Positions 1 through 64,000 of a stretch of 64,000 nucleotides of DNA are shown piece by piece. The notes below the pieces were generated by a model, which saw nothing but the letters and a program-made list of their open reading frames with translations, was not told the DNA's origin and searched no databases. The translations under genes were made by a program, and so were the position numbers. Source of the DNA: Escherichia phage Sa157lw; the sequence record OK322699.1. One strand, written 5' to 3'. The number at the start of each line of letters is the position of its first letter. The stretch's first letter is position 1.

Positions 1-12
1 TAGACACAACAA

Positions 13-34
13 TGAAAAAGAGGCCGAAGCCTCT
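13..34 (-). terminator. intrinsic terminator (agaggc-cgaa-gcctct, then T-run on minus strand)
   Basis: 6-bp GC-rich stem with tetraloop at 19-34; minus-strand reading continues into ttttcatt. Confidence 0.45.
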
Positions 35-256
35 TTAATCGTCATATTTGCCTGTCCTGAAATTCCATTTCCTGGCCTTGGATAGGTCAAGATCTTTGAA
101 TATATTACCGAAGATCTTTTTAAACCCTGACTCTTCTTCAAGATCTTTCGGTCTCTTGACAGGTTCTTGAACCATACCGCCTTCGGGTTTCCCCACATCA
201 GCGGTAGTGGTGGCCGGAGCCGAAGAGTCTTCTAGGTAATCCTGGAAGCTCTTCAT
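35..256 (-). CDS. hypothetical protein (73 aa)
   Basis: Intact ORF in the minus-strand gene series; stop abuts a hairpin plus T-run terminator at 13-34. Confidence 0.4.
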   Translation of the reverse strand: MKSFQDYLEDSSAPATTTADVGKPEGGMVQEPVKRPKDLEEESGFKKIFGNIFKDLDLSKARKWNFRTGKYDD

Positions 257-259
257 AGA

Positions 260-1069
260 TTACACCACAGCCAGTTCACAACGGGCGGAAGTTACAGAAT
301 GGCCGTCCGCGTCTTCTACAACACACCAGTACTCACCCTCAGAAGCAGCGGTGACAGCGTGGTTGACCAGAGACGCAGTCGCTGCTGTTGGGTTAACACC
401 AGCATCAATCACCACACCTTCGCCGCCAGGGGTGTCAGAGAAATACCACACATAAGAGTACGGCGCGGTGCCGCCAGCAGCAACGATAGTGAATGTCGCA
501 TCAGCGCCGTCGGCCACGTCCTGAGAAGCAGCCAGATCGGTTGTCAACGACAACAGTCCTGCGATGGTAATGACGGTAGAATCGGTGTGATTTCCTTCTA
601 CAGTAACACCATAAACTGTAACAGAACCAGACTGAAGCAGTTTGAATTTACCACCGCCGATATGGATCGCCTTCGTCAGGTCGCCAGAATACCAGTTCAC
701 TCCTTGATATGTTGCGTTCACAGGAGCAACAGTGGCCAGCAATTCAACGATTTGGCCTATTTCCCCGCTGGCCGTAGCCGGAGTAATGGTCAGACCTGTG
801 GTAAGAACAGCAGTCGGATCATGGATTTCATAAGAAACCTGGAAACCTACTGGCTTGGTCGGATCAACTTTGGTGACACCGTCCGCTTGCAGATTACTTT
901 TGGTCAGCAACGCATCAAGACCTTTACATTCGGTCAGGATCTCATCAGGATCTTGATTTAGGCTGGTTTTTTGCCAACCCTTTGCAACACCCGTCACGAC
1001 ATGATTGCGTTCGGTTTCCGGTTTGTTGCGGACAACTTCCGGCGCGACTAATACTGTGATTGTTGGCAT
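260..1069 (-). CDS. Ig-like domain protein, possibly Hoc-like capsid decoration protein
   Basis: Thr/Val/Gly-rich beta-strand sequence with an Ig-type Y-x-C signature (GEYWCVVEDADGHSV). Start moved to the ATG at 1067-1069, which has a GGAGG RBS; the ORF-track start at 1081 is GTG. Confidence 0.5.
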   Translation of the reverse strand: MPTITVLVAPEVVRNKPETERNHVVTGVAKGWQKTSLNQDPDEILTECKGLDALLTKSNLQADGVTKVDPTKPVGFQVSYEIHDPTAVLTTGLTITPATASGEIGQIVELLATVAPVNATYQGVNWYSGDLTKAIHIGGGKFKLLQSGSVTVYGVTVEGNHTDSTVITIAGLLSLTTDLAASQDVADGADATFTIVAAGGTAPYSYVWYFSDTPGGEGVVIDAGVNPTAATASLVNHAVTAASEGEYWCVVEDADGHSVTSARCELAVV

Positions 1070-1440
1070 GGTTTCCTCCACTCATCCAAATCGTTGTTCA
1101 GAGCCATCATCAGCTCGTTATCTGGTTCGTATGAACCGGAACATAAATCATCTCTCCAAACTCCTAACGTCAACAGCGCTGCCTTTAGACGAGGATGTTG
1201 GTTCTTATCCGTTTTCAACACCAGCATTCGACACACAGCTTCAGTTTCGAAAGTATTGAAAAGAATAATCAATTGATTGATAAGCACACGAGGACTTTTC
1301 CCTGGCACAAATCTCTTCAATGATTGATTAATTAGCGAAATTCGCTGAATGTCTACCATCAAATCATCCCGTGAGACACCAGCAGTGATATAGTGTCTCA
1401 GGGCATATTCCATCAAATTGCTTTCGTCAACGATAGCCAT
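1048..1440 (-). CDS. hypothetical protein (130 aa)
   Basis: Intact ORF, co-oriented with neighbours. Confidence 0.4.
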   Translation of the reverse strand: MAIVDESNLMEYALRHYITAGVSRDDLMVDIQRISLINQSLKRFVPGKSPRVLINQLIILFNTFETEAVCRMLVLKTDKNQHPRLKAALLTLGVWRDDLCSGSYEPDNELMMALNNDLDEWRKPCQQSQY

Positions 1441-1472
1441 ATTGAATTATAATCAGCAGTTATACACTGGGA

Positions 1473-1886
1473 TTATTTAATCTGGAGTTTTTCAGTCAAT
1501 TGAGAAATAATTTCATTCCGGTCGGTAGAAACAATCCCCAAAGGTTCGGCCAATGTTTTAAGATCATTGATGTCGAGCAAAAGAAGGACTTCAACCGTAA
1601 TATCTGTCGATACCACAGTGCCTGGTTTCATAGGCTTACCGAACTTGTCTAGCCCATATCGACGTAAAGTACCCGCCAGCCCCGTAAGTTCCGCGAGAAG
1701 CTCTTTCGTGCCGTCTTTGTATTCACAGACCCAACCGTAGTCACCAGCATAAACAATGCCGCCGTCGCCACCCTGAGGGATGTTATCCACCACACGCTGA
1801 AGATAACTTGGAAGTTTGTTTTCTTCCTGGGCGGTGATTTCCTGGGACGTTTGGGTATTTTCAATTTTCTTTGGTGTCTTCGCCAT
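1473..1886 (-). CDS. hypothetical protein (138 aa)
   Basis: Start chosen at the internal ATG (MAKTPKK) preceded by GGAG at 8 nt; ORF-track start 1982 is likely an upstream extension. Confidence 0.4.
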   Translation of the reverse strand: MAKTPKKIENTQTSQEITAQEENKLPSYLQRVVDNIPQGGDGGIVYAGDYGWVCEYKDGTKELLAELTGLAGTLRRYGLDKFGKPMKPGTVVSTDITVEVLLLLDINDLKTLAEPLGIVSTDRNEIISQLTEKLQIK

Positions 1887-2160
1887 GATCAGTTCTCCTA
1901 TAGACTGTAATGTATTTACCACAGCAATTGCAGCAATAAACGTGCATGGAATATCCGTCGTCATTGAAATCACACCCACCACAACGACAGAACAATTTCA
2001 CAAACTGGTCACCACTGACTTCTCTTGGAGGAAAATTCTTAAACGAGTATTCTCTGAGTTCACCCTCAAATTGGAATGAATCAACAAGGAACTTTGTTTT
2101 TCGGCGCAGTGATCCAAATGCCTGTTGCTCATACACGAAGTAAACATCTCTGGTTTCCAT
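1861..2160 (-). CDS. Cys-rich small protein (possible zinc-binding)
   Basis: Cys clusters CRCGGC and CCNCCGK in a 99-aa ORF. Confidence 0.35.
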   Translation of the reverse strand: METRDVYFVYEQQAFGSLRRKTKFLVDSFQFEGELREYSFKNFPPREVSGDQFVKLFCRCGGCDFNDDGYSMHVYCCNCCGKYITVYRRTDHGEDTKEN

Positions 2161-2213
2161 ATTAACCTCAAAGAAAAGGAGGCCGAAGCCCCCTCTTTTA
2201 TGTCAGTTCGCGG

Positions 2214-3797
2214 TTACTTGTACAGACCGTCAACGTCAATAGATTTATGTTGGCGGTTGTATTCCGTGGTGTAGTCATCCAACACGAGATATTCACAGCA
2301 GCGGATTTTACTAGAACCGTAATCATCAGTGATAGACACGATGTCTTTCGGGTTCAGCTTACAACGCACAACCCGCTGGCCCAGGCTACCGAAACATTGT
2401 TTCAGATACGCCAGAGAACAAACGTGAAGACCATAGGAGCACAGGTCTTTGTTGTTATCGTTCACGAATGAGCGAGCCATCCGGACGATAGTGCCAGGTG
2501 CGTTACTGACTTTACCTGTGCGCTTATCCATATAATTTCCGCGAACGGATTTGTATAGAATAATGTCGCCGTCTTCATGAATCTCAATGTCTGAGTATGC
2601 CATGAATTCATAGATCCGACCAGACTGAACCAGCGCGGCGCTCGGGTTTTGGAACATCTTGTCAAGGAAACGGCCCAAGCGTTCCAAGTTCGGATAATCG
2701 CCTTTTAATGCCAAAGCCAAAATGCGTTTGGCAACGGAAGTTCCGGTGATATCATAGCCACCCCAGCGAACACGGTTGTCTGAAAGATCAACCATGCCTG
2801 TAGTGAATTGTTTGATGGCTTCACGCGGTTTCATCAGAGTGTAAGCTGTTTTGACGTCACGATTTTTAATCGCTTCAACAATACGGTCATACGCCTGGTG
2901 GCTCGTTGTGATCGTTTCCGGTTTACCATCGACCACAATCACGATACTTTCCGGCAAAATCATGATCTGGTGTTCGTTCAGGAACACAGACAGTTCTTTT
3001 TCATTAAATGAATTCTGAGTTTGCTTGTCGCCTGTTTCTTCAACAACTGCAACCGTCTTGACCACGAATAATACGGATGACAATGCCAGACGAAGTGTAC
3101 GGCCTAAAATTGCATCAAAGTAACCCACGCGCCGACGGGCATCAAGGGAACCGCGCATCGGATATGTTTCACCGTCATGCTGTACGCTGATTTTCACACC
3201 ATCATTGACTTTAACCACGCCATCAACCAATGCAGTAGCCAGTTCTGCTAACGGCGAAATATTTTCTTCATTGAAGCGGCTTGACCGAGTTTCTAACGGT
3301 TTCAGTTCTTCGCTTCTGAAAAGTTTGGCCTGAATAGCAGCAGAGCTATCATAACGCATACAGATAAACACTGTTTGGTTTTCCAGGAAACGGCCAACAT
3401 ACCATTCTTCGCCTTCAGAATCGACAGACACCGAACCTTCCAGAACTTCATAGGTGTCGGGGATTTTGCCTTCTTCAGTCAATTCTTTAATTGGCGAAAT
3501 CACGACCACGTTATTAGATTCTTTGATGATACGAACCATCAGGGCACGGGCAATTGTTTTGGCACTGACACCATAAACTGATGCCAGAGAAGAATTGCTT
3601 TCACCTTTGCTGCTCTTGGTTTGTATTTCTTGAATCTGTTCAGTGGTCAGAGACTTAATCGAAGCCGGATCCACTCCCAGTTCTTTATCCGACACGCGTT
3701 GTATCATTGAGCGCGGTACGCCCAATTCACTGGCTATTGAACTTTGACTTCTGTTCTCATTCAACAGCTTGAGAATACGTTTTTCTATAGCATTCAT
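2214..3797 (-). CDS. rIIB: rIIB-like protein
   Basis: C-terminal stretch (...SYGLHVCSLAYLKQCFGSLGQRVVRCKLNPKDIVSI...) aligns by eye with T4 RIIB (...SRGLHVCSKSYIRHFGSSTSRVVKVKVHPRDVVSI...); N-terminal HTH-like segment; sits directly downstream of the rIIA homologue as in T4. Confidence 0.75.
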   Translation of the reverse strand: MNAIEKRILKLLNENRSQSSIASELGVPRSMIQRVSDKELGVDPASIKSLTTEQIQEIQTKSSKGESNSSLASVYGVSAKTIARALMVRIIKESNNVVVISPIKELTEEGKIPDTYEVLEGSVSVDSEGEEWYVGRFLENQTVFICMRYDSSAAIQAKLFRSEELKPLETRSSRFNEENISPLAELATALVDGVVKVNDGVKISVQHDGETYPMRGSLDARRRVGYFDAILGRTLRLALSSVLFVVKTVAVVEETGDKQTQNSFNEKELSVFLNEHQIMILPESIVIVVDGKPETITTSHQAYDRIVEAIKNRDVKTAYTLMKPREAIKQFTTGMVDLSDNRVRWGGYDITGTSVAKRILALALKGDYPNLERLGRFLDKMFQNPSAALVQSGRIYEFMAYSDIEIHEDGDIILYKSVRGNYMDKRTGKVSNAPGTIVRMARSFVNDNNKDLCSYGLHVCSLAYLKQCFGSLGQRVVRCKLNPKDIVSITDDYGSSKIRCCEYLVLDDYTTEYNRQHKSIDVDGLYK

Positions 3798-3829
3798 CTT
3801 GTAGTTCTCACTATGGGGTAATGGGGCTA

Positions 3830-6571
3830 TTATGCCCCGAGAATACGTTTTGAAATAGCCTTCACAAATCTAGTGGCATCTTCAATCGCATTATGCGCCG
3901 TTGGCTGATATTTTGACATCATGAATTTCACCAAACGATGACATTCAACTCGGTATCGGTTTTTGGCCTTTTGCTTTTGAGATATAGTGCTAGTGACCTT
4001 TATCTCATCAAATCCTTCAGCAGTTAATTTTTCATTCAATAAATCAACAACTTGAGTTAACTGGTTACAGGCGCGGAAAAATCTCGTAGTTGAGAAAGGC
4101 ATTTCTATACGATAATGTAATTCCTCAACAGCCTTGCGGAAATAACCGTACCCCGATCCAGACGGGTTTCGTTTGGCCAGCATACGAACAACCTTCCATT
4201 CTTCTTCAGTGATTTGTTGTTTCGCATAACCGATGATTGCTTTTGCCCTGTGTTGATGATGAGCATAGCCATCCGTAACTTCTCCATGGGAATCAATCAA
4301 CAGCTTGGCACCATAATCAATGCGATGAGACATGATGTTTATGCCCTTGCGAAGTTTCAGGAGTTTCTTAGATTCAAGCGCCTGAAATTCATCTTTATAA
4401 TGCTCAAGCAACATATCAAACACTGCGTCAATGGGGATGAATACTTCTGGGAATTTCTTCATCATCGGAACAGATTTACGACGCGCAAGAACGATTGTTG
4501 GATGCGCTCCCAGCAAATCAAACATGTTTTCGTTTCCATTCTCGCCGAACTTCGTTCTTTCCATCGCTTCACGCAAATGTCCAGCCGTGGATTGTCGTAA
4601 GGTATTACCATGAATTTTATGGATACCTTCTCGGCCAGATACTTCGATATATACGATCTTTTTGCCTGAATCAATAATATCTGAAACGGTTTTTCCATCC
4701 AATTCATAAACGCTGTCGAAGTTAAATGAATTGTAATGGAAACTAAACATCCCAGGATCTTTTTCAACGGTCGGGCGAACATATTCCATTTCATGCATGA
4801 AATAAACTTCATCCGGATTGAATAAATCGCCAAAAACCTCGATCAGTTTATCGGCAAAGACCAGGTAGTCCGGTGTTGTTTCTTGTACACCGATCCATGA
4901 TTCAAAATAAGACTTCAATTCCTCATGGTTGGTGAATGATTCTTTATGTGCCGCCAGCTGATTCCGATTACTGAAATAATTTTCATTCGGCTTGACGACG
5001 ATAACGACATTGAAGTTATTGCGTGCTGTTTGTATCTTCAGGTTTCGAGCACGATTCGAGTTATCAATAATAACAGCAATTTTTGATTTAGATTTCAACC
5101 AATTTCCGACAGAGTTCACATAAATGCTGTCGTGTACTACACCGTCGTCGTGTACTTCAATTTCGTAAGGACTACCAATAGACCGGAAAGGTGCATCCAC
5201 AGAGTAATCGCGCACGACGTCCGGCGCTCCGATATAACGGAACGTGCCTTTGTAGAAACGGTTATCTGCAGGAAATTCTCGCTCCACTAATTTACGGAAA
5301 CCACTACCGAACATATCGGTCAATTGAGCCTTCTTCATATAAAGCATAAGAGGACCCATAGATTCGGCCTGGCGAAGTTCATACATCTTCGCCTGCATAA
5401 TATTGTCAGCCACATATTTGAACACTCGGTTCAGGCTTTCACGGGTGAACTCGTCATATGACAAGTCTTCACGTGATGGAGGAACATTCAATTCTCCAAG
5501 TTCAAAGAATGTATAGGAACTCGGGAATTTCTCCAGCACCGAACGTATTTCAGAATCCAATTGCTCAAGATCTATCGGATAAGAAACCCCGCCCATAACG
5601 GCATAGTGGGTATTATCAGAATCAGACTTCGGCTGAATATACGTGTTGCCCACACGGTTTTCAAAATTGATGTCCTGCCAGCGGAAAGAATAACTGGCAT
5701 TTTCAACCTTCGGGCGCATTGATGGGCGCATAACTCGACCCAGACGGACCAGTTCTTGTTCAAATGCGGTAAATCGCTGATTCTTTACAGGCACTTTAAC
5801 AGTCAGACCATTGAACTCATCAGTGTCTTCTGGTTTCGGATCACGGGTATCCAAATCCTTGGTGATCAGGTCCACAGTAGGAATCCTGTCCGCATTCAGA
5901 TACATAAGAAAGCGATACAGTTTACCTTCATAACGACTTTCTACAGTAAATGAGTCCGACACTGCAAATGGGGATTTAGAACCCAGCCCGAACGCGCCGA
6001 TCTGCCCGTCGTCGTCCTCTTTGGTGCTGTGGAAGAGTGTGGTGTACAAACCAGGTCCACGGATGATCTCGCCATCCTCAGCGCGGAATACCAACACCCC
6101 ATTGTAATAACCAGGCGTCCCAATAACAGCAGTGCTGTCAGGGATTTCATCTTCCTTCACAACAATGTTGCCTTCGACAAGCACTTCATCTTCCCGCGCT
6201 GCGATAGGTTCCCCGATAATCATTTCTAACGGAAGGCCAATCCCATAATCCTTGATTTCCAACCATGGTTCCATAACATCAGGTAAATGGACCACAACGG
6301 GCGTCCCTTTGGGAGCAAGATGCTTGCTGTATCTTTGGGGCATAGGGGTAAGAGGGGCATAATGGGACGGCAACCAACGCTGTTGGCGATCACGCATATT
6401 ATGCGAGTCTATACCGTTACATAACGTCTCACGCAAAGATGCGGCCTCTTTATATTTGTAGAGACTTGAAAATAATGTTTCAAATAATTTATCCGTCATC
6501 TTGACATTAAATGTCTGTCCGACGATAGTGGAAGAAGAGCGCACGAAATGCTCAGACTTGCGCATTTTCAT
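3830..6571 (-). CDS. rIIA: rIIA-like protein (GHKL ATPase-like N-terminal region)
   Basis: Motifs GAFGLGSKSPF, VMGGVSYPID and NVPPSREDLSYDEF match T4 RIIA (GGFGLGSKSPF, IYGGIVYPID, IAPSREALSLDD). Confidence 0.8.
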   Translation of the reverse strand: MKMRKSEHFVRSSSTIVGQTFNVKMTDKLFETLFSSLYKYKEAASLRETLCNGIDSHNMRDRQQRWLPSHYAPLTPMPQRYSKHLAPKGTPVVVHLPDVMEPWLEIKDYGIGLPLEMIIGEPIAAREDEVLVEGNIVVKEDEIPDSTAVIGTPGYYNGVLVFRAEDGEIIRGPGLYTTLFHSTKEDDDGQIGAFGLGSKSPFAVSDSFTVESRYEGKLYRFLMYLNADRIPTVDLITKDLDTRDPKPEDTDEFNGLTVKVPVKNQRFTAFEQELVRLGRVMRPSMRPKVENASYSFRWQDINFENRVGNTYIQPKSDSDNTHYAVMGGVSYPIDLEQLDSEIRSVLEKFPSSYTFFELGELNVPPSREDLSYDEFTRESLNRVFKYVADNIMQAKMYELRQAESMGPLMLYMKKAQLTDMFGSGFRKLVEREFPADNRFYKGTFRYIGAPDVVRDYSVDAPFRSIGSPYEIEVHDDGVVHDSIYVNSVGNWLKSKSKIAVIIDNSNRARNLKIQTARNNFNVVIVVKPNENYFSNRNQLAAHKESFTNHEELKSYFESWIGVQETTPDYLVFADKLIEVFGDLFNPDEVYFMHEMEYVRPTVEKDPGMFSFHYNSFNFDSVYELDGKTVSDIIDSGKKIVYIEVSGREGIHKIHGNTLRQSTAGHLREAMERTKFGENGNENMFDLLGAHPTIVLARRKSVPMMKKFPEVFIPIDAVFDMLLEHYKDEFQALESKKLLKLRKGINIMSHRIDYGAKLLIDSHGEVTDGYAHHQHRAKAIIGYAKQQITEEEWKVVRMLAKRNPSGSGYGYFRKAVEELHYRIEMPFSTTRFFRACNQLTQVVDLLNEKLTAEGFDEIKVTSTISQKQKAKNRYRVECHRLVKFMMSKYQPTAHNAIEDATRFVKAISKRILGA

Positions 6572-6642
6572 AGTATAGAATTCCTATTCAGTTTCAAAGG
6601 GAACACATTATTGGGGTATGGGTATGATACTAGCGGGGGACT

Positions 6643-6670
6643 CAATAGAAAAAGCCTCCAAAAGGAGGCT
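6643..6670 (-). terminator. intrinsic terminator (agcctcc-aaaa-ggaggct)
   Basis: Perfect 7-bp stem followed on the minus strand by ttttct, downstream of the stop at 6680. Confidence 0.5.
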
Positions 6671-6679
6671 TAATCAGGT

Positions 6680-7033
6680 TTAACTCTGGTCTACATTTAC
6701 AACGGCAGCGTTAAAGTTGAATGTCGGATGGGTAGCGCCTGGCTCTAACGTTTCTTCCAGATAACCTGCGATATTCCGCACCACGGTTTTAGGCTCAGAA
6801 CGTGAAGGCTTCGTTGCTCCAAGTTCAATGATACTGGAAGTAACTTGTTCGACTTGGGTGTGAGCCACAACAAAATGGTAACGACTACCAAACGCCGCCA
6901 CTTCAACTTCTGTAATTTCCAAACCACTCAATTCAGAGCTGCTCAACTGCTTCACATTCAGTTGTGAACGAAGGTGTTCCACAATGTTGCTGTAAACATA
7001 TTGTGGCGTGATCAGCTGTTCAATAGAACTCAT
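6680..7033 (-). CDS. hypothetical protein (117 aa)
   Basis: ATG at 7033 with GAGG RBS; start overlaps upstream stop (ATGA). Confidence 0.45.
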   Translation of the reverse strand: MSSIEQLITPQYVYSNIVEHLRSQLNVKQLSSSELSGLEITEVEVAAFGSRYHFVVAHTQVEQVTSSIIELGATKPSRSEPKTVVRNIAGYLEETLEPGATHPTFNFNAAVVNVDQS

Positions 7034-7320
7034 GACATATCCTCATTTCTTTGGGGGTTATTGTTACTTAACCGGACGACCTCTGCTCGAAGGAAAAGGA
7101 TTTCATCGGCCATTATCTTTCCCTCTTCAAACATCACATGGCAACGTGATAATCTGGGTTCGCCTTCAGATAATGCGTGAAGACGATATTCAGGGATGAC
7201 ATCATTTACGGCGTTTCTTTTTGTTCTTTCCATGCGTCTTGGCCTTTTTATGACGACTAACGGAAGGACGGGCATGCCCAGGCTCCCCAGGGGTACAACC
7301 TTGGGCATAACGTTGGTCAT
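7030..7320 (-). CDS. hypothetical small protein (true start uncertain; may be only the C-terminal ~27 aa from 7113)
   Basis: ORF overlaps 7202-7408 in another frame; an internal ATG at 7113 has a GAGGGAAA RBS. Confidence 0.2.
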   Translation of the reverse strand: MTNVMPKVVPLGSLGMPVLPLVVIKRPRRMERTKRNAVNDVIPEYRLHALSEGEPRLSRCHVMFEEGKIMADEILFLRAEVVRLSNNNPQRNEDMS

Positions 7321-7408
7321 CCCAGAGGCGTCCTTTGTAAGACATATCTTCAGCCATCGCGGACAAGGCGAGGGTTGCTACAGCCGCAGCAGATAATGGT
7401 TTAGACAT
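7202..7408 (-). CDS. small secreted basic protein (signal-peptide-like N-terminus, Lys/Arg-rich C-terminus)
   Basis: MSKPLSAAAVATLALSAMA followed by a KKRRK tail. Confidence 0.3.
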   Translation of the reverse strand: MSKPLSAAAVATLALSAMAEDMSYKGRLWDDQRYAQGCTPGEPGHARPSVSRHKKAKTHGKNKKKRRK

Positions 7409-7847
7409 CTGTTTCTCCTTTTGCTGCATATGCCAGTGCTTTTACAATCATCACGGCCAATCCGATTGGGTCGCACGTACCTTCGAATTCTTGTTCTAAA
7501 ATCTCACGTATTTCATCAGAAGATTGTACTTCGGAGCAGTTCTTGCTCTGTCGACGTTGTTCTTGCTCAACGAGGTCTTTGAACAGAAGGTCTTTGAAAG
7601 AATACTCATCGAAGTTTTCCAGATACTGCTGGATACTTGGTTGTTTCGCATCCATCGTTCTACGCAGATTGCTGATAGTTGAACTCGCCTGTTCGCGGTG
7701 TTTGTTCATAACGGAAAAGTTCACGGGTTTCCCCCAAGCGTTCGTCACTGTGTTGGAACACACTTGTCCGAAGAGATCTTGGAAGGCGTCATCCAGATGA
7801 ATCAGCGCGGCGGCCAGTTCATCATAAGTTGGTTTTTGAGCAGTCAT
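7401..7847 (-). CDS. hypothetical protein (148 aa)
   Basis: Intact ORF in operon-like series. Confidence 0.45.
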   Translation of the reverse strand: MTAQKPTYDELAAALIHLDDAFQDLFGQVCSNTVTNAWGKPVNFSVMNKHREQASSTISNLRRTMDAKQPSIQQYLENFDEYSFKDLLFKDLVEQEQRRQSKNCSEVQSSDEIREILEQEFEGTCDPIGLAVMIVKALAYAAKGETDV

Positions 7848-8215
7848 TTTCGTTTATTCCTATTTTTAGATTTCTTGGCTTGACGTTTATGCTGAGCGGC
7901 TCCATACAAGCGCGGAGGCTTTTGATAACGCTGTGAGGCAATTATATCCCTGTAGTCGGCTTCGGCTTCACAGCAAGAAACATCCGTTCTTCGTAATTGC
8001 GCGACCGCTTGTGACACCAGCATTTTACGTTCGCTTTCTACCAGGTCATCACAAATTATCATGCGCTCGCCTGGTTCACAACGACGTTTGGGAATGTCGT
8101 CAACACTGATGCATTCCACCTCAACGCCTTTCAATTTTTCTTGAAGGATGATGGCCATAGTACGAGCGCCCACCCCTCCTCCAATAATTGCAATCTTTCT
8201 TGGCTTGTCAGACAT
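7844..8215 (-). CDS. hypothetical protein with dinucleotide-binding-like glycine motif
   Basis: KIAIIGGGVGART resembles a Rossmann GxGxxG/A motif; start placed at MSDKPRK. Confidence 0.35.
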   Translation of the reverse strand: MSDKPRKIAIIGGGVGARTMAIILQEKLKGVEVECISVDDIPKRRCEPGERMIICDDLVESERKMLVSQAVAQLRRTDVSCCEAEADYRDIIASQRYQKPPRLYGAAQHKRQAKKSKNRNKRK

Positions 8216-8221
8216 ATTACA

Positions 8222-8262
8222 TTCCATAAAAAGAGGATAGAGCAATAATACCCTATCCCCCT
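8222..8262 (-). terminator. intrinsic terminator, member of a recurring TTCAATAAA-hairpin family
   Basis: Hairpin ggatag/ctatcc followed on minus strand by tttttatgg; ccctttattgaagaacg motif is shared with 11083-11102. Confidence 0.4.
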
Positions 8263-8276
8263 TTATTGAAGAACGA

Positions 8277-8702
8277 TTAGTCTTTGGATTCTACTTTATC
8301 ACCGCGCAGATCCTGGACGGGTTTGCCATCCGGCGACATGATGTAGATGGTGTTAATTGTCTCAAACCAAGACAATTCATCAACTCCTTCAGTGTATGGA
8401 GTTACCGGAACTGAAGTTTTGATATGATCACCAACGTTATTTGGGGCACCATCAGACTTCAGCACTGGCTCCAGGAAGGCGAAACGGCCATTTGGATAAA
8501 TCACCCCGCCTTTGAACATGCGAATCTTCTTACGAGGATTATTCGCCTCACCAAGGCACACCACCAGATGATGGATCATCTCAGGACGGGTAAGCAACGT
8601 GTCGTCACGGATGATCCCCTGTTTGATAGCGGAGATCACCACTTCATCCAACAAAGCCTGTTGCTGTTCCAGAGTCAAAGATTCAGTAAGTTTCACGCTC
8701 AT
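8277..8702 (-). CDS. hypothetical protein (141 aa)
   Basis: Intact ORF. Confidence 0.45.
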   Translation of the reverse strand: MSVKLTESLTLEQQQALLDEVVISAIKQGIIRDDTLLTRPEMIHHLVVCLGEANNPRKKIRMFKGGVIYPNGRFAFLEPVLKSDGAPNNVGDHIKTSVPVTPYTEGVDELSWFETINTIYIMSPDGKPVQDLRGDKVESKD

Positions 8703-8705
8703 GGT

Positions 8706-9275
8706 CTAACCTTTGAAATTAATTGGGTTCTGAACCCCAGAGTCAAACGCGGCCTGGGTACGGGTATCGCTCACCACCTGACAGGTCTTGTCAAGATCGA
8801 TGCGAGGGTATCCAAAGATGCCAGCAATGACAGATCCAGGGAACTGGCCGAGTTTGGTTTCATAGATAGCACACGCGTCCAATTTCTTTGTCTGGCTGAT
8901 ACGGAATTCATCACGTCCTGAACTGATGACCACCTGAATTTCTTTGTACAGGCTTGAATCAAACTGGATGTTCTGTTCCTGGATCCATTGCATAACCGCC
9001 TTTGAACCATCAGCACCATAACGACCCTGGAAAGTATCTTTGATCACTTCTTTCAGACCGTCTTTGTACAGGCCAGGTATCTGAGCCGTCTCTTGTACTT
9101 TGTTTGTATAGTTGCTCAGATGGTTTTCAGAATCTTTATTGAACTTTTTGACTTGCTGTTCAATACGATTGAAATCATTGAAATAACTGACGAAACTACC
9201 AACACCGATTACAACAAAAGCCAGAATCGCCAAACCGATGATCCAACCAATTGAAATACCTTTACGCTGCGACAT
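8706..9275 (-). CDS. membrane-anchored protein (N-terminal TM helix, soluble C-terminal domain)
   Basis: Hydrophobic segment GWIIGLAILAFVVIGVGSFV near the N-terminus. Confidence 0.5.
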   Translation of the reverse strand: MSQRKGISIGWIIGLAILAFVVIGVGSFVSYFNDFNRIEQQVKKFNKDSENHLSNYTNKVQETAQIPGLYKDGLKEVIKDTFQGRYGADGSKAVMQWIQEQNIQFDSSLYKEIQVVISSGRDEFRISQTKKLDACAIYETKLGQFPGSVIAGIFGYPRIDLDKTCQVVSDTRTQAAFDSGVQNPINFKG

Positions 9276-9290
9276 CTTTACTTCCTCTTG

Positions 9291-10400
9291 TTAAAACAAA
9301 CGTTTGTAAGTGCGACCATTGTACTGCATATGGCCTAATATGAAAATTGCGGTAAACGGAACACAACCTAATAAAACGACGATAATCACTTCCCATGTCT
9401 TGAGGTCACGCCATTTCAGATACTCCATTTCCTTCATTTCAACGCGGTTATAGCCTTTGCTGATATTGACTGCAACTTCTTGGAATACTGATATCCCCAT
9501 GGGTTTGCCAGTCAATGAAAGACCGTTTCGGGAATGGAGTTCCATGTTATTCATCCCATCAGCAAATGACGTGGATTTACCCCAATTGATTTTCATATCC
9601 TTCGATATGTCAGTAACCACAATGACATCGTTCTTTTTACCACCGGACCATGCATATAGCAGCCCCTGAAAATATTCCACAGGCTGGCCAGAAGTCACTA
9701 CCCACACGATATTGACCTGACGTGATGCCCCCAATGTTTTCAAAGTGTTGTTCAGATAATCATTCCAATAATCAACGGGAATATCCATCCCTGACATATT
9801 CAGAACACGAGTCACCCGATAATAATCATACACCCTTGGATATGACGGGATATGGTCTTTGAACTTCTCAGCGAATTGTTGGTCAGATTTGGAGAATAAA
9901 GAATCCTTGTTCCCCAGAACATAGTTCATATATGCATGTTCACGAGCTGCAGGTTCTCCGATTTTAACTTGCGCCCAACGCGGAGGCTCTGTAGTACCCT
10001 GACGATCAATACGGTCAATGCTCAGATCACCGACGGTTGTTAATACGTCCCAATCAACGTCATAAGAGTGCTCATAGCACGTGCTGCAATGACGCGTTTG
10101 TGTACAAGATCGGTTATTTCCTGAACCAGAGCAAGAAGTTGTGTAATAGCACATACATTCATAAGAATGACTACAGCTTACCTTGTTTCGTTGCTTATCG
10201 GTAACGTATCCATTCAAAATTTCAACATCTCCCGAACTACCCAGGGAAAATGCAGCGTATGCTCCCGCCTGGATAAGACAGGATAATACAACCACTATCG
10301 CAGTAGCAATTAGCGTTTCTTTTGGTTCATGGGTTTTGCGATGGTAAACCACGAACAATATGGCTAAAATAATAGGGACCACAAACAGAAGGTAAATCAT
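9291..10400 (-). CDS. two-TM membrane protein with Cys-rich central domain
   Basis: Hydrophobic helices at both termini (LLFVVPIILAILFVV; VIIVVLLGCVPFTAIFIL) and a Cys-rich stretch (CSHSYECMCYYTTSCSG...CTQTRHCSTC). Confidence 0.5.
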   Translation of the reverse strand: MIYLLFVVPIILAILFVVYHRKTHEPKETLIATAIVVVLSCLIQAGAYAAFSLGSSGDVEILNGYVTDKQRNKVSCSHSYECMCYYTTSCSGSGNNRSCTQTRHCSTCYEHSYDVDWDVLTTVGDLSIDRIDRQGTTEPPRWAQVKIGEPAAREHAYMNYVLGNKDSLFSKSDQQFAEKFKDHIPSYPRVYDYYRVTRVLNMSGMDIPVDYWNDYLNNTLKTLGASRQVNIVWVVTSGQPVEYFQGLLYAWSGGKKNDVIVVTDISKDMKINWGKSTSFADGMNNMELHSRNGLSLTGKPMGISVFQEVAVNISKGYNRVEMKEMEYLKWRDLKTWEVIIVVLLGCVPFTAIFILGHMQYNGRTYKRLF

Positions 10401-10783
10401 AACACACCATCCACGAGTTGTTCCTTCGTCATACCAAGAAGTTGATTTTTATGACCTGATTCAGCTCCATTTTTCAACAACAGATCCCAACGTTCTTCAT
10501 GATACTGTGGAGTCATTGCATCGTCAAAAGAAACATGGTGGCGATGCATAATTGTTGCAACGGTATGAAGAACGATTGCTGTCGCTCTTTTTAAAGCACG
10601 TGTATCAGTGATATGGTCTTCATATTCAATACCCATCAAATCGAGTTCTTTCCGAATATATGCAATAGACAAATCACCTTCAGAATGCAATTTAACAATA
10701 GTCGCTTTCTTAGGATGTAACACGCCGTCTGTTTCTTTCATGAACAGATCGTACAAATATTGTTTGTATTCGGGGCGCATCAT
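10397..10783 (-). CDS. hypothetical protein (128 aa)
   Basis: Intact ORF, start overlaps upstream stop. Confidence 0.45.
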   Translation of the reverse strand: MMRPEYKQYLYDLFMKETDGVLHPKKATIVKLHSEGDLSIAYIRKELDLMGIEYEDHITDTRALKRATAIVLHTVATIMHRHHVSFDDAMTPQYHEERWDLLLKNGAESGHKNQLLGMTKEQLVDGVL

Positions 10784-11034
10784 CTCGTAATCCCTCCGGC
10801 ACAGATAATATTCAGTTCACCGCGACGGAAACCGCCTTGCCCCTCGCCATGTAGTAGACCAAACGCACTCTTGCCGGAATTTTTGTTGCCGTTCAGTATA
10901 TTCCAAAGAGCATCAGCATCGCCTAACTCAGTCATCTGGTATTTTGTTGGATTTTTATGATCTTCTTCCAGAATCACCGATACCATAGATTCAATATCGA
11001 GGGAGTCCATATCTTCAATTCGTTGCATTGCCAT
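10780..11034 (-). CDS. hypothetical protein (84 aa)
   Basis: ATG at 11034 with AAGGAA RBS. Confidence 0.4.
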   Translation of the reverse strand: MAMQRIEDMDSLDIESMVSVILEEDHKNPTKYQMTELGDADALWNILNGNKNSGKSAFGLLHGEGQGGFRRGELNIICAGGITR

Positions 11035-11045
11035 GATGTATTTCC

Positions 11046-11090
11046 TTGTAAAAGAAAGGGGAACGGGCTAATAATAACCCATTCCCCTTT
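11046..11090 (-). terminator. intrinsic terminator (ggggaacggg / cccattcccc hairpin)
   Basis: About 10-bp stem with one mismatch, then T-run on the minus strand; shares flanking motif with 8222-8276. Confidence 0.4.
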
Positions 11091-11115
11091 ATTGAAGAAC
11101 GCAATCGCAGTCAGA

Positions 11116-11283
11116 TTACTTTTTCTTCAGCTCTTCCAGCTTGGCTTCAATTTGGTCCAGAATCTCTTTACCTTTCTGGACGATGGCTTCACCGTCTTGC
11201 GCGTGTTTACGAAAAACCAGAGCGCCAGCAATGAAACCAACAACCACGCCTGGGAGCGCATACACCAACAGATCTTGTAACAT
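11116..11283 (-). CDS. small membrane protein (55 aa, below ORF-track cutoff)
   Basis: Manual translation MLQDLLVYALPGVVVGFIAGALVFRKHAQDGEAIVQKGKEILDQIEAKLEELKKK: one hydrophobic helix plus amphipathic tail. Confidence 0.35.
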   Translation of the reverse strand: MLQDLLVYALPGVVVGFIAGALVFRKHAQDGEAIVQKGKEILDQIEAKLEELKKK

Positions 11284-11321
11284 GATTTATATCCTCACTT
11301 TTATAAGCAAGGATATTTATA

Positions 11322-12557
11322 TCATCGTTTCAACAAAGACATGAGGTTTACACTGGTCGACTTCGGATTGTCCTCTATCTTCCGGACGGGCATTTTCAGA
11401 TTAGTGTAAACCTCAGATGGTTCCCAACGCGTACCCTGCTGCAGGTGCCATATATGTAGAGGAACACCTGTCTCAAAGAACACAGGCATCTTCCACTTCT
11501 GGACGCCAGGAACGTGCCCTGCAGGAGCTTTTTCGCATAACAGGGTATCTGGTAGCCAGAGGGAACGGGCTTCCCATAATGCCTTACAGGAGTACTCAGG
11601 CCAGATGCGTTCCATGTAGTCGATCTCATCCCAAGTACGCTCGGCATCCCACCCGATGTAACGAGTGTTTTTCAGACGGAAGAATTTCTTAAGCCAACAA
11701 GCACCGGAAGTCTCAAAGTTCAAACGATTGATGAACGTGATGTGACCAAACTCGGCGACACAATCTTTGAATGCCTGTTCAAGATCAGCCTCAAGGATGT
11801 CGCATTCTTCATCGGTGATAGGACAGCCGTTGATCTTTTTCTTTCCGTGCTTGGTCACCCAGTCGTCACGGTTTGACAAGAATGCCGCGCCGTTGCGGTT
11901 GGACTCACTACCATCACGGTCACGCAACATGAACCCAGGGACGTCGATCTGATACATGTTGCCGAATACCATGTTCAGGGCTTCCAGGAAGTTCCAGGCG
12001 CTCAGGCGACCGAAGTATTTCCACCCCATAGCCGTGTCCCATAGCTTAACGAATTGATCACTTTGCAGTTTAGTCTCCAACAACGGACGGAAAGCATCCA
12101 TCTGAGTACGACCAGCCAGCCAATCAATGTAGGACTGAACACACGGGATCATCTTCGATTTGCGATAGCGGCAATCAGTATCGAATCGCATACGCTCGAA
12201 GTTCAGGTTATACCAATCACAGAATCGCTTGAACTCTTGTGGTGACTGAGGCGGTACAGGAAACTCACTATAAATCGTCCATGGGCCAATCCCATTATAA
12301 CAACAGCCCCAAAGGAACGCCATCCAGATCTTGCGCTCGATCTTCTCAAGCTGCGTAATGCCTTCAGTGACTTCAATCGCATAATCCATCAGACGAACTT
12401 GTTGGTTGTGTTCTTCCGTATACGACAGCGCCTCCACCCATGCTTTGAGCAGATACATCCGATTCTCTGGCTTACGATAATCGATTGACAAATCAATTGG
12501 GTACTTCCATTCAGCCGGAGGCGTATAACCTGTCGGCATTTTAGATAGATGCGTCAT
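11322..12557 (-). CDS. hypothetical enzyme-sized protein (411 aa); possible DNA-modification or nucleotide-metabolism role
   Basis: Long intact ORF near a P-loop kinase and a HAD hydrolase; no motif recognised with confidence. Confidence 0.45.
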   Translation of the reverse strand: MTHLSKMPTGYTPPAEWKYPIDLSIDYRKPENRMYLLKAWVEALSYTEEHNQQVRLMDYAIEVTEGITQLEKIERKIWMAFLWGCCYNGIGPWTIYSEFPVPPQSPQEFKRFCDWYNLNFERMRFDTDCRYRKSKMIPCVQSYIDWLAGRTQMDAFRPLLETKLQSDQFVKLWDTAMGWKYFGRLSAWNFLEALNMVFGNMYQIDVPGFMLRDRDGSESNRNGAAFLSNRDDWVTKHGKKKINGCPITDEECDILEADLEQAFKDCVAEFGHITFINRLNFETSGACWLKKFFRLKNTRYIGWDAERTWDEIDYMERIWPEYSCKALWEARSLWLPDTLLCEKAPAGHVPGVQKWKMPVFFETGVPLHIWHLQQGTRWEPSEVYTNLKMPVRKIEDNPKSTSVNLMSLLKR

Positions 12558-12915
12558 CCTTCACCTCGGCTTCGAGTTGGATATCTTCAGGGTTTAAAAC
12601 GGGCTGGCCCAAAGACCAAATTGGAAGGAACCGACGGTCATTGGATACTACCCAGATTTGCTTGGCGGTTTTCGTTTTTTCAGAAATATAATGCTGGGCA
12701 TTAACCTGAGTCCGTGCCAGCCCAATTTGCCGCCATGCACCGAAATCTTTAGAAGATGGATTGGTGTTCAGCTGGAATTGGGGAATGATTTTATTCTGTT
12801 CCGGATAATATCGGACAGCGTTAATCATATTGGCATCGCCACGATAGTCAACAGCAATAGCAATGGCATTGCGTGGAATAAGAATTTTCATTTTAATTCC
12901 TTTTGAAACTTTCAA
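12541..12915 (-). CDS. hypothetical protein (124 aa)
   Basis: Intact ORF. Confidence 0.4.
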   Translation of the reverse strand: MKVSKGIKMKILIPRNAIAIAVDYRGDANMINAVRYYPEQNKIIPQFQLNTNPSSKDFGAWRQIGLARTQVNAQHYISEKTKTAKQIWVVSNDRRFLPIWSLGQPVLNPEDIQLEAEVKDDASI

Positions 12916-13096
12916 TTATGTTGTAAACGAACGGCGTTAATAAAGCAACACCGCCCGAATAATATAACGCGTAAACATTCAATATTTCGGTTGAGTCTAA
13001 TTCAACGATGCCCAAATATTTCATAACACCGACAAGCATAGCTGAAAAGCACATCACCAGACCGACGAACACAAAATATTTAGACATCTTTTTCAT
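12893..13096 (-). CDS. small membrane protein (67 aa)
   Basis: Two hydrophobic segments (YFVFVGLVMCFSAMLVGV; GGVALLTPFVYNII). Confidence 0.35.
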   Translation of the reverse strand: MKKMSKYFVFVGLVMCFSAMLVGVMKYLGIVELDSTEILNVYALYYSGGVALLTPFVYNIIESFKRN

Positions 13097-13099
13097 TAT

Positions 13100-14014
13100 C
13101 TACACCTTACGCATTAGCCCCAGAAGGGACACGGATGAGGTCTTTGGTTCTTCCTTGGCGACGGCCTTGTTTTTAGTTTTGGATGCCTTCTGCGGCTTCT
13201 CAGGCACTCTGTGAGCCAAAGGATCCTGACCGCCGACTTCACGCGTCATCGGATTGGTTTCGCAATAGCCGTAGAAGTCTTTCGACATCAGATTGTTAGC
13301 GCGGCAAACTGTGCCAAGCTGATGATAGATAGCATTACCCACCACCCACAACGGGGCGTCGAACGGCAACATAGCCAATTCGCTATCATTCCCAGTCTTG
13401 AATTCTTGGGTGTTCGTAACCGTTTGGTGGTACAAAACGTCTTGCCCACTGTAATCATCCACGGCAACATTCCAGCCCAGCGCCAGCATTTCAGATTTCG
13501 ACTTCTCGAACTCCTTGGAGTAAGATTCGTTGCGCGACCAGCCGGAATCCCCCGCTTCTTTACCAGAGCGTCCACGGATGCGGGCATCGTACTGATAGCG
13601 ATCAGGATACGCAAAGTACAGCAGCGCCAAAGAATCAATCGGATAGTTCTTGAACATCCATTCAGGACGCCACTTGTCCGACAGCATCAGGGGTTCGCCC
13701 TCACACACCAGGGTATATCCCTGAGCCAGCCAACCCTTGATGAGGTCGCGAGCAATATCCCCAGAGCCTGTGGCAGCATGAATGGCGTCCATAGAGGTCC
13801 AAGACGCCAGGCCGGATTTATTGGACACTGTGTATTGGCCGACGAAGATTAACTTCAGCTCTTCAAATTTCAGGCCGAAGGGGCGCGTCTTATCCCCAAC
13901 AGTGTACGACAATTCAGTCGGCTTCAGCTTAGTGCGGAGCCACTCGATGAACTGTACGACACGAGTGCCTTTACCCGTGCCGCTGGTTCCTTTGATTACA
14001 ATGATCTTTGCCAT
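13100..14014 (-). CDS. P-loop kinase (candidate dNMP kinase or 5-hydroxymethyl-dU DNA kinase-like)
   Basis: Walker A motif IKGTSGTGKGT at the N-terminus. Confidence 0.55.
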   Translation of the reverse strand: MAKIIVIKGTSGTGKGTRVVQFIEWLRTKLKPTELSYTVGDKTRPFGLKFEELKLIFVGQYTVSNKSGLASWTSMDAIHAATGSGDIARDLIKGWLAQGYTLVCEGEPLMLSDKWRPEWMFKNYPIDSLALLYFAYPDRYQYDARIRGRSGKEAGDSGWSRNESYSKEFEKSKSEMLALGWNVAVDDYSGQDVLYHQTVTNTQEFKTGNDSELAMLPFDAPLWVVGNAIYHQLGTVCRANNLMSKDFYGYCETNPMTREVGGQDPLAHRVPEKPQKASKTKNKAVAKEEPKTSSVSLLGLMRKV

Positions 14015-14319
14015 TATGCAGCATCCTCAATGCGCCAACTCACTCCACCCAACCAAGGTGCCCAAAACACGGCAACTTGCGGATGACCATTCTCAACAAA
14101 CTTCACTTTATACTGGTCATCAAAGTTATAGAAAATTTCGTCGTCATCAGGTGCCATACCGTTTTCAATCAGAACTCGTTTTAATTCCAACGCTGCGCCA
14201 ACGGAAGTTGGTGGATTCTGATTACGGATGAAGTTGTTTACATGGATAATGATACCATCCATATCACTGTCACCGGAACGCTTGTCAGGGCTTTCTACAA
14301 CTTTATTTTGTTCTTGCAC
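14014..14319 (-). CDS. hypothetical protein (101 aa)
   Basis: Intact ORF. Confidence 0.4.
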   Translation of the reverse strand: MQEQNKVVESPDKRSGDSDMDGIIIHVNNFIRNQNPPTSVGAALELKRVLIENGMAPDDDEIFYNFDDQYKVKFVENGHPQVAVFWAPWLGGVSWRIEDAA

Positions 14320-14328
14320 GATGTGCTC

Positions 14329-15171
14329 CTATCGGACATATTGATAATGAGAAACCAGGCGATTCACCACTTCATCGAGGTTACGATTTAAGAAGTCAAA
14401 GTGGTTTTGGCCTTCTACATGCTTAATATAAAGCATATCCTCGCAATTCGAAAGATCCAGTTTTTCATAATTGCCCTGAGGGACGAAGATGACGAAGATG
14501 TTATTCAGGGCACACGGCTCAACATACTTCGGATTGTCGTCGATCAGGACATCGCCAGCAAGCAGATGCTTTTCATCCGTGCTCACGAACCCATTAATCA
14601 ACGATTCAAAGTGATGGTATATGAACTGACGCTTGCTGCGTTCGTGTTCCGGTTCGCATTTTGTAACTGCCACCATTTCCACTTGCTCAAACTTCTGAAG
14701 GAGAGCGGCCTTTAAATTCGTAAGGAATTCAACAGCCCCTGGCAGTGGTGACATTCTGGAATACAGATCAGGCATACGCCACCAATCCATCGGATCACGT
14801 CCTGTTGGCGAATCCATCCACTGACCAGCAACGAATACACGGCGCGTTAACCAGGCCGGATGCGCGCGTTCACGCATGAGGATCGCCAGATCACCAGCGT
14901 GTGACATATAACACTCTTTGGTGATTGGTTGAAATTCAGATGGGTAGTCGTGACATCCCATATTTTCCGCAGCGGCTTTAGAATTAGAAATATTGAACCA
15001 TTCAACCCACGGCGATAGGGAATCAACCAGAGTCAAATCCACATCCACCAGAACGCGATATAACCCGCCAATTTTAGAACATGCGTCATACAGACCAACG
15101 TGATTATTCATCAGATTTCTCCACATTGTCATAACCAGTTGCGGTGCATTGCTCTTCGGTGCAATCGGCAT
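14329..15171 (-). CDS. HAD-superfamily hydrolase-like protein (possible nucleotidase)
   Basis: Motif I-like VLVDVDLTLVDS (DxDxT). Confidence 0.45.
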   Translation of the reverse strand: MPIAPKSNAPQLVMTMWRNLMNNHVGLYDACSKIGGLYRVLVDVDLTLVDSLSPWVEWFNISNSKAAAENMGCHDYPSEFQPITKECYMSHAGDLAILMRERAHPAWLTRRVFVAGQWMDSPTGRDPMDWWRMPDLYSRMSPLPGAVEFLTNLKAALLQKFEQVEMVAVTKCEPEHERSKRQFIYHHFESLINGFVSTDEKHLLAGDVLIDDNPKYVEPCALNNIFVIFVPQGNYEKLDLSNCEDMLYIKHVEGQNHFDFLNRNLDEVVNRLVSHYQYVR

Positions 15172-15448
15172 ACAGAACCACAGAAGATTCCTTCACGTAA
15201 GTGGTGCAGTGATAGGTTTCATCTTCCTGGATGGAATCATCATAATTGCAAACAGTTTGCAACGGACCAGGAGTCGTGTTGTCCAAAGCTGCATGTGCCT
15301 TGATGGTGTCTTCCATCTTATTCACCGCTTGCTGATTGGTGAACGTCGGCGCATCGAGGTCAACAGTAGACGCAACGTCCAGAAGGGTAGAGCATGCAGT
15401 GGTAGAGAAAGCCAGAGCACACACCAGAAGAATCTTATTGAGTTTCAT
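15104..15448 (-). CDS. putative lipoprotein
   Basis: MKLNKILLVCALAFSTTAC signal/lipobox-like N-terminus when started at internal ATG 15448. Confidence 0.4.
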   Translation of the reverse strand: MKLNKILLVCALAFSTTACSTLLDVASTVDLDAPTFTNQQAVNKMEDTIKAHAALDNTTPGPLQTVCNYDDSIQEDETYHCTTYVKESSVVLYADCTEEQCTATGYDNVEKSDE

Positions 15449-15464
15449 AACAATACCTGTTGTC

Positions 15465-15495
15465 AAAGGGATAACAGGGGGAATTATATCCCCCT
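15465..15495 (-). terminator. intrinsic terminator downstream of DNA polymerase
   Basis: Hairpin ggggga-attata-tccccc, T-rich on minus strand. Confidence 0.4.
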
Positions 15496-15508
15496 TTGTT
15501 TTATTGAA

Positions 15509-18505
15509 TCAACCTTTCTTGCCCATCATGGACAACAGATTAACTCGACGTTTGTGAGACCAACCAACCACGTCTAGAATAGATTGAATCGGCTCTATGA
15601 AGGTCTTTTCAAACGTGGTGTGATAATCTACCCACTTATCCAGCCCCAACTCCGGAGGGAGGAAGTCAGGGAAGGCTATGCGGTCGTTCCCCACAGGGTT
15701 CCCAGGTTTCAGGTTAATGATTTTAACCTTATCGCCAGATTCTATCGGCGGGAGACCGAGGTCTTCATGCTTGTCTATCAGCTTGTTGTACATAATACAA
15801 GCCTTGGCAGCAAAGTGTGTGCCACTGATATAATTTCCGTTGCCGTCTAACCACTTCTCAATATCACTAACGCCAGAGGCTTGAGCAATATCATCCACGG
15901 TTAATTCCATATATTCCTTCTTATAACCCGCGATCAATTCCTGAACTTCAGCCTCCGTCCCCAGAAGAACTTTCTCATAGCATTTAACCAGACGCTCACG
16001 ACACCATTCCGGCGTTGTAGATTTACGCGCTTCCAGACCTTTGAATTTGATCTTTGGCTTCTCATACTTGATGCCTTCGCTATCGTATACCGCCATGCAA
16101 TACATCTTCTTGGCTCGCCATACAGCAGACGATGCGATGACCTCACGTTCCCAGACCATGCGCTGCTCAAACCCGTTCATGGTATTACATAACAACTGCG
16201 CCCATTCGCTGGTTTTTGGCTGGTAATTCTCTTTGATCCATTGGTCAATGTTATCAACGAGTTTGTGATGGTCCTTTTCTTCAGGCCACAATTGCTTGAC
16301 CAGGCGTTCAATGCAAATGTAGTTGGAGTCAGTATCACCCGCGATAACAAAATCCTGACCAGTAGTGCCGCAAAGTTTGTTCAGATAATCATCGGTGTGG
16401 CGTTTGTTCCATTTGTTGATCAGCTGGCCGGAAGTGGTGATTGCTTCAGCGATGTTGATGTTGAAGTATTCTTTAAACCAGACGTTGGAGATTGCGCCAT
16501 AACCTGCGTTCATCAAGATCTTCAGACCTTGTTGTAACGTGTCTTGAGCAACCCCCAGATCTTCCCATTTATGCATGACTTCAGTCAGGTGATCAAGATC
16601 GATATGCTTGTGTTCTTCATACCATTCAGGATCGTAGAAACGAGACTTCATGGCAGACTCAAGGTGGAAATCACCTTTAGACATTTCCTTACACCAACCA
16701 GCCCATTGCTCATACTTCAGGCCAGTTGCTTTCTCTCCTTTACGGTCAGCGTATATGCCTCGCATAATTTCGGAAAGGAAGGACATCTTCTCATTACTGA
16801 AGAACTGAACGTTCGGGGTAAACGAAACGTTATATCGGCGTAGTGTTTCAAAATGGAATTCGCCCAGCGCGACCAATTCATCAACAACTTGTATGCGTTC
16901 ATCAATAGCACGCTGCAACTTGTCGTGAAGATTTTTGAGATGACGACGTTTATTCATCGGCGTTGTCATATCATTCATCGCTTTGGTCAATTCCTCACAC
17001 ATGGCCTCAATAATATCACGGCGTGTGTGCTTATCAGAAACGATAGTCTCTGGACCAAGGTTGTATTGCTGTATGATGTGGGGATACAGGGAGTTTAAGT
17101 CCTCAGAGAAGACCCAGAAATATATCCCTGGTGCAACCTCCATGACATATGCGCCTTCAAAATCTGTTGGCCCATCATAGACGCGCTGGATTTTCGGGAC
17201 AATCCCCTTCTCATAAAGACGATAATAGCACATCGCCAGCCACGGTGCTACAGTGCCGAGACCGTCTTCATAGTTGGATTTAGTGCGATAAGCCAATACA
17301 AACATCAGCTGTATCAAACGCAGTTTTTGTTCTAAGCGCCACACCAGCTTGACGTCTTTGATACCATATCGCGTATGCTTGCAATAATCATTGAAATAAA
17401 GGTCATACAATGATTTGCTTTCACTATAATCCAACTTCTTCTCACCGAGTTCACAATAAGCGATCCAGTCCAGTGAGTATTTTTCGCGGGTGGTGTAAGT
17501 GTGTTTCTTGTACACTTGCATGTAGTCCATCATTGGACAACCCACAAACTGATAAGACGTGACGTCGCCTTTACGGTCTTTGATGAAACGTTTCTTCAGT
17601 TTACCCCAAGGACTGAGACGCTGGGCTTCGGATTCACCAAGAACCTGCGTAATTCGTTCAACCAAATAGGGGCTATCGAACGTTTCAATGTTCCACCCCG
17701 TCCAACCGTCAAATTGACGCTGCGACCAGTAGTTAAGGAATGAACGCAGCAGATCCTGCTCGGTGACGAACTCCATATACTCAACCTGAAGCCCACCGAT
17801 TTCAGGATCGTTCTCATCATACCTGAACTTCGCGCGATCCTTGGAACACGGCATGCCCCAGACATAGAATTTATTGGTATTCATATCTTGGAGCTGTATC
17901 AGCGTAATAGGGAACGCCGCATTCATGTTCTGTGTGATTTTACCGTTACTGTCAATTATAGGGAATTGGTCAGTCACGTTGTTGGAAATAAAGGAACCAG
18001 GGAAATGCTCCCGAACGAAGTCATGGTTGGCCAGTACTTGCTTATGGAAACGACGAACCCGCGCCTCGCTGCCTTTAAACGTGTGAGATTCGATCGTTGC
18101 GTGTGGGAATGGACCTTTAGTCATTTCTCCGTCACGCCAACCAGCCGAGAACACTTCGATATCCACGTTGGCGATGTGGATATTTGAATAATCAGGTGTG
18201 ATCATCCCAGGAAAACTATGGGCGATGAATTGATATGCATAATCCGTTTGTCCATACACCGCAGCGCCTTCGACCTCCTTGTACTCCTCAAGATAGTTGT
18301 CAGCGTCGCGCATTGATGCAAACTTTTTAGACACCAACGGTTCGTTGAGGAGGCCAATCTTTTCAACTTTGGAATAATCAGCTGTGGGTAAATACAAGGT
18401 GGGTTCGAATTTCTTACGCAACATGCGGCGATTGCCGTTGTCGTCTGCGATACGAATCAGAAGGTCGTTACCCTGTCGGGCAACGTTCGTATAGAAAACA
18501 GTCAT
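15509..18505 (-). CDS. family B DNA polymerase (T4 gp43-like)
   Basis: Exo I DIE (HIANVDIEVF), motif A DLNSLYP, motif C GDTDS; N-terminus MTVFYTNVA parallels T4 MKEFYISIE. Start set at ATG 18505 (GGAG RBS) rather than upstream ORF-track start 18607. Confidence 0.9.
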   Translation of the reverse strand: MTVFYTNVARQGNDLLIRIADDNGNRRMLRKKFEPTLYLPTADYSKVEKIGLLNEPLVSKKFASMRDADNYLEEYKEVEGAAVYGQTDYAYQFIAHSFPGMITPDYSNIHIANVDIEVFSAGWRDGEMTKGPFPHATIESHTFKGSEARVRRFHKQVLANHDFVREHFPGSFISNNVTDQFPIIDSNGKITQNMNAAFPITLIQLQDMNTNKFYVWGMPCSKDRAKFRYDENDPEIGGLQVEYMEFVTEQDLLRSFLNYWSQRQFDGWTGWNIETFDSPYLVERITQVLGESEAQRLSPWGKLKKRFIKDRKGDVTSYQFVGCPMMDYMQVYKKHTYTTREKYSLDWIAYCELGEKKLDYSESKSLYDLYFNDYCKHTRYGIKDVKLVWRLEQKLRLIQLMFVLAYRTKSNYEDGLGTVAPWLAMCYYRLYEKGIVPKIQRVYDGPTDFEGAYVMEVAPGIYFWVFSEDLNSLYPHIIQQYNLGPETIVSDKHTRRDIIEAMCEELTKAMNDMTTPMNKRRHLKNLHDKLQRAIDERIQVVDELVALGEFHFETLRRYNVSFTPNVQFFSNEKMSFLSEIMRGIYADRKGEKATGLKYEQWAGWCKEMSKGDFHLESAMKSRFYDPEWYEEHKHIDLDHLTEVMHKWEDLGVAQDTLQQGLKILMNAGYGAISNVWFKEYFNINIAEAITTSGQLINKWNKRHTDDYLNKLCGTTGQDFVIAGDTDSNYICIERLVKQLWPEEKDHHKLVDNIDQWIKENYQPKTSEWAQLLCNTMNGFEQRMVWEREVIASSAVWRAKKMYCMAVYDSEGIKYEKPKIKFKGLEARKSTTPEWCRERLVKCYEKVLLGTEAEVQELIAGYKKEYMELTVDDIAQASGVSDIEKWLDGNGNYISGTHFAAKACIMYNKLIDKHEDLGLPPIESGDKVKIINLKPGNPVGNDRIAFPDFLPPELGLDKWVDYHTTFEKTFIEPIQSILDVVGWSHKRRVNLLSMMGKKG

Positions 18506-18584
18506 TGTTTGTCTCCGGTTAACCGTGCCGTCAGCACGTCCCCGTAATTTAACCGAGGAACGTTCAATGACCAAGGAGTTTAAA

Positions 18585-19157
18585 ATGGCAATCCCCTTTG
18601 TGAGCATGATTCCAGGGGCGCTAAAGCAACTCTGGAATCTTGGGACTGATTTGGTGCAATATAAGCGGGAAATTGTTCAGGCTAAACACGATGTTAAACT
18701 GGAGGCAATAAAGTCTTCTTCAGAATGGGAACTTTCTAAGATTACCGAAGTCGGCGGATCTTGGAAAGATGAATTCTGGACAATCGTTTTGGCTGTTCCC
18801 GCTATCCTTGTTATGATCGCTCCGGTTGTGGAACTTCTAATGTTCCCCACCGAGTATCATAAAGGGGATTTCATCAAAGCAGTAATTGATGGTATGCAAG
18901 CCCTTGAAACAGCGCCTGATTGGTATACTGCTTCGCTATTGACAGCAATTAGTGCATCATTCGGTATCAAGGGGTACAACCATTACAAAAGCAATAGCCG
19001 GAAGGCGCAAGCTGTGGATGCTCTCAAACAGTTTGGGGTCAAAGTGGTTAACAAAGATCCCACTGTTGTTACTCAGTCGGGTTCTCCCGATCTTGAGTCT
19101 GCTCCCCCAGCTGGGTCTACTGCGACCTCTGGTGCGTGGCCTGATCTGAAGAAATAA
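18585..19157 (+). CDS. membrane protein, divergent from DNA polymerase
   Basis: ATG 18585 with AAGGAG RBS; hydrophobic helix FWTIVLAVPAILVMIAPVVELLMF. Confidence 0.5.
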   Translation: MAIPFVSMIPGALKQLWNLGTDLVQYKREIVQAKHDVKLEAIKSSSEWELSKITEVGGSWKDEFWTIVLAVPAILVMIAPVVELLMFPTEYHKGDFIKAVIDGMQALETAPDWYTASLLTAISASFGIKGYNHYKSNSRKAQAVDALKQFGVKVVNKDPTVVTQSGSPDLESAPPAGSTATSGAWPDLKK

Positions 19158-19198
19158 GTTCAAGGGGAGGAAACTCCCCTTTCTTTTGGTGTTAGGGA

Positions 19199-19411
19199 AT
19201 GAAAGTGGTAAACAAGAGATTGCTCGTCACCCAAGGCGGGGCGACGATAGTACGTGGACGGATATATGAACAAACCAAGCTGGGTGATCATAAGACTCGT
19301 CTGACGGTTAAAGCCCCCGACGGCGGTTGGCCAACAAAGGTGATTGTCCCAGACGGCCTCATAGAACGAGGGACGGCGACGTATAAGGGAGCAGAGTTCA
19401 AAATTTATTAA
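19199..19411 (+). CDS. hypothetical protein (70 aa)
   Basis: Intact ORF. Confidence 0.35.
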   Translation: MKVVNKRLLVTQGGATIVRGRIYEQTKLGDHKTRLTVKAPDGGWPTKVIVPDGLIERGTATYKGAEFKIY

Positions 19412-19506
19412 AATATTTATTGAATAAAGTTTACTTCTTCAATAACTGGCGTATACTTCTAATTGTAGTACGAACAAACAACAATCTGAAGAGAAGGAAA
19501 TACATC

Positions 19507-20064
19507 ATGGCAATCGAAATTATCGCTCAATCAAAATCAGGCAAGACTGTAATGTACGGCACTGAAGAAGGCCGCTGCATCATCAACTACGGCACTATCA
19601 CTGGCGAGTCTCCAGAGAAAGGTGGCCGCTATCTGGTTGAGTACGGTTCACGCCTGCTAATGGTAAGCAAAGTCGATGGTCGTGAAATCATGATTCCTCG
19701 TAAAGAATACTTTGACTCACGCTCTGCCGCGATGACTTTCTTCCTCTTCCAGAAACGCCACGAACTCTTCGTTGAAGCGAAAGACGCAGGTCTGGACGAC
19801 GCGACGGCTGAGCTGATTGCCGAAGGTAAAATGACTCTCGAAGCTGCTCTGGGAGACATGGATTGCGAAGCCGAAGCACATTATATTGAATATTCCGCAT
19901 ATCAGAACGAATGTGAAGATGATCCGGAAGACGACGGATTCGACCCTGACCTCCACGGCGGTGAAGACGATAACACCCCTTCCTTAGAAGTTCTGATGGC
20001 TGGCGGCCAGGCCGCGTGGGAATGGCAGAACGAGAAGAACGCCTGGCTGGATTCCCGTATCTAA
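19507..20064 (+). CDS. hypothetical protein with acidic C-terminus
   Basis: Start at MAIEII with GAAGGAAA RBS; Asp/Glu-rich tail. Confidence 0.45.
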   Translation: MAIEIIAQSKSGKTVMYGTEEGRCIINYGTITGESPEKGGRYLVEYGSRLLMVSKVDGREIMIPRKEYFDSRSAAMTFFLFQKRHELFVEAKDAGLDDATAELIAEGKMTLEAALGDMDCEAEAHYIEYSAYQNECEDDPEDDGFDPDLHGGEDDNTPSLEVLMAGGQAAWEWQNEKNAWLDSRI

Positions 20065-20112
20065 TTGACTGAAGCCCCTTCGGGGGCTTACTTTGAACTG
20101 AAGGACTATATC

Positions 20113-20265
20113 ATGATTTTAATCTTATGGTTTGTATTCACATTTCTGGCCATGGCCGACATCGGCAAGTATCACGTTCTCCCAAGCGACCTGACCGTCC
20201 TGCTATACGGCATAGTTTCGTTTGTGCTGGGTTCCTTGCGCGCCCATATGAGGACTATATCATGA
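20113..20265 (+). CDS. small membrane protein (50 aa)
   Basis: GAAGGA RBS; ILILWFVFTFLAM hydrophobic core; same RBS-spacer motif (ggactatatcATG) as next gene. Confidence 0.3.
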   Translation: MILILWFVFTFLAMADIGKYHVLPSDLTVLLYGIVSFVLGSLRAHMRTIS

Positions 20266-20804
20266 GCACCCCAAAAACTCCTGTCCGTATCGCTGTTGAG
20301 CCTCTGCTGGTTGATGCTGAGAATGCTGCTGAGCAGTACGCGAACAAAATCATCAAGAACATAATGGACGATCTAGCATCCAACGGCTGGGACGTTGAGA
20401 AGTGCGCTCCGTGGCCATCTTCGGTTGGCGTCAAGTTTGGTGATCCAGATTACCAACGAATGAAATCAAAACACGCACTCTACCGTTCTTTGACCCAGGC
20501 AGTGAATCCTTCTTACACACCTGGGAAGCCGGATATTGTCAAAGCTGATCCTGAGCGCCATGCTCTGTTTGTCAAGGAAGCACGTCGAAACGCTGCGATG
20601 CAATATGAGTCTTTCATTTGTAAACTGGAAAACAAAATTGGTGGTCATAGCGCGGCTGTACTGAACGGTTCCCATGTATGGGGTTATTCAATCCTGACCG
20701 TGACTACACCAGAGGGGATCGAGCGCTGGAAGACTCAGACGATTATCAATATGTCCAAGTTGGGCAAACTTTTTAACCAATATCCAACGAGGAAGGTGAA
20801 ATGA
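20262..20804 (+). CDS. hypothetical protein (180 aa)
   Basis: Start at MSTPKTP with GAGGA RBS. Confidence 0.5.
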   Translation: MSTPKTPVRIAVEPLLVDAENAAEQYANKIIKNIMDDLASNGWDVEKCAPWPSSVGVKFGDPDYQRMKSKHALYRSLTQAVNPSYTPGKPDIVKADPERHALFVKEARRNAAMQYESFICKLENKIGGHSAAVLNGSHVWGYSILTVTTPEGIERWKTQTIINMSKLGKLFNQYPTRKVK

Positions 20805-21175
20805 TGAAAAACTTCGCACAAGAATTACAGACTACGATTGATCAGGCTCAGATTTGGGAAGCCATGGGGATAGTTGAAAAAGCCGTCGATATCTTTGTTT
20901 GCAAAATGAAGAAGCAACTCGTTTCCCAAGCAAAACGCGGAGTTGAAATTGATGACATGGTGTACGCTGTTGGTGGCCATAGGTTTGACGAAATATTAAC
21001 AGCATTCCAACAGGCACATAAGTCTCAAAAATACCCAACAGACAGGCAAGTCGAAAAGTTCAAAACATTGTTGGTGGCGAGTCTTCTGAAGGAAGGTTTG
21101 AAGTTCGAATTACACAAGGATGAAAGGACAGATGTCGTAACAATGAGATTCACAGTATACACAAACGATATCTAA
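20801..21175 (+). CDS. hypothetical protein (124 aa)
   Basis: Start overlaps upstream stop. Confidence 0.45.
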   Translation: MMKNFAQELQTTIDQAQIWEAMGIVEKAVDIFVCKMKKQLVSQAKRGVEIDDMVYAVGGHRFDEILTAFQQAHKSQKYPTDRQVEKFKTLLVASLLKEGLKFELHKDERTDVVTMRFTVYTNDI

Positions 21176-21201
21176 AATAAAGGGGCTTAATGCCCCTTTG
21201 T

Positions 21202-21660
21202 TTATTTCCCATCCCAAAAGTCGTCTTCATCGTCTACTTCATCAAACGCAGAATCCAATTCTTCGTCAGAGTACTCTGGAAGGCGACCATTCTGTTTCAG
21301 ATATTCAATCTCGTCATCTTCCAATTGAAGATCCGTTGCTATAAACAGTGCTCCGGTCTCTTCATCATGTTCAATGCTATAAGACGTATATTCAGAACCC
21401 TGAACTGTAATGATGATAGATGTCGGATCTTCTGGATCCACGTGAGCTTCAAACGGGATACCGTCAATTGGGGCGTCTTCTAAGAACGTTGCAAGGGCTA
21501 CGGCAGCGCGGACAACATCCGTGCCCTGTACCGATGCATAAATTTCTTCTGCACCCGTTTCCCCGCGCTCAAAGAATTCAATCGTAGTTCCGTCTTGAAC
21601 ACCAGTCCAGATAGGCATATCTGCTGGGGAATCAGATTCAAATAATTTCGAAATTGGCAT
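21202..21660 (-). CDS. highly acidic protein (152 aa)
   Basis: Very high Asp/Glu content throughout (e.g. DSAFDEVDDEDDFWDGK). Confidence 0.5.
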   Translation of the reverse strand: MPISKLFESDSPADMPIWTGVQDGTTIEFFERGETGAEEIYASVQGTDVVRAAVALATFLEDAPIDGIPFEAHVDPEDPTSIIITVQGSEYTSYSIEHDEETGALFIATDLQLEDDEIEYLKQNGRLPEYSDEELDSAFDEVDDEDDFWDGK

Positions 21661-21695
21661 GGCAATGTCCTCTTGAATAAAACGCTTTGGACTAT

Positions 21696-22144
21696 TTAGG
21701 CTTCTCTGGTCGCCAACCCTGGCTTAAACACCACCATTTCCTCAACGTTATTGGCACTCATAGAGGCTATAGAATCGAACCCTTTGTTGACAAGTTCTTT
21801 CACATTATCATGTATCTTACCAGGCTTTATCCCCAACTCTCGCATTTTATTTTCCCACACCGAAACATTGTTGGAATCTATTACAAGAGTCTTCTTGGCC
21901 TTGACACGAAATGCCATGACAATAGGTTCACCAGATTGACGATAGCGCACGGCATTTTCTGCGTAGATCTGTGCCTTTCCGGATCCCCTGTCAGGTAAAA
22001 CCCAGCACCCATCGTACCAGAGTCAGTCTGGCCAAATTTTTCAAAATCAAATATATCGAATTCAACATTAGACCCATGATACAAAACGATATTCGTAAAA
22101 TCAGGTAGCGTTGATTCGCGATAAAATTCTAGAAAGGTTTTCAT
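21696..22144 (-). pseudogene. gene split by a frameshift at a C4/G4 homopolymer (N-part 21881-22144, C-part 21696-21950)
   Basis: Two overlapping same-strand ORFs in different frames; joining at the run at 21985-21988 gives one continuous ~139-aa protein (...GAGFYLTG|GSGKAQIYAENAV...). Confidence 0.45.
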
Positions 22145-22183
22145 AGATACCCCACACTGGTCGTATGGGGTATTTAGGATGGA

Positions 22184-23611
22184 TTAGCTGGGGACAAACT
22201 CATTCACAGGGACATGTTCGGGGATTGATAATTCAGGACAAGCAGCTTTCATCGCTTCCAGATATGGCTTGCTCCCCACGATCCAAAACAATGAGTTCTC
22301 ATTAAGCAATTCTGGTTTGTGTTCCTGTATCCATGTCATGACCTTACCTTCATAACGAGGATGCAACTCAATATCCCCCCACTGGTAATCCATGAGGTCG
22401 TTGTAACGAACCCAATTAGTGGTATGAAGATCCCAATGGTGTACCTCAAAGCGAGGAAGCACGATATCCGGCTCGTTCTTTGGCCTGATACCACTTAGGA
22501 GGCCAGCCAACGAAACGCTCTTAGAGGCATGCGGAAGATCCTTCTTACCATACACATAGTCTGGGTTGTCGTGATAGCGACGAGTGAAATCAGTTATGTG
22601 AGGGAGGTTTGCTTGCTTACCGATAATGCGCAAACGACTTTCAATGAAATCTAATCGGTTAGGTCCAATCCCGATCAGATAGACATTCTTCAGATTTGGT
22701 TTCGGATGCATCGCCAAACCTGTCAGGATACTGGTGCACGAATTACAAGAACCAGCAGGAATGATCAGATCAGTGATATGGTCTGGGATATTGGCAACCT
22801 GCTCACCACCCAGCATATGGAATCCAGCAATGCGTTCTGGTGAATGAACGGTATGATCCAATGTAATGCCATATTCCAGATAATACGCCTTTGGATTTAA
22901 TTGTTCAATGAGTTTCTTACAGCGCGGCTGAATGGTGCTATTGTAACCAGATCCAACAAAGTTAAATTCACTACCAAACCATGCTGACATTGAAACCATA
23001 TCATGGTTCATGCATGTGGTTGGTTTAGTGGCACCCAGCACAGTGGTTGTCTTGCCGCCGAAATGCCGTGAGACTGCCGTCGCCATAGGGGACTGCGGAC
23101 TACCAACGACAGTACCATGGATAAGATCTGGGGATCCTCCCGCTTTAAGATGCTCCATCATGAGCCAGATGGCCTGACGGAGTTTGCTGCCATTGATCCC
23201 CTGCTTGCCGTTCTCATAGTGGGACAGGGGCGCAAAGTAATCTTCACGCTTGAACCAAACCTTCTGATCGGTTTCTGGATTGGCGACGAGTTCACACGGG
23301 GTGTGCTTGTAGAGGTAGTCTTCCCAGTGCACCAGATTGCGGTCGAGGGAGAGAGTGGTGAATATAGACTTGCTGTGGTGCTGGGAGATTACACCATTTG
23401 GTAATGGCTGCACAGAACAGAGTTCTTCACAAATTTTCTTTGTGTCGATCGCCTGAGGTATGCCAGCGGCTGACATCTCTTCTTTCAAGGCGGCGGCAGT
23501 CCATTCTTCTAAAGTATCGCGATCGATACCGTCGGGAAAGATAAAGGGGCTGGCGGTTTCTTCGACTGCCTGTTTGGTGTGATCTATAAGTTTCTGAAGT
23601 TTGTCGTTCAT
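22184..23611 (-). CDS. enzyme-sized protein (475 aa), weakly PLP-dependent-enzyme-like
   Basis: GINGSKLRQ and Gly/Ser-rich loops loosely resemble fold-type II PLP enzymes; not a confident assignment. Confidence 0.4.
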   Translation of the reverse strand: MNDKLQKLIDHTKQAVEETASPFIFPDGIDRDTLEEWTAAALKEEMSAAGIPQAIDTKKICEELCSVQPLPNGVISQHHSKSIFTTLSLDRNLVHWEDYLYKHTPCELVANPETDQKVWFKREDYFAPLSHYENGKQGINGSKLRQAIWLMMEHLKAGGSPDLIHGTVVGSPQSPMATAVSRHFGGKTTTVLGATKPTTCMNHDMVSMSAWFGSEFNFVGSGYNSTIQPRCKKLIEQLNPKAYYLEYGITLDHTVHSPERIAGFHMLGGEQVANIPDHITDLIIPAGSCNSCTSILTGLAMHPKPNLKNVYLIGIGPNRLDFIESRLRIIGKQANLPHITDFTRRYHDNPDYVYGKKDLPHASKSVSLAGLLSGIRPKNEPDIVLPRFEVHHWDLHTTNWVRYNDLMDYQWGDIELHPRYEGKVMTWIQEHKPELLNENSLFWIVGSKPYLEAMKAACPELSIPEHVPVNEFVPS

Positions 23612-23680
23612 TCTATTTCTCCTGTAGGCATTGGCTTATCATAGCGTATCTACAGGAGTATAGAAAAGGAGAATCTCGGC

Positions 23681-24382
23681 TTACTTCTTGAACAGACGAA
23701 GGAACTTCATCATGTTATCCATGAAAGTCGGCTTCTTGACCTTTTGTTTTACCGGAGCGCCCTGATCATTCAGAACACGACTGGCCGGAGGAGTAGGCGG
23801 TGTCGGGATTGAACTGTCATGTTTAACAACCGGAGCACCACTGGCCAGAGGAGTTGGCTTCAAAGATTTAATTGCCTGATCCAAATAGGAATTGTCCACG
23901 ACACTCACGTCTTCACCGACCGTAACGCATGGTTTGATTAGAACGGATTTCTTAGATTGCTCATATTGATGAGCAATATCCATATATTTCTTGCGCTCTG
24001 CGTAGAAATCAACATTCTTTACTTTACGGCGGCGAGCAGTAGAACTCTCTTCACCATAGAAATCATAACCATTTTTGAATAACCAATTCACGGCTTGCTC
24101 AAATGTATTGAACACCATATACAGACCGCGTCGACCATTTACCATGTCGTCTTCGCTGGAATAACCAATGAATACCGCTTGCCCTTTCTTGTTGATATCA
24201 AAAGGAGTACACACACCAGTTTCTTCAAGTGATCGCGGAGAAAGATGCCCGTCCCGATAGATATATGCCGGATACAAGAACTCATTCAGAGTACGTTTGT
24301 TCCCTTTGTATGTGTACAGGCGAGCAAATGGAGGCAGGTCACAAACGATATCGTTGTAATCCCAAATCGTAACATTACGCAT
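23681..24382 (-). CDS. hypothetical protein (233 aa)
   Basis: Intact ORF. Confidence 0.45.
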   Translation of the reverse strand: MRNVTIWDYNDIVCDLPPFARLYTYKGNKRTLNEFLYPAYIYRDGHLSPRSLEETGVCTPFDINKKGQAVFIGYSSEDDMVNGRRGLYMVFNTFEQAVNWLFKNGYDFYGEESSTARRRKVKNVDFYAERKKYMDIAHQYEQSKKSVLIKPCVTVGEDVSVVDNSYLDQAIKSLKPTPLASGAPVVKHDSSIPTPPTPPASRVLNDQGAPVKQKVKKPTFMDNMMKFLRLFKK

Positions 24383-24453
24383 GTTGTTTCCTCAAATCAA
24401 TGAAGGGGTTTATAAACGGTTAAATTTTAAACCCCTCTTCCTCATTGAACAAA

Positions 24454-24972
24454 TCAAATACTAGTCATATAGAGTGGGACAACCTGCTCAGCGATAAACA
24501 CGACCTCGGTAATGGTAAAATCACCACCATAAGAGTACAGTTTCATTTGCGCCCCGTTGGTCGCCAGGTTCCCATCCTTGTCAACACTGAAGAACGTAAT
24601 GAAAGACAAAGTGTCCGGCGGCGGTACGCTAGCATCACGACTTCTTGATAACTGGTTCCCCACAGAACCCACAAAATCTAATATCATGGTTCTATTAGAA
24701 GTAGACCCAGACCATGATCCGACAATATTAACCTTCACAGGAAGAATAGAATCATAGGGAAACGCATGAAATTTGTGATCTGATAATTTAAAGAACGGAG
24801 CCAAACCAGTAGGAGAAGAAGGGTTTGGTGTCTTCCCATCCAACTCAGTTAACAAATCTATTCCAGTTGCCCCAGAAGTTAGCAGTTGTGACAATCCAGA
24901 AAATCTGACTTCTGTTTTAATGCGGTGGGTCTGAAGCATATTCCCCAAATAGGGAGATGTCAAAATAGCCAT
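24454..24972 (-). CDS. hypothetical protein (172 aa)
   Basis: Intact ORF. Confidence 0.45.
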   Translation of the reverse strand: MAILTSPYLGNMLQTHRIKTEVRFSGLSQLLTSGATGIDLLTELDGKTPNPSSPTGLAPFFKLSDHKFHAFPYDSILPVKVNIVGSWSGSTSNRTMILDFVGSVGNQLSRSRDASVPPPDTLSFITFFSVDKDGNLATNGAQMKLYSYGGDFTITEVVFIAEQVVPLYMTSI

Positions 24973-24981
24973 ATCTCCCCC

Positions 24982-25215
24982 TTAAGAAACGATAACCGTC
25001 GCATCAGAATTAATTGCCTTAACCCATCCCACCGTCGGCGGGGTTAAAACGACCATATTTCCTTGATATATGATATGCGCGTTGTTACCCGTTGGAGCGC
25101 TGGGGCTATCACACAGATACACAGAACCGTGAGTCACTTGAAGAGTTTTCAAAGATGTGCCGTCTGAGACTTGCGTCCATGTACTTGCGTTTGGTGTGAT
25201 CTTAGCAGTTGCCAT
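24982..25215 (-). CDS. hypothetical protein (77 aa)
   Basis: Intact ORF just downstream of the tRNA-cluster terminator. Confidence 0.4.
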   Translation of the reverse strand: MATAKITPNASTWTQVSDGTSLKTLQVTHGSVYLCDSPSAPTGNNAHIIYQGNMVVLTPPTVGWVKAINSDATVIVS

Positions 25216-25250
25216 AATAGACCTCCTTTACAAGTCAGATCTATTTATTA

Positions 25251-25285
25251 CAGACAAAAAGAAGCCCGATCGTCCTGATCGGGCT
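25251..25285 (-). terminator. intrinsic terminator at the 3' end of the tRNA cluster
   Basis: Perfect 9-bp stem agcccgatc/gatcgggct with 5-nt loop; minus strand continues tctttttgtc. Confidence 0.55.
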
Positions 25286-25508
25286 ATGTTAAACCATCGT
25301 GGGGATGGAAAGACTACTCACAGCAATTTCTGATAATGGGCGTTGGGAGAGTGCGTCGGGAATCGAACCCGAAATCGTCAGGACGCTGAAAGCTATTTGC
25401 ATTTCACTTGCATATCCTGCGACTTTCTTAACTTCCTTAACCCCAGATTGTTATGAAGTCAGCATGCACACCTTCTTCATCTTCAGGAAGTCACACTCAT
25501 TATTCTGA

Positions 25509-25594
25509 TTGCTTCAACTGGATTCGAACCAGTGACCTCAGGCACCTTGTTCTCTCGAAACTTTCCTGCGCTCTACCACTCGAGCTATGAAGCA
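25509..25594 (-). tRNA. tRNA-like element (canonical acceptor, D-arm and T-arm; anticodon arm does not fold canonically)
   Basis: Acceptor tgcttca/tgaagca, D-arm gctc-gagtggta-gagc and T-arm actgg-ttcgaat-ccagt are textbook, but the 36 nt between cannot be folded by eye. Confidence 0.4.
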
Positions 25595-25597
25595 ATT

Positions 25598-25686
25598 TGG
25601 CGGAAGGTGAAGGATTCGAACCTTCGGGGGCTAAAAGCCCCACTCGATTAGCAGTCGAGTCCCTTAAACCTCTCGGGCAACCTTCC
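25598..25686 (-). tRNA. tRNA-Ser (GCU), type II with long variable arm, CCA encoded
   Basis: Hand fold: acceptor ggaaggt/accttcc, 3-bp D-stem, anticodon arm ctcga-cuGCUaa-tcgag, variable hairpin gggc-tttt-agccc, T-arm gaagg-ttcgaat-ccttc. Confidence 0.8.
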
Positions 25687-25690
25687 AATT

Positions 25691-25774
25691 TGGAGCGGGA
25701 GAACAGGATTCGAACCTGTCCAGTGATCGTCGCCGATGATCAGTCGGCTACTGGCCAACCCCTATGGCTCCCGC
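25691..25774 (-). tRNA. tRNA-like element with GAU anticodon-like loop (possible Ile), non-canonical D region, CCA encoded
   Basis: Perfect acceptor gcgggag/ctcccgc, T-arm acagg-ttcgaat-cctgt, hairpin gccga-cuGAUca-tcggc; extra nucleotide before the 3' acceptor strand and no clean D-arm. Confidence 0.4.
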
Positions 25775-26249
25775 GAAATTTGGACGGGCTTCACACCCGA
25801 TTGAGCATTTGATCTGCCGTAGCCCAACTCCCCGCGCTTCACAGCGCCGATTGGTTAACTGGCGACCAGTGCCTTCTGGTTCGATCTCCTGGAACTTTAC
25901 AGGCTTCGCGCCCGACCATTTCTGGAAGTTGGGGCATCGTTTCCGATGTGGAGTCACCCCATTTTATACACAGCTGGCTGCAACGCTTACTGTGTTTGGT
26001 CTACCGCTACGTGCTGGGCCACGCTCGAGGACATCGGCCATCCTTCCTCAGCTAATCCACGCAGCGGCAGATTTGTATCAGAGTGTCCGGTGTAGCTTTC
26101 CGTGAGGTGCGCACTACTGTAGCCTCTACACTCTGAAATTGTTTGAAGTAGGTCTCACTCCCCTGGGTATCTGTATCCTGCAGCCTTACATTGGCAGCTA
26201 TCGCGCGATTCGCACTTCCGAAGGCGCTTCGAGATACTCTACTTCAATT

Positions 26250-26325
26250 TGGCGACGATGGCAGGACTTGAACCTGCGACATACGATTTAACAGACCGCC
26301 GTTCTACCGACTGAACTACATCGTC
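26250..26325 (-). tRNA. tRNA-Asn (GUU), CCA encoded
   Basis: Hand fold: acceptor gacgatg/catcgtc, D-arm gttc-agtcggta-gaac, anticodon arm gcggt-cuGUUaa-atcgt, T-arm gcagg-ttcaagt-cctgc. Confidence 0.85.
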
Positions 26326-26326
26326 A

Positions 26327-26527
26327 TTATCCGTGCTTGTTTGCTTCAATTGCCCTTAATTGGGCATCAGCGTCAGCTTTGGTGTCATGTGTCCCAAGAA
26401 CCTTCGTCTTGGTGTGGTCAAGGACAACCCACTTGTCGCCTCGCTTTTCAACAAACTCAACAATCTCTTTGTTGTCAGTAGAGAGGCCATCCCACTCAGC
26501 AAGAAACTCACCGAACGTTTTCATCAT
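26327..26527 (-). CDS. small hypothetical protein (67 aa) between tRNA genes
   Basis: ORF fits exactly between tRNA-Asn and tRNA-Met. Confidence 0.3.
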   Translation of the reverse strand: MMKTFGEFLAEWDGLSTDNKEIVEFVEKRGDKWVVLDHTKTKVLGTHDTKADADAQLRAIEANKHG

Positions 26528-26644
26528 ACTCACCAATCGTTTATTGAACAACTGGTTTATTTAGGTGCTCCCGAGGCGGTATTTTAATCCCGCGATCCCA
26601 TCTCGCCTGTCGTAGACCGGAGCATGCTGACAGTCCAACATATT

Positions 26645-26720
26645 TGGTGACCCTGGCTGGACTTGAACCAGCGACCAATCGATTATGAGTCGACTGCTCT
26701 AACCACTGAGCTACGGGGCC
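26645..26720 (-). tRNA. tRNA-Met (CAU; elongator-type or lysidine Ile2), CCA encoded
   Basis: Hand fold: acceptor ggccccg/cagggtc (one C-A mismatch), D-arm gctc-agtggtta-gagc, anticodon arm gtcga-cuCAUaa-tcgat, T-arm gctgg-ttcaagt-ccagc. Confidence 0.75.
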
Positions 26721-26828
26721 AAAATTGGCGGGGTCTGAGGCTTTTCACCTCACCTGCTGGATTGGCCTCCAGCTGTTCTCTCTGGGGACTCGCTGTCCGG
26801 ACAGCTATCCCTTAAACTATCGCCCCTT

Positions 26829-26943
26829 AATTCATATTGCTGTGGGTAATACCAAAGCGGAGGTTTGGAATCTCTCGCCCTATAGCGACCTTTAAACCGT
26901 TTGATCAGTCCGATCCAAAGGACTACCCACAGCAATATGAATT
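26829..26943. repeat. perfect 20-bp inverted repeat (26829-26848 / 26924-26943) around a 75-nt spacer
   Basis: aattcatattgctgtgggta is the exact reverse complement of tacccacagcaatatgaatt. Confidence 0.9.
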
Positions 26944-27150
26944 TGTTGTGTCCAATCAAGGACTGTCAACCTTTTATCCCGTTTGTGCATGATCAGTTCA
27001 TGCAGGCCTCTTTGTGCGCCTCACAGCAACGCGCTTCTGTAGGTCATTGACTTGCACCGTAGTCTCACCACAGGCGTTTATTTTTCCAGGGCTTTCCACT
27101 TACAAGTCTTAACCAGATCGGGATACGGGCTTGTAAGATCAGATTGGACA

Positions 27151-27228
27151 CAACTTTGATGGCTCTAGGACTAAAGATCCCGCGTCACCCATAGACTTGG
27201 TTTATAAAATCTAGAGCCATCAAAGTTG
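27151..27228. repeat. perfect 18-bp inverted repeat (27151-27168 / 27211-27228) around a 42-nt spacer
   Basis: caactttgatggctctag vs ctagagccatcaaagttg. Confidence 0.9.
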
Positions 27229-27608
27229 CAACCAATGTCGCAACTCGCACTTCAGCGTCTTCGTCTCGCTTCAGCACTTGTCCTCTACGCTCGGACCAAA
27301 CGAGGCTGGCCGACAGAAACATGACACCACTCATCACTAGAGCGAGGATGTGGTTGATAGCCACGATGTTACATCTCTGTCGCAGAGTGATCACACTTGT
27401 CAGGATGATCACTGTTTTGCGAACTTGAAAATACTGCGCCTGTCTCGGGTTTCCCCTTAGTTCGGCCTCTCATTGTTCGTCTAGTCAGGGAGCTACCCTT
27501 GATGACCAGCTTATTTTGAGATCTTCGCCAGCACCCACTAGTGTCTAGAATATGTAGGTGTCGAGGTCTGCAAGGCATTGCCCTATTTCATACAACGCTC
27601 TCTCAAGT

Positions 27609-27744
27609 ACGCAAATCGAAGTTCTCTGGGCTTAACAGGTTCGACCCAACATGTTGTATATCGCCTAACTTGCTCATGGGACGGACACATCTGTGTACAG
27701 ACCTTGAGGGTTAAAAGATATACCCAAAGAACTTCGATTTGCGT
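27609..27744. repeat. perfect 17-bp inverted repeat (27609-27625 / 27728-27744) around a 102-nt spacer
   Basis: acgcaaatcgaagttct vs agaacttcgatttgcgt. Confidence 0.85.
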
Positions 27745-27889
27745 TGTGGGGGCAAACCCCCACACGGCTACTTCTTTGACAGGGATTGCTAGCCCTGGGG
27801 ATTCCACTGTTTAAGGCTTTATCCCATAACGCCTGAGGCGCGTTTTAACTTATTGAGCTTGCATAACTGCAAACTGATGCGCTGTGAGA

Positions 27890-28022
27890 CACATCTTTGA
27901 GGGCACTCAGTGTACAACAGGCTCCGATATTTCATAGGGCATTACTGCCTCGGATTTAAGTTGCCTTTCTCCTGAAACTCCATGCAGTCTCGCGTCTGAC
28001 GCGGAATGCCCTCAAAGATGTG
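27890..28022. repeat. perfect 16-bp inverted repeat (27890-27905 / 28007-28022) around a 101-nt spacer
   Basis: cacatctttgagggca vs tgccctcaaagatgtg; right arm ends at the tgg of the adjacent tRNA-like 3' module. Confidence 0.85.
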
Positions 28023-28146
28023 GAGCCGTTTTAGGGAGTCGAACCCAAATGCTTGGCCAGCGCTGACCTTACATCCCATCTGACTTAGGCAACCCACCTC
28101 TGCTTACTCAGGAGCTTATCCCCTTTGGACAGTCAGATATAACGGC
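28021..28146 (-). ncRNA. tRNA-like 3' module (CCA, acceptor, T-arm) whose only matching 5' acceptor strand is ~120 nt away
   Basis: tgg-a-gccgttt-taggg-agtcgaa-cccaa at 28021-28048; complementary aacggc only at 28141-28146. Confidence 0.25.
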
Positions 28147-28148
28147 TT

Positions 28149-28217
28149 TGGGATTGGAGGAAGGACTCGAACCTTCTCATGTACGCTCCTGATTTCTCAG
28201 AAGTAGCCTGCTCCCAT
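28149..28217 (-). tRNA. short tRNA-like element (about 69 nt with CCA), anticodon arm atypical
   Basis: CCA-discriminator-acceptor attggag, T-arm gaagg-actcgaa-ccttc, 5' strand atgggag (one mismatch); central ctga-gaaa-tcag hairpin has a 4-nt loop. Confidence 0.3.
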
Positions 28218-28434
28218 CGACCTATTAAGTACACGCTCCGCTCATTGTTCGGCGGGAGCTTATTAATCACACCCTCCCGCCTATTGTTAGTGCGCCGAAT
28301 TTTGTTATGAGGAATCGGAAGACCTCACTGGTGTATGGCTATTAAGCTACTGCCAGGAACGTGTTATCATTAGCGATTATTTTTGTGGTCAGTTTCTAAA
28401 AACCCGCAAAGTCACGCACAACGAAAACGAAAAC

Positions 28435-28499
28435 CTGTTTGAGTCCTAAACCTACCTGTCTTGGTCTCACATCGCTATGAGTGGCCAGGACTCAAACAG
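28435..28499. repeat. perfect 13-bp inverted repeat (28435-28447 / 28487-28499) around a 39-nt spacer
   Basis: ctgtttgagtcct vs aggactcaaacag. Confidence 0.8.
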
Positions 28500-29289
28500 C
28501 TTGCCGTTCAGTGAGTTAACTATACTTTGTAACCCGTTATTGATAAAACCTTTTATTTTTGTTGACGAGGGTGTGGAATCGAACCACACTTCTGAGCGCT
28601 GCCCCGTGTCACCAATGCACCACCTCACCATCGATTTGCCGGAACTTACGCATCCGGCCTCGCCTGTTGGTGATCCTTCGAATCCGGGAAGATTAGTAGG
28701 AACTATGAATCAAGTTAATTCGACCAACAGGAATCCTCGTGTTGCCCTTTGACGCAACATTATGAACCCTCTATGAAGACTCATAATGTTGTCGGCGTGA
28801 TGGAGATTAGCGCCCCCGACCTCCCCTTATATGTTGGTGTCGACTTGCCAACGGGGTGCTCTCATTCTTCTGAGCTAATCACGCTACAACAGGGAGTTTC
28901 GTTCTCCGACGGTCAAGTGCGTCCACTGACACCAGCGAGGTGGATGTGACGCCTCTATTCACACAAGCCCCAGAGACTAGGGGTTCACTGTTTTCGGTTT
29001 CAAGCCTACTCACACTGTGCTGTTTCCCTCATGTTTGATACTTTACTGCAAGCCAGCCAATTTGAAAAATCCTCTCCCCTTTGAATTACACTGCCCACAG
29101 CAGTGCGGACGAACCTTCATTCAAAACCGGATGCGCCGAAATGGGCGACTGTGTACCGGACTGATCAGGTCGACCCAGGAGAGAGCAGGTAATCCCGATC
29201 AGGAGGATGAGGAGTAACATCATGTAAAACATAGTGTTCCCTCCCTTCCATGCAACTAACTTTACCGCATTTATTTATTGAATAAAGCG

Positions 29290-29859
29290 TTATTTTATCA
29301 ATTCTAACTTCACAACGCGGCGCAGAAGATAAACATATTCACCAGACGCTTCATGCGACATATAATGTGTAGAAGGGGTGGAATGGTTGTTCTGGGTTTC
29401 TTTTAACCCAACGCGTTCAGCCCAACCATTAATGGAGTTCCCGTAAAACCCGATAATCGCGCCGAAATAAATGCGCTGGCTTTCTGGTTCTAAAATATAG
29501 TTGACAGTGAAGCAGATGTCAGAACGAATAGATTCTAATTTTATACCAACCCGACCTTCAGAGAATTCGTTGCGAACATACAAATGACGAAAACGATCGC
29601 GCCGCGCTTGTGATGACTCTTCCAATTCTTGGCGAAGTGAGGATGTTGCATCGATATTAAATGAAAATGTCGGGTTTTGTAGATCGGTACGGGCTAACTC
29701 TAATGCTGATTCAACAACACGGCGGTAATTAATATTTTTGCCAGTCAGACGTTTCACTTCTTCTGTAATTGTTCCGAAAGGAATTTTTGTAGCACGTTCC
29801 CCTTCGTATTTTGCTAACAAAGGAATGATGTGTTTCATTATTGCTGTATTAATGTGCAT
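29290..29859 (-). CDS. hypothetical protein (189 aa)
   Basis: Intact minus-strand ORF at the edge of the non-coding region, divergent from the structural module. Confidence 0.45.
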   Translation of the reverse strand: MHINTAIMKHIIPLLAKYEGERATKIPFGTITEEVKRLTGKNINYRRVVESALELARTDLQNPTFSFNIDATSSLRQELEESSQARRDRFRHLYVRNEFSEGRVGIKLESIRSDICFTVNYILEPESQRIYFGAIIGFYGNSINGWAERVGLKETQNNHSTPSTHYMSHEASGEYVYLLRRVVKLELIK

Positions 29860-30222
29860 TTCCTGAGCCTCGTCAAATTAATTAAATGTCCCCACTATTA
29901 TATTGGGAATATGTTTATTGAATATAACCCCAAGAAAGGCCAATAAAATAATGACAGCGATTATTAATAGGTAAAAACTACTTTTCTACAACATCAAGAA
30001 ACTGTATCTTAACGCGGTGCCCTTCGAGTTGTGAGTGTTAACGAACAACGAGAAGCAGCCTCCATGGCTGCGGAATGGGACTGCCTGTCAAGGCGGTGTT
30101 ACGAGCGAGGGCGTCAGCCCCCTCGCGAGTATATTCGAATAAATTAACGCGCGAGAGCGTTTTGATTCCCTTTGGCTAAATATCTTCAACACCATATTCA
30201 AACTCAGGTGATGGAGATTATC

Positions 30223-32004
30223 ATGGCCACGCAAACAGTTCCTTCACTCGACGTCAGAGCCTTTGAGTACATTATCAAACAGCGAATGAAAGCTGATCCC
30301 ACCTTTAAAGATTATGACTTTGAAGGTTCTGGTCTTAGTGCTATTATTCGTTTGTTGGCATCTGATGCGAACGCCATAGCCTTTATGCAGAACATGCTTA
30401 ATGGTGAAGGCCATTTAAAAACAGCAAATCAACGTTCTAATGTTGGTTTGTCTGCTGCTTTTCTTTCTTATACCCCCGACAACTATCGGGCGGCATACAT
30501 GTATGCCAACATCAAAGTAACGCCGTATGACGCCAGTACAGCTCCTAATGAGATCATTATGGACCGCCGTGTGATGTTCGTTGGGGCGAAGGATGGGAGT
30601 TCCTACAACTTTACTGTTGAAAAACCCGTGTCCGCCACGTTGACAACAGACGGTTATTACATGTTCAACAACGTGAAACTGATTCAGGGTAACTGGTTGT
30701 ACAAGACATATGATGTTGAAGGAAGCGCGATTTCGACTTATACGATACCTTCGGAAAATGTTGATATCAATCATCTGGTCGTACAGGTACAGGAATCAGA
30801 GTCCTCTGATGTTTCAACGACATACCAGAGATACAACAGTCCGTTCGACCTGAATCAATATGCATATCTCTATTTTGTGGAATTAGGGATAGATGGCCTG
30901 TATGTGTTTGAGTTCGGAGATGGTTATCTGTCTCGCCGAGTAGAAGATGGCAACGTTATTTTCCTCCAGTATTTAGAAACTTCTGGTGCTGAAGGTAATG
31001 ACATCACTAGTTTATCTTCCGCATCTTCGATAGGCGGGTTTAACCAGGTTGATATAGAATTGGTTTCCGAACGCAGTGCGGGTGGGGGAGATCCGGAATC
31101 TATTGAAGATACGAAGCGTCTGGCACCTTTGGCTTATCAGGCTGATGGCGCTGCCGTTACGGAAACCGATTACGGTGTTTTAACTGAACGCTTGTTTTCT
31201 AACGTTGCCCGTGCTAAATCATATGGGGGTGATACGCTTTCCCCTCCGGATTCTGGTTACGTTTATATCGCTGTGATACCATCTGTTGGGGAGACTCTTT
31301 CAGACGCAGAGAAGGCTGATATCGTTGCCGCGTTGGACAAATACAACGTTGGGTCCATCACCCCCAAAGTGGTAGATTCTGAGATCACATATATCCAAGT
31401 CACCACGACTATATTTTGGGATCCGACTTCGACAGTTTATGTTGAAGAACAGATGAAAGTCGTAGTTGGCAACAGTATTGTCAAATGGGGCGAAAACAAT
31501 CTCGGTGGATTTGATCAGTTGTTCGACAAAGAGATATTGCAGGAAGCAATTACGAAAATGGAACGTTCCATTAACTCAAATATCACGTCTGTCGGTTATA
31601 AACGTCATTTCAAACCCGATTATGGTGTGTTGGATAGCTTTACTTTCAGTTATGGGAGAAGCATTAAACCTGGTTCTGTGAAAATAACAGGGTTTAAACC
31701 GCTTCCGGCCGAAGTTGATTTCACATATTATATGCGCGATGACAATGGCGATTTGAACATGTATAAAGTGAACAACAACGACACCACTAAAGAATTTTTG
31801 GTTCAAAAGACTGGTGTTGTGGATTACGCCAACGGCGTCGTAGATCTTCAGCAGATTACGGTTTCAAACTATAATACTGAAGGAGTAACGATCGTTGTGC
31901 TACCAGATGGCCTGAATCAGAATATACAGGCTTCACAAAACCAGGTATTCAAAATCGGTGATGTGGTTGTTACGCCAGAGGTGCGCTATGTCCAAAGATC
32001 TTAA
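30223..32004 (+). CDS. baseplate wedge protein, T4 gp6-like
   Basis: N-terminal DYDFEGSGLSAIIRLLASDAN matches T4 gp6 LDYDFEGSRLNVLCDLLAYN; start placed at ATG 30223 (GGAG RBS) inside ORF-track ORF 30172-32004. Confidence 0.75.
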   Translation: MATQTVPSLDVRAFEYIIKQRMKADPTFKDYDFEGSGLSAIIRLLASDANAIAFMQNMLNGEGHLKTANQRSNVGLSAAFLSYTPDNYRAAYMYANIKVTPYDASTAPNEIIMDRRVMFVGAKDGSSYNFTVEKPVSATLTTDGYYMFNNVKLIQGNWLYKTYDVEGSAISTYTIPSENVDINHLVVQVQESESSDVSTTYQRYNSPFDLNQYAYLYFVELGIDGLYVFEFGDGYLSRRVEDGNVIFLQYLETSGAEGNDITSLSSASSIGGFNQVDIELVSERSAGGGDPESIEDTKRLAPLAYQADGAAVTETDYGVLTERLFSNVARAKSYGGDTLSPPDSGYVYIAVIPSVGETLSDAEKADIVAALDKYNVGSITPKVVDSEITYIQVTTTIFWDPTSTVYVEEQMKVVVGNSIVKWGENNLGGFDQLFDKEILQEAITKMERSINSNITSVGYKRHFKPDYGVLDSFTFSYGRSIKPGSVKITGFKPLPAEVDFTYYMRDDNGDLNMYKVNNNDTTKEFLVQKTGVVDYANGVVDLQQITVSNYNTEGVTIVVLPDGLNQNIQASQNQVFKIGDVVVTPEVRYVQRS

Positions 32005-32842
32005 TAATGGTCACAATGGGGTTAAGTATGAAACCCCGTTGTTTTACCAAAACGATTTTCCTCTGTTCATCGAGTTCATGGACACGTTCTTTAATTGGCT
32101 GTATCGGCAGCAGGGCTTCACTCAAGAAGAAATTTTGGCATATCTGGCAGACACTTCGAGTTGGATGAATCCTGAGAGTGAAGATTCACCTGTTAAACAA
32201 CTCATAGATTTAAAGGCCGACAAAACGCCAGGTTCTGAAGCCAAAGATTATTTGTCAGATAAATTTTTGGTCAGAACATTTGAGAACATGATGGCTCTTG
32301 ATGCCGAGATGCTGCTAGACGCTGATGGAAGGCCGTTGCTTTCTATTGAAGACAAGAACAAGCAGATAGACGACTGGTATAATGATTTTGGGTTTCAACG
32401 AACTGTCGATAAATCATTTCAAGAATTTGGACATTTTATTCCAGTCGGTTCGGATTCTTTATTGACGGCCACGGGCGATACGTTCTCTGTTTATATTGAA
32501 GGAACTAAACGAAGAACTCTGGATCATCCGCGTTGGCTGAAATTGTTGAAACACATCTATAAAATACGTGGAACAAAGAAAGCGATTGAATTGTTCTTTT
32601 GGATATATTTCGGTTGTCCAGTCAGCGTCTATTTTACGAAAGAAGACATAGGCGGACTGGACGGAAATTTTGAATGTGACGGCACGACAGGGATGCGTGA
32701 TGATTACTATTATGATGAATACACTTATGTTATAGGAGTCCCAGGCGACGTATCTGATTTTGAAGGTGTGTTTGAGCGCGTCTTCCGTCAGCATTTCCAT
32801 CCTGCTGGATTTACTGTATTCCTAGAAAGCACAAGGAGCTAA
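31988..32842 (+). CDS. putative baseplate/tail structural protein (284 aa)
   Basis: Follows gp6-like gene with overlapping start (AGGT RBS); structural role inferred from position only. Confidence 0.45.
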   Translation: MSKDLNNGHNGVKYETPLFYQNDFPLFIEFMDTFFNWLYRQQGFTQEEILAYLADTSSWMNPESEDSPVKQLIDLKADKTPGSEAKDYLSDKFLVRTFENMMALDAEMLLDADGRPLLSIEDKNKQIDDWYNDFGFQRTVDKSFQEFGHFIPVGSDSLLTATGDTFSVYIEGTKRRTLDHPRWLKLLKHIYKIRGTKKAIELFFWIYFGCPVSVYFTKEDIGGLDGNFECDGTTGMRDDYYYDEYTYVIGVPGDVSDFEGVFERVFRQHFHPAGFTVFLESTRS

Positions 32843-32844
32843 AA

Positions 32845-34035
32845 ATGGCCGATTTCCTGAGTCAATATACAGGTCAGCAGATAGATCAGATATTGGGTTC
32901 TGTTGACGACAAAGTAAGTAAAAACGACGTCATTGATGATTTTGAAGTCAGTGACCCATTGTTTCCGCCTTCTGCTCGCCTGACTTATGAGTTGAAAAGG
33001 TCTGTGGATACGATTAATGATACCCTGACCAACAAAGTTATAAGAACGGATAGTGGCGAACAGACAATCAACGGTAAGAAGACATTTAATGCGCTGTTGG
33101 TTACTAACGGGGGAATCCAAGTCCCCACTGGGAAATCTGTTTCAATCGCGGACGAACCAACCAACTCAACAGACGGTGTCAACCTGAGTATGTTGAGGAA
33201 ACATGGTGTCAGTGAAGACACCGCGCCAGATGGGTCTGGTTTGGCTGGGGAATTATTGACTTCCGGATATTACAAATTCAAACTGGATTTTAACAGATTG
33301 GCTGCGTATACGGAATTAACTCTCCCAACATCAGTTCCCGTGCAAACAGATTCTGGAGTTCGCACATGGTCAATGACTGCATTTTTTAATGCGTTATTTG
33401 CCGACAACCGTTTTAACGGTTATGTAACGACGACCACGTATGATGCCGACATGTTGAGTCTGGAGTCTCAGCTTAACAATATCAACACGACGTTGAACGG
33501 CAAAGTCAACACGTCAACTTACAACACAAAAATGGCTTCGTTGGATTTGAGTATATCCAACATTAACACATCTTTGAGCAACAAGGTTGAGGTCAGCACA
33601 TATAATACGAAGATGACTTCCTTGGACGGCAGTATCAGTTCTCTTACGACTGGTAAGGTCGATGTATCAACGTATAATGCCAAAATGGCCACAATTGATA
33701 ACAGTTTGGGGAACGCTGTTTATCGCACCAAAACAAACTTGTCATCACTGACGGTATCGGCTTCTGGAACAACAGCTCTGCCAGACTTTGATTTGGTGAA
33801 ACTTTGCCAGATATTGGTAACAGCACAATGGGGTACAGGAGATGTCGTAGACACATATCGAGTCACCATAACTCGAGATGGGACGATTAAGTCTGAGCTG
33901 CTGATCCAGAAAAGTACGAGCGGAACTGTGACGTTTACGGGTTCTGTAGTTGGTGGGAAACTGAGGATTTCTGTTGTCAATGCCAATACGACAACACCTT
34001 GCTCAGTCGATTATTCTATTACAGCATCTTTCTAA
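32845..34035 (+). CDS. tail fiber protein with internal ~20-aa tandem repeats
   Basis: Repeats V(N/S)TSTYNTKM(A/T)SLD.SIS..; Ser/Thr/Asn-rich fibrous composition. Confidence 0.6.
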   Translation: MADFLSQYTGQQIDQILGSVDDKVSKNDVIDDFEVSDPLFPPSARLTYELKRSVDTINDTLTNKVIRTDSGEQTINGKKTFNALLVTNGGIQVPTGKSVSIADEPTNSTDGVNLSMLRKHGVSEDTAPDGSGLAGELLTSGYYKFKLDFNRLAAYTELTLPTSVPVQTDSGVRTWSMTAFFNALFADNRFNGYVTTTTYDADMLSLESQLNNINTTLNGKVNTSTYNTKMASLDLSISNINTSLSNKVEVSTYNTKMTSLDGSISSLTTGKVDVSTYNAKMATIDNSLGNAVYRTKTNLSSLTVSASGTTALPDFDLVKLCQILVTAQWGTGDVVDTYRVTITRDGTIKSELLIQKSTSGTVTFTGSVVGGKLRISVVNANTTTPCSVDYSITASF

Positions 34036-34037
34036 AA

Positions 34038-34044
34038 CTAAATA
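34038..34044 (+). promoter_or_regulatory. CTAAATA late-promoter-like motif upstream of first tailspike gene
   Basis: The heptamer recurs 20-45 nt upstream of at least eight structural-gene starts; resembles T4 late promoter TATAAATA. Confidence 0.3.
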
Positions 34045-34077
34045 CCCCTAGATGACATGAATACATTTAGGGGTATT
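34041..34077 (+). repeat. 10-bp-stem hairpin (aataccccta / taggggtatt) at gene junction before first tailspike
   Basis: Perfect complement; variant of the element before the second and third tailspike genes. Confidence 0.6.
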
Positions 34078-34081
34078 ACAA

Positions 34082-37000
34082 ATGGCCAACAAACCAACAC
34101 AGCCTCTTTTCCCTTTGGGTTTAGAAACTTCGGAGTCTTCGAACATAAAAGGCTTCAACAACTCCGGCACCATAGAGCATTCCCCTGGTGCAATATTGAC
34201 GTTCCCTGAAGATACTGATGTTGCGGGTCTCCCATCTTCTGTGCGTTACAATCCTGATAGTGATGAATTCGAAGGTTATTACGAAAATGGCGGGTGGTTG
34301 TCTTTGGGTGGTGGCGGAATACGCTGGGAAACGCTCCCATACGCTCCCTCCAGCAATCTGTTAGAAGGGCGCGGCTATCTCATTAATAACTCCACTGGGA
34401 CTTCTACGGTGGTTCTTCCTTCCCCTACGCGCGTTGGTGACTCGGTTACAATTTGTGATGCCTATGGTAAATTCGCGACGTATCCATTGACCGTATCTCC
34501 AGCGGGAAATAACCTGTACGGCTCCACCGAAGATATGACGATATCCACCGATAACGTGTCGGCGACTTTCACTTGGTCTGGTGCTGAGCAGGGTTGGGTT
34601 GTTACATCTGGTGTTGGCCTCGGTCAAGGTCGTGTGTACAGTCGAGAGATTTTCACTCAAATTTTAGCATCTGATACAAATGAAGTGACTCTCAACATCC
34701 CTCCGACAATTGTGGACGTGTACACTGATGGGAAACGCCTTACAGAATCCAAATATTCTTTAAATGGAAACGTAATCACTTTCGACCCTTCTTTACCTGC
34801 TGGCACTGAATTGCAGGTAATAGAATATACTCCGATTCAGTTAGGTACTGGCGGCGGGGGTTCGGGCGCTTCTGCAATCACCTGGATTTACAATGGCGGA
34901 TCCGCTATCGGCGGCGAAACCGAAATAACGCTAGACATCGTTGTAGATGATGTTCCGGCTATTGATATAAACGGGTCTCGTCAGTACAAAAATCTTGGAT
35001 TCACGTTCGACCCATTGACGAGTAAAATCACTCTGACGCAAGAACTGGAACCAGAAGATGAAGTTGTTGTGGTTATAAATGGGACACCAAACATTTATAA
35101 CCAGATCGATCGTTCTTTACAGGAAGTTGCTCGCGCCTACAATTTTACAAATGCTCAAGTTATTTTGAGCAACGATTATACTTCTGCACTGGATAATAAA
35201 GTCGTTATTTATGATACGACATCCCAACGTTCTTGGGGGATTCCATCTGGAATTCCAGCAGGTTCTACAGTGGTTTCCGTCAATGGGGATCAACTGAAAT
35301 ACAAAAATGGATCAACTGAAACCACTGTTACATTGGTGAGCGTACCAGGTAGTGCAGAGAAGTTGAAGAACGATCTGGCGTCGAACTCTGGCGCGGGCAT
35401 GTTGAAAACTTCTAGAGGTGATACCGTAGAAGAAGAATTGACTTTTATTAATCAGAATATGGTCGTTCAAATTTCAGATTTCGCGAGCCTTAGAACTTTA
35501 GTGCCAGCCACAGCGGGCATCCGAGTCAAATTGAAAGGTTATTATTCTGGTTCTGAAATCGGTGGCGGAGAATTCATTTCCGTCGCTGGTGATGCTGTTG
35601 ATGATGCTGGGATGATTGCTCGAGTGTCAAGCAGCTTTTATTGGAAGAGAATTATCGACAAACATATTACTCCTGGTATGTATGGCATCAAAGGGAATCT
35701 TCCAGAAGATCCGGCAGTGAAACTGAACGCTATGTTTACGGCTGCGGCTGCGGCTAACGCTTATGTCTTACTGAACGATGTTGATACTCTGGTCTGTAAA
35801 AGCCCTGTCGTGATCCCAGCACATTCATTAGTGTACGGCAACAAACGGACCATATTGAAACGTGATGCATCGTTGTCATATGCTAATGATTTCTTGACAA
35901 TTATGAATGATTCATATGTCAAGGGGATCTATGTTGATGGTAGCCGTTTAGATTCTCAGACTCCTCTAGAAGCAGTTTTGGTGCGCATCGCTGGGAATGT
36001 GACTATCCATAAGAGCGAGATCCGAAACAATGCTGGCTATGGCGTTGTTGGTAACGCAGTCCCTGGCATTCGTATCACCAAGAACATTTTTTCCAACTTC
36101 GCCAAAGGTTGTGTGGCTATGTTTGGCGACGGAACGGCGACGAGTGATGATCTGCAAATTAATGATAACAGATTCTTTAACCTGGGCGCGGGAACCATTT
36201 ATGTTGGCGGTTACTCAAACTTCCTTGTCGACAAAAACGTCGGAAGAGGCACTTACGTGGGTTCTCCAGGAAACCGTCTGTATGTTGTGACCAATACCAA
36301 CGGGACTATCACCCAAAGCGCTGGGCCAGATTTTGGGGCGCTGAAAACGGGTATGTTCTTTGTATTGCCTGGTGGTTCTGAACATATGATAACTGCTGTC
36401 AACAGCCTTACAAGTGTGACAGTAACCCCACCACCGCCGTCGAACGCCACAGTTCGTGCAATCGCAGGGACAGGGGATCTTCTGGGCATCCAATCATGCT
36501 CCTACGGCACCATCAGCCGTAACAACCTGACCGATTGTGTGACTTACGGAACTGGTGGAGGCACGATGGAGGGGAGCACTCTGGGTTGCAATTATGTCAC
36601 TTGGGAAGACAACTTCATCCGCAACACAGGTAAGAACGGAATCAACGTCGGGCAATCAGGTGCTGGGGTCGCCACGTGTTCTATCCTGAGGAACACTCTG
36701 ATACAGGTTGGTAACGGCGGTCAGGGTGTTGGCCCAGCGTATCTTCTGCCTTGGTTCGATACGGTAGGTATCGCTCTGTATCAGGGAAACCCAGGTTATA
36801 TGGCGAATATGGACGTCAGTGATAACAACGTCTCTACATGGTCTGGCGATCTGAATGACGGCGCTGCTTGGTTTGGTATGAGCGGTTGTACGGAAGCCAC
36901 TGTGACTTGTACAGGCAACAAATCTTCTGGTTATTCCGACGGCTATGTTCGTGGAGATATATTAGAAGTCACGTTGACAGGTTATGGTACAGGGGCGGCT

Positions 37001-37255
37001 GCGACTTCATTCGTTAGTGATGGTGAGTCTATACAGATAACCGTTCAAACAGGTACTTCACCAACAGCTTCTCCTTATTTTTCAGTGCGGAAGGCGATCC
37101 GCACCCGCCATCAACCGATGATAACGGCGCAGATCGTCACCACAACTGGGAACATGTCTCATTGTTGGGGTATGCAATCTAGTACAGCAGGAAACTGGAT
37201 GGTGGGTCAGAATACAACTCCTTCAGGGGTCACGACGTATTACGCAAAAGGGTAA
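34082..37255 (+). CDS. tailspike protein 1 (1057 aa; beta-helix-like repeats)
   Basis: First of four tandem large genes; N-terminal module resembles that of 39518-42283; periodic Gly/Asn/Thr-rich repeats suggestive of a right-handed beta-helix. Confidence 0.7.
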   Translation: MANKPTQPLFPLGLETSESSNIKGFNNSGTIEHSPGAILTFPEDTDVAGLPSSVRYNPDSDEFEGYYENGGWLSLGGGGIRWETLPYAPSSNLLEGRGYLINNSTGTSTVVLPSPTRVGDSVTICDAYGKFATYPLTVSPAGNNLYGSTEDMTISTDNVSATFTWSGAEQGWVVTSGVGLGQGRVYSREIFTQILASDTNEVTLNIPPTIVDVYTDGKRLTESKYSLNGNVITFDPSLPAGTELQVIEYTPIQLGTGGGGSGASAITWIYNGGSAIGGETEITLDIVVDDVPAIDINGSRQYKNLGFTFDPLTSKITLTQELEPEDEVVVVINGTPNIYNQIDRSLQEVARAYNFTNAQVILSNDYTSALDNKVVIYDTTSQRSWGIPSGIPAGSTVVSVNGDQLKYKNGSTETTVTLVSVPGSAEKLKNDLASNSGAGMLKTSRGDTVEEELTFINQNMVVQISDFASLRTLVPATAGIRVKLKGYYSGSEIGGGEFISVAGDAVDDAGMIARVSSSFYWKRIIDKHITPGMYGIKGNLPEDPAVKLNAMFTAAAAANAYVLLNDVDTLVCKSPVVIPAHSLVYGNKRTILKRDASLSYANDFLTIMNDSYVKGIYVDGSRLDSQTPLEAVLVRIAGNVTIHKSEIRNNAGYGVVGNAVPGIRITKNIFSNFAKGCVAMFGDGTATSDDLQINDNRFFNLGAGTIYVGGYSNFLVDKNVGRGTYVGSPGNRLYVVTNTNGTITQSAGPDFGALKTGMFFVLPGGSEHMITAVNSLTSVTVTPPPPSNATVRAIAGTGDLLGIQSCSYGTISRNNLTDCVTYGTGGGTMEGSTLGCNYVTWEDNFIRNTGKNGINVGQSGAGVATCSILRNTLIQVGNGGQGVGPAYLLPWFDTVGIALYQGNPGYMANMDVSDNNVSTWSGDLNDGAAWFGMSGCTEATVTCTGNKSSGYSDGYVRGDILEVTLTGYGTGAAATSFVSDGESIQITVQTGTSPTASPYFSVRKAIRTRHQPMITAQIVTTTGNMSHCWGMQSSTAGNWMVGQNTTPSGVTTYYAKG

Positions 37256-37265
37256 TATTGAATGC

Positions 37266-37272
37266 CTAAATA
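37266..37272 (+). promoter_or_regulatory. CTAAATA late-promoter-like motif
   Basis: Same heptamer, 34 nt upstream of ATG 37306. Confidence 0.3.
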
Positions 37273-37302
37273 CCCCATATTGGACATCCTTTATGGGGTA
37301 TT
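37269..37302 (+). repeat. 10-bp-stem hairpin (aataccccat / atggggtatt) immediately before tailspike 2 start
   Basis: Identical stem to the element at 39479-39512. Confidence 0.65.
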
Positions 37303-37305
37303 ATC

Positions 37306-39402
37306 ATGATTTCTCAATTCAATCAGCCACACGGCTCCACTTCAATATTTGTTAACAAACAATCTATCGCTCGAAATTTCGGTGTCAAAGAAGACGAAGT
37401 CGTTTATTTCACTGCTGGTATTGATCTCAGTGGATTTAAAGTAATTTATGATGAGTCTACCCAACGGGCTTATTCTCTTCCTTCGGGTATTGTTTCAGGA
37501 ACGACTGCGATAAGTCTGAACGAACAAGCCATCCTCACTCATTCCGCTGGCTCTGTTGACCTTGGGGAATTAGCAGTAAGCCGCGAAGAATATGTGACTT
37601 TACCTGGTTCTTTTAATTTCGGCCATACCATTAATGTGAAAAATGAACTTCTTGTTCACGATGATAAAAAATATCGATGGGATGGTTCACTTCCTAAAAC
37701 TGTCGATGCTGGCTCAACACCTGAAACATCTGGTGGCGTTGGTATTGGTACATGGCTGAGTGTTGGTGACGCAGCATTTAGACAGGAAGCCAACAAAAAA
37801 TTCAAATATTCAGTAAAGTTATCTGATTATTCTACATTACAGGATGCAGCGACAGCAGCCGTAGATGGATTGCTTATTGATGTTGACTACACTTTTACTG
37901 CAGATGAGAGTGTAGATTTTAGCGGTAAAGTTTTAATCATTGAATGCAAGGGAAAATTCATTGGCGATGGTATGTTGGTTTGGAATGGTTTGGGTGCGGG
38001 TTCAGTAATTAAGAAACCGCACATGCATACTAAAACTACGCCGTATACTGTTTACCGATTCGATGCAAACGGTAATTGGGTTACAGACCCAACACAAGTT
38101 CTGGCATCTGTTCAGCAGCGTTTGGATGTTGGATATAAGCCAAATATTAACGATTTAGATATTTGGGACGACCTTCCTGATAATGTAAAAAATCAGGTTG
38201 CTGGTGCTACTTTGCGAATAATGAGCGGCGATAATATCATCGTAGAGAACCCAGAAGCTACATTTGGTGGTTATCTATTTACTTTATGTAATAGGATTCT
38301 TGTTAAGAATCCACGCAATTTTATTGCTTTGGAATCGGGCATTACATTTGAGAACCATCATACAACTGCATGGGGTACTGGCAACTGGGTTGTTGGGGGT
38401 GAGATTAAATATGGCTCTGGTTCCGCTGTACTGTTCATTCGCAATGATGGTGGTACAGACCATGATGGTGGAGTAAGGGATTTAATATCCTATCGCGTTG
38501 GAGAATCTGGTGTTAAAACCTATCAAAATGAAATAGGTGGTCGTTCAGCCAGGAACTACCGTTTAGTGTTCGACAATATAACTACAATCCAGTGTTACTA
38601 TGATGGTATTGATGTTAATGCTGACACAGGGTCGCCAACTGAACGTGTGGATGACTACTCACTCGCAGAGTATCCATGGTTCCACCTACCTACTCAACAT
38701 ATCATCCGTAATATTATTACTCGTGATTGTATGGGGATTGGTGCTTGGTGGGATGGTCAGAAAAATATTATTGATAATGTTGTTACTTATGAGGCCCATA
38801 AGGAAGGCGTCTTCGATAGGGGTACTAACAATGATATTACTAACATTACTGTAGTAGGTGCGAATAAGGATTTAACTAACCTAAATCAGATTACCTGTGA
38901 GGGAGGTAGTAGACTTCGTGGTATTAACATCCATGCATATACTACACAAGGTTACGCTATATACGCTCCGTCTTCAGAAGTAAGTAATGTTTCCTGTGCT
39001 GGTTCCGGTACTAAGAAATTACTATGTACCTATATAAGCGATATTCAGGGAGGTAATATCAATGTTCAGCATAGTGCCAACCAAATGACACTTGCAATGC
39101 AACCTGCTATGGGTGGTACTACAAACCCATCTTTGCTTATGACGGCAGATTGCCAGGTTGCTACACCAGGGGGTGAGGCAAGTATTGTCAAGCTTTCGGC
39201 AATTCAGGAGGGTGTACGTGTAGGTGAGTTTCAGCTTAACCGCTTAGGCTTTAAGCATATGAGTATACCTGCTGCCCCTTTACAATTACCAGAGAGCGCT
39301 CTGGAACATAATTCATCTATAGGATTCTTCTTCGGAAGTGACGGAGCATTGAGGTTGCTTGCTAAAAAACCAGATGGAAGTTATGTAACATACACACTTT
39401 AA
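37306..39402 (+). CDS. tailspike protein 2 (698 aa)
   Basis: N-terminus MISQFNQPHGSTSIFVNKQSIARNFGVKEDEVVYFTAG...YDESTQRAYSLPSGI parallels that of 42338-44128. Confidence 0.7.
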   Translation: MISQFNQPHGSTSIFVNKQSIARNFGVKEDEVVYFTAGIDLSGFKVIYDESTQRAYSLPSGIVSGTTAISLNEQAILTHSAGSVDLGELAVSREEYVTLPGSFNFGHTINVKNELLVHDDKKYRWDGSLPKTVDAGSTPETSGGVGIGTWLSVGDAAFRQEANKKFKYSVKLSDYSTLQDAATAAVDGLLIDVDYTFTADESVDFSGKVLIIECKGKFIGDGMLVWNGLGAGSVIKKPHMHTKTTPYTVYRFDANGNWVTDPTQVLASVQQRLDVGYKPNINDLDIWDDLPDNVKNQVAGATLRIMSGDNIIVENPEATFGGYLFTLCNRILVKNPRNFIALESGITFENHHTTAWGTGNWVVGGEIKYGSGSAVLFIRNDGGTDHDGGVRDLISYRVGESGVKTYQNEIGGRSARNYRLVFDNITTIQCYYDGIDVNADTGSPTERVDDYSLAEYPWFHLPTQHIIRNIITRDCMGIGAWWDGQKNIIDNVVTYEAHKEGVFDRGTNNDITNITVVGANKDLTNLNQITCEGGSRLRGINIHAYTTQGYAIYAPSSEVSNVSCAGSGTKKLLCTYISDIQGGNINVQHSANQMTLAMQPAMGGTTNPSLLMTADCQVATPGGEASIVKLSAIQEGVRVGEFQLNRLGFKHMSIPAAPLQLPESALEHNSSIGFFFGSDGALRLLAKKPDGSYVTYTL

Positions 39403-39416
39403 TTTATCTTGAGCAA

Positions 39417-39445
39417 AAACCCCGCTTTGGCGGGGTTCTTATTAT
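39417..39445 (+). terminator. intrinsic terminator (aaccccgc-tttg-gcggggtt)
   Basis: GC stem then T-rich run after stop at 39402. Confidence 0.5.
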
Positions 39446-39475
39446 ACCTTTGTTCATAAATTTTATTAGTTCAGA

Positions 39476-39482
39476 CTAAATA
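39476..39482 (+). promoter_or_regulatory. CTAAATA late-promoter-like motif
   Basis: Same heptamer, 36 nt upstream of ATG 39518. Confidence 0.3.
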
Positions 39483-39512
39483 CCCCATATTGGCAAATCC
39501 TTATGGGGTATT
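39479..39512 (+). repeat. 10-bp-stem hairpin (aataccccat / atggggtatt) immediately before tailspike 3 start
   Basis: Same element as 37269-37302 with a different loop. Confidence 0.65.
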
Positions 39513-39517
39513 TTCAA

Positions 39518-42283
39518 ATGACCAGAAATGTAGAAGAATTATTCGGCGGCGTAATCACAGCTCCCCACCAGATTCCTTTCACGTATAAATCAAATGTCGG
39601 TGGAGAAACTTTCATTTCTCTACCTTTCTATCCTGTCGCTGGTGTTGTCACAATTAACGGCGGGGTGCAAGTTCCGTTAGACAACTTCGAAATAGACGGG
39701 AATACGTTAAACCTCGGGCGCGCATTGTCTAAAGATGACGTGGTTTATTGCCTGTTCGACAAAATCCTTTCACCAGAAGATACTTCTAAAGGTATTCGAA
39801 TATACAAATTTCAAGCCGTGGGTGGAGAAACTGAATTCACGCCTGACTTTACTTCTTATGGTGTCCAGTCTCTTTATATCGGTGGTGAGTACAAAACTCC
39901 TGATATAGAATATTCATACAACAGTACGACTGGGAAAGTTTCCTTACAAACTGCGCTGACTGCAGGGGTGTGGGTTGTTGCGGAGATGTCTGTTAAACAA
40001 CCGAATATCAGTCCGGCGTTCGATCGCAGTATCCAAGAAATTGCCCGTTCGGCTAACGTAAAAGACTCTGAAGTCATTGTCAGCACTGATACCATATCTT
40101 TACTCGACGACAAGAAAGTTGTTTATGATTCAGCGGCGCAGATTATTTATGGTTTACCAACTATCCCTGATGGTTCAGTGATTTCTTCTGTTAGTAATGG
40201 GCAACTTACTTATAATCCAGGTAATGTTGTAGTGGATTTGTTGCCTTTAGAAGATTCATTTATTAATGTGATAAACACTCTGGGGCGCAATGATGGTGCC
40301 AAGTATATCGGAGAATGCCATTCTGTTGCTGATCTCAGGAATACTGAACCCACTATGGATGGACAACGCATTATTCTTAAGCAACACACTGCGGGTACTC
40401 TTCTTGGTGGAGGGGTATTCCGTGCGTTAATTGATGGTACAGGAAAGACTGATGATAACGGCACTGTGATCAAAACTGTTGGAGGCGCAGCCTGGTTACG
40501 TGTTAATGCTGATAGAGTTAACCCATTCATGTTTGGTGCTTTGGGCGGTTCTAATGATGATACTATTCCAGTACAATCTTGTGTGGACAGTGGTAAGGCC
40601 ACACAATTAACTGGTGTACATTACGTTAGCAATATCCGGTTAAAATATAATACGTCGTCTATTTATGGGTCTGGATTACATTACTCCAGGTTGCATCAGT
40701 TGCCTTCTGCTACTGGGAATTGTATTACCATAAAAGATACATGCTCCCTTATTGTATTAGACTCCTTTGGGGTATATGGCACAGGTGCACAACAAGGCAC
40801 ATCATTTACTGCGGGTACAACAGGTATCTATATAGAAACTCCTTCAGGTCTCTCAGCTGATTATCCGTTCCACACTACCGCAGACCCAAGACGCGACTTG
40901 TGTATTTCTAAGGTCCATATAGCAGGTTTTGATGAATATGGGTTAAATATTGATAGTGGTAACTTTAGTGTTACTACAGATTCTCTTTTAGTCAACCACA
41001 TCAATCAGGTGGGCGTCCGTTGTGCTACTACTGATTGGACTTGGACAAATATCCAGGTTAATACCTGCGGTAAACAATGTCTGGTTCTTGATGGTTGTGG
41101 TAATGGTCGTATTATTGGTGGTAAATTCATTTGGGCTAACTGGCAACCTTATGGTACAGTAGGACAGTTCCCAGGCATTACTATTAATAATAGCCAGAAT
41201 ATGGTTATTAATGGTATTGAGGTACAAGATTGTGGCGGGAATGGCATTGAGATTAGCGATTCATATTCAATTTCCATGAACGGATTGAACACCAATCGTA
41301 ACGGCATCAACGCTAACAACACTTTCTACAACATCGTATTTAACAAAAGTGATGCAGTTATCAACGGATTCGTAGGACTCAATTATGCCGCGAATAGTGG
41401 TTCAGGTGCTAACTCTAGTGCGGGCAATTTTCAGTTCCTGTCTAATGATTGCAGCGTCACCATTAATGGTGTGGTTGAGACTGGTTATATGGGCATTAAC
41501 TTTATTGGTGATAACAATATTATCAACCCCACAAATTCCGACCTGAGCATTAACGGATTGGTTAATTATTCCAAGACTGGTTTGCAAACCATGAACGAGA
41601 CCCCTACATTTGATGGTGTTAGCACTACACCTGTTTATGTAAGTGTCCCATCTTCTGTAGGGCAAGTAAATGGTCTGAGACTATCACAAGCCAACAAAGA
41701 TAAATTACTGTACTCAAGAACAGCAGGTCCAGAAGGTATTACCATGGCTGCTGTTGTAGTACCTACCATATCTGGAGCTGAAGTATTTAACTTCATGGCC
41801 ATTGGTTCAGGGTTTAGTGATACATCCAACAGTCTTCATCTTCAATTAGTTATAGACGCTTCCGGAAAACAAACAATTGCTTTGCTATTGGGGGGCGATG
41901 GTACAACCCAAATTTTATCTGGGGATTTACCTAACGACCTTAAACTACAAAGTGGTGTGCCATATCATATAGCTATTGGTGCTAAACCTGGATATTTCTG
42001 GTGGAGTATTCTTAATATTCAGACGGGTAAGAGAATCAGACGGTCATTCCGAGGCGCTTATTTAGCTGTACCATTTAATTCTATATTCGGATTAACTTCT
42101 TCATTAACATTCTTCTCGGATAGCAATGCTGGTGGGGATGCCTGTTCTGGTGTAGGTGCTAAAGTGTATGTTGGTATGTTCTCTTCTGAGAATGATTATG
42201 TAGCTTCACGGTACTACAACCTGATTAATCCTGTAGACCCTAATAAGTTAATTAGTTACCGTATATTGGATTCTTCTATTTAA
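39518..42283 (+). CDS. tailspike protein 3 (921 aa; start at ATG 39518 after the hairpin)
   Basis: ORF-track start 39503 lies inside the hairpin; by analogy with 37306 the ATG at 39518 is preferred. Confidence 0.7.
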   Translation: MTRNVEELFGGVITAPHQIPFTYKSNVGGETFISLPFYPVAGVVTINGGVQVPLDNFEIDGNTLNLGRALSKDDVVYCLFDKILSPEDTSKGIRIYKFQAVGGETEFTPDFTSYGVQSLYIGGEYKTPDIEYSYNSTTGKVSLQTALTAGVWVVAEMSVKQPNISPAFDRSIQEIARSANVKDSEVIVSTDTISLLDDKKVVYDSAAQIIYGLPTIPDGSVISSVSNGQLTYNPGNVVVDLLPLEDSFINVINTLGRNDGAKYIGECHSVADLRNTEPTMDGQRIILKQHTAGTLLGGGVFRALIDGTGKTDDNGTVIKTVGGAAWLRVNADRVNPFMFGALGGSNDDTIPVQSCVDSGKATQLTGVHYVSNIRLKYNTSSIYGSGLHYSRLHQLPSATGNCITIKDTCSLIVLDSFGVYGTGAQQGTSFTAGTTGIYIETPSGLSADYPFHTTADPRRDLCISKVHIAGFDEYGLNIDSGNFSVTTDSLLVNHINQVGVRCATTDWTWTNIQVNTCGKQCLVLDGCGNGRIIGGKFIWANWQPYGTVGQFPGITINNSQNMVINGIEVQDCGGNGIEISDSYSISMNGLNTNRNGINANNTFYNIVFNKSDAVINGFVGLNYAANSGSGANSSAGNFQFLSNDCSVTINGVVETGYMGINFIGDNNIINPTNSDLSINGLVNYSKTGLQTMNETPTFDGVSTTPVYVSVPSSVGQVNGLRLSQANKDKLLYSRTAGPEGITMAAVVVPTISGAEVFNFMAIGSGFSDTSNSLHLQLVIDASGKQTIALLLGGDGTTQILSGDLPNDLKLQSGVPYHIAIGAKPGYFWWSILNIQTGKRIRRSFRGAYLAVPFNSIFGLTSSLTFFSDSNAGGDACSGVGAKVYVGMFSSENDYVASRYYNLINPVDPNKLISYRILDSSI

Positions 42284-42337
42284 AAATATACCCCTCTTCG
42301 GAGGGTATTTACTAGAGAAAAACAGGAGATTCTTATT

Positions 42338-44128
42338 ATGAATCCGCAATTTGCTCAACCGAAAGGTTCTACTTCAAAAGAAACGAACAAAGATAGCATT
42401 GCCCGTAAATTTGGGTGTAAAAAGTCGGAAGTCGTTTATGCCAAAGCAGGACAGTCCTTGTCTGGTTATAAAGTGATCTATGATAAGGTGTCTCAACGTG
42501 CCTATTCTCTTCCTTCTAACATTGATGCTGTAACGGTCACCAGTTTAGTTGACGGCATCCTTACGCACTCTGGAGGCACCGTAGATTTAAATGAATTGGC
42601 AATGACACGCCGCGAGTTTATTACTTTGCAAGGAGACTTTGTTTCCGGTGTTACCGTCAATGCTAAGCATGAAGTGATCGCATACGGAAATAGCCGATTC
42701 CGTTGGGACGGGGATCTGCCGAAAGTTGTTCCCCCTAATTCAGAACCTGTCATACCAGATTGGGTTAACGTTGATGCCAACCCAGCACTGTCTGAATTAG
42801 CGAAATCTGTTGGCTCGTCTCTGGTGGGATATAAACCAACGGGGACAACCACTACGACTGGTACGGTCAAAGGAAAATTGGATAGTTTTATTGATTTTGC
42901 AAATGACTATTGCGGTGGCCCAATTACAGGACAACCTGATCTCACTTCTCAATTACAACAAGCAATTATTGATGCTTTTAATTCTGGTATTGCCGACATT
43001 AAGATTGTTGGGGATTTTTATATATCTGGCATGATATTATGGTATCCAGGTGTTCGATTGATTGGTGGACGTTATGACTCTACATTGATACGCGTTTCCA
43101 ATACTTTCCCAGTGGGTGGGACAATGTTTCGTTCTTACCGTCCTCCACTGTGGGCGGCGGGTTGTCATGGTCTATCTCTTGAAAATGTGTATTTGGTAGG
43201 CCGCGCCGCCAAGGACGTTTATGGCATAGATATCAATGATGCATCTTATTTTAATCTTGAAGGTGTGCGTCTGGATCTGTTTGATAAAGCAATTTCTTTT
43301 AATAGATGGATTGATGAAACTCGTGTAGACACGAGCGGTACAATTACCTATCCCAACGCGCATAGTGCCGAAATGGGTGGCCAATCATATTTTGGTACAA
43401 TAACTCGTTGCTACGCAGGCAATTGCGTCACGTGCGTTGATTTTAATGGTGTGGTAAACCGTTGTACATTTATTAGCAACACATGGACAACTAGTGATCT
43501 GGCATATAATTTCAGCAACCCGCGTGGAGTTTATGAAACTAACACATTCATCACTTGTAATATTGAAGGTGTGAAGAGTGCATTTGAATGGTTCTTTTCT
43601 ATAAATTCACCATATCACAATGTGTGGATTAATACGAGCATCGATAACGGGAACCCAGATATCACGAGTTTAGCGAAAGATGGTGGTCGACAGACATTTA
43701 TTGGTTTAGCGATTTTCCCTTATGGAAACCCATCGTTGGTTAATTGGTATGGAATTAACCCCAATGGTCATCGGAGTACTGTCTTGGGTACTGATCTTGG
43801 GGAAAATTTACCAGAAGATCAGTTAAAAACTCAGGTTCGGGAAGAATTACACACTTTAACAGGTATTGCCAACAAGCAATGGGCTGGACAACAAGTAACT
43901 GAGACAATTCCCGCCAATGGTTACAAAGCATTGAATATTAGCGTGCCAGGATTAAAAGGTAACTCAGCAGTTATTGCTTCATTATCTGCCATATATCATG
44001 GTATTACAGTTGATGCCGCCAGCAACAACACTGGTACAGTTTCAGTAATAATAAGCAATTACACAGGTTCTCCAATTGATGTAAATGCTTACCTGAGTGT
44101 CACAGGCATAGCCAAAAGTTTCTTGTGA
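42338..44128 (+). CDS. tailspike protein 4 (596 aa)
   Basis: N-terminus MNPQFAQPKGSTSKETNKDSIARKFGCKKSEVVYAKAG...YDKVSQRAYSLPSNI homologous to that of 37306-39402. Confidence 0.7.
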   Translation: MNPQFAQPKGSTSKETNKDSIARKFGCKKSEVVYAKAGQSLSGYKVIYDKVSQRAYSLPSNIDAVTVTSLVDGILTHSGGTVDLNELAMTRREFITLQGDFVSGVTVNAKHEVIAYGNSRFRWDGDLPKVVPPNSEPVIPDWVNVDANPALSELAKSVGSSLVGYKPTGTTTTTGTVKGKLDSFIDFANDYCGGPITGQPDLTSQLQQAIIDAFNSGIADIKIVGDFYISGMILWYPGVRLIGGRYDSTLIRVSNTFPVGGTMFRSYRPPLWAAGCHGLSLENVYLVGRAAKDVYGIDINDASYFNLEGVRLDLFDKAISFNRWIDETRVDTSGTITYPNAHSAEMGGQSYFGTITRCYAGNCVTCVDFNGVVNRCTFISNTWTTSDLAYNFSNPRGVYETNTFITCNIEGVKSAFEWFFSINSPYHNVWINTSIDNGNPDITSLAKDGGRQTFIGLAIFPYGNPSLVNWYGINPNGHRSTVLGTDLGENLPEDQLKTQVREELHTLTGIANKQWAGQQVTETIPANGYKALNISVPGLKGNSAVIASLSAIYHGITVDAASNNTGTVSVIISNYTGSPIDVNAYLSVTGIAKSFL

Positions 44129-44133
44129 TCAAA

Positions 44134-44160
44134 CAACCCCGCTTCGGCGGGGTTTTTATT
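44134..44160 (+). terminator. intrinsic terminator (aaccccgc-ttcg-gcggggtt + T-run)
   Basis: Perfect GC stem, tttttattt after stop 44128. Confidence 0.55.
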
Positions 44161-44183
44161 TCTATCTGTCTGTTGGCTGTATA

Positions 44184-44190
44184 CTAAATA
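44184..44190 (+). promoter_or_regulatory. CTAAATA late-promoter-like motif
   Basis: 33 nt upstream of ATG 44223; a second TATAAATG lies just downstream. Confidence 0.3.
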
Positions 44191-44222
44191 TCTCTATAAA
44201 TGGCACTCGATGGAGCATCAAA

Positions 44223-47200
44223 ATGCAATCTACAAATCTAAACCGTCGCCCGTATTGGGACGACTGGAATCCTGGAAAACGGTTTTCACGGATTCTTTTT
44301 CGCCCGATGCCTATTAAGGTTCAGACACGTGAACTGAACCAGATGCAGACTATTCTACAAGACCAGATTGAAAAGCTGGGAAACCATCTGTTCAAAGATG
44401 GATCTATGGTTATTCCTGGCGGTCTGACGATTACTAACGCCGCTGTGTCTATGAAATTCACCCTGGCTGGTGGCACTGAGTTCACTGATCTGGAAGGGAT
44501 TACTGAACTTTATGTTCTGGGAAAAGACAATAACGCCAAAGCGCGTGTGCTATCTCTTGAACGTGATCTGTCTGCTCCGGATACGATGTTGGCCATCCTT
44601 GAAATGACAGAAGTGGGTAATGCAGATGGCTTCCACGTCAACGACAATCTGTATTTCCAAACTTATGACGTCAATGACAACTTCATTCGTATTGGTTATG
44701 GTATCGCAGCTGCGGTGACTGGTTCTATCGTCGCTCGTATGACGAAGGGCGTTTACTTCATTCGTGGGATGTTCCTTGATGTTGATGACGCGACTCTCAT
44801 CGTCGATAAAACTTCAAACACTTCTTCCCATCGCGTCGGGTTTAAAGTCACCGAAACCATCGTGACTGAATCTGAAGACGAATCCCTTTATTCAAACGCT
44901 CAGGGAACGATTAACTCCAAAGCCCCAGGCGCTCATCGTCTTCGAATAGATCTGGTCTTATCTCGATTTGATTATGATGCTGTGGTTGAAGACTTTGTTG
45001 AACTGGCCAAAGTTCGTGATGGTAAAATCCAGTCTATGGTGACTCAGTCCACCTATAATATTCTGGAAGACACGTTGGCTCAACGGACGTATGAAACCAA
45101 CGGCGATTACAACGTTTCAACGCATCAGATCGACATCCGCGAACACCTGAAAGTCAATAACAATGGTGGTGTATTCAATGCTGCTGATGGCGGCGACGAA
45201 AGTAAATTCGTGTCTGTAATGAAACCAGGTATTTCCTATGTTCGCGGTCGTCGTATCGAAAACGTCGGGGAAGAGTTGGTGATCGTTGACAAGGCACGGG
45301 ATACCGATGTCCTGAATAACACGCCTGTCGCAGTTGCTACAGGGAATTATCTGGTCACCAAGAACTCCAAAGGTGTTCCAGTAATATCTCGCACAGTGCG
45401 ATACAAGTTATTGAACGCATCTGGCGCTGCTCAAGCCACGGCGTTGTGTATATCCGCTGAACGCAATTCAACTGAATTCCGTCTGTACATGCGTGATTTG
45501 GTTGTGACTGGGGACGCGTCCACTATCACCAAAGTGTCTTATGAAGAAAGTGGGATCACCATGTTCTCTGCCGAACTGGAATCCAACCAGTTTAACCAGA
45601 GTTCTATGGTAGACCTGATCTTCTCTCTTCCGGTCTTCGGTGTTAAAACATTAGCGCCAACAGGTTCCGTGGATATCAACTACACAGTCCTCAGAACTTA
45701 TAAGGTGACGCTAGACAGCAGCGGTTCTGGTTCTATTTCAGCCCCGCTGGGATATAGTTTCTCTCCTGAATTTTCGTTGTATTCTTCTGCGAAATCCGAT
45801 GGTTCAGAAGCGCAATTTGATATCTCTGGCTCTTTGTCACTGACTGGTTCTCCGGTGGGTTCGGCTTTGCAGATTTCCCTGGGTAGCGGTAATGCTAACC
45901 AGTCAATCAATTTGCTGGCACTGATGATCCGCACTACGGCCACGATCAAAACGAAGACGATAACTGAAACCACAGAGTCTGTGACTTTTACTTCCCAAAC
46001 CAGTAGACCTCTGGCAAATCACGACGGCTGGAAATTGGTATCTGTCAAAAATGATACTGGCGCGGACGTGACTTCGAGCTTCACCCTCGACGGTGGTCAA
46101 CGCGATGCGGGATATTACAAGGCTAATCTGTTATCCACCGCCGGAGCCATTTCAGGGACGTATACGGTGGTGTATCAATACTTCGCGCATAGTTCGGGGG
46201 ATTTCTTCTCAGCGGATTCGTATACTTCAATGGATTACAAAGATATCCCGAATTATACATCCTCCACATCAGGGGCGGTGTATGGTTTGGCCGATAGCCT
46301 TGATTTCCGTCCGAAAATTACCAACGGGACATCCGACACTGATATGGTTCGCCCGAATACGGCTGTCATCCTGGACACAGAGTATTATTTGCCTCGTATC
46401 GACGCGATTTATCTGGCAGATAATGGCGTGTTTGGTGTAGCCCGTGGCATCAGTTCCAACAACCTGGCGTCCCCAGCAATACCTGCAAACTCCATGCGTT
46501 TGTATGAACTGTTGATTCCCCCATACACGCCGAATATCGATGATATACAAATTCGCACCATCGATAACCGTCGTTATACGATGCGTGATATCGGTAAACT
46601 GGAAACGCGTATTTCCAACGTTGAATACTACACCTCTCTGTCGCAGCTGGAATCTTCGGCGATGACACAACAGGTATTTGATCCAATCACGGGTAATCCG
46701 CGATTCAAAAACGGTATCGCCGCCGATCCATTCAAAGACTTCCGTCTTATTGATGATCTGTCTGAAGATTGGATGGGATCTATCGATACGGAAAATGGAC
46801 GTTTGCGTCCGTTTGTTCAACAGAACGCCGTTGACATGACTCCAGTAGGCTGGAACAAAGTGATGGATGGTATGGTGGTTTGTAACTACACGCCTGAAAT
46901 CTCCGTAAACCAAGAATACGCGACGACGACGATCAACGTTAACCCGTATGCTGTATTCAACTGGGAAGGTTTCTTGAAGATTAACCCGACCACGGATTAC
47001 TGGTTTGAAAACTACTATGTCGCCCCGCGTGTTATCAATGAAACGATCAACACTCGTGGTACTGTACAAGAAGGTTCGGTGTACGGGACGTGGCGTACTG
47101 TTTCTGTTTCTGATCGTGTTTGGGAGCCGCATGGCGCTGGTGGTGTGTGGTGGGGATACCGCTATCGCACGACTGTTTCTGCCCGTGATGTCACCACATA

Positions 47201-49061
47201 CACATACACGGACAAAACAACCACGACCATGACTGGCGAACAGATTGTGGAAACGCAGGTTATCCCATACATGCGCGAAATTGATATTTCTTTCGACGCT
47301 TCTGGGTTGCGACCTTTCACTCGCATGTATGCATTCTTCTCAGGTCGTGATGTGAATCTGTATTGCAAGCCGAATGGCGGTAATTTTGGTGACCCAATCA
47401 CCACTGATGCCAATGGCGCAGTCAAAGGCGTGTTCCGCGTTCCTCAGAACGATACGATCAAGTTCAACACAGGTGACAACGTGTTCCGCTTAACGGATAG
47501 CCCTGTTGACAGTAAATCTGCAGATGATACGCTGACCAATGCTGAAATTGTTCACAAGTCTTTCGGTAAGAAACAAGGGATTCAAAAGACCTTTGTCAAC
47601 ACTCGAGTTCTGGGTTATACCGCAAGCACCAGCACCGAAACCAGCACTTCTGAAGTTGTGGTCGATCAATGGCGTGATCCAATTGCCCAATCGTTTATGG
47701 TGGCAACTAAGATCGGTGGTGAATATATCGAAGGCGTGGAAGTATTCTTCTCCACCAAGTCACGTGATGTTCCGATCACCCTGGAAATTCGCGAGATGGA
47801 GAATGGATTACCGTCCCATACCGTCATAACTCGTAAAACTTTGAACCCGTCTGAAGTGACGATCTCTACAGACTCTTCCGGCGGAACGAAGTTCACCTTC
47901 GATTATCCGGTGTACTTGCAAGCATCGACTGAGTTTGCTATTGTTTTGTTGGCGAATACTCAGGATTACAACGCGTATATCGCGGAAATGGGCAAGAAAA
48001 ACCTTTTGTCCAACGAATATATCGCCAAGCAGCCGTATACAGGGGTGTTCTTCACTTCTTCAAACGGTTCAACATGGTCTCCCAACCAGATGGCAGATAT
48101 GAAGTTCCGTGTTTATCGTTGTAACTTTGCTGCTGGACAGAACGTTGTAACATTTGATCCGAAACTTGGACCGAAACAACGTCCGCTGGGATTGAACACT
48201 CTCAACTGTGTGAGCGGGTCTTCTGTCGTGACCGTGTTTGCGCCTGGTCATGGTTTGGTTGCTGGGAACAATGTTACTCTGTCTGAATTGACAGGTGGCT
48301 GTGGATTTACTCCTGAACAACTTAACAAAACATTTACCGTGACAGATGCGAGCTATACTTCATTCAAGATCGATGTCGGTTCAGCGGCAGACAGCAACGG
48401 GCAAATCGGCGGGGATAATGCTTCATTCTTGGGCAATTATCTGGTTGACATGTTCTATGCCAGTGTCACCAATTCAGCTCTGGAAGGTTCAATTCTGAAA
48501 TTGGAATATCGCTATCGCGATGCTACTTCCAATTCTATGTCTGATTGGGCTGAATTTGAAACTGACACTGACGTGGCGTTGCCGACTGAAGGGATCTATC
48601 GTCAGGTTGGGGATTTCCAGATCCGAGCCACCATGACGCGCAGTGAAAACAACGTGTACACCGCTCCAATGATTGATGGCGATGACCTGAGCGTAATCTT
48701 CAACTCATACGGCGTGGATCCATTTGAAGATGTCTTCAAATATGTGACAAAAGACATCGGATTTGATAACCCATGTTCGACTGTGAAGTTGTTCTTTGGT
48801 GCAATGCTCCCATCTCAGTCTTCTATGAAGGTGCAGGTGAAACTTCTTAGAGCAGGTCAGGAGATGGATAGTGTGGCTTGGGAAGATGTTACTCCAACGT
48901 CGCCTCTGGTCAACGACGGTTCTACATTCTTTGAATATGAATACGACAAGACTGTGGCGAGCAATAACCCGTTTGTTGGCCTGAAAGTCCGAGCGCTTGT
49001 ACGGGGGAACCGCGTTGCTCCTCCATCATTCAAAGACTTCCGTCTTATTGCTCTGGCATAA
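44223..49061 (+). CDS. large virion structural protein (1612 aa); putative baseplate or tail fiber component
   Basis: Single uninterrupted ORF between tailspikes and neck genes; function inferred from position only. Confidence 0.55.
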   Translation: MQSTNLNRRPYWDDWNPGKRFSRILFRPMPIKVQTRELNQMQTILQDQIEKLGNHLFKDGSMVIPGGLTITNAAVSMKFTLAGGTEFTDLEGITELYVLGKDNNAKARVLSLERDLSAPDTMLAILEMTEVGNADGFHVNDNLYFQTYDVNDNFIRIGYGIAAAVTGSIVARMTKGVYFIRGMFLDVDDATLIVDKTSNTSSHRVGFKVTETIVTESEDESLYSNAQGTINSKAPGAHRLRIDLVLSRFDYDAVVEDFVELAKVRDGKIQSMVTQSTYNILEDTLAQRTYETNGDYNVSTHQIDIREHLKVNNNGGVFNAADGGDESKFVSVMKPGISYVRGRRIENVGEELVIVDKARDTDVLNNTPVAVATGNYLVTKNSKGVPVISRTVRYKLLNASGAAQATALCISAERNSTEFRLYMRDLVVTGDASTITKVSYEESGITMFSAELESNQFNQSSMVDLIFSLPVFGVKTLAPTGSVDINYTVLRTYKVTLDSSGSGSISAPLGYSFSPEFSLYSSAKSDGSEAQFDISGSLSLTGSPVGSALQISLGSGNANQSINLLALMIRTTATIKTKTITETTESVTFTSQTSRPLANHDGWKLVSVKNDTGADVTSSFTLDGGQRDAGYYKANLLSTAGAISGTYTVVYQYFAHSSGDFFSADSYTSMDYKDIPNYTSSTSGAVYGLADSLDFRPKITNGTSDTDMVRPNTAVILDTEYYLPRIDAIYLADNGVFGVARGISSNNLASPAIPANSMRLYELLIPPYTPNIDDIQIRTIDNRRYTMRDIGKLETRISNVEYYTSLSQLESSAMTQQVFDPITGNPRFKNGIAADPFKDFRLIDDLSEDWMGSIDTENGRLRPFVQQNAVDMTPVGWNKVMDGMVVCNYTPEISVNQEYATTTINVNPYAVFNWEGFLKINPTTDYWFENYYVAPRVINETINTRGTVQEGSVYGTWRTVSVSDRVWEPHGAGGVWWGYRYRTTVSARDVTTYTYTDKTTTTMTGEQIVETQVIPYMREIDISFDASGLRPFTRMYAFFSGRDVNLYCKPNGGNFGDPITTDANGAVKGVFRVPQNDTIKFNTGDNVFRLTDSPVDSKSADDTLTNAEIVHKSFGKKQGIQKTFVNTRVLGYTASTSTETSTSEVVVDQWRDPIAQSFMVATKIGGEYIEGVEVFFSTKSRDVPITLEIREMENGLPSHTVITRKTLNPSEVTISTDSSGGTKFTFDYPVYLQASTEFAIVLLANTQDYNAYIAEMGKKNLLSNEYIAKQPYTGVFFTSSNGSTWSPNQMADMKFRVYRCNFAAGQNVVTFDPKLGPKQRPLGLNTLNCVSGSSVVTVFAPGHGLVAGNNVTLSELTGGCGFTPEQLNKTFTVTDASYTSFKIDVGSAADSNGQIGGDNASFLGNYLVDMFYASVTNSALEGSILKLEYRYRDATSNSMSDWAEFETDTDVALPTEGIYRQVGDFQIRATMTRSENNVYTAPMIDGDDLSVIFNSYGVDPFEDVFKYVTKDIGFDNPCSTVKLFFGAMLPSQSSMKVQVKLLRAGQEMDSVAWEDVTPTSPLVNDGSTFFEYEYDKTVASNNPFVGLKVRALVRGNRVAPPSFKDFRLIALA

Positions 49062-49113
49062 ATAATGTTGAAAGGTGGGCGTAAAGCCCACCAAACCAAT
49101 AGAGGATAAAGAT

Positions 49114-49362
49114 ATGCGTGGAATGAAAGTACAGGGGCACGCATCCATGTTGAGAAGCAGTTCTTGTCCAGGCGCGATCATTTGTACTGATCATGCTGCA
49201 GGTATGGCTGCATTGCAAGCCCGTCAACGCAACGAAACCCGTGAAGCCACCATTGTTGAACAATCAAACCAGATATCGAATCTGGAGGCGACGATCAAAA
49301 TGATGGCCGAAAAGTTGGGGATAGAAATCCCCGAAGGAGGTCAGAATGGCGACGCAAGCTGA
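49114..49362 (+). CDS. hypothetical protein (82 aa)
   Basis: ATG 49114 with AGAGGA RBS. Confidence 0.35.
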   Translation: MRGMKVQGHASMLRSSSCPGAIICTDHAAGMAALQARQRNETREATIVEQSNQISNLEATIKMMAEKLGIEIPEGGQNGDAS

Positions 49363-49687
49363 AAGATCTGGGCTTGATATCCGTGGTATCTTGACTGCTG
49401 TCGTGGCTTCTGCATTGGTCTCGGCGGCGTCGTTCCTTTGGTTTATGGGTGGGATGGAAACACGCGTGAATGTATTGGAGCGAGATTCTAATAAAATGGA
49501 TCAGGTCCTTCAAAAGGTGAATGACATGAGTGAGCGCATGGCGATCATGAATACAGACCTCGCATATGTCAAACAAAATATGGCTGAGTTAAAACTCAAT
49601 AGCAGCAGCCTATCAGACGATGTCCGCACATTGCGGATTACTGTATCTGATTTGCAGCAACGAGGGAATAACAATGGCCGTCAATAA
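49346..49687 (+). CDS. membrane-anchored coiled-coil protein (113 aa)
   Basis: GGAGG RBS; hydrophobic segment ILTAVVASALVSAASFLWFM then heptad-like region. Confidence 0.4.
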   Translation: MATQAERSGLDIRGILTAVVASALVSAASFLWFMGGMETRVNVLERDSNKMDQVLQKVNDMSERMAIMNTDLAYVKQNMAELKLNSSSLSDDVRTLRITVSDLQQRGNNNGRQ

Positions 49688-50426
49688 AATTCGCGACAAG
49701 AAATCTTTTATGAACTATGTCTTGCGTAAATTGGGCGCTCCGGTCATCCAAATTAACCTTGACAGTTCACAAGTAGAAGATGCTGTTGATGATGCTCTAC
49801 AGAAGTTTTGGGAATATCATCGCGACGGTAGCCAAGATGCGTTCTTCCTGTACCAAGTTAAGCAAGAAGATATCGACAAGGGTTATATTGAATTCCCAGA
49901 AGATATTGACGATGTGATTGAAGTTATCCCTGGACCTCCTATTGAGTCAATTGGAAACTGGGCAACTCCTCAATGGCAAATGGCCCAAGCCATGCTTGTA
50001 CCAAAAGCGGCGCTTGTGTCTATTCGTCTCATTGATTACGTTTCCATGCAACAGCGCCTGTCTGATATCACAAGCGTCTTGAATGTTCGTCGTAATTTTG
50101 TGTACAAGAAGTTCCAGCGACGCCTTTACCCGCAATTTGCTGCCACCATTGATGAAACTCTGGCTTTCCGTTGTTATCAGAATATCGACCCCGAATCGGA
50201 AGAAAACGCTGAAGCATGGAATGACATGTGGTTGAAAGCGTATGCGACTGCATTGGTTAAGCGCCGTTGGGCTGAGGTGCTTAAGAAGGCAAGAGGCATC
50301 CGTCTCCCAGGTGGTATCGAACTGGATGGTGATAGTATGTTCAGTGAGGCCGAGACCGAGATAGAGCGGTTGGAGGAAGAATTGCGTACTGGTCAGCAAT
50401 ACCCTATCGATTTTATGATGGGATAA
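49674..50426 (+). CDS. neck protein, T4 gp13-like
   Basis: LRKLGAPVIQINLDSSQVEDAVDDALQKFWEYHRDG vs T4 gp13 [36 protein letters not shown]; C-terminal LPGGIELDGDSMFSEAETEIERLEEEL also matches. Confidence 0.75.
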   Translation: MAVNKIRDKKSFMNYVLRKLGAPVIQINLDSSQVEDAVDDALQKFWEYHRDGSQDAFFLYQVKQEDIDKGYIEFPEDIDDVIEVIPGPPIESIGNWATPQWQMAQAMLVPKAALVSIRLIDYVSMQQRLSDITSVLNVRRNFVYKKFQRRLYPQFAATIDETLAFRCYQNIDPESEENAEAWNDMWLKAYATALVKRRWAEVLKKARGIRLPGGIELDGDSMFSEAETEIERLEEELRTGQQYPIDFMMG

Positions 50427-50429
50427 GAG

Positions 50430-50457
50430 AAGGCGGGATAACCCGCCTTTCTTTTTA
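50430..50457. terminator. bidirectional intrinsic terminator (aggcggg-ataa-cccgcct)
   Basis: Between convergent genes 49674-50426 (+) and 50455-50667 (-); T-run on plus, A-run upstream. Confidence 0.5.
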
Positions 50458-50667
50458 TAACTTGATGTCGCGTTCGGAAGGATTTGAATTTGCTAGAATA
50501 TAACCATCAACCACGTTCTTTTCATCCCACCATTCAATAAAATCATTCCCATCTTTGCCTTTAATAAGACCCACAATGTTATAAGAATTATTTGCGACTT
50601 TAGCGTCCACACAGATAATTCTCACACGCCTTCCGTCACGAGTTTCTTTAATATCTTCAACCTTCAT
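50455..50667 (-). CDS. small hypothetical protein (70 aa), opposite strand within the structural module
   Basis: Only minus-strand ORF in a non-overlapping gap. Confidence 0.3.
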   Translation of the reverse strand: MKVEDIKETRDGRRVRIICVDAKVANNSYNIVGLIKGKDGNDFIEWWDEKNVVDGYILANSNPSERDIKL

Positions 50668-50728
50668 TTATCAATTCCTCAAAAGAATTAATGATTGACT
50701 AAATACCTTCAAAATTGAGGGTAAAGTC

Positions 50729-51370
50729 ATGGCTACTTCAAAATATTTCAACTATACAGCACACCAAGGTACTCAGAAATTAATTGACGACTTGGTGGTC
50801 GAGATGATACAACTACGTGGGATTGACGTCAAGTATATCCCACGTTCCATCGTTGAAAAATACCCAATTTTAAACGAGGCTGAACATAAATTCGACCAGG
50901 CGTTCGATATCGAAGTATACATGCAAGATTACCAAGGCTTTAACACCCAAATGTGGGAGAAGTTTGGCGGTATTCAATTACAAGATGAAGTGACGTTCAC
51001 CATTGCTCGTCGCCGTTTTTCGGAAGTGATTGGTAATGGGCCAGGACTTGAGCAGATGCCTCAAGAAGGTGATTTGATATACCTCCCAATGGCGAACAAG
51101 ATATTCAAAGTGAATAACCCGAATAACGACGAAGAATTTATGCAATTCGGTAAATGGTACACATATTCCTTACCGTGCACGTTGTTCCAATATGGTAATG
51201 AAGATTTTGATACTGGTGTATCTGAAATTGACGACATCGATAAACGTTTACAAGATCTAGACGGCGATGGTGTCTATAAAGATGCCAGTCTACAGACAGA
51301 TAACCAATTTGCGGACGAAATAGAGAAAGATCTTTCGCCCAATAAAATGAAGATAGACTTCGGGGAATAA
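50729..51370 (+). CDS. putative neck protein (T4 gp14 position)
   Basis: Synteny: between gp13-like and terminase genes; CTAAATA motif at 50699-50705. Confidence 0.5.
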   Translation: MATSKYFNYTAHQGTQKLIDDLVVEMIQLRGIDVKYIPRSIVEKYPILNEAEHKFDQAFDIEVYMQDYQGFNTQMWEKFGGIQLQDEVTFTIARRRFSEVIGNGPGLEQMPQEGDLIYLPMANKIFKVNNPNNDEEFMQFGKWYTYSLPCTLFQYGNEDFDTGVSEIDDIDKRLQDLDGDGVYKDASLQTDNQFADEIEKDLSPNKMKIDFGE

Positions 51371-51372
51371 TC

Positions 51373-52071
51373 ATGGCCAGACCATTTGAAAAATATTTCT
51401 ACCATGAATCGTTGTTGAAATACATTCATGTCTTCAACGCTATCATGTCAGATTTAAAAGTCAAAACCGAACGTGGCTTGATGGAAATCCCGCTGCATAT
51501 GGCTATTGGCCGTCGCAATGACCTCAACAGGAACGTGCCAGCCAATATGCTGCCATTTGCGACTATGTCCTTCGGTCAATTCGAAATTAATAAACAAGTG
51601 ACCAAGTCGTATCATAATCAGATATCGACTGCAACTGCGCGGTCCAAACAACGAATTCCGATCATTATAGATTTTGAATATAACATCAGAACGAAGAAAC
51701 TGGTCGAAATGCTACAGGTGTTGGAACAAATTTATTCTGTGTTCACTCCTTCTATTGATTGTCAGATAAAAGACAACGATACGTTATCTCAAGATCAAAA
51801 CGTGAAGATTATGTTGACATCCCATACCATTTCCGATAACTGGGAAGGGGATGCCGCTGAATCACCCCATATAGATTGCACCTTTAATTTTCAATTACAT
51901 GGGCACATTTATGGCGAAGATTATTGGGTCGATGACGGCTCTGGCGGTGGTGATCCGAACGTTATCAAAGAGATAATTATTGAAATGTCTAATGATTTGA
52001 ACACGCCATGGTCGGAACTGCCTGAGTGGTTCCGAGTTGACAAAGATGGCATACATCATCCGGAGGATTGA
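51373..52071 (+). CDS. putative tail completion/sheath stabiliser protein (T4 gp15 position)
   Basis: Synteny only. Confidence 0.45.
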   Translation: MARPFEKYFYHESLLKYIHVFNAIMSDLKVKTERGLMEIPLHMAIGRRNDLNRNVPANMLPFATMSFGQFEINKQVTKSYHNQISTATARSKQRIPIIIDFEYNIRTKKLVEMLQVLEQIYSVFTPSIDCQIKDNDTLSQDQNVKIMLTSHTISDNWEGDAAESPHIDCTFNFQLHGHIYGEDYWVDDGSGGGDPNVIKEIIIEMSNDLNTPWSELPEWFRVDKDGIHHPED

Positions 52072-52754
52072 TCATGAGCAATATGTCAGAAAGGTTACTT
52101 GCGACGCTAGACGCGGTGACTGCCAGAGATGAAGTTGGTAAGGAGGCGATGGAAGCCGTCTCTCCACGTCCAGGTATTGACTTCGATGAAAAAACGGGCG
52201 AGTGGTTTGGTGAACGCCCAGAAGGTTATCAGCCGATTCCAGAACCTCCATCATTGGAAGATATCGCGTCCAAAGAATCCAAGGTTCCGGAGTTTGCGGA
52301 TACTGATGCCACAACAGATTACAAGCGGATACGCGATACAACATACGCCATGCAGGAAGCCACGATGTTCATGATGGGGCAAGCTGCTAAATTAGCTGCA
52401 TCTACCGAAGCCCCAAGAGCGTTTTCCGTGTTTCGTGAATTGGGCGAACTCATGCGCGGCCTGAACAAAGACCTGATGGAAAACCAAAAAACCATCAAAG
52501 CTGTGACAGGGGATAAAGAACCGCCGACTGATGACACAACCGTGGATGTTACCACTTCACCCGACGGGACCACAACAGTATCTGTTGGGAAGAAAGCGAG
52601 ATCTTCGCGCGATTTATTGAAAACGATCGAAGATGCACGCCGCCGCGCTGAAGAACGCGCCCAGGCAAAAGCCACCCAACAAACCGAAGATGAAATTATC
52701 GACGGTGAAACGGTTGACGTGAAGGAAGAAGACGATGGCGTATCAGAAGCGTGA
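52068..52754 (+). CDS. terminase small subunit (T4 gp16-like)
   Basis: ...TDYKRIRDTTYAMQEATMFMMGQAAKLAASTEAPRAFSVFRELGELM resembles T4 gp16 ...[47 protein letters not shown]; immediately upstream of large subunit. Confidence 0.7.
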   Translation: MIMSNMSERLLATLDAVTARDEVGKEAMEAVSPRPGIDFDEKTGEWFGERPEGYQPIPEPPSLEDIASKESKVPEFADTDATTDYKRIRDTTYAMQEATMFMMGQAAKLAASTEAPRAFSVFRELGELMRGLNKDLMENQKTIKAVTGDKEPPTDDTTVDVTTSPDGTTTVSVGKKARSSRDLLKTIEDARRRAEERAQAKATQQTEDEIIDGETVDVKEEDDGVSEA

Positions 52755-54945
52755 TATAGAATATGCTCCGATAAAAACGGGGTTTAAAATCGACGACGTG
52801 AAATTGCGTATGGACCAGACGTTCATGCGCAAGCCTTCTGTGCGCGCTCCACGAGTCGAGTTGATGCTAACAGATGAACAAGAAGACGAATTTGTTGAAT
52901 GTTCAATGGACGCGCATTACTTCGCTGCCAATTACTACAAGATAACGACAATCGATAAAGGCTTCATCCTTTTCGATATGCATGATTATCAGAAACAATT
53001 ATTTCACGATTTTCAAGATTATCGTTTCAATGCCGTTGTCCAGGCGCGTCAGTCCGGTAAATGCGTCCGTGGTGATACTCTTGTTTATGTCTATGATACA
53101 GTCAGTCAACAAGAGTTGCATCTCACCATAGAAGAGCTTCACAAGCGCTTCGAAGGACCGAACCATGCTGTGCCACTGAATACCATTGGCAACCACAATA
53201 AGTTTGTAGACAGCCGTTTCGGGAAACGATATTTTGTTGAGTCCGACACTGGCTGGGTTCCGGTTATTGCCGCTCATAAAACGAAAGAATACGCTGAATA
53301 CGTGGTCAGGACTGAAACCGGACGCACAATTCATGTCGCAGATGAGCACATGTTCTTCAATGAATATGGGCGCGAAGTATTTGCTAAAGACATGGAGGCC
53401 GGAGATGCCATAATGACCCAGGAGGGAATAGAATTCATCTCTGAGATCTGGGAGACTGGTGAGTACCACCACATGTATGACTTGCAAGTCAAGTCCAGCG
53501 ATCAACGTTATTACACGAATGGGTTCCTCAGCCATAATACCACGGTCGTGGCTGCGTTTCTTCTTTGGTATGCGATGTTCCACTCAGACAAAGAAATCGC
53601 GGTACTGGCAAACAAAGAGAAACAAGCGATTGAAATTCTTGACCGTATCAGGAAGGCGTATCAGGACCTCCCATTCTTCCTTCAGCAGGGTTGTGAGAAG
53701 TTTGGTTCTACACTGATAGAGTTTGAGAACGGCTCTAAGATATATGCTTATGCAACGTCTTCGGACTCTATTCGTGGTCGTTCTGTATCTCTCTTGTACG
53801 TGGACGAAGTCGCATTCATCGAAAATGACTTTGAATTTTGGGAATCAACATTCCCAGCGATCGCATCTGCTGATACTTCACGTTGTATTCTGACCAGTAC
53901 TCCGAAAGGCCAGCGAGGGTTGTTCTATGATATCGTCACCAAAGCAGACCCGCGCCATCCGCAATACAACGACTTCCATCTTACCGAAGTCCCTTGGTAC
54001 AAGGTTCCGGCGTACACCAAAGACCCTGATTGGGAAACCAAACAACGCGCTCGTCTGGGGGATGCCCGTTTTGACCAGGAATTTGGAATCAAGTTCCGTG
54101 GTTCTGTAGGTTCATTGATACCAGCCAAATGCTTGGATAAAATGACATCCAAGTTATATCGAGAGCCTAATGAGTTCACCAAAATTTACAAGGAATATGA
54201 CCCGCAACGCATCTACTTCGGGATCGCAGATACGGGGAAAGGTGTTGAAGGAGATTATTCGGTTCTGACAATTCTGGATATAACGGAATACCCGCATGTC
54301 ATAGCGGCCAAGTACAGGAACAATACAATACCTCCGATGATGTATGCATACACGATAGCTGATATGTGTACTGAATACGGGGAATGCCCTGTCCTTGTCG
54401 AGACGAATAACGACGTTGGTGGACAGGTTATCACGATCTTGTATCAAGAAATTGAGTATCCAGAGATCATATTCACGTCGACGGATAACAAAGGGACAGG
54501 GAAACGGATTGGTGGTCGTAAACCAGAGCCAGGCATTAACACCAACAGGAAAGTGCGATCTATTGGTTGTGCTAACCTGAAAGCGCTTATTGAGAAAGAA
54601 ATGTTGGTGATTGAAGATCAAGACACGATAGATGAACTCAGCACATTCGTGTTCCGTGGTGCGCGTTATGAAGCAGATGATGGATGTCACGACGACTGCG
54701 TTATGCCGTTGGTATTATATTCTTGGGCAGTTAAACAAGAATGGTTCAGTGATCTGACTTCTACCAGTATTTCTCAAGACATGAGAAATAGAATGTCTTC
54801 GACTGAGTCACAACAAGTATTCCCATTTGGTGGTTTAGTCGTGGGAGACACTCCATCTGGAACTGAGCATCTCCCTGGGTTCGGTGGTGTTCAAGTCTTC
54901 GACGAACGTTCAGGGATGACAATGGACGAGTGGTTTAAGAATTGA
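52735..54945 (+). CDS. terminase large subunit (T4 gp17-like), interrupted by a mini-intein
   Basis: Walker A reads ARQSGK|C...HN|TTVVAAFLLWYAMFH; without the insert it becomes ARQSGKTTVVA, matching T4 gp17 SRQLGKTTVVA. Confidence 0.9.
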   Translation: MAYQKRDIEYAPIKTGFKIDDVKLRMDQTFMRKPSVRAPRVELMLTDEQEDEFVECSMDAHYFAANYYKITTIDKGFILFDMHDYQKQLFHDFQDYRFNAVVQARQSGKCVRGDTLVYVYDTVSQQELHLTIEELHKRFEGPNHAVPLNTIGNHNKFVDSRFGKRYFVESDTGWVPVIAAHKTKEYAEYVVRTETGRTIHVADEHMFFNEYGREVFAKDMEAGDAIMTQEGIEFISEIWETGEYHHMYDLQVKSSDQRYYTNGFLSHNTTVVAAFLLWYAMFHSDKEIAVLANKEKQAIEILDRIRKAYQDLPFFLQQGCEKFGSTLIEFENGSKIYAYATSSDSIRGRSVSLLYVDEVAFIENDFEFWESTFPAIASADTSRCILTSTPKGQRGLFYDIVTKADPRHPQYNDFHLTEVPWYKVPAYTKDPDWETKQRARLGDARFDQEFGIKFRGSVGSLIPAKCLDKMTSKLYREPNEFTKIYKEYDPQRIYFGIADTGKGVEGDYSVLTILDITEYPHVIAAKYRNNTIPPMMYAYTIADMCTEYGECPVLVETNNDVGGQVITILYQEIEYPEIIFTSTDNKGTGKRIGGRKPEPGINTNRKVRSIGCANLKALIEKEMLVIEDQDTIDELSTFVFRGARYEADDGCHDDCVMPLVLYSWAVKQEWFSDLTSTSISQDMRNRMSSTESQQVFPFGGLVVGDTPSGTEHLPGFGGVQVFDERSGMTMDEWFKN
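53062..53538 (+). mobile_element. mini-intein (159 aa, no homing endonuclease domain) in the terminase P-loop
   Basis: Begins Cys (CVRGDTLVYV), block-B-like GRTIHVADEH, ends ...FLSHN with +1 Thr; length multiple of 3. Confidence 0.8.
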
Positions 54946-54948
54946 TCA

Positions 54949-54955
54949 CTAAATA
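54949..54955 (+). promoter_or_regulatory. CTAAATA late-promoter-like motif
   Basis: 43 nt upstream of tail sheath ATG 54998. Confidence 0.3.
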
Positions 54956-54997
54956 TCTTTCAAATTGAGCGAAACTCTACCGAGAAGGAATAACATT

Positions 54998-56893
54998 ATG
55001 GCAACTCAAAGCTTCAGCGTTGCGCCGTCCGTACAGTGGACTGAGCGTGATGCCACGCTTCAGACTTCTCCGTCCGTGGTTGTTCAGGGCGCGACAGTCG
55101 GCAAATTTCAATGGGGTGAAGTCGAACTCCCAGTGCTGGTGACTGGTGGTGAGACGGGTTTGGTGAAGAAATTCTTCAAACCTAATGACAGCACTGCGAC
55201 AGATTTCCTTGTGATTGCAGACTTTTTGTCTTACAGCTCTATGGCATGGGTCACTCGTGTTGTTGGTCCTCTGGCCAAGAACTCTGTCACCAAAGGCCAG
55301 ACAGCCATCACGATCAAAAACAAGCTGGATTTTGAAACAGCAAGTCCGTCAGCGTCTATCACTTGGGCTGGTCGTTATCCAGGATCTCTGGGGAATGACA
55401 TCGCCATCAATGTTTGTGACTCCGCTGGATTCCCGACATGGGAATTCCGTAACAACTTTGCGTACGCACCTCAGTCTGGTGAATTCCATGTTGTGGTTGT
55501 AGACAAAGTTGGGCGCATTACTGACTCTGCTGGTGCGGTTGGTCAGGTTGACCGTATCTCTGTTTCTGGCACGGCAACCGCAGCTGGCACCATCAGTGTG
55601 GCGGGTGAAGATATCGCATATCTGGATACTGATACTCCGGCCACTTTGGCGACCAAAATTGGCGCGGCGCTGACGGCGCTAACAGATGTTTATTCTTCTG
55701 TCGTTGTTAAGTCTAACACTGTCATCGTGACCCATAAAGCCATTGGTCCCCAGACAGTTACTGCTATTGTTCCAGATGATAAGGGGCTGACTGCAACCGC
55801 CGTGATTACCACTGTTGGCGCATCTGGTTCTATTATCGAAAAATACGAACTCATGCAGAACACACAGGGTTCCAAAAAGTCCGATGGCGCGAATGCGTAC
55901 TTCAAAGATGTCATCAATGATACATCAAATTGGGTGTACACCTTCGCCACCGCTCTGGCCGCAGGTGTTGTTGAATTAGAAGGCGGCGTAGACGACTACA
56001 ATATCAACCGTGTCGCGGCTATCCAAGTTCTGAACAACGCCGAAGCATATGATGCGAAGCCAGTATTTGCATACTGTGAAGAGTTGATTGAACAACAGGC
56101 ATTAATCGACTTGTCTACCGAGCGAAAAGACACCGTTTCCTTCGTGTCGCCTTTGCGTGATACTGTGGTCGGCAACCGTGGCCGTGAGATGGACGATGTG
56201 GTCGCTTGGCGTGAAAGTCTGGTGCGCGACTCCTCCTATTTCTTCATGGACGACAACTGGGCATACGTGTACGATAAATACAACGATAAGATGCGCTGGA
56301 TCCCTGCTTGCGGCGGTACAGCGGGTGTTTGGGCACGTAGTATTGAAATCGCGGGTATCTACAAATCTCCTGCGTTCCACAACCGTGGCAAATACAACAA
56401 CTACAATCGAATGGCGTGGTCTGCGTCTTCCGATGAACGTGCCGTGTTGTACCGCAACCAGATTAACAGCATCGTGACCTTCTCCAATGAAGGTATCGTG
56501 TTGTATGGTGACAAAACTGGTCTGACTCGTCCGTCTGCTTTCGATCGTATCAATGTTCGCGGTCTGTTTATTATGGCAGAACAGAACATCGCTGCAATCG
56601 CCAAATATTACCTTGGTGAGAACAATGATGCGTTCACTCGCAGTCTGTTCAGCAACGCTGTTCGTCCTTATATTCGCCAGCTGGCAAATATGGGTGCGAT
56701 CTACGATGGTAAAGTCAAGTGTGACGAAGATAACAACACTGCTGACGTTATTGCGGCAAACCAGATGGTCGCTGGTATCTGGCTGAAACCGGAATACAGC
56801 ATCAATTGGGTGTATCTTGACTTTGCTGCAGTTCGTCCGGATATGGAGTTCTCGGAAATTGAATCCGGCGGCGGCATCGTTGCTGCTTCTTAA
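54998..56893 (+). CDS. tail sheath protein (T4 gp18-like)
   Basis: VGKFQWGEVELPV vs T4 AGKFQWGPAFQIK; C-terminal YVYDKYNDKMRWIP...VLYGDKTGLTRPSAFDRINVRGLF...NDAFTRS matches T4 gp18. Start at ATG 54998 (AGAAGGAA RBS). Confidence 0.9.
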   Translation: MATQSFSVAPSVQWTERDATLQTSPSVVVQGATVGKFQWGEVELPVLVTGGETGLVKKFFKPNDSTATDFLVIADFLSYSSMAWVTRVVGPLAKNSVTKGQTAITIKNKLDFETASPSASITWAGRYPGSLGNDIAINVCDSAGFPTWEFRNNFAYAPQSGEFHVVVVDKVGRITDSAGAVGQVDRISVSGTATAAGTISVAGEDIAYLDTDTPATLATKIGAALTALTDVYSSVVVKSNTVIVTHKAIGPQTVTAIVPDDKGLTATAVITTVGASGSIIEKYELMQNTQGSKKSDGANAYFKDVINDTSNWVYTFATALAAGVVELEGGVDDYNINRVAAIQVLNNAEAYDAKPVFAYCEELIEQQALIDLSTERKDTVSFVSPLRDTVVGNRGREMDDVVAWRESLVRDSSYFFMDDNWAYVYDKYNDKMRWIPACGGTAGVWARSIEIAGIYKSPAFHNRGKYNNYNRMAWSASSDERAVLYRNQINSIVTFSNEGIVLYGDKTGLTRPSAFDRINVRGLFIMAEQNIAAIAKYYLGENNDAFTRSLFSNAVRPYIRQLANMGAIYDGKVKCDEDNNTADVIAANQMVAGIWLKPEYSINWVYLDFAAVRPDMEFSEIESGGGIVAAS

Positions 56894-56899
56894 AAGATC

Positions 56900-56928
56900 A
56901 ACCCCGCTTCGGCGGGGTTTTCCTTTAT
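56900..56928 (+). terminator. intrinsic terminator (aaccccgc-ttcg-gcggggtt)
   Basis: GC stem and T-rich run after stop 56893. Confidence 0.55.
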
Positions 56929-56949
56929 CCCACATATTTGAGTTATTGA

Positions 56950-57408
56950 ATGATATACGCATACAAAATTGAAATGGTTTGTAATGGAAAGGTCTACATC
57001 GGTGTGACCAATGACCCACAACGAAGATATGATCAGCATTTTGCGAATGCCTTTCATCATGGCGTCCAAAGTGAATTGTATGACGCCATGCGTAAGTATG
57101 GAACATCTGGATTTACTTTCGTTGTAATTGCTCAGACCGATGAAGTCCATAAATGGGAATTAGAGAAGCAACTCATCGCTCAATATAATTCTTATGAGAT
57201 GGGTTACAACATGAATAAAGGCGGTAATGATGGAAGTCATATGCTGGGTAAAACTGCAGCAAAATTGACATCCACAGGTGAACACATTGGTCTTGTTTCT
57301 CTCATAGATCCCCGTTGGGAATTGTGTGAAATCGAACCTGTTTCAAGTAATGTTCATCATAGTTTCGATCTTTCTTCTATGAAGATTAAAAGATTGACGA
57401 CTAATTAG
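56950..57408 (+). CDS. free-standing GIY-YIG homing endonuclease (152 aa)
   Basis: IYAYKIEMVCNGKVYIGVTNDPQRRYDQH is a GIY-YIG core; inserted between sheath and tube genes that are adjacent in T4. Confidence 0.7.
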   Translation: MIYAYKIEMVCNGKVYIGVTNDPQRRYDQHFANAFHHGVQSELYDAMRKYGTSGFTFVVIAQTDEVHKWELEKQLIAQYNSYEMGYNMNKGGNDGSHMLGKTAAKLTSTGEHIGLVSLIDPRWELCEIEPVSSNVHHSFDLSSMKIKRLTTN

Positions 57409-57438
57409 AATTGTGTACTCTTATTTGGAGATATAAAA

Positions 57439-57972
57439 ATGGCGACAGTCAATGAGTTTCGCGCAGCCATGTCACGAGGGGGCGGCGTACAACGCCAACA
57501 CCGCTGGCGTGTGACTGTAAACTTTCCTTCTTTTGTTGCTGGTTCCGACACAATTCGCGACGTGTCCTTGCTGGCTGTAACTACCAACACCCCGACAGGT
57601 CAGCTGGGTGAAATTCTGGTGCCCTGGGGTGGTCGTGAACTTCCATTCCCAGGCGACCGTCGTTTCGAAGCACTGCCTGTAACATTCATTAACGTTGTGA
57701 ACAACGCGCCGTACAACGCATTTGAAGTGTGGCAGCAATTCATCAATGGTAGTGAAAACAACCGTGCCAGCGCGAATCCAGATGATTATTTCCGTGATAT
57801 CATCATGGAGCTTCTGGATGCGAATGACAATGTCACCAAGACATGGACTTTGCAGGGTGGCTGGCCTCAAAACCTCGGCCAATTGGAACTCGATATGTCT
57901 GCGATGGACTCTTATACACAGTTCACCGTCGATCTGCGTTATTTCCAAGCCGTGTCAGACAAATCTTTATAA
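57439..57972 (+). CDS. tail tube protein (T4 gp19-like)
   Basis: C-terminal TKTWTLQGGWPQNLGQLELDMSAMDSYTQFTVDL vs T4 gp19 TKEIEIKGLWPTNVGELQLDWDSNNEIQTFEVTL. Confidence 0.85.
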   Translation: MATVNEFRAAMSRGGGVQRQHRWRVTVNFPSFVAGSDTIRDVSLLAVTTNTPTGQLGEILVPWGGRELPFPGDRRFEALPVTFINVVNNAPYNAFEVWQQFINGSENNRASANPDDYFRDIIMELLDANDNVTKTWTLQGGWPQNLGQLELDMSAMDSYTQFTVDLRYFQAVSDKSL

Positions 57973-58039
57973 TGTCCTCGGTGCTGGGGGAATCATATTC
58001 CCCCTCACTAATTACAAGAAAATGTTGAGGACTTAGATC

Positions 58040-59722
58040 ATGGCTGGATACGGCAGAGGGTTCTTCGGTTTGTTTGGCGGCGGCGGTTTGGTGAACGCTA
58101 AAGTCGACACCGATAAGTTAGCCCAAAAACAAGATGAACGGTTGCTAACCAAAGCGACAGTTGTTGCTCTGGACGACGCTCAAGACGGTTCTATAATCCT
58201 TCAGGGTGGTGCGAACACCTACAACTATGTTGGCGTTGAAAGTGAACTTCTCAGCGTTAAAACAGTTGTGGAAGAATATCAGTCCATGGCTCAACAGCCT
58301 GAAATTCGCAAAGCGGTGGACATTATTGTCAATGATGTTGTCACCTGTGAGGAAGATGAAACTCCAGTGACAGTAAACCTTGACAAAGTTGAAGGGATAT
58401 CTGATACTGTTAAAGAATCTATCACTGAATGCTTCAAAGAAGTTATGCACTTGATGGACTTTGACAATACGGCATATCAGAAGATCCGGAAATGGTATGT
58501 TGACGGTCGACAAGCATATCATGTCATCGTTGATCCCACGAATAAAAAAGGCGGGATCAAGAAATTAGTTATGCTTGATTCTCGTTGCATTCGTCCTGTC
58601 TATATCGTTGAGAAGGCGATGCGTGAAGGCGGTATTGAAGCAATAGAATCCGTAACATTGAAGTATTATTACAACCCGAATTATAATCGAAACCAATTCA
58701 CTGGCCAATCTGGTACTTCCCAGAACTTCCAGCCTTCACAGCAAGAACTCGTATTCGATGACGAAAGCATTGTTTACATCGATAGTGGTGAAGAGCCATT
58801 GGCCAATGGTATTGTCCCAGGCCTTTTAAATCCTGCTATCCGTCCGTTGAACAACCTGGTTACGACTGAAGATGCGACTGTAATTTATGCCATCACTCGC
58901 GCCCCTGAGAAACGCGCATTCTATCTTGACGTCGGTACTCTCGGTAAGAAATCTGCTGAAGAATACATGACCATGATGATGGGTAAATTCAAAAACCGCA
59001 ACGCATATGACCGCACCACTGGTAAGATAACAGGTAATGCCCATCTTATGGGTATTGCAGAGGATTATTGGTTGCCGCGCCGCGAAGGTCAGAATGCTAC
59101 AGAGATCGCGACTGTTGGGGGTGGGAATCAATTGGGTGAAATGGATCACGTGAACTATTTCCGTGAAAAACTCTATGATGCTCTAATGATCCCTAAGAGC
59201 CGCCTCCAAGAGGAAGGATCTATTAACATTGGGGGTTCTAACCTTGCGGAGATTACACAGGAAGAGCTGCGTTTCAGCAAGTTCTGTGCTGGGTTACGTC
59301 GTCGTTACTCCCATTTCTTTATGGAGTTTTTACGTCGCCAATTAATTTTGAAAGGCGTGACTGACGAAAAAGATTGGAATGAAAAAATCAAGCCGTTTAT
59401 TAAGTTTGAATTCACTTCTGATAGCTATATTCGTGAGCAACAAGAAAACGCCATATTAAATGATCGCCTGGCTTCTCTGAACACTGTTGAGCCTTTTGTT
59501 GGTTCTATATTCTCCATCGATTATGTCATGCGGAATGTTCTGCGTATGTCAGACGAAGAAGTTAAAGAACAACAGGCTAAGATCGCGGAAGAGAAGAAGA
59601 AAGGTCTCTATCCGAAGGTTCAAGCAGATGAAACTGGCAATTATAGTGGTTCAGATGTTAGTCCGTTGAAGTTTAAACCTGAGACTCTCCCATTCTCCGG
59701 TTCAACAGACGATAGTATTTAA
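58040..59722 (+). CDS. portal protein (T4 gp20-like)
   Basis: IRKWYVDGRQAYHVIVDP and VIYAITRAPEKRAFYLDVGT...GKITGNAHLMGIAEDYWLPRREGQNATEI match T4 gp20. Confidence 0.9.
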   Translation: MAGYGRGFFGLFGGGGLVNAKVDTDKLAQKQDERLLTKATVVALDDAQDGSIILQGGANTYNYVGVESELLSVKTVVEEYQSMAQQPEIRKAVDIIVNDVVTCEEDETPVTVNLDKVEGISDTVKESITECFKEVMHLMDFDNTAYQKIRKWYVDGRQAYHVIVDPTNKKGGIKKLVMLDSRCIRPVYIVEKAMREGGIEAIESVTLKYYYNPNYNRNQFTGQSGTSQNFQPSQQELVFDDESIVYIDSGEEPLANGIVPGLLNPAIRPLNNLVTTEDATVIYAITRAPEKRAFYLDVGTLGKKSAEEYMTMMMGKFKNRNAYDRTTGKITGNAHLMGIAEDYWLPRREGQNATEIATVGGGNQLGEMDHVNYFREKLYDALMIPKSRLQEEGSINIGGSNLAEITQEELRFSKFCAGLRRRYSHFFMEFLRRQLILKGVTDEKDWNEKIKPFIKFEFTSDSYIREQQENAILNDRLASLNTVEPFVGSIFSIDYVMRNVLRMSDEEVKEQQAKIAEEKKKGLYPKVQADETGNYSGSDVSPLKFKPETLPFSGSTDDSI

Positions 59723-59763
59723 AGTTCAACTAAATATAGAAAATTAATTCGGAGATCAAAATC

Positions 59764-59934
59764 ATGAGCGCAATTGATATCGTTCGTGCAGTAATTGACG
59801 GTGACACTGAAACTGCTGTTGCAGAATGCAACATGGAACTTGATGCACGTAGTCAAGAACTATTGAACCAAGGCACAGCATATGTTCTGGATTCTATCGC
59901 AGCCGATATGAATTCAAACAACAACGGCCAGTAA
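59764..59934 (+). CDS. small protein (56 aa) at prohead-core position; below ORF-track cutoff
   Basis: Manual ORF with CTAAATA motif at 59730-59736 upstream. Confidence 0.3.
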   Translation: MSAIDIVRAVIDGDTETAVAECNMELDARSQELLNQGTAYVLDSIAADMNSNNNGQ

Positions 59935-59942
59935 GGAGATGC

Positions 59943-60260
59943 ATGATGGAAATCACAGAGATCGCCACGTTCGCTGATTTCCTGGCCTCTCGTATGGACG
60001 AGCAGCGAGTCATCGATAAAGTGAACGCTCGTGGTAAACGCCGCCGCCGCTTGAAATGTGCCCCTGGGTTCAAATTGTCGGCTGATGGTTCACGTTGTGA
60101 AGTTATGGACGCCAGCGAACGTCGTGTTCGCAAGATCGGCAACCGCAAAGCCCTCCGCTCTAAAAAGCGTATGGGAATGGGCTATCAACGTAAAATCGAG
60201 CGCCGCAAGAAAAAGGCTATGAAGTTCCGCAAAATGATGGGACTGAGTAAGAACAAGTAA
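59943..60260 (+). CDS. basic small protein (105 aa), possible prohead core/internal protein
   Basis: Arg/Lys-rich (KRRRRLK, RRKKKAMKFRK); sits between portal and prohead protease. Confidence 0.4.
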   Translation: MMEITEIATFADFLASRMDEQRVIDKVNARGKRRRRLKCAPGFKLSADGSRCEVMDASERRVRKIGNRKALRSKKRMGMGYQRKIERRKKKAMKFRKMMGLSKNK

Positions 60261-60267
60261 GGAGTTT

Positions 60268-60936
60268 ATGATGAAACTGTTGCGTGAGATCACAGCGATA
60301 GGGAAGGATCTTCAAATCGGTGAGGCCACAACCTCAACTGGTGGGAAGGCCATGTTCATCGAAGGTCCGTTTGTGATGTGTAACCAAGTCAACCGTAACG
60401 GGCGTAACTATGATCTACAGAAAGTGGGTATTCCTGCTGTCGAAGCATACGACAAAGAGTATATCCAAGATCGTCGCGCAATCGGTGAAGTCACACATCC
60501 TGACTATCCTTTCCCTAATTTAGTGGAAGCTGCGCTCAAAACCGAATCCCTTCGATGGGAAGGCACTAATGCCATCGGTCGGGCGAGAATTTTAAACACA
60601 CCAAAAGGCCAAATCATTCGTGCATTGGCCGAAGCAGACTTCAATCTGGCCGTATCTACTCGTGGCCTGGGTGAGACTAAGTCGGTAAGCGGTTATGATG
60701 ATGTTCAGCCTGGCTTTATGCTTACCGCCGTTGACGCAGTTGACCGTCCTTCTGGACAAGTTTGTTATGTTAAGGCTGTGAGTGAATCTGTTGAATGGCA
60801 GCTGGACGAGGCTTCGGGTATTTGGATGCCTCGTGATGTTAAAGGGAAAGTTGTAGACCAGTTGGTGAAAGCCAATATCCAGGTTGAAGACGATTTCCTG
60901 CGCCGCCTTGATGCAGCATTGAATCATCTGGGCTGA
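60268..60936 (+). CDS. prohead core protease (T4 gp21 position)
   Basis: Synteny and size (222 aa). Confidence 0.55.
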   Translation: MMKLLREITAIGKDLQIGEATTSTGGKAMFIEGPFVMCNQVNRNGRNYDLQKVGIPAVEAYDKEYIQDRRAIGEVTHPDYPFPNLVEAALKTESLRWEGTNAIGRARILNTPKGQIIRALAEADFNLAVSTRGLGETKSVSGYDDVQPGFMLTAVDAVDRPSGQVCYVKAVSESVEWQLDEASGIWMPRDVKGKVVDQLVKANIQVEDDFLRRLDAALNHLG

Positions 60937-60947
60937 ATTTCAGCTCA

Positions 60948-60954
60948 CTAAATA
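60948..60954 (+). promoter_or_regulatory. CTAAATA late-promoter-like motif
   Basis: 29 nt upstream of scaffold gene ATG 60983. Confidence 0.3.
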
Positions 60955-60982
60955 CTGAAAAATCGTTCAGAAGGAAACTATC

Positions 60983-61822
60983 ATGAAACCTGAATTGCAA
61001 AATCTGTTTGAAGGCGTTAACGGCATCAGCCCAGATTTCCTGGATAAAGTATCCAATTTGCTGGAATCGAAAGTTGAAGCGGCTCGTCTGAAAGCTATCC
61101 AAGAAACCGAAGCAGCTGGCAACGTCGAGCGCCTGAATCTGGTAGAATCTCACCAGAAAGAAATCGCCGACCTGAAAGAAAATTTCATTCTGCAATTGGC
61201 TGGGAAAGTTGACTCATTCCTCAACGCGGTGGTTGAAGAATGGGCTAACAAAAATGCCCCAGCTATTGACGCTCAGATCAAAACTGAAGCTGCTGAACGC
61301 TTCCTCACTGGTTTCTCCAACGTGCTGAAAGAAGCAGGTGTGAGTTTCGCTACTGACCCAGACGGTCAGATTGCCGCCCTCACCAGTCGCCTTGCTGAAG
61401 CAGAACAACGCGCCAACATGGCTAATACAGAGTTGAGCCAACTCAAAGAAAGCGAGACTAAACGCCAGCGCACCGACGTAATTGATCGCATTTGTGAAGG
61501 TATGGTTGACACCAAGAAAGACACTGTTGTCAACCTGCTGGAAGGTATTGAATTCCAGACCGAGTCTGAATTCGAATCGCGTGTTCGCACCTTCCGTAAT
61601 CTGGTAGAAGGTAAAGATGACTTCTCTGACAAAGTCGGTAAAGACAATGAAAAGGGTAAGCCAGATGGCGACAAGGCTGAAAAAGACATCAAAGAAGGTA
61701 AGAAACAGAAAAAAGAAGGTGATGATGTTGACGACGATAAAGACGACGACGACAAAGACGAAGTTGGCAAAGAAGTCAACGAAGCCGTCCGTCGCCAGAT
61801 CAGCGCCATTCTGAACGGCTAA
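60983..61822 (+). CDS. prohead scaffold protein (T4 gp22 position)
   Basis: Coiled-coil-like, charged sequence with poly-acidic tail (DDVDDDKDDDDKDE), immediately upstream of major capsid gene. Confidence 0.6.
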   Translation: MKPELQNLFEGVNGISPDFLDKVSNLLESKVEAARLKAIQETEAAGNVERLNLVESHQKEIADLKENFILQLAGKVDSFLNAVVEEWANKNAPAIDAQIKTEAAERFLTGFSNVLKEAGVSFATDPDGQIAALTSRLAEAEQRANMANTELSQLKESETKRQRTDVIDRICEGMVDTKKDTVVNLLEGIEFQTESEFESRVRTFRNLVEGKDDFSDKVGKDNEKGKPDGDKAEKDIKEGKKQKKEGDDVDDDKDDDDKDEVGKEVNEAVRRQISAILNG

Positions 61823-61913
61823 TTTTAGCAGCCACAGCCCTCGAAAGGGGGCTTGATTTTGAACTACTAAGTAATTTCAACTTAACTGAATATCAATGTA
61901 AGGAACGAGCATC

Positions 61914-63236
61914 ATGACTAAGAAACTTGTAACCGAAGAAATGCGCAAACAGTGGCTGCCAGTTCTCCAAAAAGAATCTGAAGCCATCCAACCTCTGTCT
62001 GCCGAAAACGTAACCATCCGTCTGATGCAAAACCAGGCCGAGTGGAACGCTAAAAACCTGGGCGAATCCGACGCTCCTGGTTCTGTAAACAGCACTGTCG
62101 GTAAATGGCAGCCAGTCCTGATCGACATGGCAAAACGTCTAGCGCCGATCAACATCGCAATGGACTTCTTCGGCGTTCAGCCGCTGTCTGGTCCTGATGG
62201 TCAGATCTTCGCACTGCGTGCTCGCCAAGGTGTTGGTGACGGTTCTACTACCGCTCAGGCGCGTAAAGAACTGTTCATGAACGAAGCCGATTCCGGCTAC
62301 TCTGGTGATGGCACTGTACAGGCTGGTGACCCGTCAGGCTTCAGTCAGGCTGAGATCGAAGGTTCCGGCTCTGTCGTGACCACTATCGGTAAAGGTATGC
62401 CGTCAACCGACGCGGAACTGCTGGGTACTACCACCAATCCGTGGGCGCGTGTTGGTATTACCGTTCAGAAAGCGACCGTTACTGCCAAGTCTCGCGGCCT
62501 GTATGCTGATTACAGCCATGAACTGCGTCAGGATATGATGGCAATTCACGGCGAAGACGTGGACAATATCCTGTCTGACGTGATGGTAACTGAAATTCAG
62601 GCGGAAATGAACCGTGAATTCATCCGCACCATGAACTTCAGTGCTGTTCGTTTCAAAAAATTCGGCACCAACGGTGTTGTTGATATCGCACAGGACATCT
62701 CCGGTCGTTGGGCGCTGGAAAAATGGAAATTCCTGACTTTCATGCTGGAAGTCGAAGCGAATGGTATCGGCGTTGACACCCGTCGTGGTAAAGGCAACCG
62801 TGTTCTGTGTTCTCCGAACGTGGCGTCTGCTCTGGCGATGTCCGGCATGCTGGACTATGCTCCGGTTCTGCAGGAAAACACCAAACTGGCTGTTGACCCG
62901 ACTGGTCAGACCTTCGCGGGTGTTCTGTCCAACGGCATGCGCGTCTATGTTGACCCATATGCTGTAGCAGAATATATCACCCTGGCGTATAAAGGCGCGA
63001 CCGCGCTGGATGCTGGTATCTTCTTCGCACCGTATGTGCCGCTGGAAATGTACCGTACTCAGGGTGAAACCACCTTCGCTCCGCGTATGGCGTTCAAAAC
63101 CCGTTACGGCATCTGTGCTAACCCGTTCGTTCAGATTCCGGCTAACCAAGACCCGCAGGTTTACGTGACTGCTGACGGTATTGCTCAAGACAGCAACCCA
63201 TACTTCCGTAAAGGTCTCATCAAATCTCTGTTCTAA
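61914..63236 (+). CDS. major capsid protein (T4 gp23-like)
   Basis: FGVQPLSGPDGQIFALRA, NPWARVGITVQKATVTAKSRGL...EIQAEMNREF and YKGATALDAGIFFAPYVPL...FKTRYGICANPF match T4 gp23. Confidence 0.9.
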   Translation: MTKKLVTEEMRKQWLPVLQKESEAIQPLSAENVTIRLMQNQAEWNAKNLGESDAPGSVNSTVGKWQPVLIDMAKRLAPINIAMDFFGVQPLSGPDGQIFALRARQGVGDGSTTAQARKELFMNEADSGYSGDGTVQAGDPSGFSQAEIEGSGSVVTTIGKGMPSTDAELLGTTTNPWARVGITVQKATVTAKSRGLYADYSHELRQDMMAIHGEDVDNILSDVMVTEIQAEMNREFIRTMNFSAVRFKKFGTNGVVDIAQDISGRWALEKWKFLTFMLEVEANGIGVDTRRGKGNRVLCSPNVASALAMSGMLDYAPVLQENTKLAVDPTGQTFAGVLSNGMRVYVDPYAVAEYITLAYKGATALDAGIFFAPYVPLEMYRTQGETTFAPRMAFKTRYGICANPFVQIPANQDPQVYVTADGIAQDSNPYFRKGLIKSLF

Positions 63237-63255
63237 TCAACAGGTTTTGATAAAC

Positions 63256-63285
63256 AAACCCCGCCATGTGCGGGGTTTTTCTTTA
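63256..63285 (+). terminator. intrinsic terminator (aaccccgc-catgt-gcggggtt + T-run)
   Basis: After major capsid stop 63236. Confidence 0.55.
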
Positions 63286-63372
63286 TAGGGATTCACTATA
63301 AGACCGCTAATAGTTTTCAATAAGTGGGCAATGAACGATCATTACCTAACTTTCACAACTGGAACGCTACTC

Positions 63373-63567
63373 ATGGCTAAAGAAACTCTGACTAAAGAAA
63401 ACTCTAACTTCGCAGAATGGCATGCAGAATTAGAGCGTGTCGCTCGTTCTCAACATGGCTCTGCCGCCGATGCTATGGCGTGGCATGAAGATTATGAGTC
63501 TGGCAAAACCCCGCGTCAGGCTTGGGAAGATGAATGGGGGTGGAATGATGCAGACTCTAATTCGTAA
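63373..63567 (+). CDS. small hypothetical protein
   Basis: Start at MAKETL inside ORF-track ORF 63331-63567. Confidence 0.3.
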   Translation: MAKETLTKENSNFAEWHAELERVARSQHGSAADAMAWHEDYESGKTPRQAWEDEWGWNDADSNS

Positions 63568-63778
63568 GATATATCTGGATAAGAACTATTTGGAATCCAA
63601 AATCGAAGTTTTCTCGGCTCAAAAAATAATTGAAGACGGTGAAACGAGATATTATCTGAAACCTGACCTTTATCTTCCAGGAAGTAGTTTGAATCGCGAT
63701 ATAATTCAGTCGGACGGTATTACTGTTCGTTGGGAAATGGCGTCACAGGAAGACAACTGTCATAGCATAACACTTTGA
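63545..63778 (+). CDS. small hypothetical protein
   Basis: Start at MMQTL with G-rich RBS; overlaps upstream stop. Confidence 0.3.
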   Translation: MMQTLIRKIYLDKNYLESKIEVFSAQKIIEDGETRYYLKPDLYLPGSSLNRDIIQSDGITVRWEMASQEDNCHSITL

Positions 63779-63793
63779 AGAGAGATCTATATT

Positions 63794-64000
63794 ATGTCAA
63801 AAGAAAAATACATATTCATCAGCCCCGCTACGAAGGAGTTCTTCATCTCCGACGTGAAAGATCGTGTTGAGAAGTTCCGCTACATGCGCAGCTATGGTCT
63901 GGCATCCGGTGATATTGATTATCAGTCACTGGACAATGATCGCCAAGATCTGATCGACGACGGTTGGCGTTTAGTTCCGTCCCCTCAGTACATTCATATC
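63794..64000 (+). CDS. hypothetical protein, 3'-truncated by window end
   Basis: ORF MSKEKYIFISPATKEFF... runs off the window. Confidence 0.3.
   Translation, partial: MSKEKYIFISPATKEFFISDVKDRVEKFRYMRSYGLASGDIDYQSLDNDRQDLIDDGWRLVPSPQYIHI

Follow-up and report, generated by a model that had tools for sequence, protein, structure and literature searches.

The window analysed here, a 64,000-nucleotide stretch of Escherichia phage Sa157lw (OK322699.1), comes from the genome of a Kuttervirus (ViI-like Ackermannviridae phage); its DNA from 11322 to 15171 is 99.6% identical to that of Salmonella phage Vi01. Four open reading frames (ORFs) had been singled out here as candidate nucleotide or DNA-modification genes, and all four are present, at 11322-12557, 13100-14014, 14329-15171 and 22184-23611, on the minus strand. 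The cluster was also correctly placed directly downstream of DNA polymerase, a family-B gene at 15509-18505/18607 (Pfam DNA_pol_B). The features discussed below are as follows.

11322..12557, minus strand: amino acid:DNA transferase (AADT, formerly aGPT-Pplase2), 411 aa, orthologue of ViI gp247
11325..11357, minus strand: transferase C-terminal tail TSVNLMSLLKR, putative sliding-clamp-binding peptide, from scoring with the polymerase core
12541-12891/12915, minus strand: 116/124-aa protein, phrog_4163, between the kinase and transferase genes
12893-13096, minus strand: predicted membrane protein, 67 aa, between the kinase and transferase genes
13100..14014, minus strand: 5-hmdU DNA kinase, clade 2, 304 aa, orthologue of ViI gp243 / Vi01_196
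13103..13138, minus strand: kinase C-terminal tail SSVSLLGLMRKV, putative sliding-clamp-binding peptide, resembling the polymerase tail
14014..14319, minus strand: DUF7254 protein, 101 aa, between the HAD and kinase genes (PF23912, E 3e-47)
14329..15111, minus strand: HAD-superfamily NT5C-type 5'(3')-deoxyribonucleotidase homologue (Vi01_194, orf00239); the ORF reaches 15171 (280 aa)
15509..18505, minus strand: family-B DNA polymerase, T4 gp43-type (Pfam DNA_pol_B_exo1 and DNA_pol_B)
15512-15550, minus strand: polymerase C-terminal tail RRVNLLSMMGKKG, reference for the shared motif
22184..23611, minus strand: PLP-dependent decarboxylase, 475 aa, orthologue of ViI gp226

Each ORF has strong homologues (PHROG E-values of 1e-60 to 1e-239; matches in 275-405 phage records) and these are therefore genuine genes, chance ORFs being excluded. 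From a DUF7292 gene to the transferase gene they are tightly packed, with intergenic gaps of -17 to +9 nt. Genes, order and neighbours are the same as in ViI (Vi01), except that the ART-PolyVal gene farther downstream carries a frameshift in the window. The polymerase is 100% identical to Vi01_190, as are the two small genes between kinase and transferase (12541..13096) to Vi01_197 and Vi01_198. Pfam and NCBIfam searches with these two small proteins returned no matches, and in Vibrio and Pseudomonas relatives no gene intervenes between the kinase and AADT genes. In sequence comparisons the DUF7254 gene at this position is confined to enterobacterial Ackermannviridae, and its product has no similarity to the same-position proteins of Vibrio phage D504 and Pseudomonas phage Cygsa01. 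Genes for a dUMP hydroxymethyltransferase, the kinase gp67 and gp160 are absent from the window; we infer their presence in Sa157lw from Vi01.

The kinase ORF, recognised initially by a Walker-A motif (GTSGTGKGT, 13964-13990), is 98.7% identical to Vi01_196 (YP_004327565, gp243). Profile searches, suggested with the original prediction as a check, did not yield an ordinary dNMP kinase: the protein matched PF18747 HMUD2 over its full length (E 2.4e-168, 559 bits) and no other Pfam family, the dNMP-kinase and guanylate-kinase profiles were unmatched, and an NCBIfam search was empty. The sole HMUD2 match and the identity to gp243 rule out a dNMP kinase. Of the plain dNMP kinase/nucleotidase role that had been put forward as an equal option, the kinase part thus falls, while the nucleotidase part survives as the best reading of the HAD protein. 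It could still be argued that these are ordinary pool enzymes, a dNMP/guanylate kinase and a deoxyribonucleotidase, unrelated to DNA modification. The kinase is annotated as "guanylate kinase" in RefSeq and PHROG, guanylate kinases are the nearest, if weak, structural neighbours of its AF2 model (pLDDT 84.9), and the HAD protein resembles a nucleotidase. However, TM scores to these neighbours are 0.27/0.38 and a PDB search with the model gave no match at E<=1e-3, so that a generic P-loop core is all they have in common; moreover, gp243 phosphorylates 5-hmdU in DNA and the neighbouring 411-aa protein corresponds to a demonstrated serine:DNA transferase, gp247 (PMC8989533). We consider this explanation exceedingly improbable, and for the kinase and transferase it is effectively refuted.

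That 411-aa ORF, noted originally as an enzyme-sized candidate modification gene, is indeed the gp247 orthologue (99.8% identity to Vi01_199, YP_004327568) and matches Pfam PF18724 ADDT (E 3e-58, 198 bits). Its catalytic residues E282/T283/C287 (11697-11714) align with E243/T244/C247 of PaMx11 gp46 (PUGT, PDB 8Z2M/8Z2N), and gp247 loses its activity when the Cys or the Glu is mutated. PaMx11 gp46 and M6 gp51 are glycine:DNA transferases of Pseudomonas phages. They share with the window transferase the AADT fold family PF18724, a Glu-Thr-x(2,3)-Cys motif and a mechanism involving a covalent Cys-C6 adduct and an exocyclic methylene, yet identity is just 19-23% and the window protein is ~120 aa longer. 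The nucleophile is the serine oxygen in the window enzyme and the glycine nitrogen in the Pseudomonas enzymes, and the C-terminal linker and tail of the former are lacking in these siphovirus proteins.

The fourth ORF had been called weakly PLP-enzyme-like, an apt description given its Pfam PALP score of 30.2 bits against a gathering cut-off of 35. It is 92% identical to gp226 (Vi01_182, YP_004327553) over aa 81-474, and its Schiff-base lysine K143 (codon 23183-23185) aligns with K92 of gp226 and K36 of M6 gp52. The N-terminal ~80 residues (aa 3-80) are longer than, and divergent from, those of gp226; the ATG and RBS are the same as in Vi01.

Judged by these likenesses, the kinase, transferase and PLP genes make up the post-replicative part of the established pathway to 5-(2-aminoethoxy)methyl-2'-deoxyuridine (5-NeOmdU), which replaces part of the thymidine in ViI-like Salmonella phage DNA (~40% of thymidines in ViI) and protects against many restriction enzymes. 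In ViI, a thymidylate-synthase-like hydroxymethyltransferase, encoded outside the window, converts dUMP to the 5-hmdU precursor, and incorporation of 5-hmdU into DNA falls to the phage polymerase. gp243 then phosphorylates the 5-hydroxymethyl group in DNA in an ATP-dependent reaction, giving 5-PmdU (PMC8989533). The catalytic cysteine of gp247 attacks C6, the phosphate leaves and an exocyclic methylene forms, to which the side-chain oxygen of L-serine adds to give O-seryl-thymidine; this is decarboxylated by the PLP enzyme gp226, leaving the aminoethoxy group (PMC8989533). Five ViI lysates together reconstitute 5-NeOmdU in vitro (PMC5889632). As all three activities have been reconstituted by Lee et al. 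(PNAS 2018, PMC5889632; NAR 2021, PMC8989533), the pathway reading is right and already known, and the proposed membership in ViI thymidine hypermodification is borne out by the profile searches and by near-identity to the characterised enzymes. Genes were equated by accession, using the NC_015296 annotation together with Table 1 of PMC8989533, and all catalytic residues are the same in the window and ViI enzymes. Nothing substantive was found to count against the pathway identity.

The HAD protein probably starts at M21 (15111). The DxDxT motif reported for it is present (DVDLT, 15031-15045), accompanied by a DD motif (VLIDDN), and both are invariant across 21 homologues of 41-87% identity. 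Pfam NT5C matched with 33 bits (cut-off 24.8), covering profile positions 56-143 alone, and the best PDB matches of the AF2 model (pLDDT 87.1) were the human mitochondrial and cytosolic deoxyribonucleotidases mdN and cdN (PF06941; PDB 1Q92, 2I7D; E 1e-6). With these it shares the HAD core and both motifs; nevertheless TM is just 0.50/0.64, identity 14-20%, and its cap is larger, with a β-hairpin insertion. Most likely, to go by this fold and these motifs, it is a dTMP/dUMP 5'-nucleotidase of the nucleotide pool that does not act on DNA. Remodelling of the pool by a dTTPase/dUTPase has been reported in related systems, and the HAD protein could hydrolyse dTMP/dUMP downstream of such an enzyme, keeping dTTP from the pool.

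Alternatively, the HAD protein might act on DNA within the pathway, for example by dephosphorylating 5-PmdU and so setting the modified fraction (~40%). The order HAD - x - kinase - AADT recurs in the distant Vibrio phages D504 and 1.244.A and in Cygsa01, where the polymerase gene is not adjacent to the cluster; such conservation may, however, reflect mere common ancestry of the genomes. The cap region (aa 30-130) exceeds those of mdN and cdN and the Pfam profile is covered in part, and the literature leaves unsettled how 5-hmdU turns into T or remains unmodified. Against this, the nearest folds are mononucleotide-specific, the C-terminus has no polymerase-type tail of the kind found on the DNA-acting enzymes (see below), and the protein is dispensable for in vitro 5-NeOmdU reconstitution (PMC5889632). 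A role on DNA is therefore improbable, and we favour the pool nucleotidase. Both Lee papers (PMC5889632, PMC8989533) leave the protein unmentioned, M6 and PaMx11 lack the gene, and some phages that have no such kinase, for example phages of Pectobacterium, Cronobacter and Aeromonas, do carry an NT5C-like gene.

A short tail resembling that of the polymerase is found at the C-terminus of the kinase, of the transferase and of the paralogue gp160 (gene outside the window), but not on gp67, on the PLP enzyme or on the HAD protein. The kinase tail comes after a Lys/Ala/Pro-rich linker that is predicted to be disordered (about aa 271-292); in the AF2 model, coil of pLDDT 52-68 extends over residues 271-296 and gives way to a short helix (297-302). 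Over the 37-98% identity range of the homologues the linker varies and the tail is conserved, with 86 of the 87 homologue clusters retaining one of three types. The most distant AADT homologues end straight after the catalytic core, tail-less. Across Kuttervirus, D504, Cygsa01 and PhiW-14 the tail type of transferase, kinase and gp160 switches in step with that of the polymerase, and the Cygsa01 polymerase tail, ERKASVMDFFS, matches EEKASLDFLFG of T4 gp43.

We scored all ORF tails of a genome with a core derived from the polymerase tail alone. The top-ranked real genes were Vi01_049c, gp247 (rank 3 of 905 ORF tails), gp243 and gp160 in Kuttervirus; the AADT, the kinase, protein 0077, gp33 and the gp160 homologue in D504 (1425 ORFs); a gp160-like protein, the AADT, the kinase and an ORF adjoining the ligase gene in Cygsa01; and gp98, exonuclease gp32, gp109 and gp37 in PhiW-14, where the gp72 tail was a weak match. 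Could the likeness be coincidence, or a functionless by-product of low-complexity basic C-termini? The motifs span just 5-8 residues, the scores of gp243 and gp160 (15-18) lie just slightly above a noise ceiling of 14-15 in single-genome scans, in which a few spurious ORFs reach 14-17, and the hypothesis was post hoc, the tails having been noticed before they were tested. However, once the idea had been formed it was used to predict tails in gp160 and in PhiW-14, and both predictions held; wrong-lineage polymerase cores, used as a control, recovered none of these genes; and when tails and polymerases were paired by phage, the cognate pairing ranked first of 24 permutations in all three protein families. 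Given also four motif types, each recurring in the same protein families within one phage, and a tail kept while its linker varies, either account is very improbable.

Because the tails co-vary with the polymerase in four lineages and carry the clamp-binding motif of T4 gp43/gp55 in one, they suggest tethering of the kinase, transferase and gp160 to the sliding clamp. The tail peptide, on its flexible linker, would dock these enzymes onto a gp45-type clamp and so couple modification to freshly replicated, clamp-loaded DNA. The shared polymerase-like tails appear to be unreported, with an earlier mention possible in Iyer et al. 2013 or the EcoSal review.

Functional tails could instead dock polymerase, kinase and transferases on some other common partner, with ssDNA-binding protein, clamp loader, a replication-factory scaffold or a protease adaptor as candidates. 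Co-variation shows that a partner is shared, not which protein it is; the Kuttervirus gp33 homologue ends in KSKKLI, with no match to the polymerase type, and in PhiW-14 the tail is also found on a PD-(D/E)XK exonuclease and an NrdA.1-like protein. On the other hand, the homologous polymerase C-terminus in T4 is a gp45-binding epitope and the Cygsa01 tail is recognisable as that motif. The gp33 homologues of D504 and PhiW-14 do have the tail, and in gp55 homologues a motif of the matching lineage type lies close to the C-terminus. In M6 and PaMx11, where the enzymes show no shared tails, the polymerases are ~650 aa long without a T4-type tail, and the 25-kb stretches searched contain no annotated clamp gene. 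Another partner is thus unlikely, though less so than the other alternatives considered, and the clamp is preferred. We hold with high confidence the joint reading of 5-NeOmdU genes, a putative HAD dTMP/dUMP nucleotidase and predicted clamp-docking tails.

The tails of T4 gp43, gp55 and gp33 are established, interchangeable gp45-binding epitopes. Like these clamp clients, the proteins described here terminate in a short hydrophobic peptide that is carried on a variable linker and resembles the tail of the cognate polymerase; the motif differs (VNLLSMM in Kuttervirus, SLDFLF in T4), and gp45 binding is demonstrated for the T4 clients, whereas the tails of the hypermodification enzymes are known here as sequences. 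A precedent for holding a post-replicative DNA-modifying enzyme on the clamp is T4 α-glucosyltransferase, which binds gp45 but lacks a C-terminal tail of the kind seen on the window kinase and transferase.

The four open reading frames highlighted in the original prediction were recovered exactly, as minus-strand frames of 411, 304, 280 and 475 aa.

Features of the hypermodification genes and the adjoining polymerase gene in phage Sa157lw.
11322-12557, minus strand: amino acid:DNA transferase (AADT), 411 aa
13100-14014, minus strand: kinase, 304 aa
14329-15171, minus strand: HAD protein, open reading frame of 280 aa (probable protein at 14329-15111)
15509-18505: DNA polymerase, family B, T4 gp43-like, with the flagged genes directly downstream
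22184-23611, minus strand: PLP enzyme, 475 aa

The suggestion that these genes belong to the thymidine-hypermodification pathway of Salmonella phage ViI (Vi01), with a 5-hmdU DNA kinase among them, was borne out by profile matches and by near-identity to ViI gp243, gp247 and gp226. Lysates containing ViI gp67, gp160, gp226, gp243 and gp247 turn 5-hmdU DNA into 5-NeOmdU (Lee et al. 2018, PMC5889632). Like gp67, gp243 forms 5-phosphomethyl-dU (5-PmdU) in DNA; purified gp247 joins L-serine by its side-chain oxygen to give O-seryl-thymidine (O-SerT), an activity abolished by mutation of a conserved Cys or Glu; and purified gp226 decarboxylates O-SerT to 5-NeOmdU (Lee et al. 2021, PMC8989533). The modified base takes the place of ~40% of thymidine and protects against many restriction enzymes. 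Accessions in the RefSeq annotation of Vi01 were paired with those listed by Lee et al. 2021 (PMC8989533) in their Table 1, the “gp” numbers of the Lee papers corresponding to the “orf00NNN” notes in NC_015296. As these activities were demonstrated by Lee et al. for the ViI proteins, the module is already known and explained and is by itself of little weight; the comparison does correct the database labels of experimentally characterised genes (“guanylate kinase”, “homing endonuclease”, “threonine ammonia lyase” and “hypothetical protein”).

The kinase matches PF18747 (HMUD2, “5-hmdU DNA kinase 2”) over its full length, with aa 1-303 aligned to profile positions 1-298 of 298 at 559.3 bits (cut-off 25), and is 98.7% identical to gp243 (Vi01_196, YP_004327565). 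Its Walker A motif GTSGTGKGT (aa 9-17; 13964-13990) fits GxxGxGK[ST], and P-loop residues G9, S11, G14, K15 and G16 are invariant across 28 homologues. By orthology to gp243, the enzyme is predicted to phosphorylate 5-hmdU in DNA with ATP. A plain dNMP kinase, which the original prediction had regarded as equally possible, fails as an explanation: neither Pfam nor NCBIfam gave a dNMP-kinase or guanylate-kinase profile match, and NCBIfam profiles yielded nothing useful. For the confidently modelled structure (pLDDT 84.9), no PDB entry came within E<=1e-3, and it has in common with guanylate kinases only the generic P-loop core (TM 0.27/0.38); the name “guanylate kinase” given to it in databases misleads. 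Neither the kinase nor the AADT matched any PDB sequence.

The AADT scores 197.6 bits against PF18724 (cut-off 26.2) and differs from gp247 (Vi01_199, YP_004327568) at one residue in 411 (99.8% identity). Residues E282, T283 and C287 (E-T-x2-3-C) are invariant in an alignment with M6 gp51 and PaMx11 gp46 from Pseudomonas siphoviruses, and correspond to E243, T244 and C247 in PaMx11 gp46, which has been crystallised. The AADT would thus be expected to move L-serine via its side-chain oxygen onto 5-PmdU DNA, as the near-identical gp247 does. The PLP enzyme is 92% identical over aa 81-474 to gp226 (Vi01_182, YP_004327553) and matches phrog_3650 with an E-value of 1e-238. Its score against PF00291 (PALP), 30.2 bits, lies under the gathering cut-off of 35, so that PLP-family membership is assigned from gp226 orthology and phrog_3650. 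The Schiff-base lysine, K143, occupies an invariant column with gp226 K92 and M6 gp52 K36.

Residues 3-80 of the PLP enzyme (23372-23605) form a segment 51 codons longer than that of gp226 and unrelated to it in sequence, behind the same start codon and ribosome-binding site. Nothing in 50,697 phage records matched this segment at more than 70% identity; the closest sequence, at 38% over 84 aa, is from Klebsiella Taipeivirus phages, and the N-terminus therefore appears hypervariable. Just downstream of the PLP gene, the homologue of Vi01_183 (21696-22144, minus strand), an ART-PolyVal ADP-ribosyltransferase-like protein (PF18760), is split into frames of 87 and 84 aa by a 1-nt deletion near 21980 relative to Vi01, reflecting either a pseudogene or a sequencing error.

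The window belongs to a ViI-like phage genome of the genus Kuttervirus, family Ackermannviridae. A 13.5-kb stretch around these genes is ~96-98% identical to many Kuttervirus records, and the interval 11322-15171 is 99.6% identical to Vi01 and 99.8% to phage UTK0005. The genes for a DUF7292 lipoprotein-like protein, the HAD protein, a DUF7254 protein, the kinase, two small proteins and the 411-aa AADT are spaced by -17 to +9 nt, tight packing that suggests co-transcription. A promoter scan was uninformative (23 sites against 22.9 expected), so the operon inference comes solely from this packing; terminator-like sites are only mildly enriched (21 against 12.9 +/- 4). Structural genes occupy the window from 24.5 kb onward. 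DUF7254 was dropped as a candidate conserved member of the module, since the proteins encoded at the equivalent place in Vibrio phage D504 and Pseudomonas phage Cygsa01 do not resemble it.

For the HAD protein, the nucleotidase part of the alternative in the original prediction is still the best reading. The protein is 100% identical to Vi01_194 (orf00239) over 260 aa and scores 33.0 bits against PF06941 (NT5C; cut-off 24.8), a match that covers only profile positions 56-143 of 180; its Cygsa01 homologue aligns with NT5C positions 1-169 (E 4e-10). Across 21 homologues, the most distant at 41% identity, motif I (DxDxT, here DVDLT) and the DD of motif IV (IDDN) do not vary. The ten top PDB matches of the model (pLDDT 87.1; E 1e-6 to 2e-5) are mdN, cdN and a bacterial deoxyribonucleotidase-like protein, the closest folds being the human mitochondrial and cytosolic 5′(3′)-deoxyribonucleotidases (E 1e-6, TM 0.50/0.64), whose substrates are pyrimidine deoxynucleotides. 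D504, 1.244.A and Cygsa01 preserve the succession HAD, one variable gene, kinase, AADT at 40-55% protein identity, and in Cygsa01 the polymerase gene lies elsewhere in the genome, away from these genes. NT5C-like genes are also present in phages that have no kinase. Neither Lee paper (2018, 2021) mentions the HAD protein, and the papers covered here contained no assay data on dNMP hydrolysis by it and no account of hmU phages encoding a dTMP nucleotidase.

A nucleotidase working on the nucleotide pool, with a putative link to the module, is the best reading of the HAD protein. Remodelling of the nucleotide pool by dTTPase or dUTPase has been described for related systems, and hmU-containing Bacillus phages reportedly induce a dTMP 5′-nucleotidase, in 1966 work attributed to Aposhian and Tremblay. 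From these two precedents we infer that the enzyme could clear dTMP or dUMP, which would let 5-hmdUTP win at the polymerase. Instead of a HAD protein, M6 and PaMx11 encode an HD-domain hydrolase directly after the gene for the ThyA-like dUMP hydroxymethyltransferase (M6 gp59, L006:20039-20674; PaMx11 gp52, L007:16735-17331; L numbers denote stretches of comparison genomes). It may be a non-orthologous functional counterpart of the ViI-like nucleotidase.

The window represents ~64 kb of a genome of ~157 kb. Searching all its open reading frames with the kinase, AADT, HAD and PLP proteins (phmmer) returned self-matches only, with no paralogues corresponding to gp67 or gp160, and tblastn of the window for a ThyA-like gene, a dUTPase_2 gene and the M6 and PaMx11 pathway proteins gave nothing significant, the one weak match being PaMx11 gp49 kinase to the window kinase. 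The remaining pathway (the pre-replicative part, gp67 and gp160) is accordingly placed outside the window. In Vi01, gp67 (PF18748, HMUD1) lies at 36-39 kb beside a dNMP kinase, a dUTPase_2-type pyrophosphatase and the adjoining ThyA-like dUMP hydroxymethyltransferase (Vi01_060c), and gp160 (PF18723) at 87-92 kb near the mazG, regA and clamp loader genes and the gene for the gp45 clamp, which is also outside the window.

The kinase and the AADT both end in a short peptide resembling the C-terminus of the same phage's DNA polymerase, and the shared-tail pattern recurs in the genera Taipeivirus, Limestonevirus and Miltonvirus. We scanned the C-terminal residues of 905 stop-to-stop open reading frames from a composite Kuttervirus genome, taking the core from the polymerase alone and thereby avoiding circularity. 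The five top-ranking tails were those of the polymerase, Vi01_049c, gp247, gp243 and gp160, with modest single-genome scores for gp243 and gp160; gp160, the fifth hypermodification protein, was recovered though it lay outside the original observation. The pattern extends to Vibrio phages, Cygsa01 and Delftia phage PhiW-14, the last chosen, before its sequences were seen, as a test that could fail.

C-terminal tails of DNA polymerases and of tail-bearing proteins.
Sa157lw: polymerase ...RRVNLLSMMGKKG; kinase ...SSVSLLGLMRKV; AADT ...TSVNLMSLLKR
Vibrio phages D504 and 1.244.A: polymerase ...ARKLW; kinase ...TK[KR]LW; AADT ...TRKLW; gp160 homologue (D504 protein 0192, by tblastn) ...TKRLW; 049c homologue ...TKRLW; gp33 ...TRKLF
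Cygsa01: polymerase ...KASVMDFFS; kinase ...KNVFDLF; AADT ...NDLMGFFQ; gp160 homologue ...KSVLDLF; frame adjoining the ligase gene ...SLLDFF
PhiW-14: polymerase ...AKLGAFFV; kinase gp37 ...GLGGFFKG; AADT gp109 ...GLGSFFR; gp160 homologue gp72 ...TTTLAQFAP (weak match); gp33 ...SLGGFAAT; exonuclease gp32 ...GLGGFFA

The tail hypothesis was formed after the tails had been seen, and several controls bear on it. The motif varies by lineage in concert, with four motif types in four lineages. In each of three families (kinase, AADT and Pplase1, the gp160 family) the cognate pairing of tail and polymerase is the best of 24 permutations, and cores from the wrong lineage recover none of the tail-bearing genes. 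The tail is kept in 86 of 87 kinase clusters and persists among homologues while the linker preceding it varies in length and sequence. No shared tails are seen in M6 and PaMx11, whose polymerases are shorter and not of the T4 type. Within Kuttervirus, a polymerase-type tail is absent from gp33, RNase H, ligase, gp67, the PLP enzyme and the HAD protein.

Several lines of evidence point to the sliding clamp as the likely partner of these tails. The Cygsa01 polymerase tail, ERKASVMDFFS, is recognisably the T4 gp43 motif EEKASLDFLFG, and the C-termini of T4 gp43, gp55 and gp33 are highly similar, interchangeable gp45 clamp-binding epitopes carried on flexible linkers. The kinase appears to share this architecture: in its model, aa 271-296 are coil (pLDDT 52-68) and predicted disordered, followed by a short terminal helix. 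The conservation of the tail points the same way, as do the most distant AADT homologues, which stop just after the catalytic core and lack it. That the clamp can hold a DNA-modifying enzyme has a precedent in T4 alpha-glucosyltransferase, which binds gp45; a gp43-like tail is absent from both the alpha- and the beta-glucosyltransferase of T4. Among known clamp clients, the gp33 tails of D504 (KTRKLF) and PhiW-14 (SLGGFAAT) match their own polymerase type; Kuttervirus gp33 (KSKKLI) is not of the polymerase type and gp55 (DSPTLLAES) is only loosely similar. On balance we favour, with moderate confidence and from sequence comparison, a model in which the kinase, AADT and gp160 are recruited to the sliding clamp by a polymerase-mimicking C-terminal peptide, which would couple hypermodification to the replication fork. 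The model covers thymidine-hypermodifying phages with a T4-type replisome, namely the Ackermannviridae, including the present phage, and PhiW-14. In this picture the HAD nucleotidase would serve the module as a conserved accessory on the pool side.

Co-varying polymerase-type tails on DNA-acting hypermodification enzymes appear to be unreported: the pathway papers covered, a set that excludes Iyer et al. 2013 and the EcoSal review by Hutinet et al., make no mention of the clamp or the replisome. They are the one point here that a specialist might not know. Clamp recruitment, if true, could explain how modification can be post-replicative yet efficient, the paired paralogous enzymes (tailed gp243 and untailed gp67), and perhaps how the partial pattern of modified sites (~40%) arises. 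Its confirmation would show how the DNA-acting enzymes find freshly replicated 5-hmdU DNA, a layer missing from the published pathway, and would bring a second class of phage DNA-modifying enzyme, after T4 alpha-glucosyltransferase, under the clamp “tool-belt” idea. A eukaryotic analogue of such tethering is the binding of DNMT1 to PCNA.

A polymerase-like C-terminus also offers a sequence rule for finding DNA-acting accessory proteins in such phages, one candidate being the small Cys-rich protein Vi01_049c. In three lineages a protein of this type, matching no Pfam family, is encoded close to the DNA ligase gene (Vi01_049c, 70 aa, L013:30355-30567; D504_0077, L016:5591-5890; Cygsa01, L019:19552-19887). 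Each ends in the tail type of the polymerase from the same phage, and these proteins may represent a clamp-binding factor that has so far escaped notice. In PhiW-14, the PD-(D/E)XK exonuclease gp32 (L021:26496-27356) and the NrdA.1-like small protein gp98 (L022:31188-31487) end in the polymerase-type GLG[GA]FF, so that the tail set is wider than polymerase, gp33 and the modification enzymes. Within the window, a 369-aa protein (9291-10400, minus strand) has a hydrophobic segment at either terminus and the final residues ...GRTYKRLF, which resemble the Vibrio phage tail ([KR][KR]L[WF]) as well as that of Kuttervirus gp33 (KSKKLI); this may be a mere basic stretch after a membrane helix.

The kinase and polymerase genes are also hot spots for homing endonucleases (L009:6790-8385, L011:6790-8379, L004:7517-8200 and L012:1073-6514), which explains the “homing endonuclease” labels found on the kinase. 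An N-terminal extension, labelled endonuclease or homing endonuclease in the annotation, brings the kinase to 529-531 aa in Limestonevirus Ds25CZ and Taipeivirus KpS110, and in D504 a free-standing homing endonuclease gene adjoins that of the kinase. Ds25CZ and Vibrio phage 1.244.A both have a split polymerase gene.

Follow-up and report, generated by a model that had tools for sequence, protein, structure and literature searches.

Two kinds of phage-encoded ADP-ribosyltransferases (ARTs) serve as background here. Iyer et al. 2017 defined a family of ART domains carrying a histidine on strand 1, a tyrosine on strand 2 and an aspartate on strand 5, placed in the Tox-ART-HYD2 clade (PMC5512222), and such domains are predicted to be packaged and injected in order to modify host macromolecules (PMC5512222; PMC9503650). 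The second is Alt of phage T4, a virion-packaged and injected ART, which serves here as a working model only for delivery together with the DNA and for early modification of host proteins (PMC5512222, PMC9503650). Closer to the locus considered here, mass spectrometry of the LIMEstone1 virion reported ORF173 (17.33 kDa, 11.8% coverage, 1 unique peptide) and ORF174 (16.62 kDa), both designated 'unknown structural proteins', a class whose members are all said to have structural counterparts in phage ViI (PMC3296691).

The window analysed, a 64,000-nt stretch of Escherichia phage Sa157lw (OK322699.1), contains two overlapping minus-strand open reading frames (ORFs) in different frames, one of 87 aa (Table 1) and one of 84 aa (21696..21950), at exactly the coordinates given by the first-pass annotation, which had read them as one gene split by a single-base frameshift. 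This reading holds: insertion of one base fuses the two ORFs, and both halves match phrog_4700, the 87-aa ORF at positions 1-58 (E=1e-33) and the 84-aa ORF at positions 66-149 (E=4e-48). Because each half matches one part of phrog_4700, the pair is not due to chance. The tblastn alignments place the N-terminal part in frame -1 (22144..21968) and the C-terminal part in frame -3 (21977..21699), the latter 100% identical to phage SeF3a; the N-terminal fragment carries H23, within LYHGSN, and Y50, within GAGFYLT. The mechanical start of the 84-aa ORF is a GTG at 21950, and no convincing start signal was found for the C-terminal frame. Upstream of the N-terminal ATG, a GGGG stretch may possibly act as the Shine-Dalgarno sequence of the ART gene. 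On these sequence comparisons, the ORF pair is one conserved gene for a predicted ART, the frame of which is broken by the loss of a single base.

Table 1. Coordinates of the split gene, its lesion and the flanking features in the window
Feature	Position	Strand	Remarks
N-terminal fragment ORF, 87 aa	21881..22144	-	56 native residues (M1-E56), then 31 out-of-frame residues and a premature stop
C-terminal part, other frame	21696..21977	-	native K57-A149 and stop; carries the acidic E136
Possible weak Shine-Dalgarno, GGGG	22150..22153	-	5 nt before ATG 22144; kept in relatives
Lesion: T3 run (A3 on the gene strand), T4 in relatives	21976..21978	+ strand coordinates	placed by alignments and repair test
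Private synonymous substitution, T->C on the + strand (gene strand CCA->CCG, Pro55)	21980		beside the deletion
C4/G4 run	21985..21988		same in all aligned relatives
PLP-dependent enzyme, upstream	22184..23611	-	orthologue of Vi01_182 (orf00226); longer, mosaic 5' end here
Acidic 152-aa gene, downstream	21202..21660	-	orthologue of LIMEstone1 ORF174 and Vi01_184; reported virion-associated
Bidirectional terminator-like hairpin	21179..21199		closes the minus-strand run, between convergent gene runs

The lesion was placed by alignment with five close relatives and later also with phage 38, Se-N and ECML-4. On the + strand, one T is gone from the T4 run, the relatives reading CCTTTTCTGG and the window CCTTTCCGG; on the gene strand, the corresponding sequences are GGGGATCCAGAAAAGG and GGGGATCCGGAAAGG. 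The substitution at 21980, 2 nt from the deletion, is the only substitution against SeF3a across 523 nt, and in the gene region the window differs from SeF3a at the lesion only. When all one-base insertions were tested, an A added to the shortened run restored a protein identical to the SeF3a orthologue at 149/149 residues. The first-pass annotation had sought the missing base in the C4/G4 run and expected a product of ~139 aa; that run is identical in the aligned relatives and is therefore not the lesion, the missing base belonging to the neighbouring A-run of the gene strand. Adding a G to the G4 run yields 146/149 identities against SeF3a, with the junction TGGSGKAQ in place of the true TGDPEKAQ, so that the junction residues given at first also needed correction, as did the length, the actual protein comprising 149 aa.

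Megablast searches with the surrounding 2.7 kb and with 24 kb retrieved hundreds of Ackermannviridae genomes that match in mosaic blocks of 95-99% identity. Kuttervirus phages infecting Salmonella and E. coli predominate among them (ViI, CBA120, SFP10, Det7, SeF3a, Hercules and ECML-4), and neither search returned a record identical to the window. The 523-nt region, which spans 524 nt in the close relatives listed, is matched over at least 80% of its length by 169 phage records. The gene is a single 450-nt CDS in each annotated relative examined (CBA120 orf229, SeF3a_203, STML-13-1, STP-4, ECML-4, Hercules and Vi01_183), SeF3a_203 being annotated as 'ADP-ribose transferase'. The protein cluster at 90% identity comprises 39 distinct sequences; all 15 of the 15 listed have 149 aa, and the commonest occurs on 72 contigs. 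Every orthologue inspected base by base has an intact frame, except for that of Salmonella phage 38 (KR296692.1 14297-14745). Orthologues likewise split in two, which the first-pass annotation had named, along with confirmation of the sequence by high-accuracy reads, as the outcome that would tell against its reading, are thus not the rule, and the one exception lies at a different site: in phage 38 the same ART gene is independently broken where a T4 run has lost a T (GATTTTGAA -> GATTTGAA). That point is about 45 nt upstream from the window's lesion, and the annotation divides the phage 38 gene into two CDSs, SP38_36 and SP38_35.

The lesion itself is private to the window. None of 129 phage records with the same allele carries either private change (81-nt probe; the best match, 97.6%, corresponds to one gap plus one mismatch). 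A 30-mer bearing the lesion is absent from viral, species-genome and metagenome contig collections, in which the wild-type 31-mer used as control was found; both truncated products are absent from a collection of 15 billion proteins, and no contig encodes the 87-aa product. Such breaks do get recorded in the protein collection, which includes the truncated 50-aa product of phage 38 (P0174). The two Kuttervirus alleles of the gene differ with dS=0.62 and dN=0.019, a dN/dS of 0.03, and the gene is therefore a working one in the family. It is already annotated and conserved in relatives, and the frameshift, or consensus error, is ordinary and private.

The profile search of the joined protein, proposed in the first-pass annotation, assigns the intact orthologue, which equals the repaired protein of the window, to ART-PolyVal (Pfam PF18760) with 41.9 bits, above the gathering score of 31.2. 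As written, the N-terminal fragment scores 21.6 bits and the C-terminal fragment has no match. DUF3990 (PF13151), of the ART clan, falls just under its threshold (32.1 vs a gathering score of 32.2) and covers residues 20-89 only; ART-PolyVal is the better assignment, DUF3990 being a related clan member. From 21 homologues, AlphaFold2 produced a confident model (pLDDT 88, pTM 0.81) with the ADP-ribosyltransferase fold expected of PF18760. Sequence searches against solved structures, with the single sequence and with a profile, returned chance-level matches only, and the structural assignment therefore relies on fold comparison.

In the alignments, (i) H23, in LYHGSN, is invariant; (ii) Y50, in GxGFYLT, does not vary among orthologues and is largely retained beyond them; and (iii) E136, in a v-x-E-hydrophobic strand, is near-invariant and replaced by Asp in DUF3990-like members. 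The three residues map to predicted strands 19-25, 47-52 and 133-139 of the model, reproducing the H/Y/acidic layout of PF18760 with Glu in place of the Asp described. An exhaustive profile search collected 2,047 cluster representatives, among which the orthologues are followed, as best matches, by giant proteins (1,000-7,300 aa) that repeat the domain up to 8-10 times, along with solo proteins of ~150-160 aa; the Kuttervirus gene is therefore a stand-alone version of a polyvalent-protein ART domain. The loose resemblance to H-Y-E ADP-ribosyltransferases, put forward as speculation on the strength of the N-terminal motifs, is thus backed by the PF18760 score, the ART fold and the conserved H23, Y50 and E136. 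The literature search found no experimental paper on this protein, and by sequence and model the intact gene is predicted to encode an ADP-ribosyltransferase domain of the ART-PolyVal (H-Y-acid) type.

The gene lies in a tightly spaced minus-strand run comprising three upstream genes, the PLP-dependent enzyme, the ART gene and the acidic 152-aa protein, followed by the terminator-like hairpin; relatives as distant as Dickeya Limestonevirus keep the order PLP enzyme, ART, acidic protein. Judged by its ORF number and predicted function, the Vi01_182 PLP enzyme is apparently the ViI gp226 used in the reconstitution of 5-NeOmdU. In the window its ORF comprises 475 aa, the ATG at 23611 being preceded by a good AGGAG ribosome-binding site, and in relatives it is annotated with 397-424 aa. 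At its 5' end (23366-23611, minus strand), about 238 nt of the window stand in place of about 82 nt of SeF3a, and for 23330-23690 no phage record covers at least 80%, the best partial match being to the Shigella phages MK-13/Gloob (93.5% over about 154 nt). From its sequence, the 5' end looks like a mosaic junction adding an N-terminal extension to this apparent hypermodification enzyme, an orthologue of ViI gp226.

At the other end of the run, the hairpin is GC-rich, AAAGGGGC-loop-GCCCCTTT, with T-runs on both sides, and its loop differs from that of SeF3a by small indels. The + strand genes just before the terminator (20127-21175) are of different mosaic types: in the window, which resembles STP-4 in this, a 124-aa ORF occupies 20801-21175, and ECML-4, Hercules and SeF3a have a 181-aa CDS, the stretch 20800-21176 being unalignable to those three. 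Elsewhere, the region 28663-28864, in which ECML-4 and Hercules have no annotated CDS, displays four clustered 1-nt indels against these two phages, which cancel out in length; two of them are T's missing from the contexts TCG[T]CC / TTC[T]GA.

The possible link to the virion runs through the orthologues. Those of JA15 have exactly the masses of ORF173 and ORF174 and are the second and third genes past F-LimX (ORF171), size and synteny having served to map the LIMEstone1 ORFs; in ViI, the label 'phage associated protein' is given to Vi01_183 and Vi01_184. The virion table of Sajous1, compared by protein name, has no entry named ADP-ribosyltransferase, and the PhiSH19 paper contains nothing on the ART gene. 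The evidence comprises one peptide in one phage and annotation labels, and virion association of the ART protein is therefore plausible but thinly supported.

Taken together, we interpret the locus as the Kuttervirus orthologue of Vi01_183 and CBA120 orf229, a stand-alone 149-aa ART-PolyVal domain that is interrupted after codon 56, an explanation to which, as a whole, we give about an even chance. In relatives with an intact gene, the protein would most likely act early in infection, using NAD+ to attach ADP-ribose to a host macromolecule, and it may be packaged into virions at low copy number and delivered in the manner of T4 Alt. The window as written would produce an N-terminal fragment of 56+31 aa with H23 and Y50, and the C-terminal fragment with E136 would at best be unexpressed. 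The break separates the fragment with H23 and Y50 from the one that holds E136 and strands 3-7. Both halves contribute to the split β-sheet of the ART fold, so neither fragment should be active and the allele should be null.

The quality of the window was assessed by comparing it base by base with ECML-4, Hercules and SeF3a. Several 1-nt indels are common to phage Hercules and are therefore natural polymorphisms. About three single-base indels are private against all three phages, at ~6649 (A6->A5), ~21976 (T4->T3) and ~25408 (T3->T2 or equivalent); all are deletions in short runs, those at ~6649 and ~25408 being intergenic or in the tRNA region, and the remaining unpaired 1-nt indels all lie in intergenic spacers or the tRNA region. 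That every private indel is a deletion is a weak hint of under-calling. Most of the unpaired 1-nt indels were deletions in the window, and pervasive under-calling of homopolymers was considered; it was set aside, several of the differences proving to be shared with Hercules once a third relative was compared, and about three private ones being too few for an artefact of the technology. A tblastn scan used every ORF of at least 80 aa from four long loci of relatives; it reached about 63.3 kb, took in most of the window up to there apart from divergent blocks such as the tail-spike region, and disclosed no second gene split between two frames. The additional flags it raised came from the opposite-strand reflection of this indel and from a spurious ORF spanning the tRNA cluster. 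Elsewhere the window is clean, which speaks against an assembly prone to errors throughout.

That the gene is in fact intact, and that the base was miscalled or the consensus wrong at this one spot, is, on the sequence, an evenly balanced proposition. It is favored by the position of the two private changes, 2 nt apart and both at T of one strand, and such an error at T would occur in phages in which T is about 40% hypermodified (PMC11721090). It is also favored by the absence of any other difference from SeF3a in the 523 nt and by the strong constraint on the gene; however, a 4-base run is short for a homopolymer miscall, and the window is otherwise clean.

Nearly as likely, and only somewhat short of even, is a genuine and very recent loss-of-function mutation: the phage stock would carry the deletion, the ART would be dispensable on the propagation host, and the allele would be null, a nascent pseudogene, with the adjacent substitution perhaps made by the same complex slippage or misincorporation event. 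The scanned window has no other broken conserved ORF, the lack of further substitutions against SeF3a fits a very recent event, the shortness of the run speaks for this reading as it speaks against an error, and the loss of 1 nt that occurred independently in phage 38, in a different 4-base run of this gene, fits a losable accessory gene. The phage 38 break, however, could itself be a homopolymer sequencing error, and the two neighbouring private changes could as easily be a local miscall. Moreover, the dN/dS of 0.03 and the intact frames of the other relatives inspected indicate a gene that is normally maintained, and the lesion occurs in no other sequence searched.

If the deletion is real, it could, along with the break in phage 38, reflect recurrent selection for loss of the ART on particular hosts, which we consider improbable. 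The ART or its product would then, for example, trigger an abortive-infection defence of the host or be costly there, and the ART would be a host-range or avirulence-type determinant of Kuttervirus biocontrol phages.

About equally improbable, or marginally more so, is that the intact protein does not modify the host and is instead a purely structural component of the virion or an accessory factor of thymidine hypermodification, acting for example on DNA. Relatives annotate a 'structural protein', the gene is directly downstream of the apparent ViI gp226 PLP enzyme and near the DNA polymerase gene, and some ART-fold enzymes act on DNA. On the other hand, the catalytic H/Y/E positions are kept under strong purifying selection, unexpected for a purely structural role, and the nearest homologues are the ART domains of polyvalent effector proteins. 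Five ViI genes, the ART gene not among them, sufficed for 5-NeOmdU thymidine hypermodification in lysates (PMC5889632); a link of the ART to this modification by way of its PLP neighbour is unlikely because the pathway was reconstituted without it.

Programmed recoding or phase variation, in which a -1 ribosomal frameshift, transcriptional slippage or a contingency homopolymer would supply a regulated fraction of full-length ART, had been offered in the first-pass annotation and is very improbable: the frames do overlap by about 140 nt, a -1 shift inside the overlap would fuse them, and the breaks in two genomes are independent and both at short homopolymers, but the zone in which that shift has to fall (gene nt 122-261) contains no in-phase slippery heptamer of the form X XXY YYZ, its sole XXXYYYZ motif, GGGTTTT, is out of phase and present in intact relatives too, and its longest run, 4 nt, is far short of what slippage or phase variation needs. 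Phase variation or transcriptional slippage was taken to call for a homopolymer of about 7 nt or more that is length-polymorphic among isolates; the run measures 3 nt in the window against 4 nt in aligned relatives, and the deletion occurs in 0/129 same-allele records. In the relatives a single frame encodes the protein, which leaves no conserved recoding signal, and as far as the sequences tell, the programmed and phase-variable readings are not supported and largely refuted.

Preferring, then, a conserved predicted ART gene interrupted by a private single-base loss, we would join the two ORFs in annotation and mark them as a single frameshifted gene, or else correct the sequence, naming the product an ART-PolyVal-like ADP-ribosyltransferase rather than leaving two hypothetical proteins. 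The split gene matters little as a discovery. The Ackermannviridae examined all keep a small, strongly constrained and possibly virion-borne predicted H-Y-E ADP-ribosyltransferase, and a natural null allele, if confirmed, would be a ready-made tool for testing the role of the enzyme. Kuttervirus phages are used for biocontrol of Salmonella and E. coli O157, and such a tool is relevant for this reason.

Among the known systems, T4 Alt, a much larger protein, is a member of the R-S-E (Alt/VIP2) clade, whereas the Kuttervirus protein is of the H-Y-E type with no sequence relationship to it; membership of the T4 Alt/ModA/ModB group was considered and rejected, the Arg-Ser-Glu motif being absent. 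AcrIF11 (PDB 6kyf), a small phage/plasmid ART which modifies the type I-F CRISPR complex by ADP-ribosylation, has no detectable sequence similarity to the Kuttervirus protein. The cyanophage A4 pre-ejectosome protein (PDB 9k3a chain B) comprises 1071 residues with no sequence-level match to it, and the passages of the corresponding paper reached by keyword search make no mention of an ART domain.

The PF18760 polyvalent ARTs are closer, sharing with the Kuttervirus protein the same H/Y/acidic strand layout and a phage origin; for the Kuttervirus protein there are hints of virion association. They differ in that PF18760 domains usually reside inside giant virion-delivered polyvalent proteins, whereas the Kuttervirus protein is a solo domain of 149 aa; moreover, the acidic residue is described as Asp in PF18760 and is Glu here, and the copy in the window is frame-broken. 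Closest of all are the Ackermannviridae orthologues, including Vi01_183, CBA120 orf229, SeF3a_203, LIMEstone1 ORF173 and the 'unknown structural protein' of JA15, which represent the same gene in the same synteny; they are intact single ORFs, whereas the window displays a private 1-nt deletion and an adjacent substitution.

Follow-up and report, generated by a model that had tools for sequence, protein, structure and literature searches.

Stable RNAs to which no function has been assigned are a long-recognized component of phage tRNA gene clusters. In the tRNA cluster of T4, two stable RNAs (species 1 and 2, rnaC/rnaD) are not tRNAs, are processed together with the cluster, and have no known function. 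Another type of tRNA-like RNA is represented by C4 RNA of P1/P7 and CI RNA of P4, cloverleaf-like regulatory antisense RNAs that are matured by RNase P and act via exposed loops. A third relevant system is artificial: Ponchon and Dardel reportedly engineered a tRNA scaffold in which a cargo RNA replaces the anticodon arm for RNA expression.

We analyzed a 64,000-nt stretch of the genome of Escherichia phage Sa157lw (OK322699.1), hereafter referred to as the window. It comes from a Kuttervirus phage (Vi01-like, Ackermannviridae). Its tRNA region is 98.3% identical to that of Salmonella phage vB_Hercules_SET and matches 316 phage records, mostly from Kuttervirus. The cluster is on the minus strand, with all units oriented from tRNA-Met (26645–26720) toward an intrinsic terminator at 25285–25263, and most units end with CCA followed by AAUU. 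Among relatives, the cluster is a mosaic that has undergone many gains and losses of cassettes. The features considered below are as follows.

26645–26720, minus strand: tRNA-Met(cat), clean, called by ARAGORN
26250–26325, minus strand: tRNA-Asn(gtt), clean, called by ARAGORN
25691–25774, minus strand: element B, an aberrant tRNA-like cassette of 84 nt that contains a GAU hairpin and encodes CCA
25598–25686, minus strand: tRNA-Ser(GCU), clean, called by ARAGORN and Rfam, located between elements B and A
25509–25594, minus strand: element A, an 86-nt tRNA-shaped RNA gene with an Ile-type body and a foreign 30-nt arm
25539–25568, minus strand: the putative payload arm of element A (RNA positions 27–56)
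25510–25516, minus strand: 3′ strand of the element A acceptor stem, pairing with 25588–25594; the discriminator A is at 25509
25346–25498, minus strand: ~150-nt tRNA-like stable-RNA candidate directly 3′ of element A
25263–25285, minus strand: intrinsic terminator closing the tRNA/ncRNA cluster, a 9-bp stem followed by UCUUUUUGUC

The first-pass annotation had mentioned three clean tRNAs, and ARAGORN called three, Ser(gct), Asn(gtt), and Met(cat); the same program found no tmRNA in the window. In the ~150-nt candidate downstream of A, two long internal hairpins accompany an acceptor-like stem and a T arm. Its minimum free energy (MFE) corresponds to z = −3.3, it is present in 230 phage records across Ackermannviridae, and 13 of its 42 pairs show compensatory changes.

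Fold and origin of element A

In a sensitive search of 1.7 kb, A matched the Rfam tRNA model RF00005 at model positions 1–71 with 48.7 bits (gathering score 29; E = 6e-9), a score reached only via the model skipping an insert locally. Between the four outer pairs of the anticodon stem, A has 22 nt, while the model expects 9. The rest of the molecule is that of a tRNA: the 7-bp acceptor stem, the D arm (4-bp stem, GG-containing loop), and the T arm (5-bp stem, UUCRANY loop) are all present and perfect, and the nucleotides involved in tertiary contacts are intact. The Rfam alignment thus bears out the earlier hand fold of A, which had combined perfect acceptor, D, and T arms with an unfoldable anticodon arm. 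A canonical 5-bp anticodon stem with a 7-nt loop containing U33 could not be derived from the arm of A, and none of the isoleucine anticodons GAU, CAU, and UAU occurs within it. The Rfam search also revealed no group I intron in A.

ARAGORN missed A in default mode, and Rfam, run with default filters, reported no tRNAs besides the three clean ones. When introns were allowed, ARAGORN forced A into the shape of a “tRNA-Pro(agg)” that has A33 and whose 15-nt intron sits at the noncanonical position 31/32. This forced call explains the mixed GenBank labels of A, which include tRNA-OTHER, Pro, Leu, pseudo, and “hypothetical protein”; accompanying notes read “Undet(nnn)” or pseudo, and in SFP10, the element is annotated as a pseudo tRNA. 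The discriminator of A is followed by UCA in the window, compared to CCA in close relatives.

In Escherichia phage ECML-4, the slot occupied by A, directly after tRNA-Ser, contains a normal 76-nt tRNA-Ile(GAU). The acceptor stem, D stem, variable loop, T arm, and discriminator of this tRNA are identical to those of A, as are its genomic position and the flanking CCAAAUU spacers. The two genes differ in the anticodon arm, which is 17 nt long in ECML-4 (UUCCCCUGAUAAGGGAG) and is represented by the foreign 30-nt arm in A. In addition, a few D-loop bases are altered in A, the anticodon is absent, and CCA is not encoded in the window. Because slot and body match those of the ECML-4 gene, A can be described as an Ile-type tRNA body in which the anticodon arm has been replaced. 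Judging from the sequence, a conserved, irregular 30-nt hairpin capped by a GNRA tetraloop has taken the place of this arm, and the body has been left intact. Genes at least 99% identical to the canonical ECML-4-type tRNA-Ile are present in ~31 records, and the A type is present in ~134 Ackermannviridae records. In Kuttervirus copies of A, the D loop is altered by a GAG or CAG insertion. In Taipeivirus, the slot is occupied by tRNA-Gln.

BLAST searches with A also matched phages outside Ackermannviridae. Agtrevirus SKML-39, Kaypoctavirus VLCpiP4b, Gamaleyavirus HK2, the 111-kb coliphage EP_H11, and further viral and metagenome contigs all have the arm within a tRNA body. Two N4-like genera are among the carriers outside Kuttervirus, and the arm is almost unchanged in these carriers. 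The A-type RNA of HK2 is solitary, as no tRNA was called within the 3 kb around it. Some of the arm-bearing bodies share the acceptor stem of A; in others, the stem is GCCCACU/AGUGGGY and, in one member, GUCCACU/AGUGGAU.

Ten distinct sequences were available for the analysis of covariation. In the second acceptor lineage, 5 of the 7 pairs differ on both sides, and 100% of the alignment cells remain paired; the acceptor covariation score was reached by none of 500 shuffles. The GUCCACU/AGUGGAU member contains a further compensatory change, from C-G to U-A. The D stem, the T arm, the tertiary nucleotides, and the stems of the arm are invariant among the ten sequences. The two acceptor lineages represent essentially one or two evolutionary events. 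Because the events are so few, the evidence from acceptor covariation for maintenance of the cloverleaf is good but not overwhelming.

The 30-nt arm and its second carrier

In A, the arm can be drawn as a 4-bp stem (CAGG/CCUG) and a 3-bp stem (UUC/GAA) closed by a GAGA tetraloop (25553–25556); the stems are separated by an internal loop with AAAGU on the 5′ side and CAAGGUG on the 3′ side. Across 52 viral and 14 metagenome contigs, the arm hardly varies and has the consensus order CAGG, A-R-A-G-Y, UUC, G-N-R-A, GAA, CAAGGUG, and YCUG. Variation is limited to tetraloop positions 2 and 3, one R, and two Y positions. The tetraloop is GAGA, GGAA, GAAA, or GGGA, that is, always GNRA, and one of the variable Y positions preserves a G-C or G-U pair at the end of the stem. 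A 34-nt stretch is 100% identical between the A-type gene of Agtrevirus SKML-39 and lambdoid phage HK620. The high identity of the arm between scaffolds may reflect recent transfer rather than selection.

Neither the 3-bp nor the 4-bp stem of the arm showed any covariation. For the 3-bp stem, this follows from a relaxed pattern scan, which returned only the same 52 loci. Since the stems never covary, the fold of the arm is a model based on the GNRA pattern and on sequence conservation. The predicted folding energy, −3.9 to −5.8 kcal/mol, was no better than that of shuffled sequences, indicating that the arm is weak as a plain Watson-Crick structure. In the modeled fold, the arm looks like a specifically recognized motif in that its sequence hardly varies, its internal loop is irregular, and its cap is a GNRA loop. 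The arm did not match any Rfam family in the window or in 10 loci. Several known motifs were compared with the arm by eye, namely, signal recognition particle (SRP) RNA domain IV, the sarcin-ricin loop, the K-turn, lambda boxB, CsrA sites, and CRISPR repeats; the resemblances were unsupported or at chance level. The same applies to an 8-nt identity, AACAAGGU, to 16S rRNA positions 1499–1506.

The arm pattern also matched ~40 prophage-like contigs in which its context was different. There, the arm takes the place of the anticodon arm in a cloverleaf whose closing stem has 7 to 9 bp, and it lies between two side hairpins, GCGC/GCGC with the loop AGGCUGAU and GCCGG/CCGGC with the loop AGAUCAGCG. 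The loops contain mutually complementary GCUGAU and AUCAGC segments; their pairing, for which there is no covariation support, would mimic the tRNA elbow. Arm-bearing copies of this scaffold were found in lambdoid phages HK620 and HK633 as well as in swi2, SopranoGao, and phages of Klebsiella. Of 5426 E. coli genomes, 107, all prophage-bearing, carry the arm; the RNA is annotated in none of these records. When bacterial reference genomes, one per species, were searched for the arm, there were zero matches. In HK620, the scaffold RNA is part of the late leader, where it is flanked by the qut site and the late terminator. In swi2, it adjoins tRNA-Met, and an HNH endonuclease gene is located ~750 bp away. 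No nuclease gene was consistently linked to the arm across the loci inspected.

The scaffold family was defined in this analysis by a 5′ block, GAAUGCGCAGGCUGAUGCGC, and a 3′ block, GCCGGAGAUCAGCACCGGCC, inside a covarying closing stem. A scan of IMG/VR with the 5′ block yielded at least 120 loci, and a more sensitive search revealed 149 phage records that share both blocks and have wholly different middles. The scaffold is also present in ASO78B, N4-like IME11, and Taipeivirus UPM2146; IME207 and P1-like RCS47 share one insert. In 146 of 177 instances, a perfect 7-bp closing stem abuts a 5-bp hairpin. Each position of the closing stem is represented by three to five pair types, and compensatory variants are present in the second hairpin. 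The inserts are 26 to 159 nt long and fall into 69 unrelated clusters, among which the arm is the commonest (35 + 14 loci); one insert contains a hammerhead-like core and another a real tRNA. No k-mer was enriched in the inserts above the level of shuffled sequences. NCCA at offset 1 after the stem was found in 16 of 95 distinct copies, compared to 3.4 expected. The hypervariability of the insert fits a payload slot and fits a neutral expansion site equally well.

In 10 loci, the scaffold matched no Rfam family, and only Proteo-phage-1 was found adjoining one copy. The neighborhoods are heterogeneous, with no conserved gene downstream of the scaffold copies. A conserved open reading frame through the scaffold was considered and rejected; since the frames are interrupted by stop codons in several members and the lengths of the inserts are not divisible by three, the scaffold is not coding. 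Neither scaffold block was found in the window, even when three mismatches were allowed. Thus, what A has in common with the scaffold family is the insert, i.e., the arm, and not the scaffold. Unlike A, the scaffold RNAs (HK620, swi2, IME207, RCS47, IME11, and UPM2146) have no tRNA D-loop or T-loop consensus.

Element B

ARAGORN called B as an 84-nt tRNA-Ile(gat). The element has a 7-bp acceptor stem, a discriminator U, and an encoded CCA. Its anticodon stem is GCCGA/UCGGC and its loop is CUGAUCA, where U33 is present and C37 replaces a purine; an alternative fold competes with this anticodon-like stem. In the ARAGORN fold, the D stem has just 3 bp, one of which is weak, and the variable region contains 12 unpaired nucleotides. 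The T stem is 4 to 5 bp long, and an additional c/t position separates it from the acceptor. The fold therefore agrees with the earlier description of B as a tRNA-like element with an acceptor stem, CCA, a GAU hairpin, a poor D arm, and an extra junction nucleotide. When compared to Rfam tRNA RF00005, B remained below the threshold, and its best match in the clan, tRNA-Sec, scored 23.2 bits against a gathering score of 47. Overall, the software did not fold both elements as ordinary tRNAs: ARAGORN misses A, and B is called by ARAGORN but fails Rfam. Since the ARAGORN and Rfam folds show the same defects that had been noted by hand, the hand fold of both elements was essentially right.

The occurrence of B is limited to Kuttervirus and Agtrevirus. 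Its 45 intact copies are 97.6 to 100% identical, and the identity to the B of the window is at least 99% in 28 records. In 27 further records (SFP10, Det7, moki, and others), B carries a 37-nt internal deletion. In ECML-4-type phages, L004, L005, L012, and other relatives, a 66-nt hairpin cassette takes its place. Among the copies, the fifth T-stem position varies between U, C, and A, yielding A-U, A·C, and A·A combinations, and one copy lacks an acceptor base. The central region of B was not found in other scaffolds and is confined to Ackermannviridae. Because B is lineage-restricted and often deleted and its fifth T-stem pair is not kept, it is most likely a decaying, dispensable tRNA-like cassette or tRNA copy, as far as can be judged from its sequence. 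B may also have a weak residual decoding role, given that ARAGORN accepts it as Ile(GAU) and that 28 records are nearly identical.

Possible roles and comparison with known systems

We favor, with a probability of about 0.45, the joint reading that A is a non-decoding, tRNA-scaffolded RNA gene and that B is a decaying tRNA-like cassette. A looks like a working non-decoding RNA because the same hairpin recurs in unrelated phages. Alternatively, both elements might be plain tRNA pseudogenes, A being a tRNA-Ile whose anticodon arm was wrecked by illegitimate recombination or insertion and which is carried along neutrally. The pseudo tRNA label in SFP10, the UCA in place of CCA in the window, the GAG or CAG insertion in the Kuttervirus D loop, and the mosaic cluster with its many gained and lost cassettes are all consistent with this explanation, which is the preferred one for B. 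For A, it is a poor fit because the arm is conserved in unrelated families and the acceptor is compensated. The same arm is found in tRNA bodies of at least four phage groups; acceptors that differ at five of seven pairs are 100% paired and include the C-G to U-A compensation; the D stem, T arm, and tertiary nucleotides do not vary; and the arm is maintained in a second scaffold as well. A neutral wreck would be neither kept nor exchanged like this. We therefore consider it unlikely that both elements are mere pseudogenes. It is very improbable that A is an intron-containing or expanded-loop tRNA that decodes after ~13 to 15 nt are removed by a nuclease and a ligase (e.g., RtcB or RNA-ligase repair). 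The tRNA-Pro(agg) that ARAGORN proposed, with its 15-nt intron, points in this direction, and the insert nearly equals the exact surplus of A over a normal tRNA (86 versus 73 nt). However, the predicted site is 31/32 rather than 37/38, and the resulting loop, CAAGGUG, has A33; when all contiguous 13-nt deletions were enumerated by hand, none yielded a loop with U33. Isoleucine anticodons (GAU, CAU, and UAU) are absent from the arm, the 13 to 15 nt to be removed are far below the size of a group I intron (at least 200 nt), and no bulge-helix-bulge is apparent. Moreover, the same arm is carried by a scaffold with no T-loop or D-loop consensus, for which decoding is implausible.

The conserved 30 to 34 bp could also act as DNA, as a recombination site, a homing-endonuclease site, or another protein-binding site, in which case the tRNA-like context would be a by-product of cassette shuffling. 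The 34 nt that are 100% identical between unrelated phages, the mosaic neighborhoods, the HNH endonuclease gene ~750 bp from the swi2 copy, and the lack of covariation in the stems of the arm all speak for this possibility. Yet the arm is always on the transcribed strand and at the exact anticodon-arm position of the cloverleaf in both scaffolds, its variable positions preserve the GNRA loop and G-C or G-U at the stem end, and no nuclease gene is consistently linked to it, so that we regard a DNA site as quite improbable. The chances are similarly small that B, and not A, is the functional element, i.e., a working tRNA-Ile(GAU) that makes up for the lost decoding by A. ARAGORN does call B as Ile(gat), and the ECML-4-type phage, which has a canonical tRNA-Ile in the slot of A, has no B. 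However, B does not systematically compensate for A because many phages carry A without B; it carries the 37-nt internal deletion in SFP10, Det7, moki, and others and is replaced by the hairpin cassette in L004, L005, and L012. In addition, B fails the Rfam tRNA model, its junction nucleotide varies freely, and it has C37 where tRNA-Ile has A37. The t6A37 modification is an identity element for IleRS.

The first-pass annotation had offered functional tRNAs, decoys, and pseudogenes as possible explanations. For A, a non-decoding RNA or a decoy is left standing, a decoding tRNA is unsupported, and a pseudogene fits poorly; B leans toward a pseudogene. If A is a non-decoding RNA, it would be transcribed with the tRNA cluster up to the terminator at 25263–25285 and excised in a tRNA-like manner, by RNase P, 3′ trimming, and CCA repair. 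The tRNA body would provide stability, and the arm would be the working part, recognized by its sequence by a host or phage factor. A would then act as a decoy or an aptamer and not by reading codons. More generally, the 30-nt arm is possibly, though this is rather doubtful, a portable functional module, a decoy or aptamer that binds protein or RNA and that enterobacterial phages display on tRNA-shaped carriers, with the scaffold family representing widespread, undescribed phage tRNA mimics whose “anticodon arm” is a hypervariable payload slot, e.g., for counter-defense or host-takeover RNAs.

A-like elements are routinely dismissed by annotators as “tRNA-OTHER” or pseudogenes, and pipelines give A four wrong names: Pro, Leu, OTHER, and hypothetical protein. 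The conserved arm that has been swapped between unrelated phages, together with its two carriers, makes A a concrete and testable candidate for a non-decoding function, and the objects to be tested, an 86-nt RNA and a 30-nt arm, are short. The analysis also brought to light a large family of phage RNAs that are tRNA-shaped, carry variable inserts, and lack annotation, as well as a conserved 150-nt tRNA-like RNA in Ackermannviridae. Should a host factor such as a tRNA-directed defense nuclease be bound by the arm, an RNA-decoy route would be added to the concept of phage tRNAs acting against anticodon nucleases. In keyword and sequence-string searches of the literature, neither the arm nor the second carrier was found to be described, and the same holds for A as a family. 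Publications on the Pas sRNA and on anti-retron systems turned out to be unrelated.

By descent, A is closest to ordinary phage tRNA-Ile genes; in its logic, it is closest to the stable RNAs of the T4 cluster, C4 and CI RNA, and the engineered tRNA scaffold. By sequence criteria, it belongs to a set of conserved, horizontally spread, tRNA-bodied and apparently non-decoding RNAs, within the known phage tRNA-like RNAs. As described, T4 species 1 and 2 resemble A in being small RNAs located among phage tRNA genes; the T4 stable RNAs are not known to be tRNA bodies with a swapped anticodon arm, as A is. Neither A nor the scaffold copies matched the C4 family of Rfam (RF01695), and no target complementary to the arm was identified. 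The engineered tRNA scaffold has the same architecture as A, a tRNA body for processing and stability with a cargo at the anticodon stem; the engineered molecule is man-made, while A is natural.

A candidate tRNA-like RNA directly 3′ of element A

The sequence next to element A (a tRNA-Ile-type body in which a 30-nt arm replaces the anticodon arm) holds a further candidate:

25346–25498, minus strand: tRNA-like RNA candidate of ~150 nt, directly 3′ of element A

This 150-nt RNA is predicted to close with a 7-bp acceptor-like stem (GAGUGUG/CGCACUC) and to contain two long internal hairpins. It has a T arm, UCGGG-UUCGAUU-CCCGA, and a UCCCA 3′ tail, with a minimum free energy (MFE) z-score of −3.3. 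Copies occur in 230 records from Kuttervirus, Agtrevirus, and Taipeivirus, with compensatory changes at 13 of the 42 pairs. The RNA is unannotated in every record, and a "hypothetical protein" call overlaps some copies.

A separate observation concerns the 111-kb record OR844942.1, "Enterococcus phage Efm 3-10." Since this nominally enterococcal record carries the Kuttervirus 150-nt RNA at 94% identity, it may be mislabelled or chimeric.

Spacer and cassette between tRNA-Asn and tRNA-Ser

Three features were delineated on the other side of tRNA-Ser, one of them in a related phage:

25775–26250, minus strand: apparently non-coding spacer of ~470 nt between tRNA-Asn and element B (the aberrant tRNA-like cassette)
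~25997–26071, minus strand: structured RNA with a 12- to 14-bp terminal helix, UCUGCCGCUGCG/CGUAGCGGUAGA, then CCA
~2680–2745 of the phage ECML-4 locus (L002): 66-nt cassette containing a long inverted repeat, CUCGGUCAGGUCAAGAA...UUCUUGACCGAG, in the slot before tRNA-Ser

The spacer is highly conserved. It has a GAAGUAG/CUACUUC stem unit immediately after tRNA-Asn and ends in ...GAAGCCCGUCCA followed by AAUUU; in phage SFP10, a different sequence replaces its first part. The terminal helix of the ~25997–26071 RNA (MFE z of −2.7) shows compensatory changes when the window, Hercules, and ECML-4 are compared. Both ECML-4 and Ag3 carry a tRNA-Tyr insertion directly after this RNA, with duplication of ACCAAA. 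The spacer probably contains more processed RNAs.

The inverted-repeat cassette, which occupies the element B slot, was also found in loci L004, L005, L007, L011, and L012; phages that carry it lack element B.

The scaffold family

Copies of the scaffold, a second tRNA-shaped carrier with the same 30-nt arm among its inserts, were located as follows:

HK620 (L061), 1253–1356: scaffold RNA
swi2 (L062), 2501–2604: scaffold RNA
L078–L083 and L084–L198: further scaffold RNA copies

The 5′ and 3′ blocks are conserved, the closing stem covaries, and the side loops are complementary to each other, while the central insert is hypervariable (26 to 159 nt among the matches listed). The copies carry no annotation, and no Rfam family was found for them.

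The L088 insert contains a hammerhead-like core, CUGAUGAGGCCAUAAGGCCGAAAC, and another insert holds a genuine tRNA (L183, 7101–7176; Rfam, 40.3 bits). In L121, a Proteo-phage-1 RNA (3205–3282; RF03044, 76.8 bits) immediately precedes a scaffold copy. In swi2, ARAGORN called an implausible 375-nt "tmRNA" (2410–2784) spanning the scaffold RNA and tRNA-Met, probably a false positive.

The scaffold is a widespread tRNA-shaped phage RNA, present in phages of the lambdoid, P1-like, and N4-like types, in Ackermannviridae, and in many environmental viral contigs.
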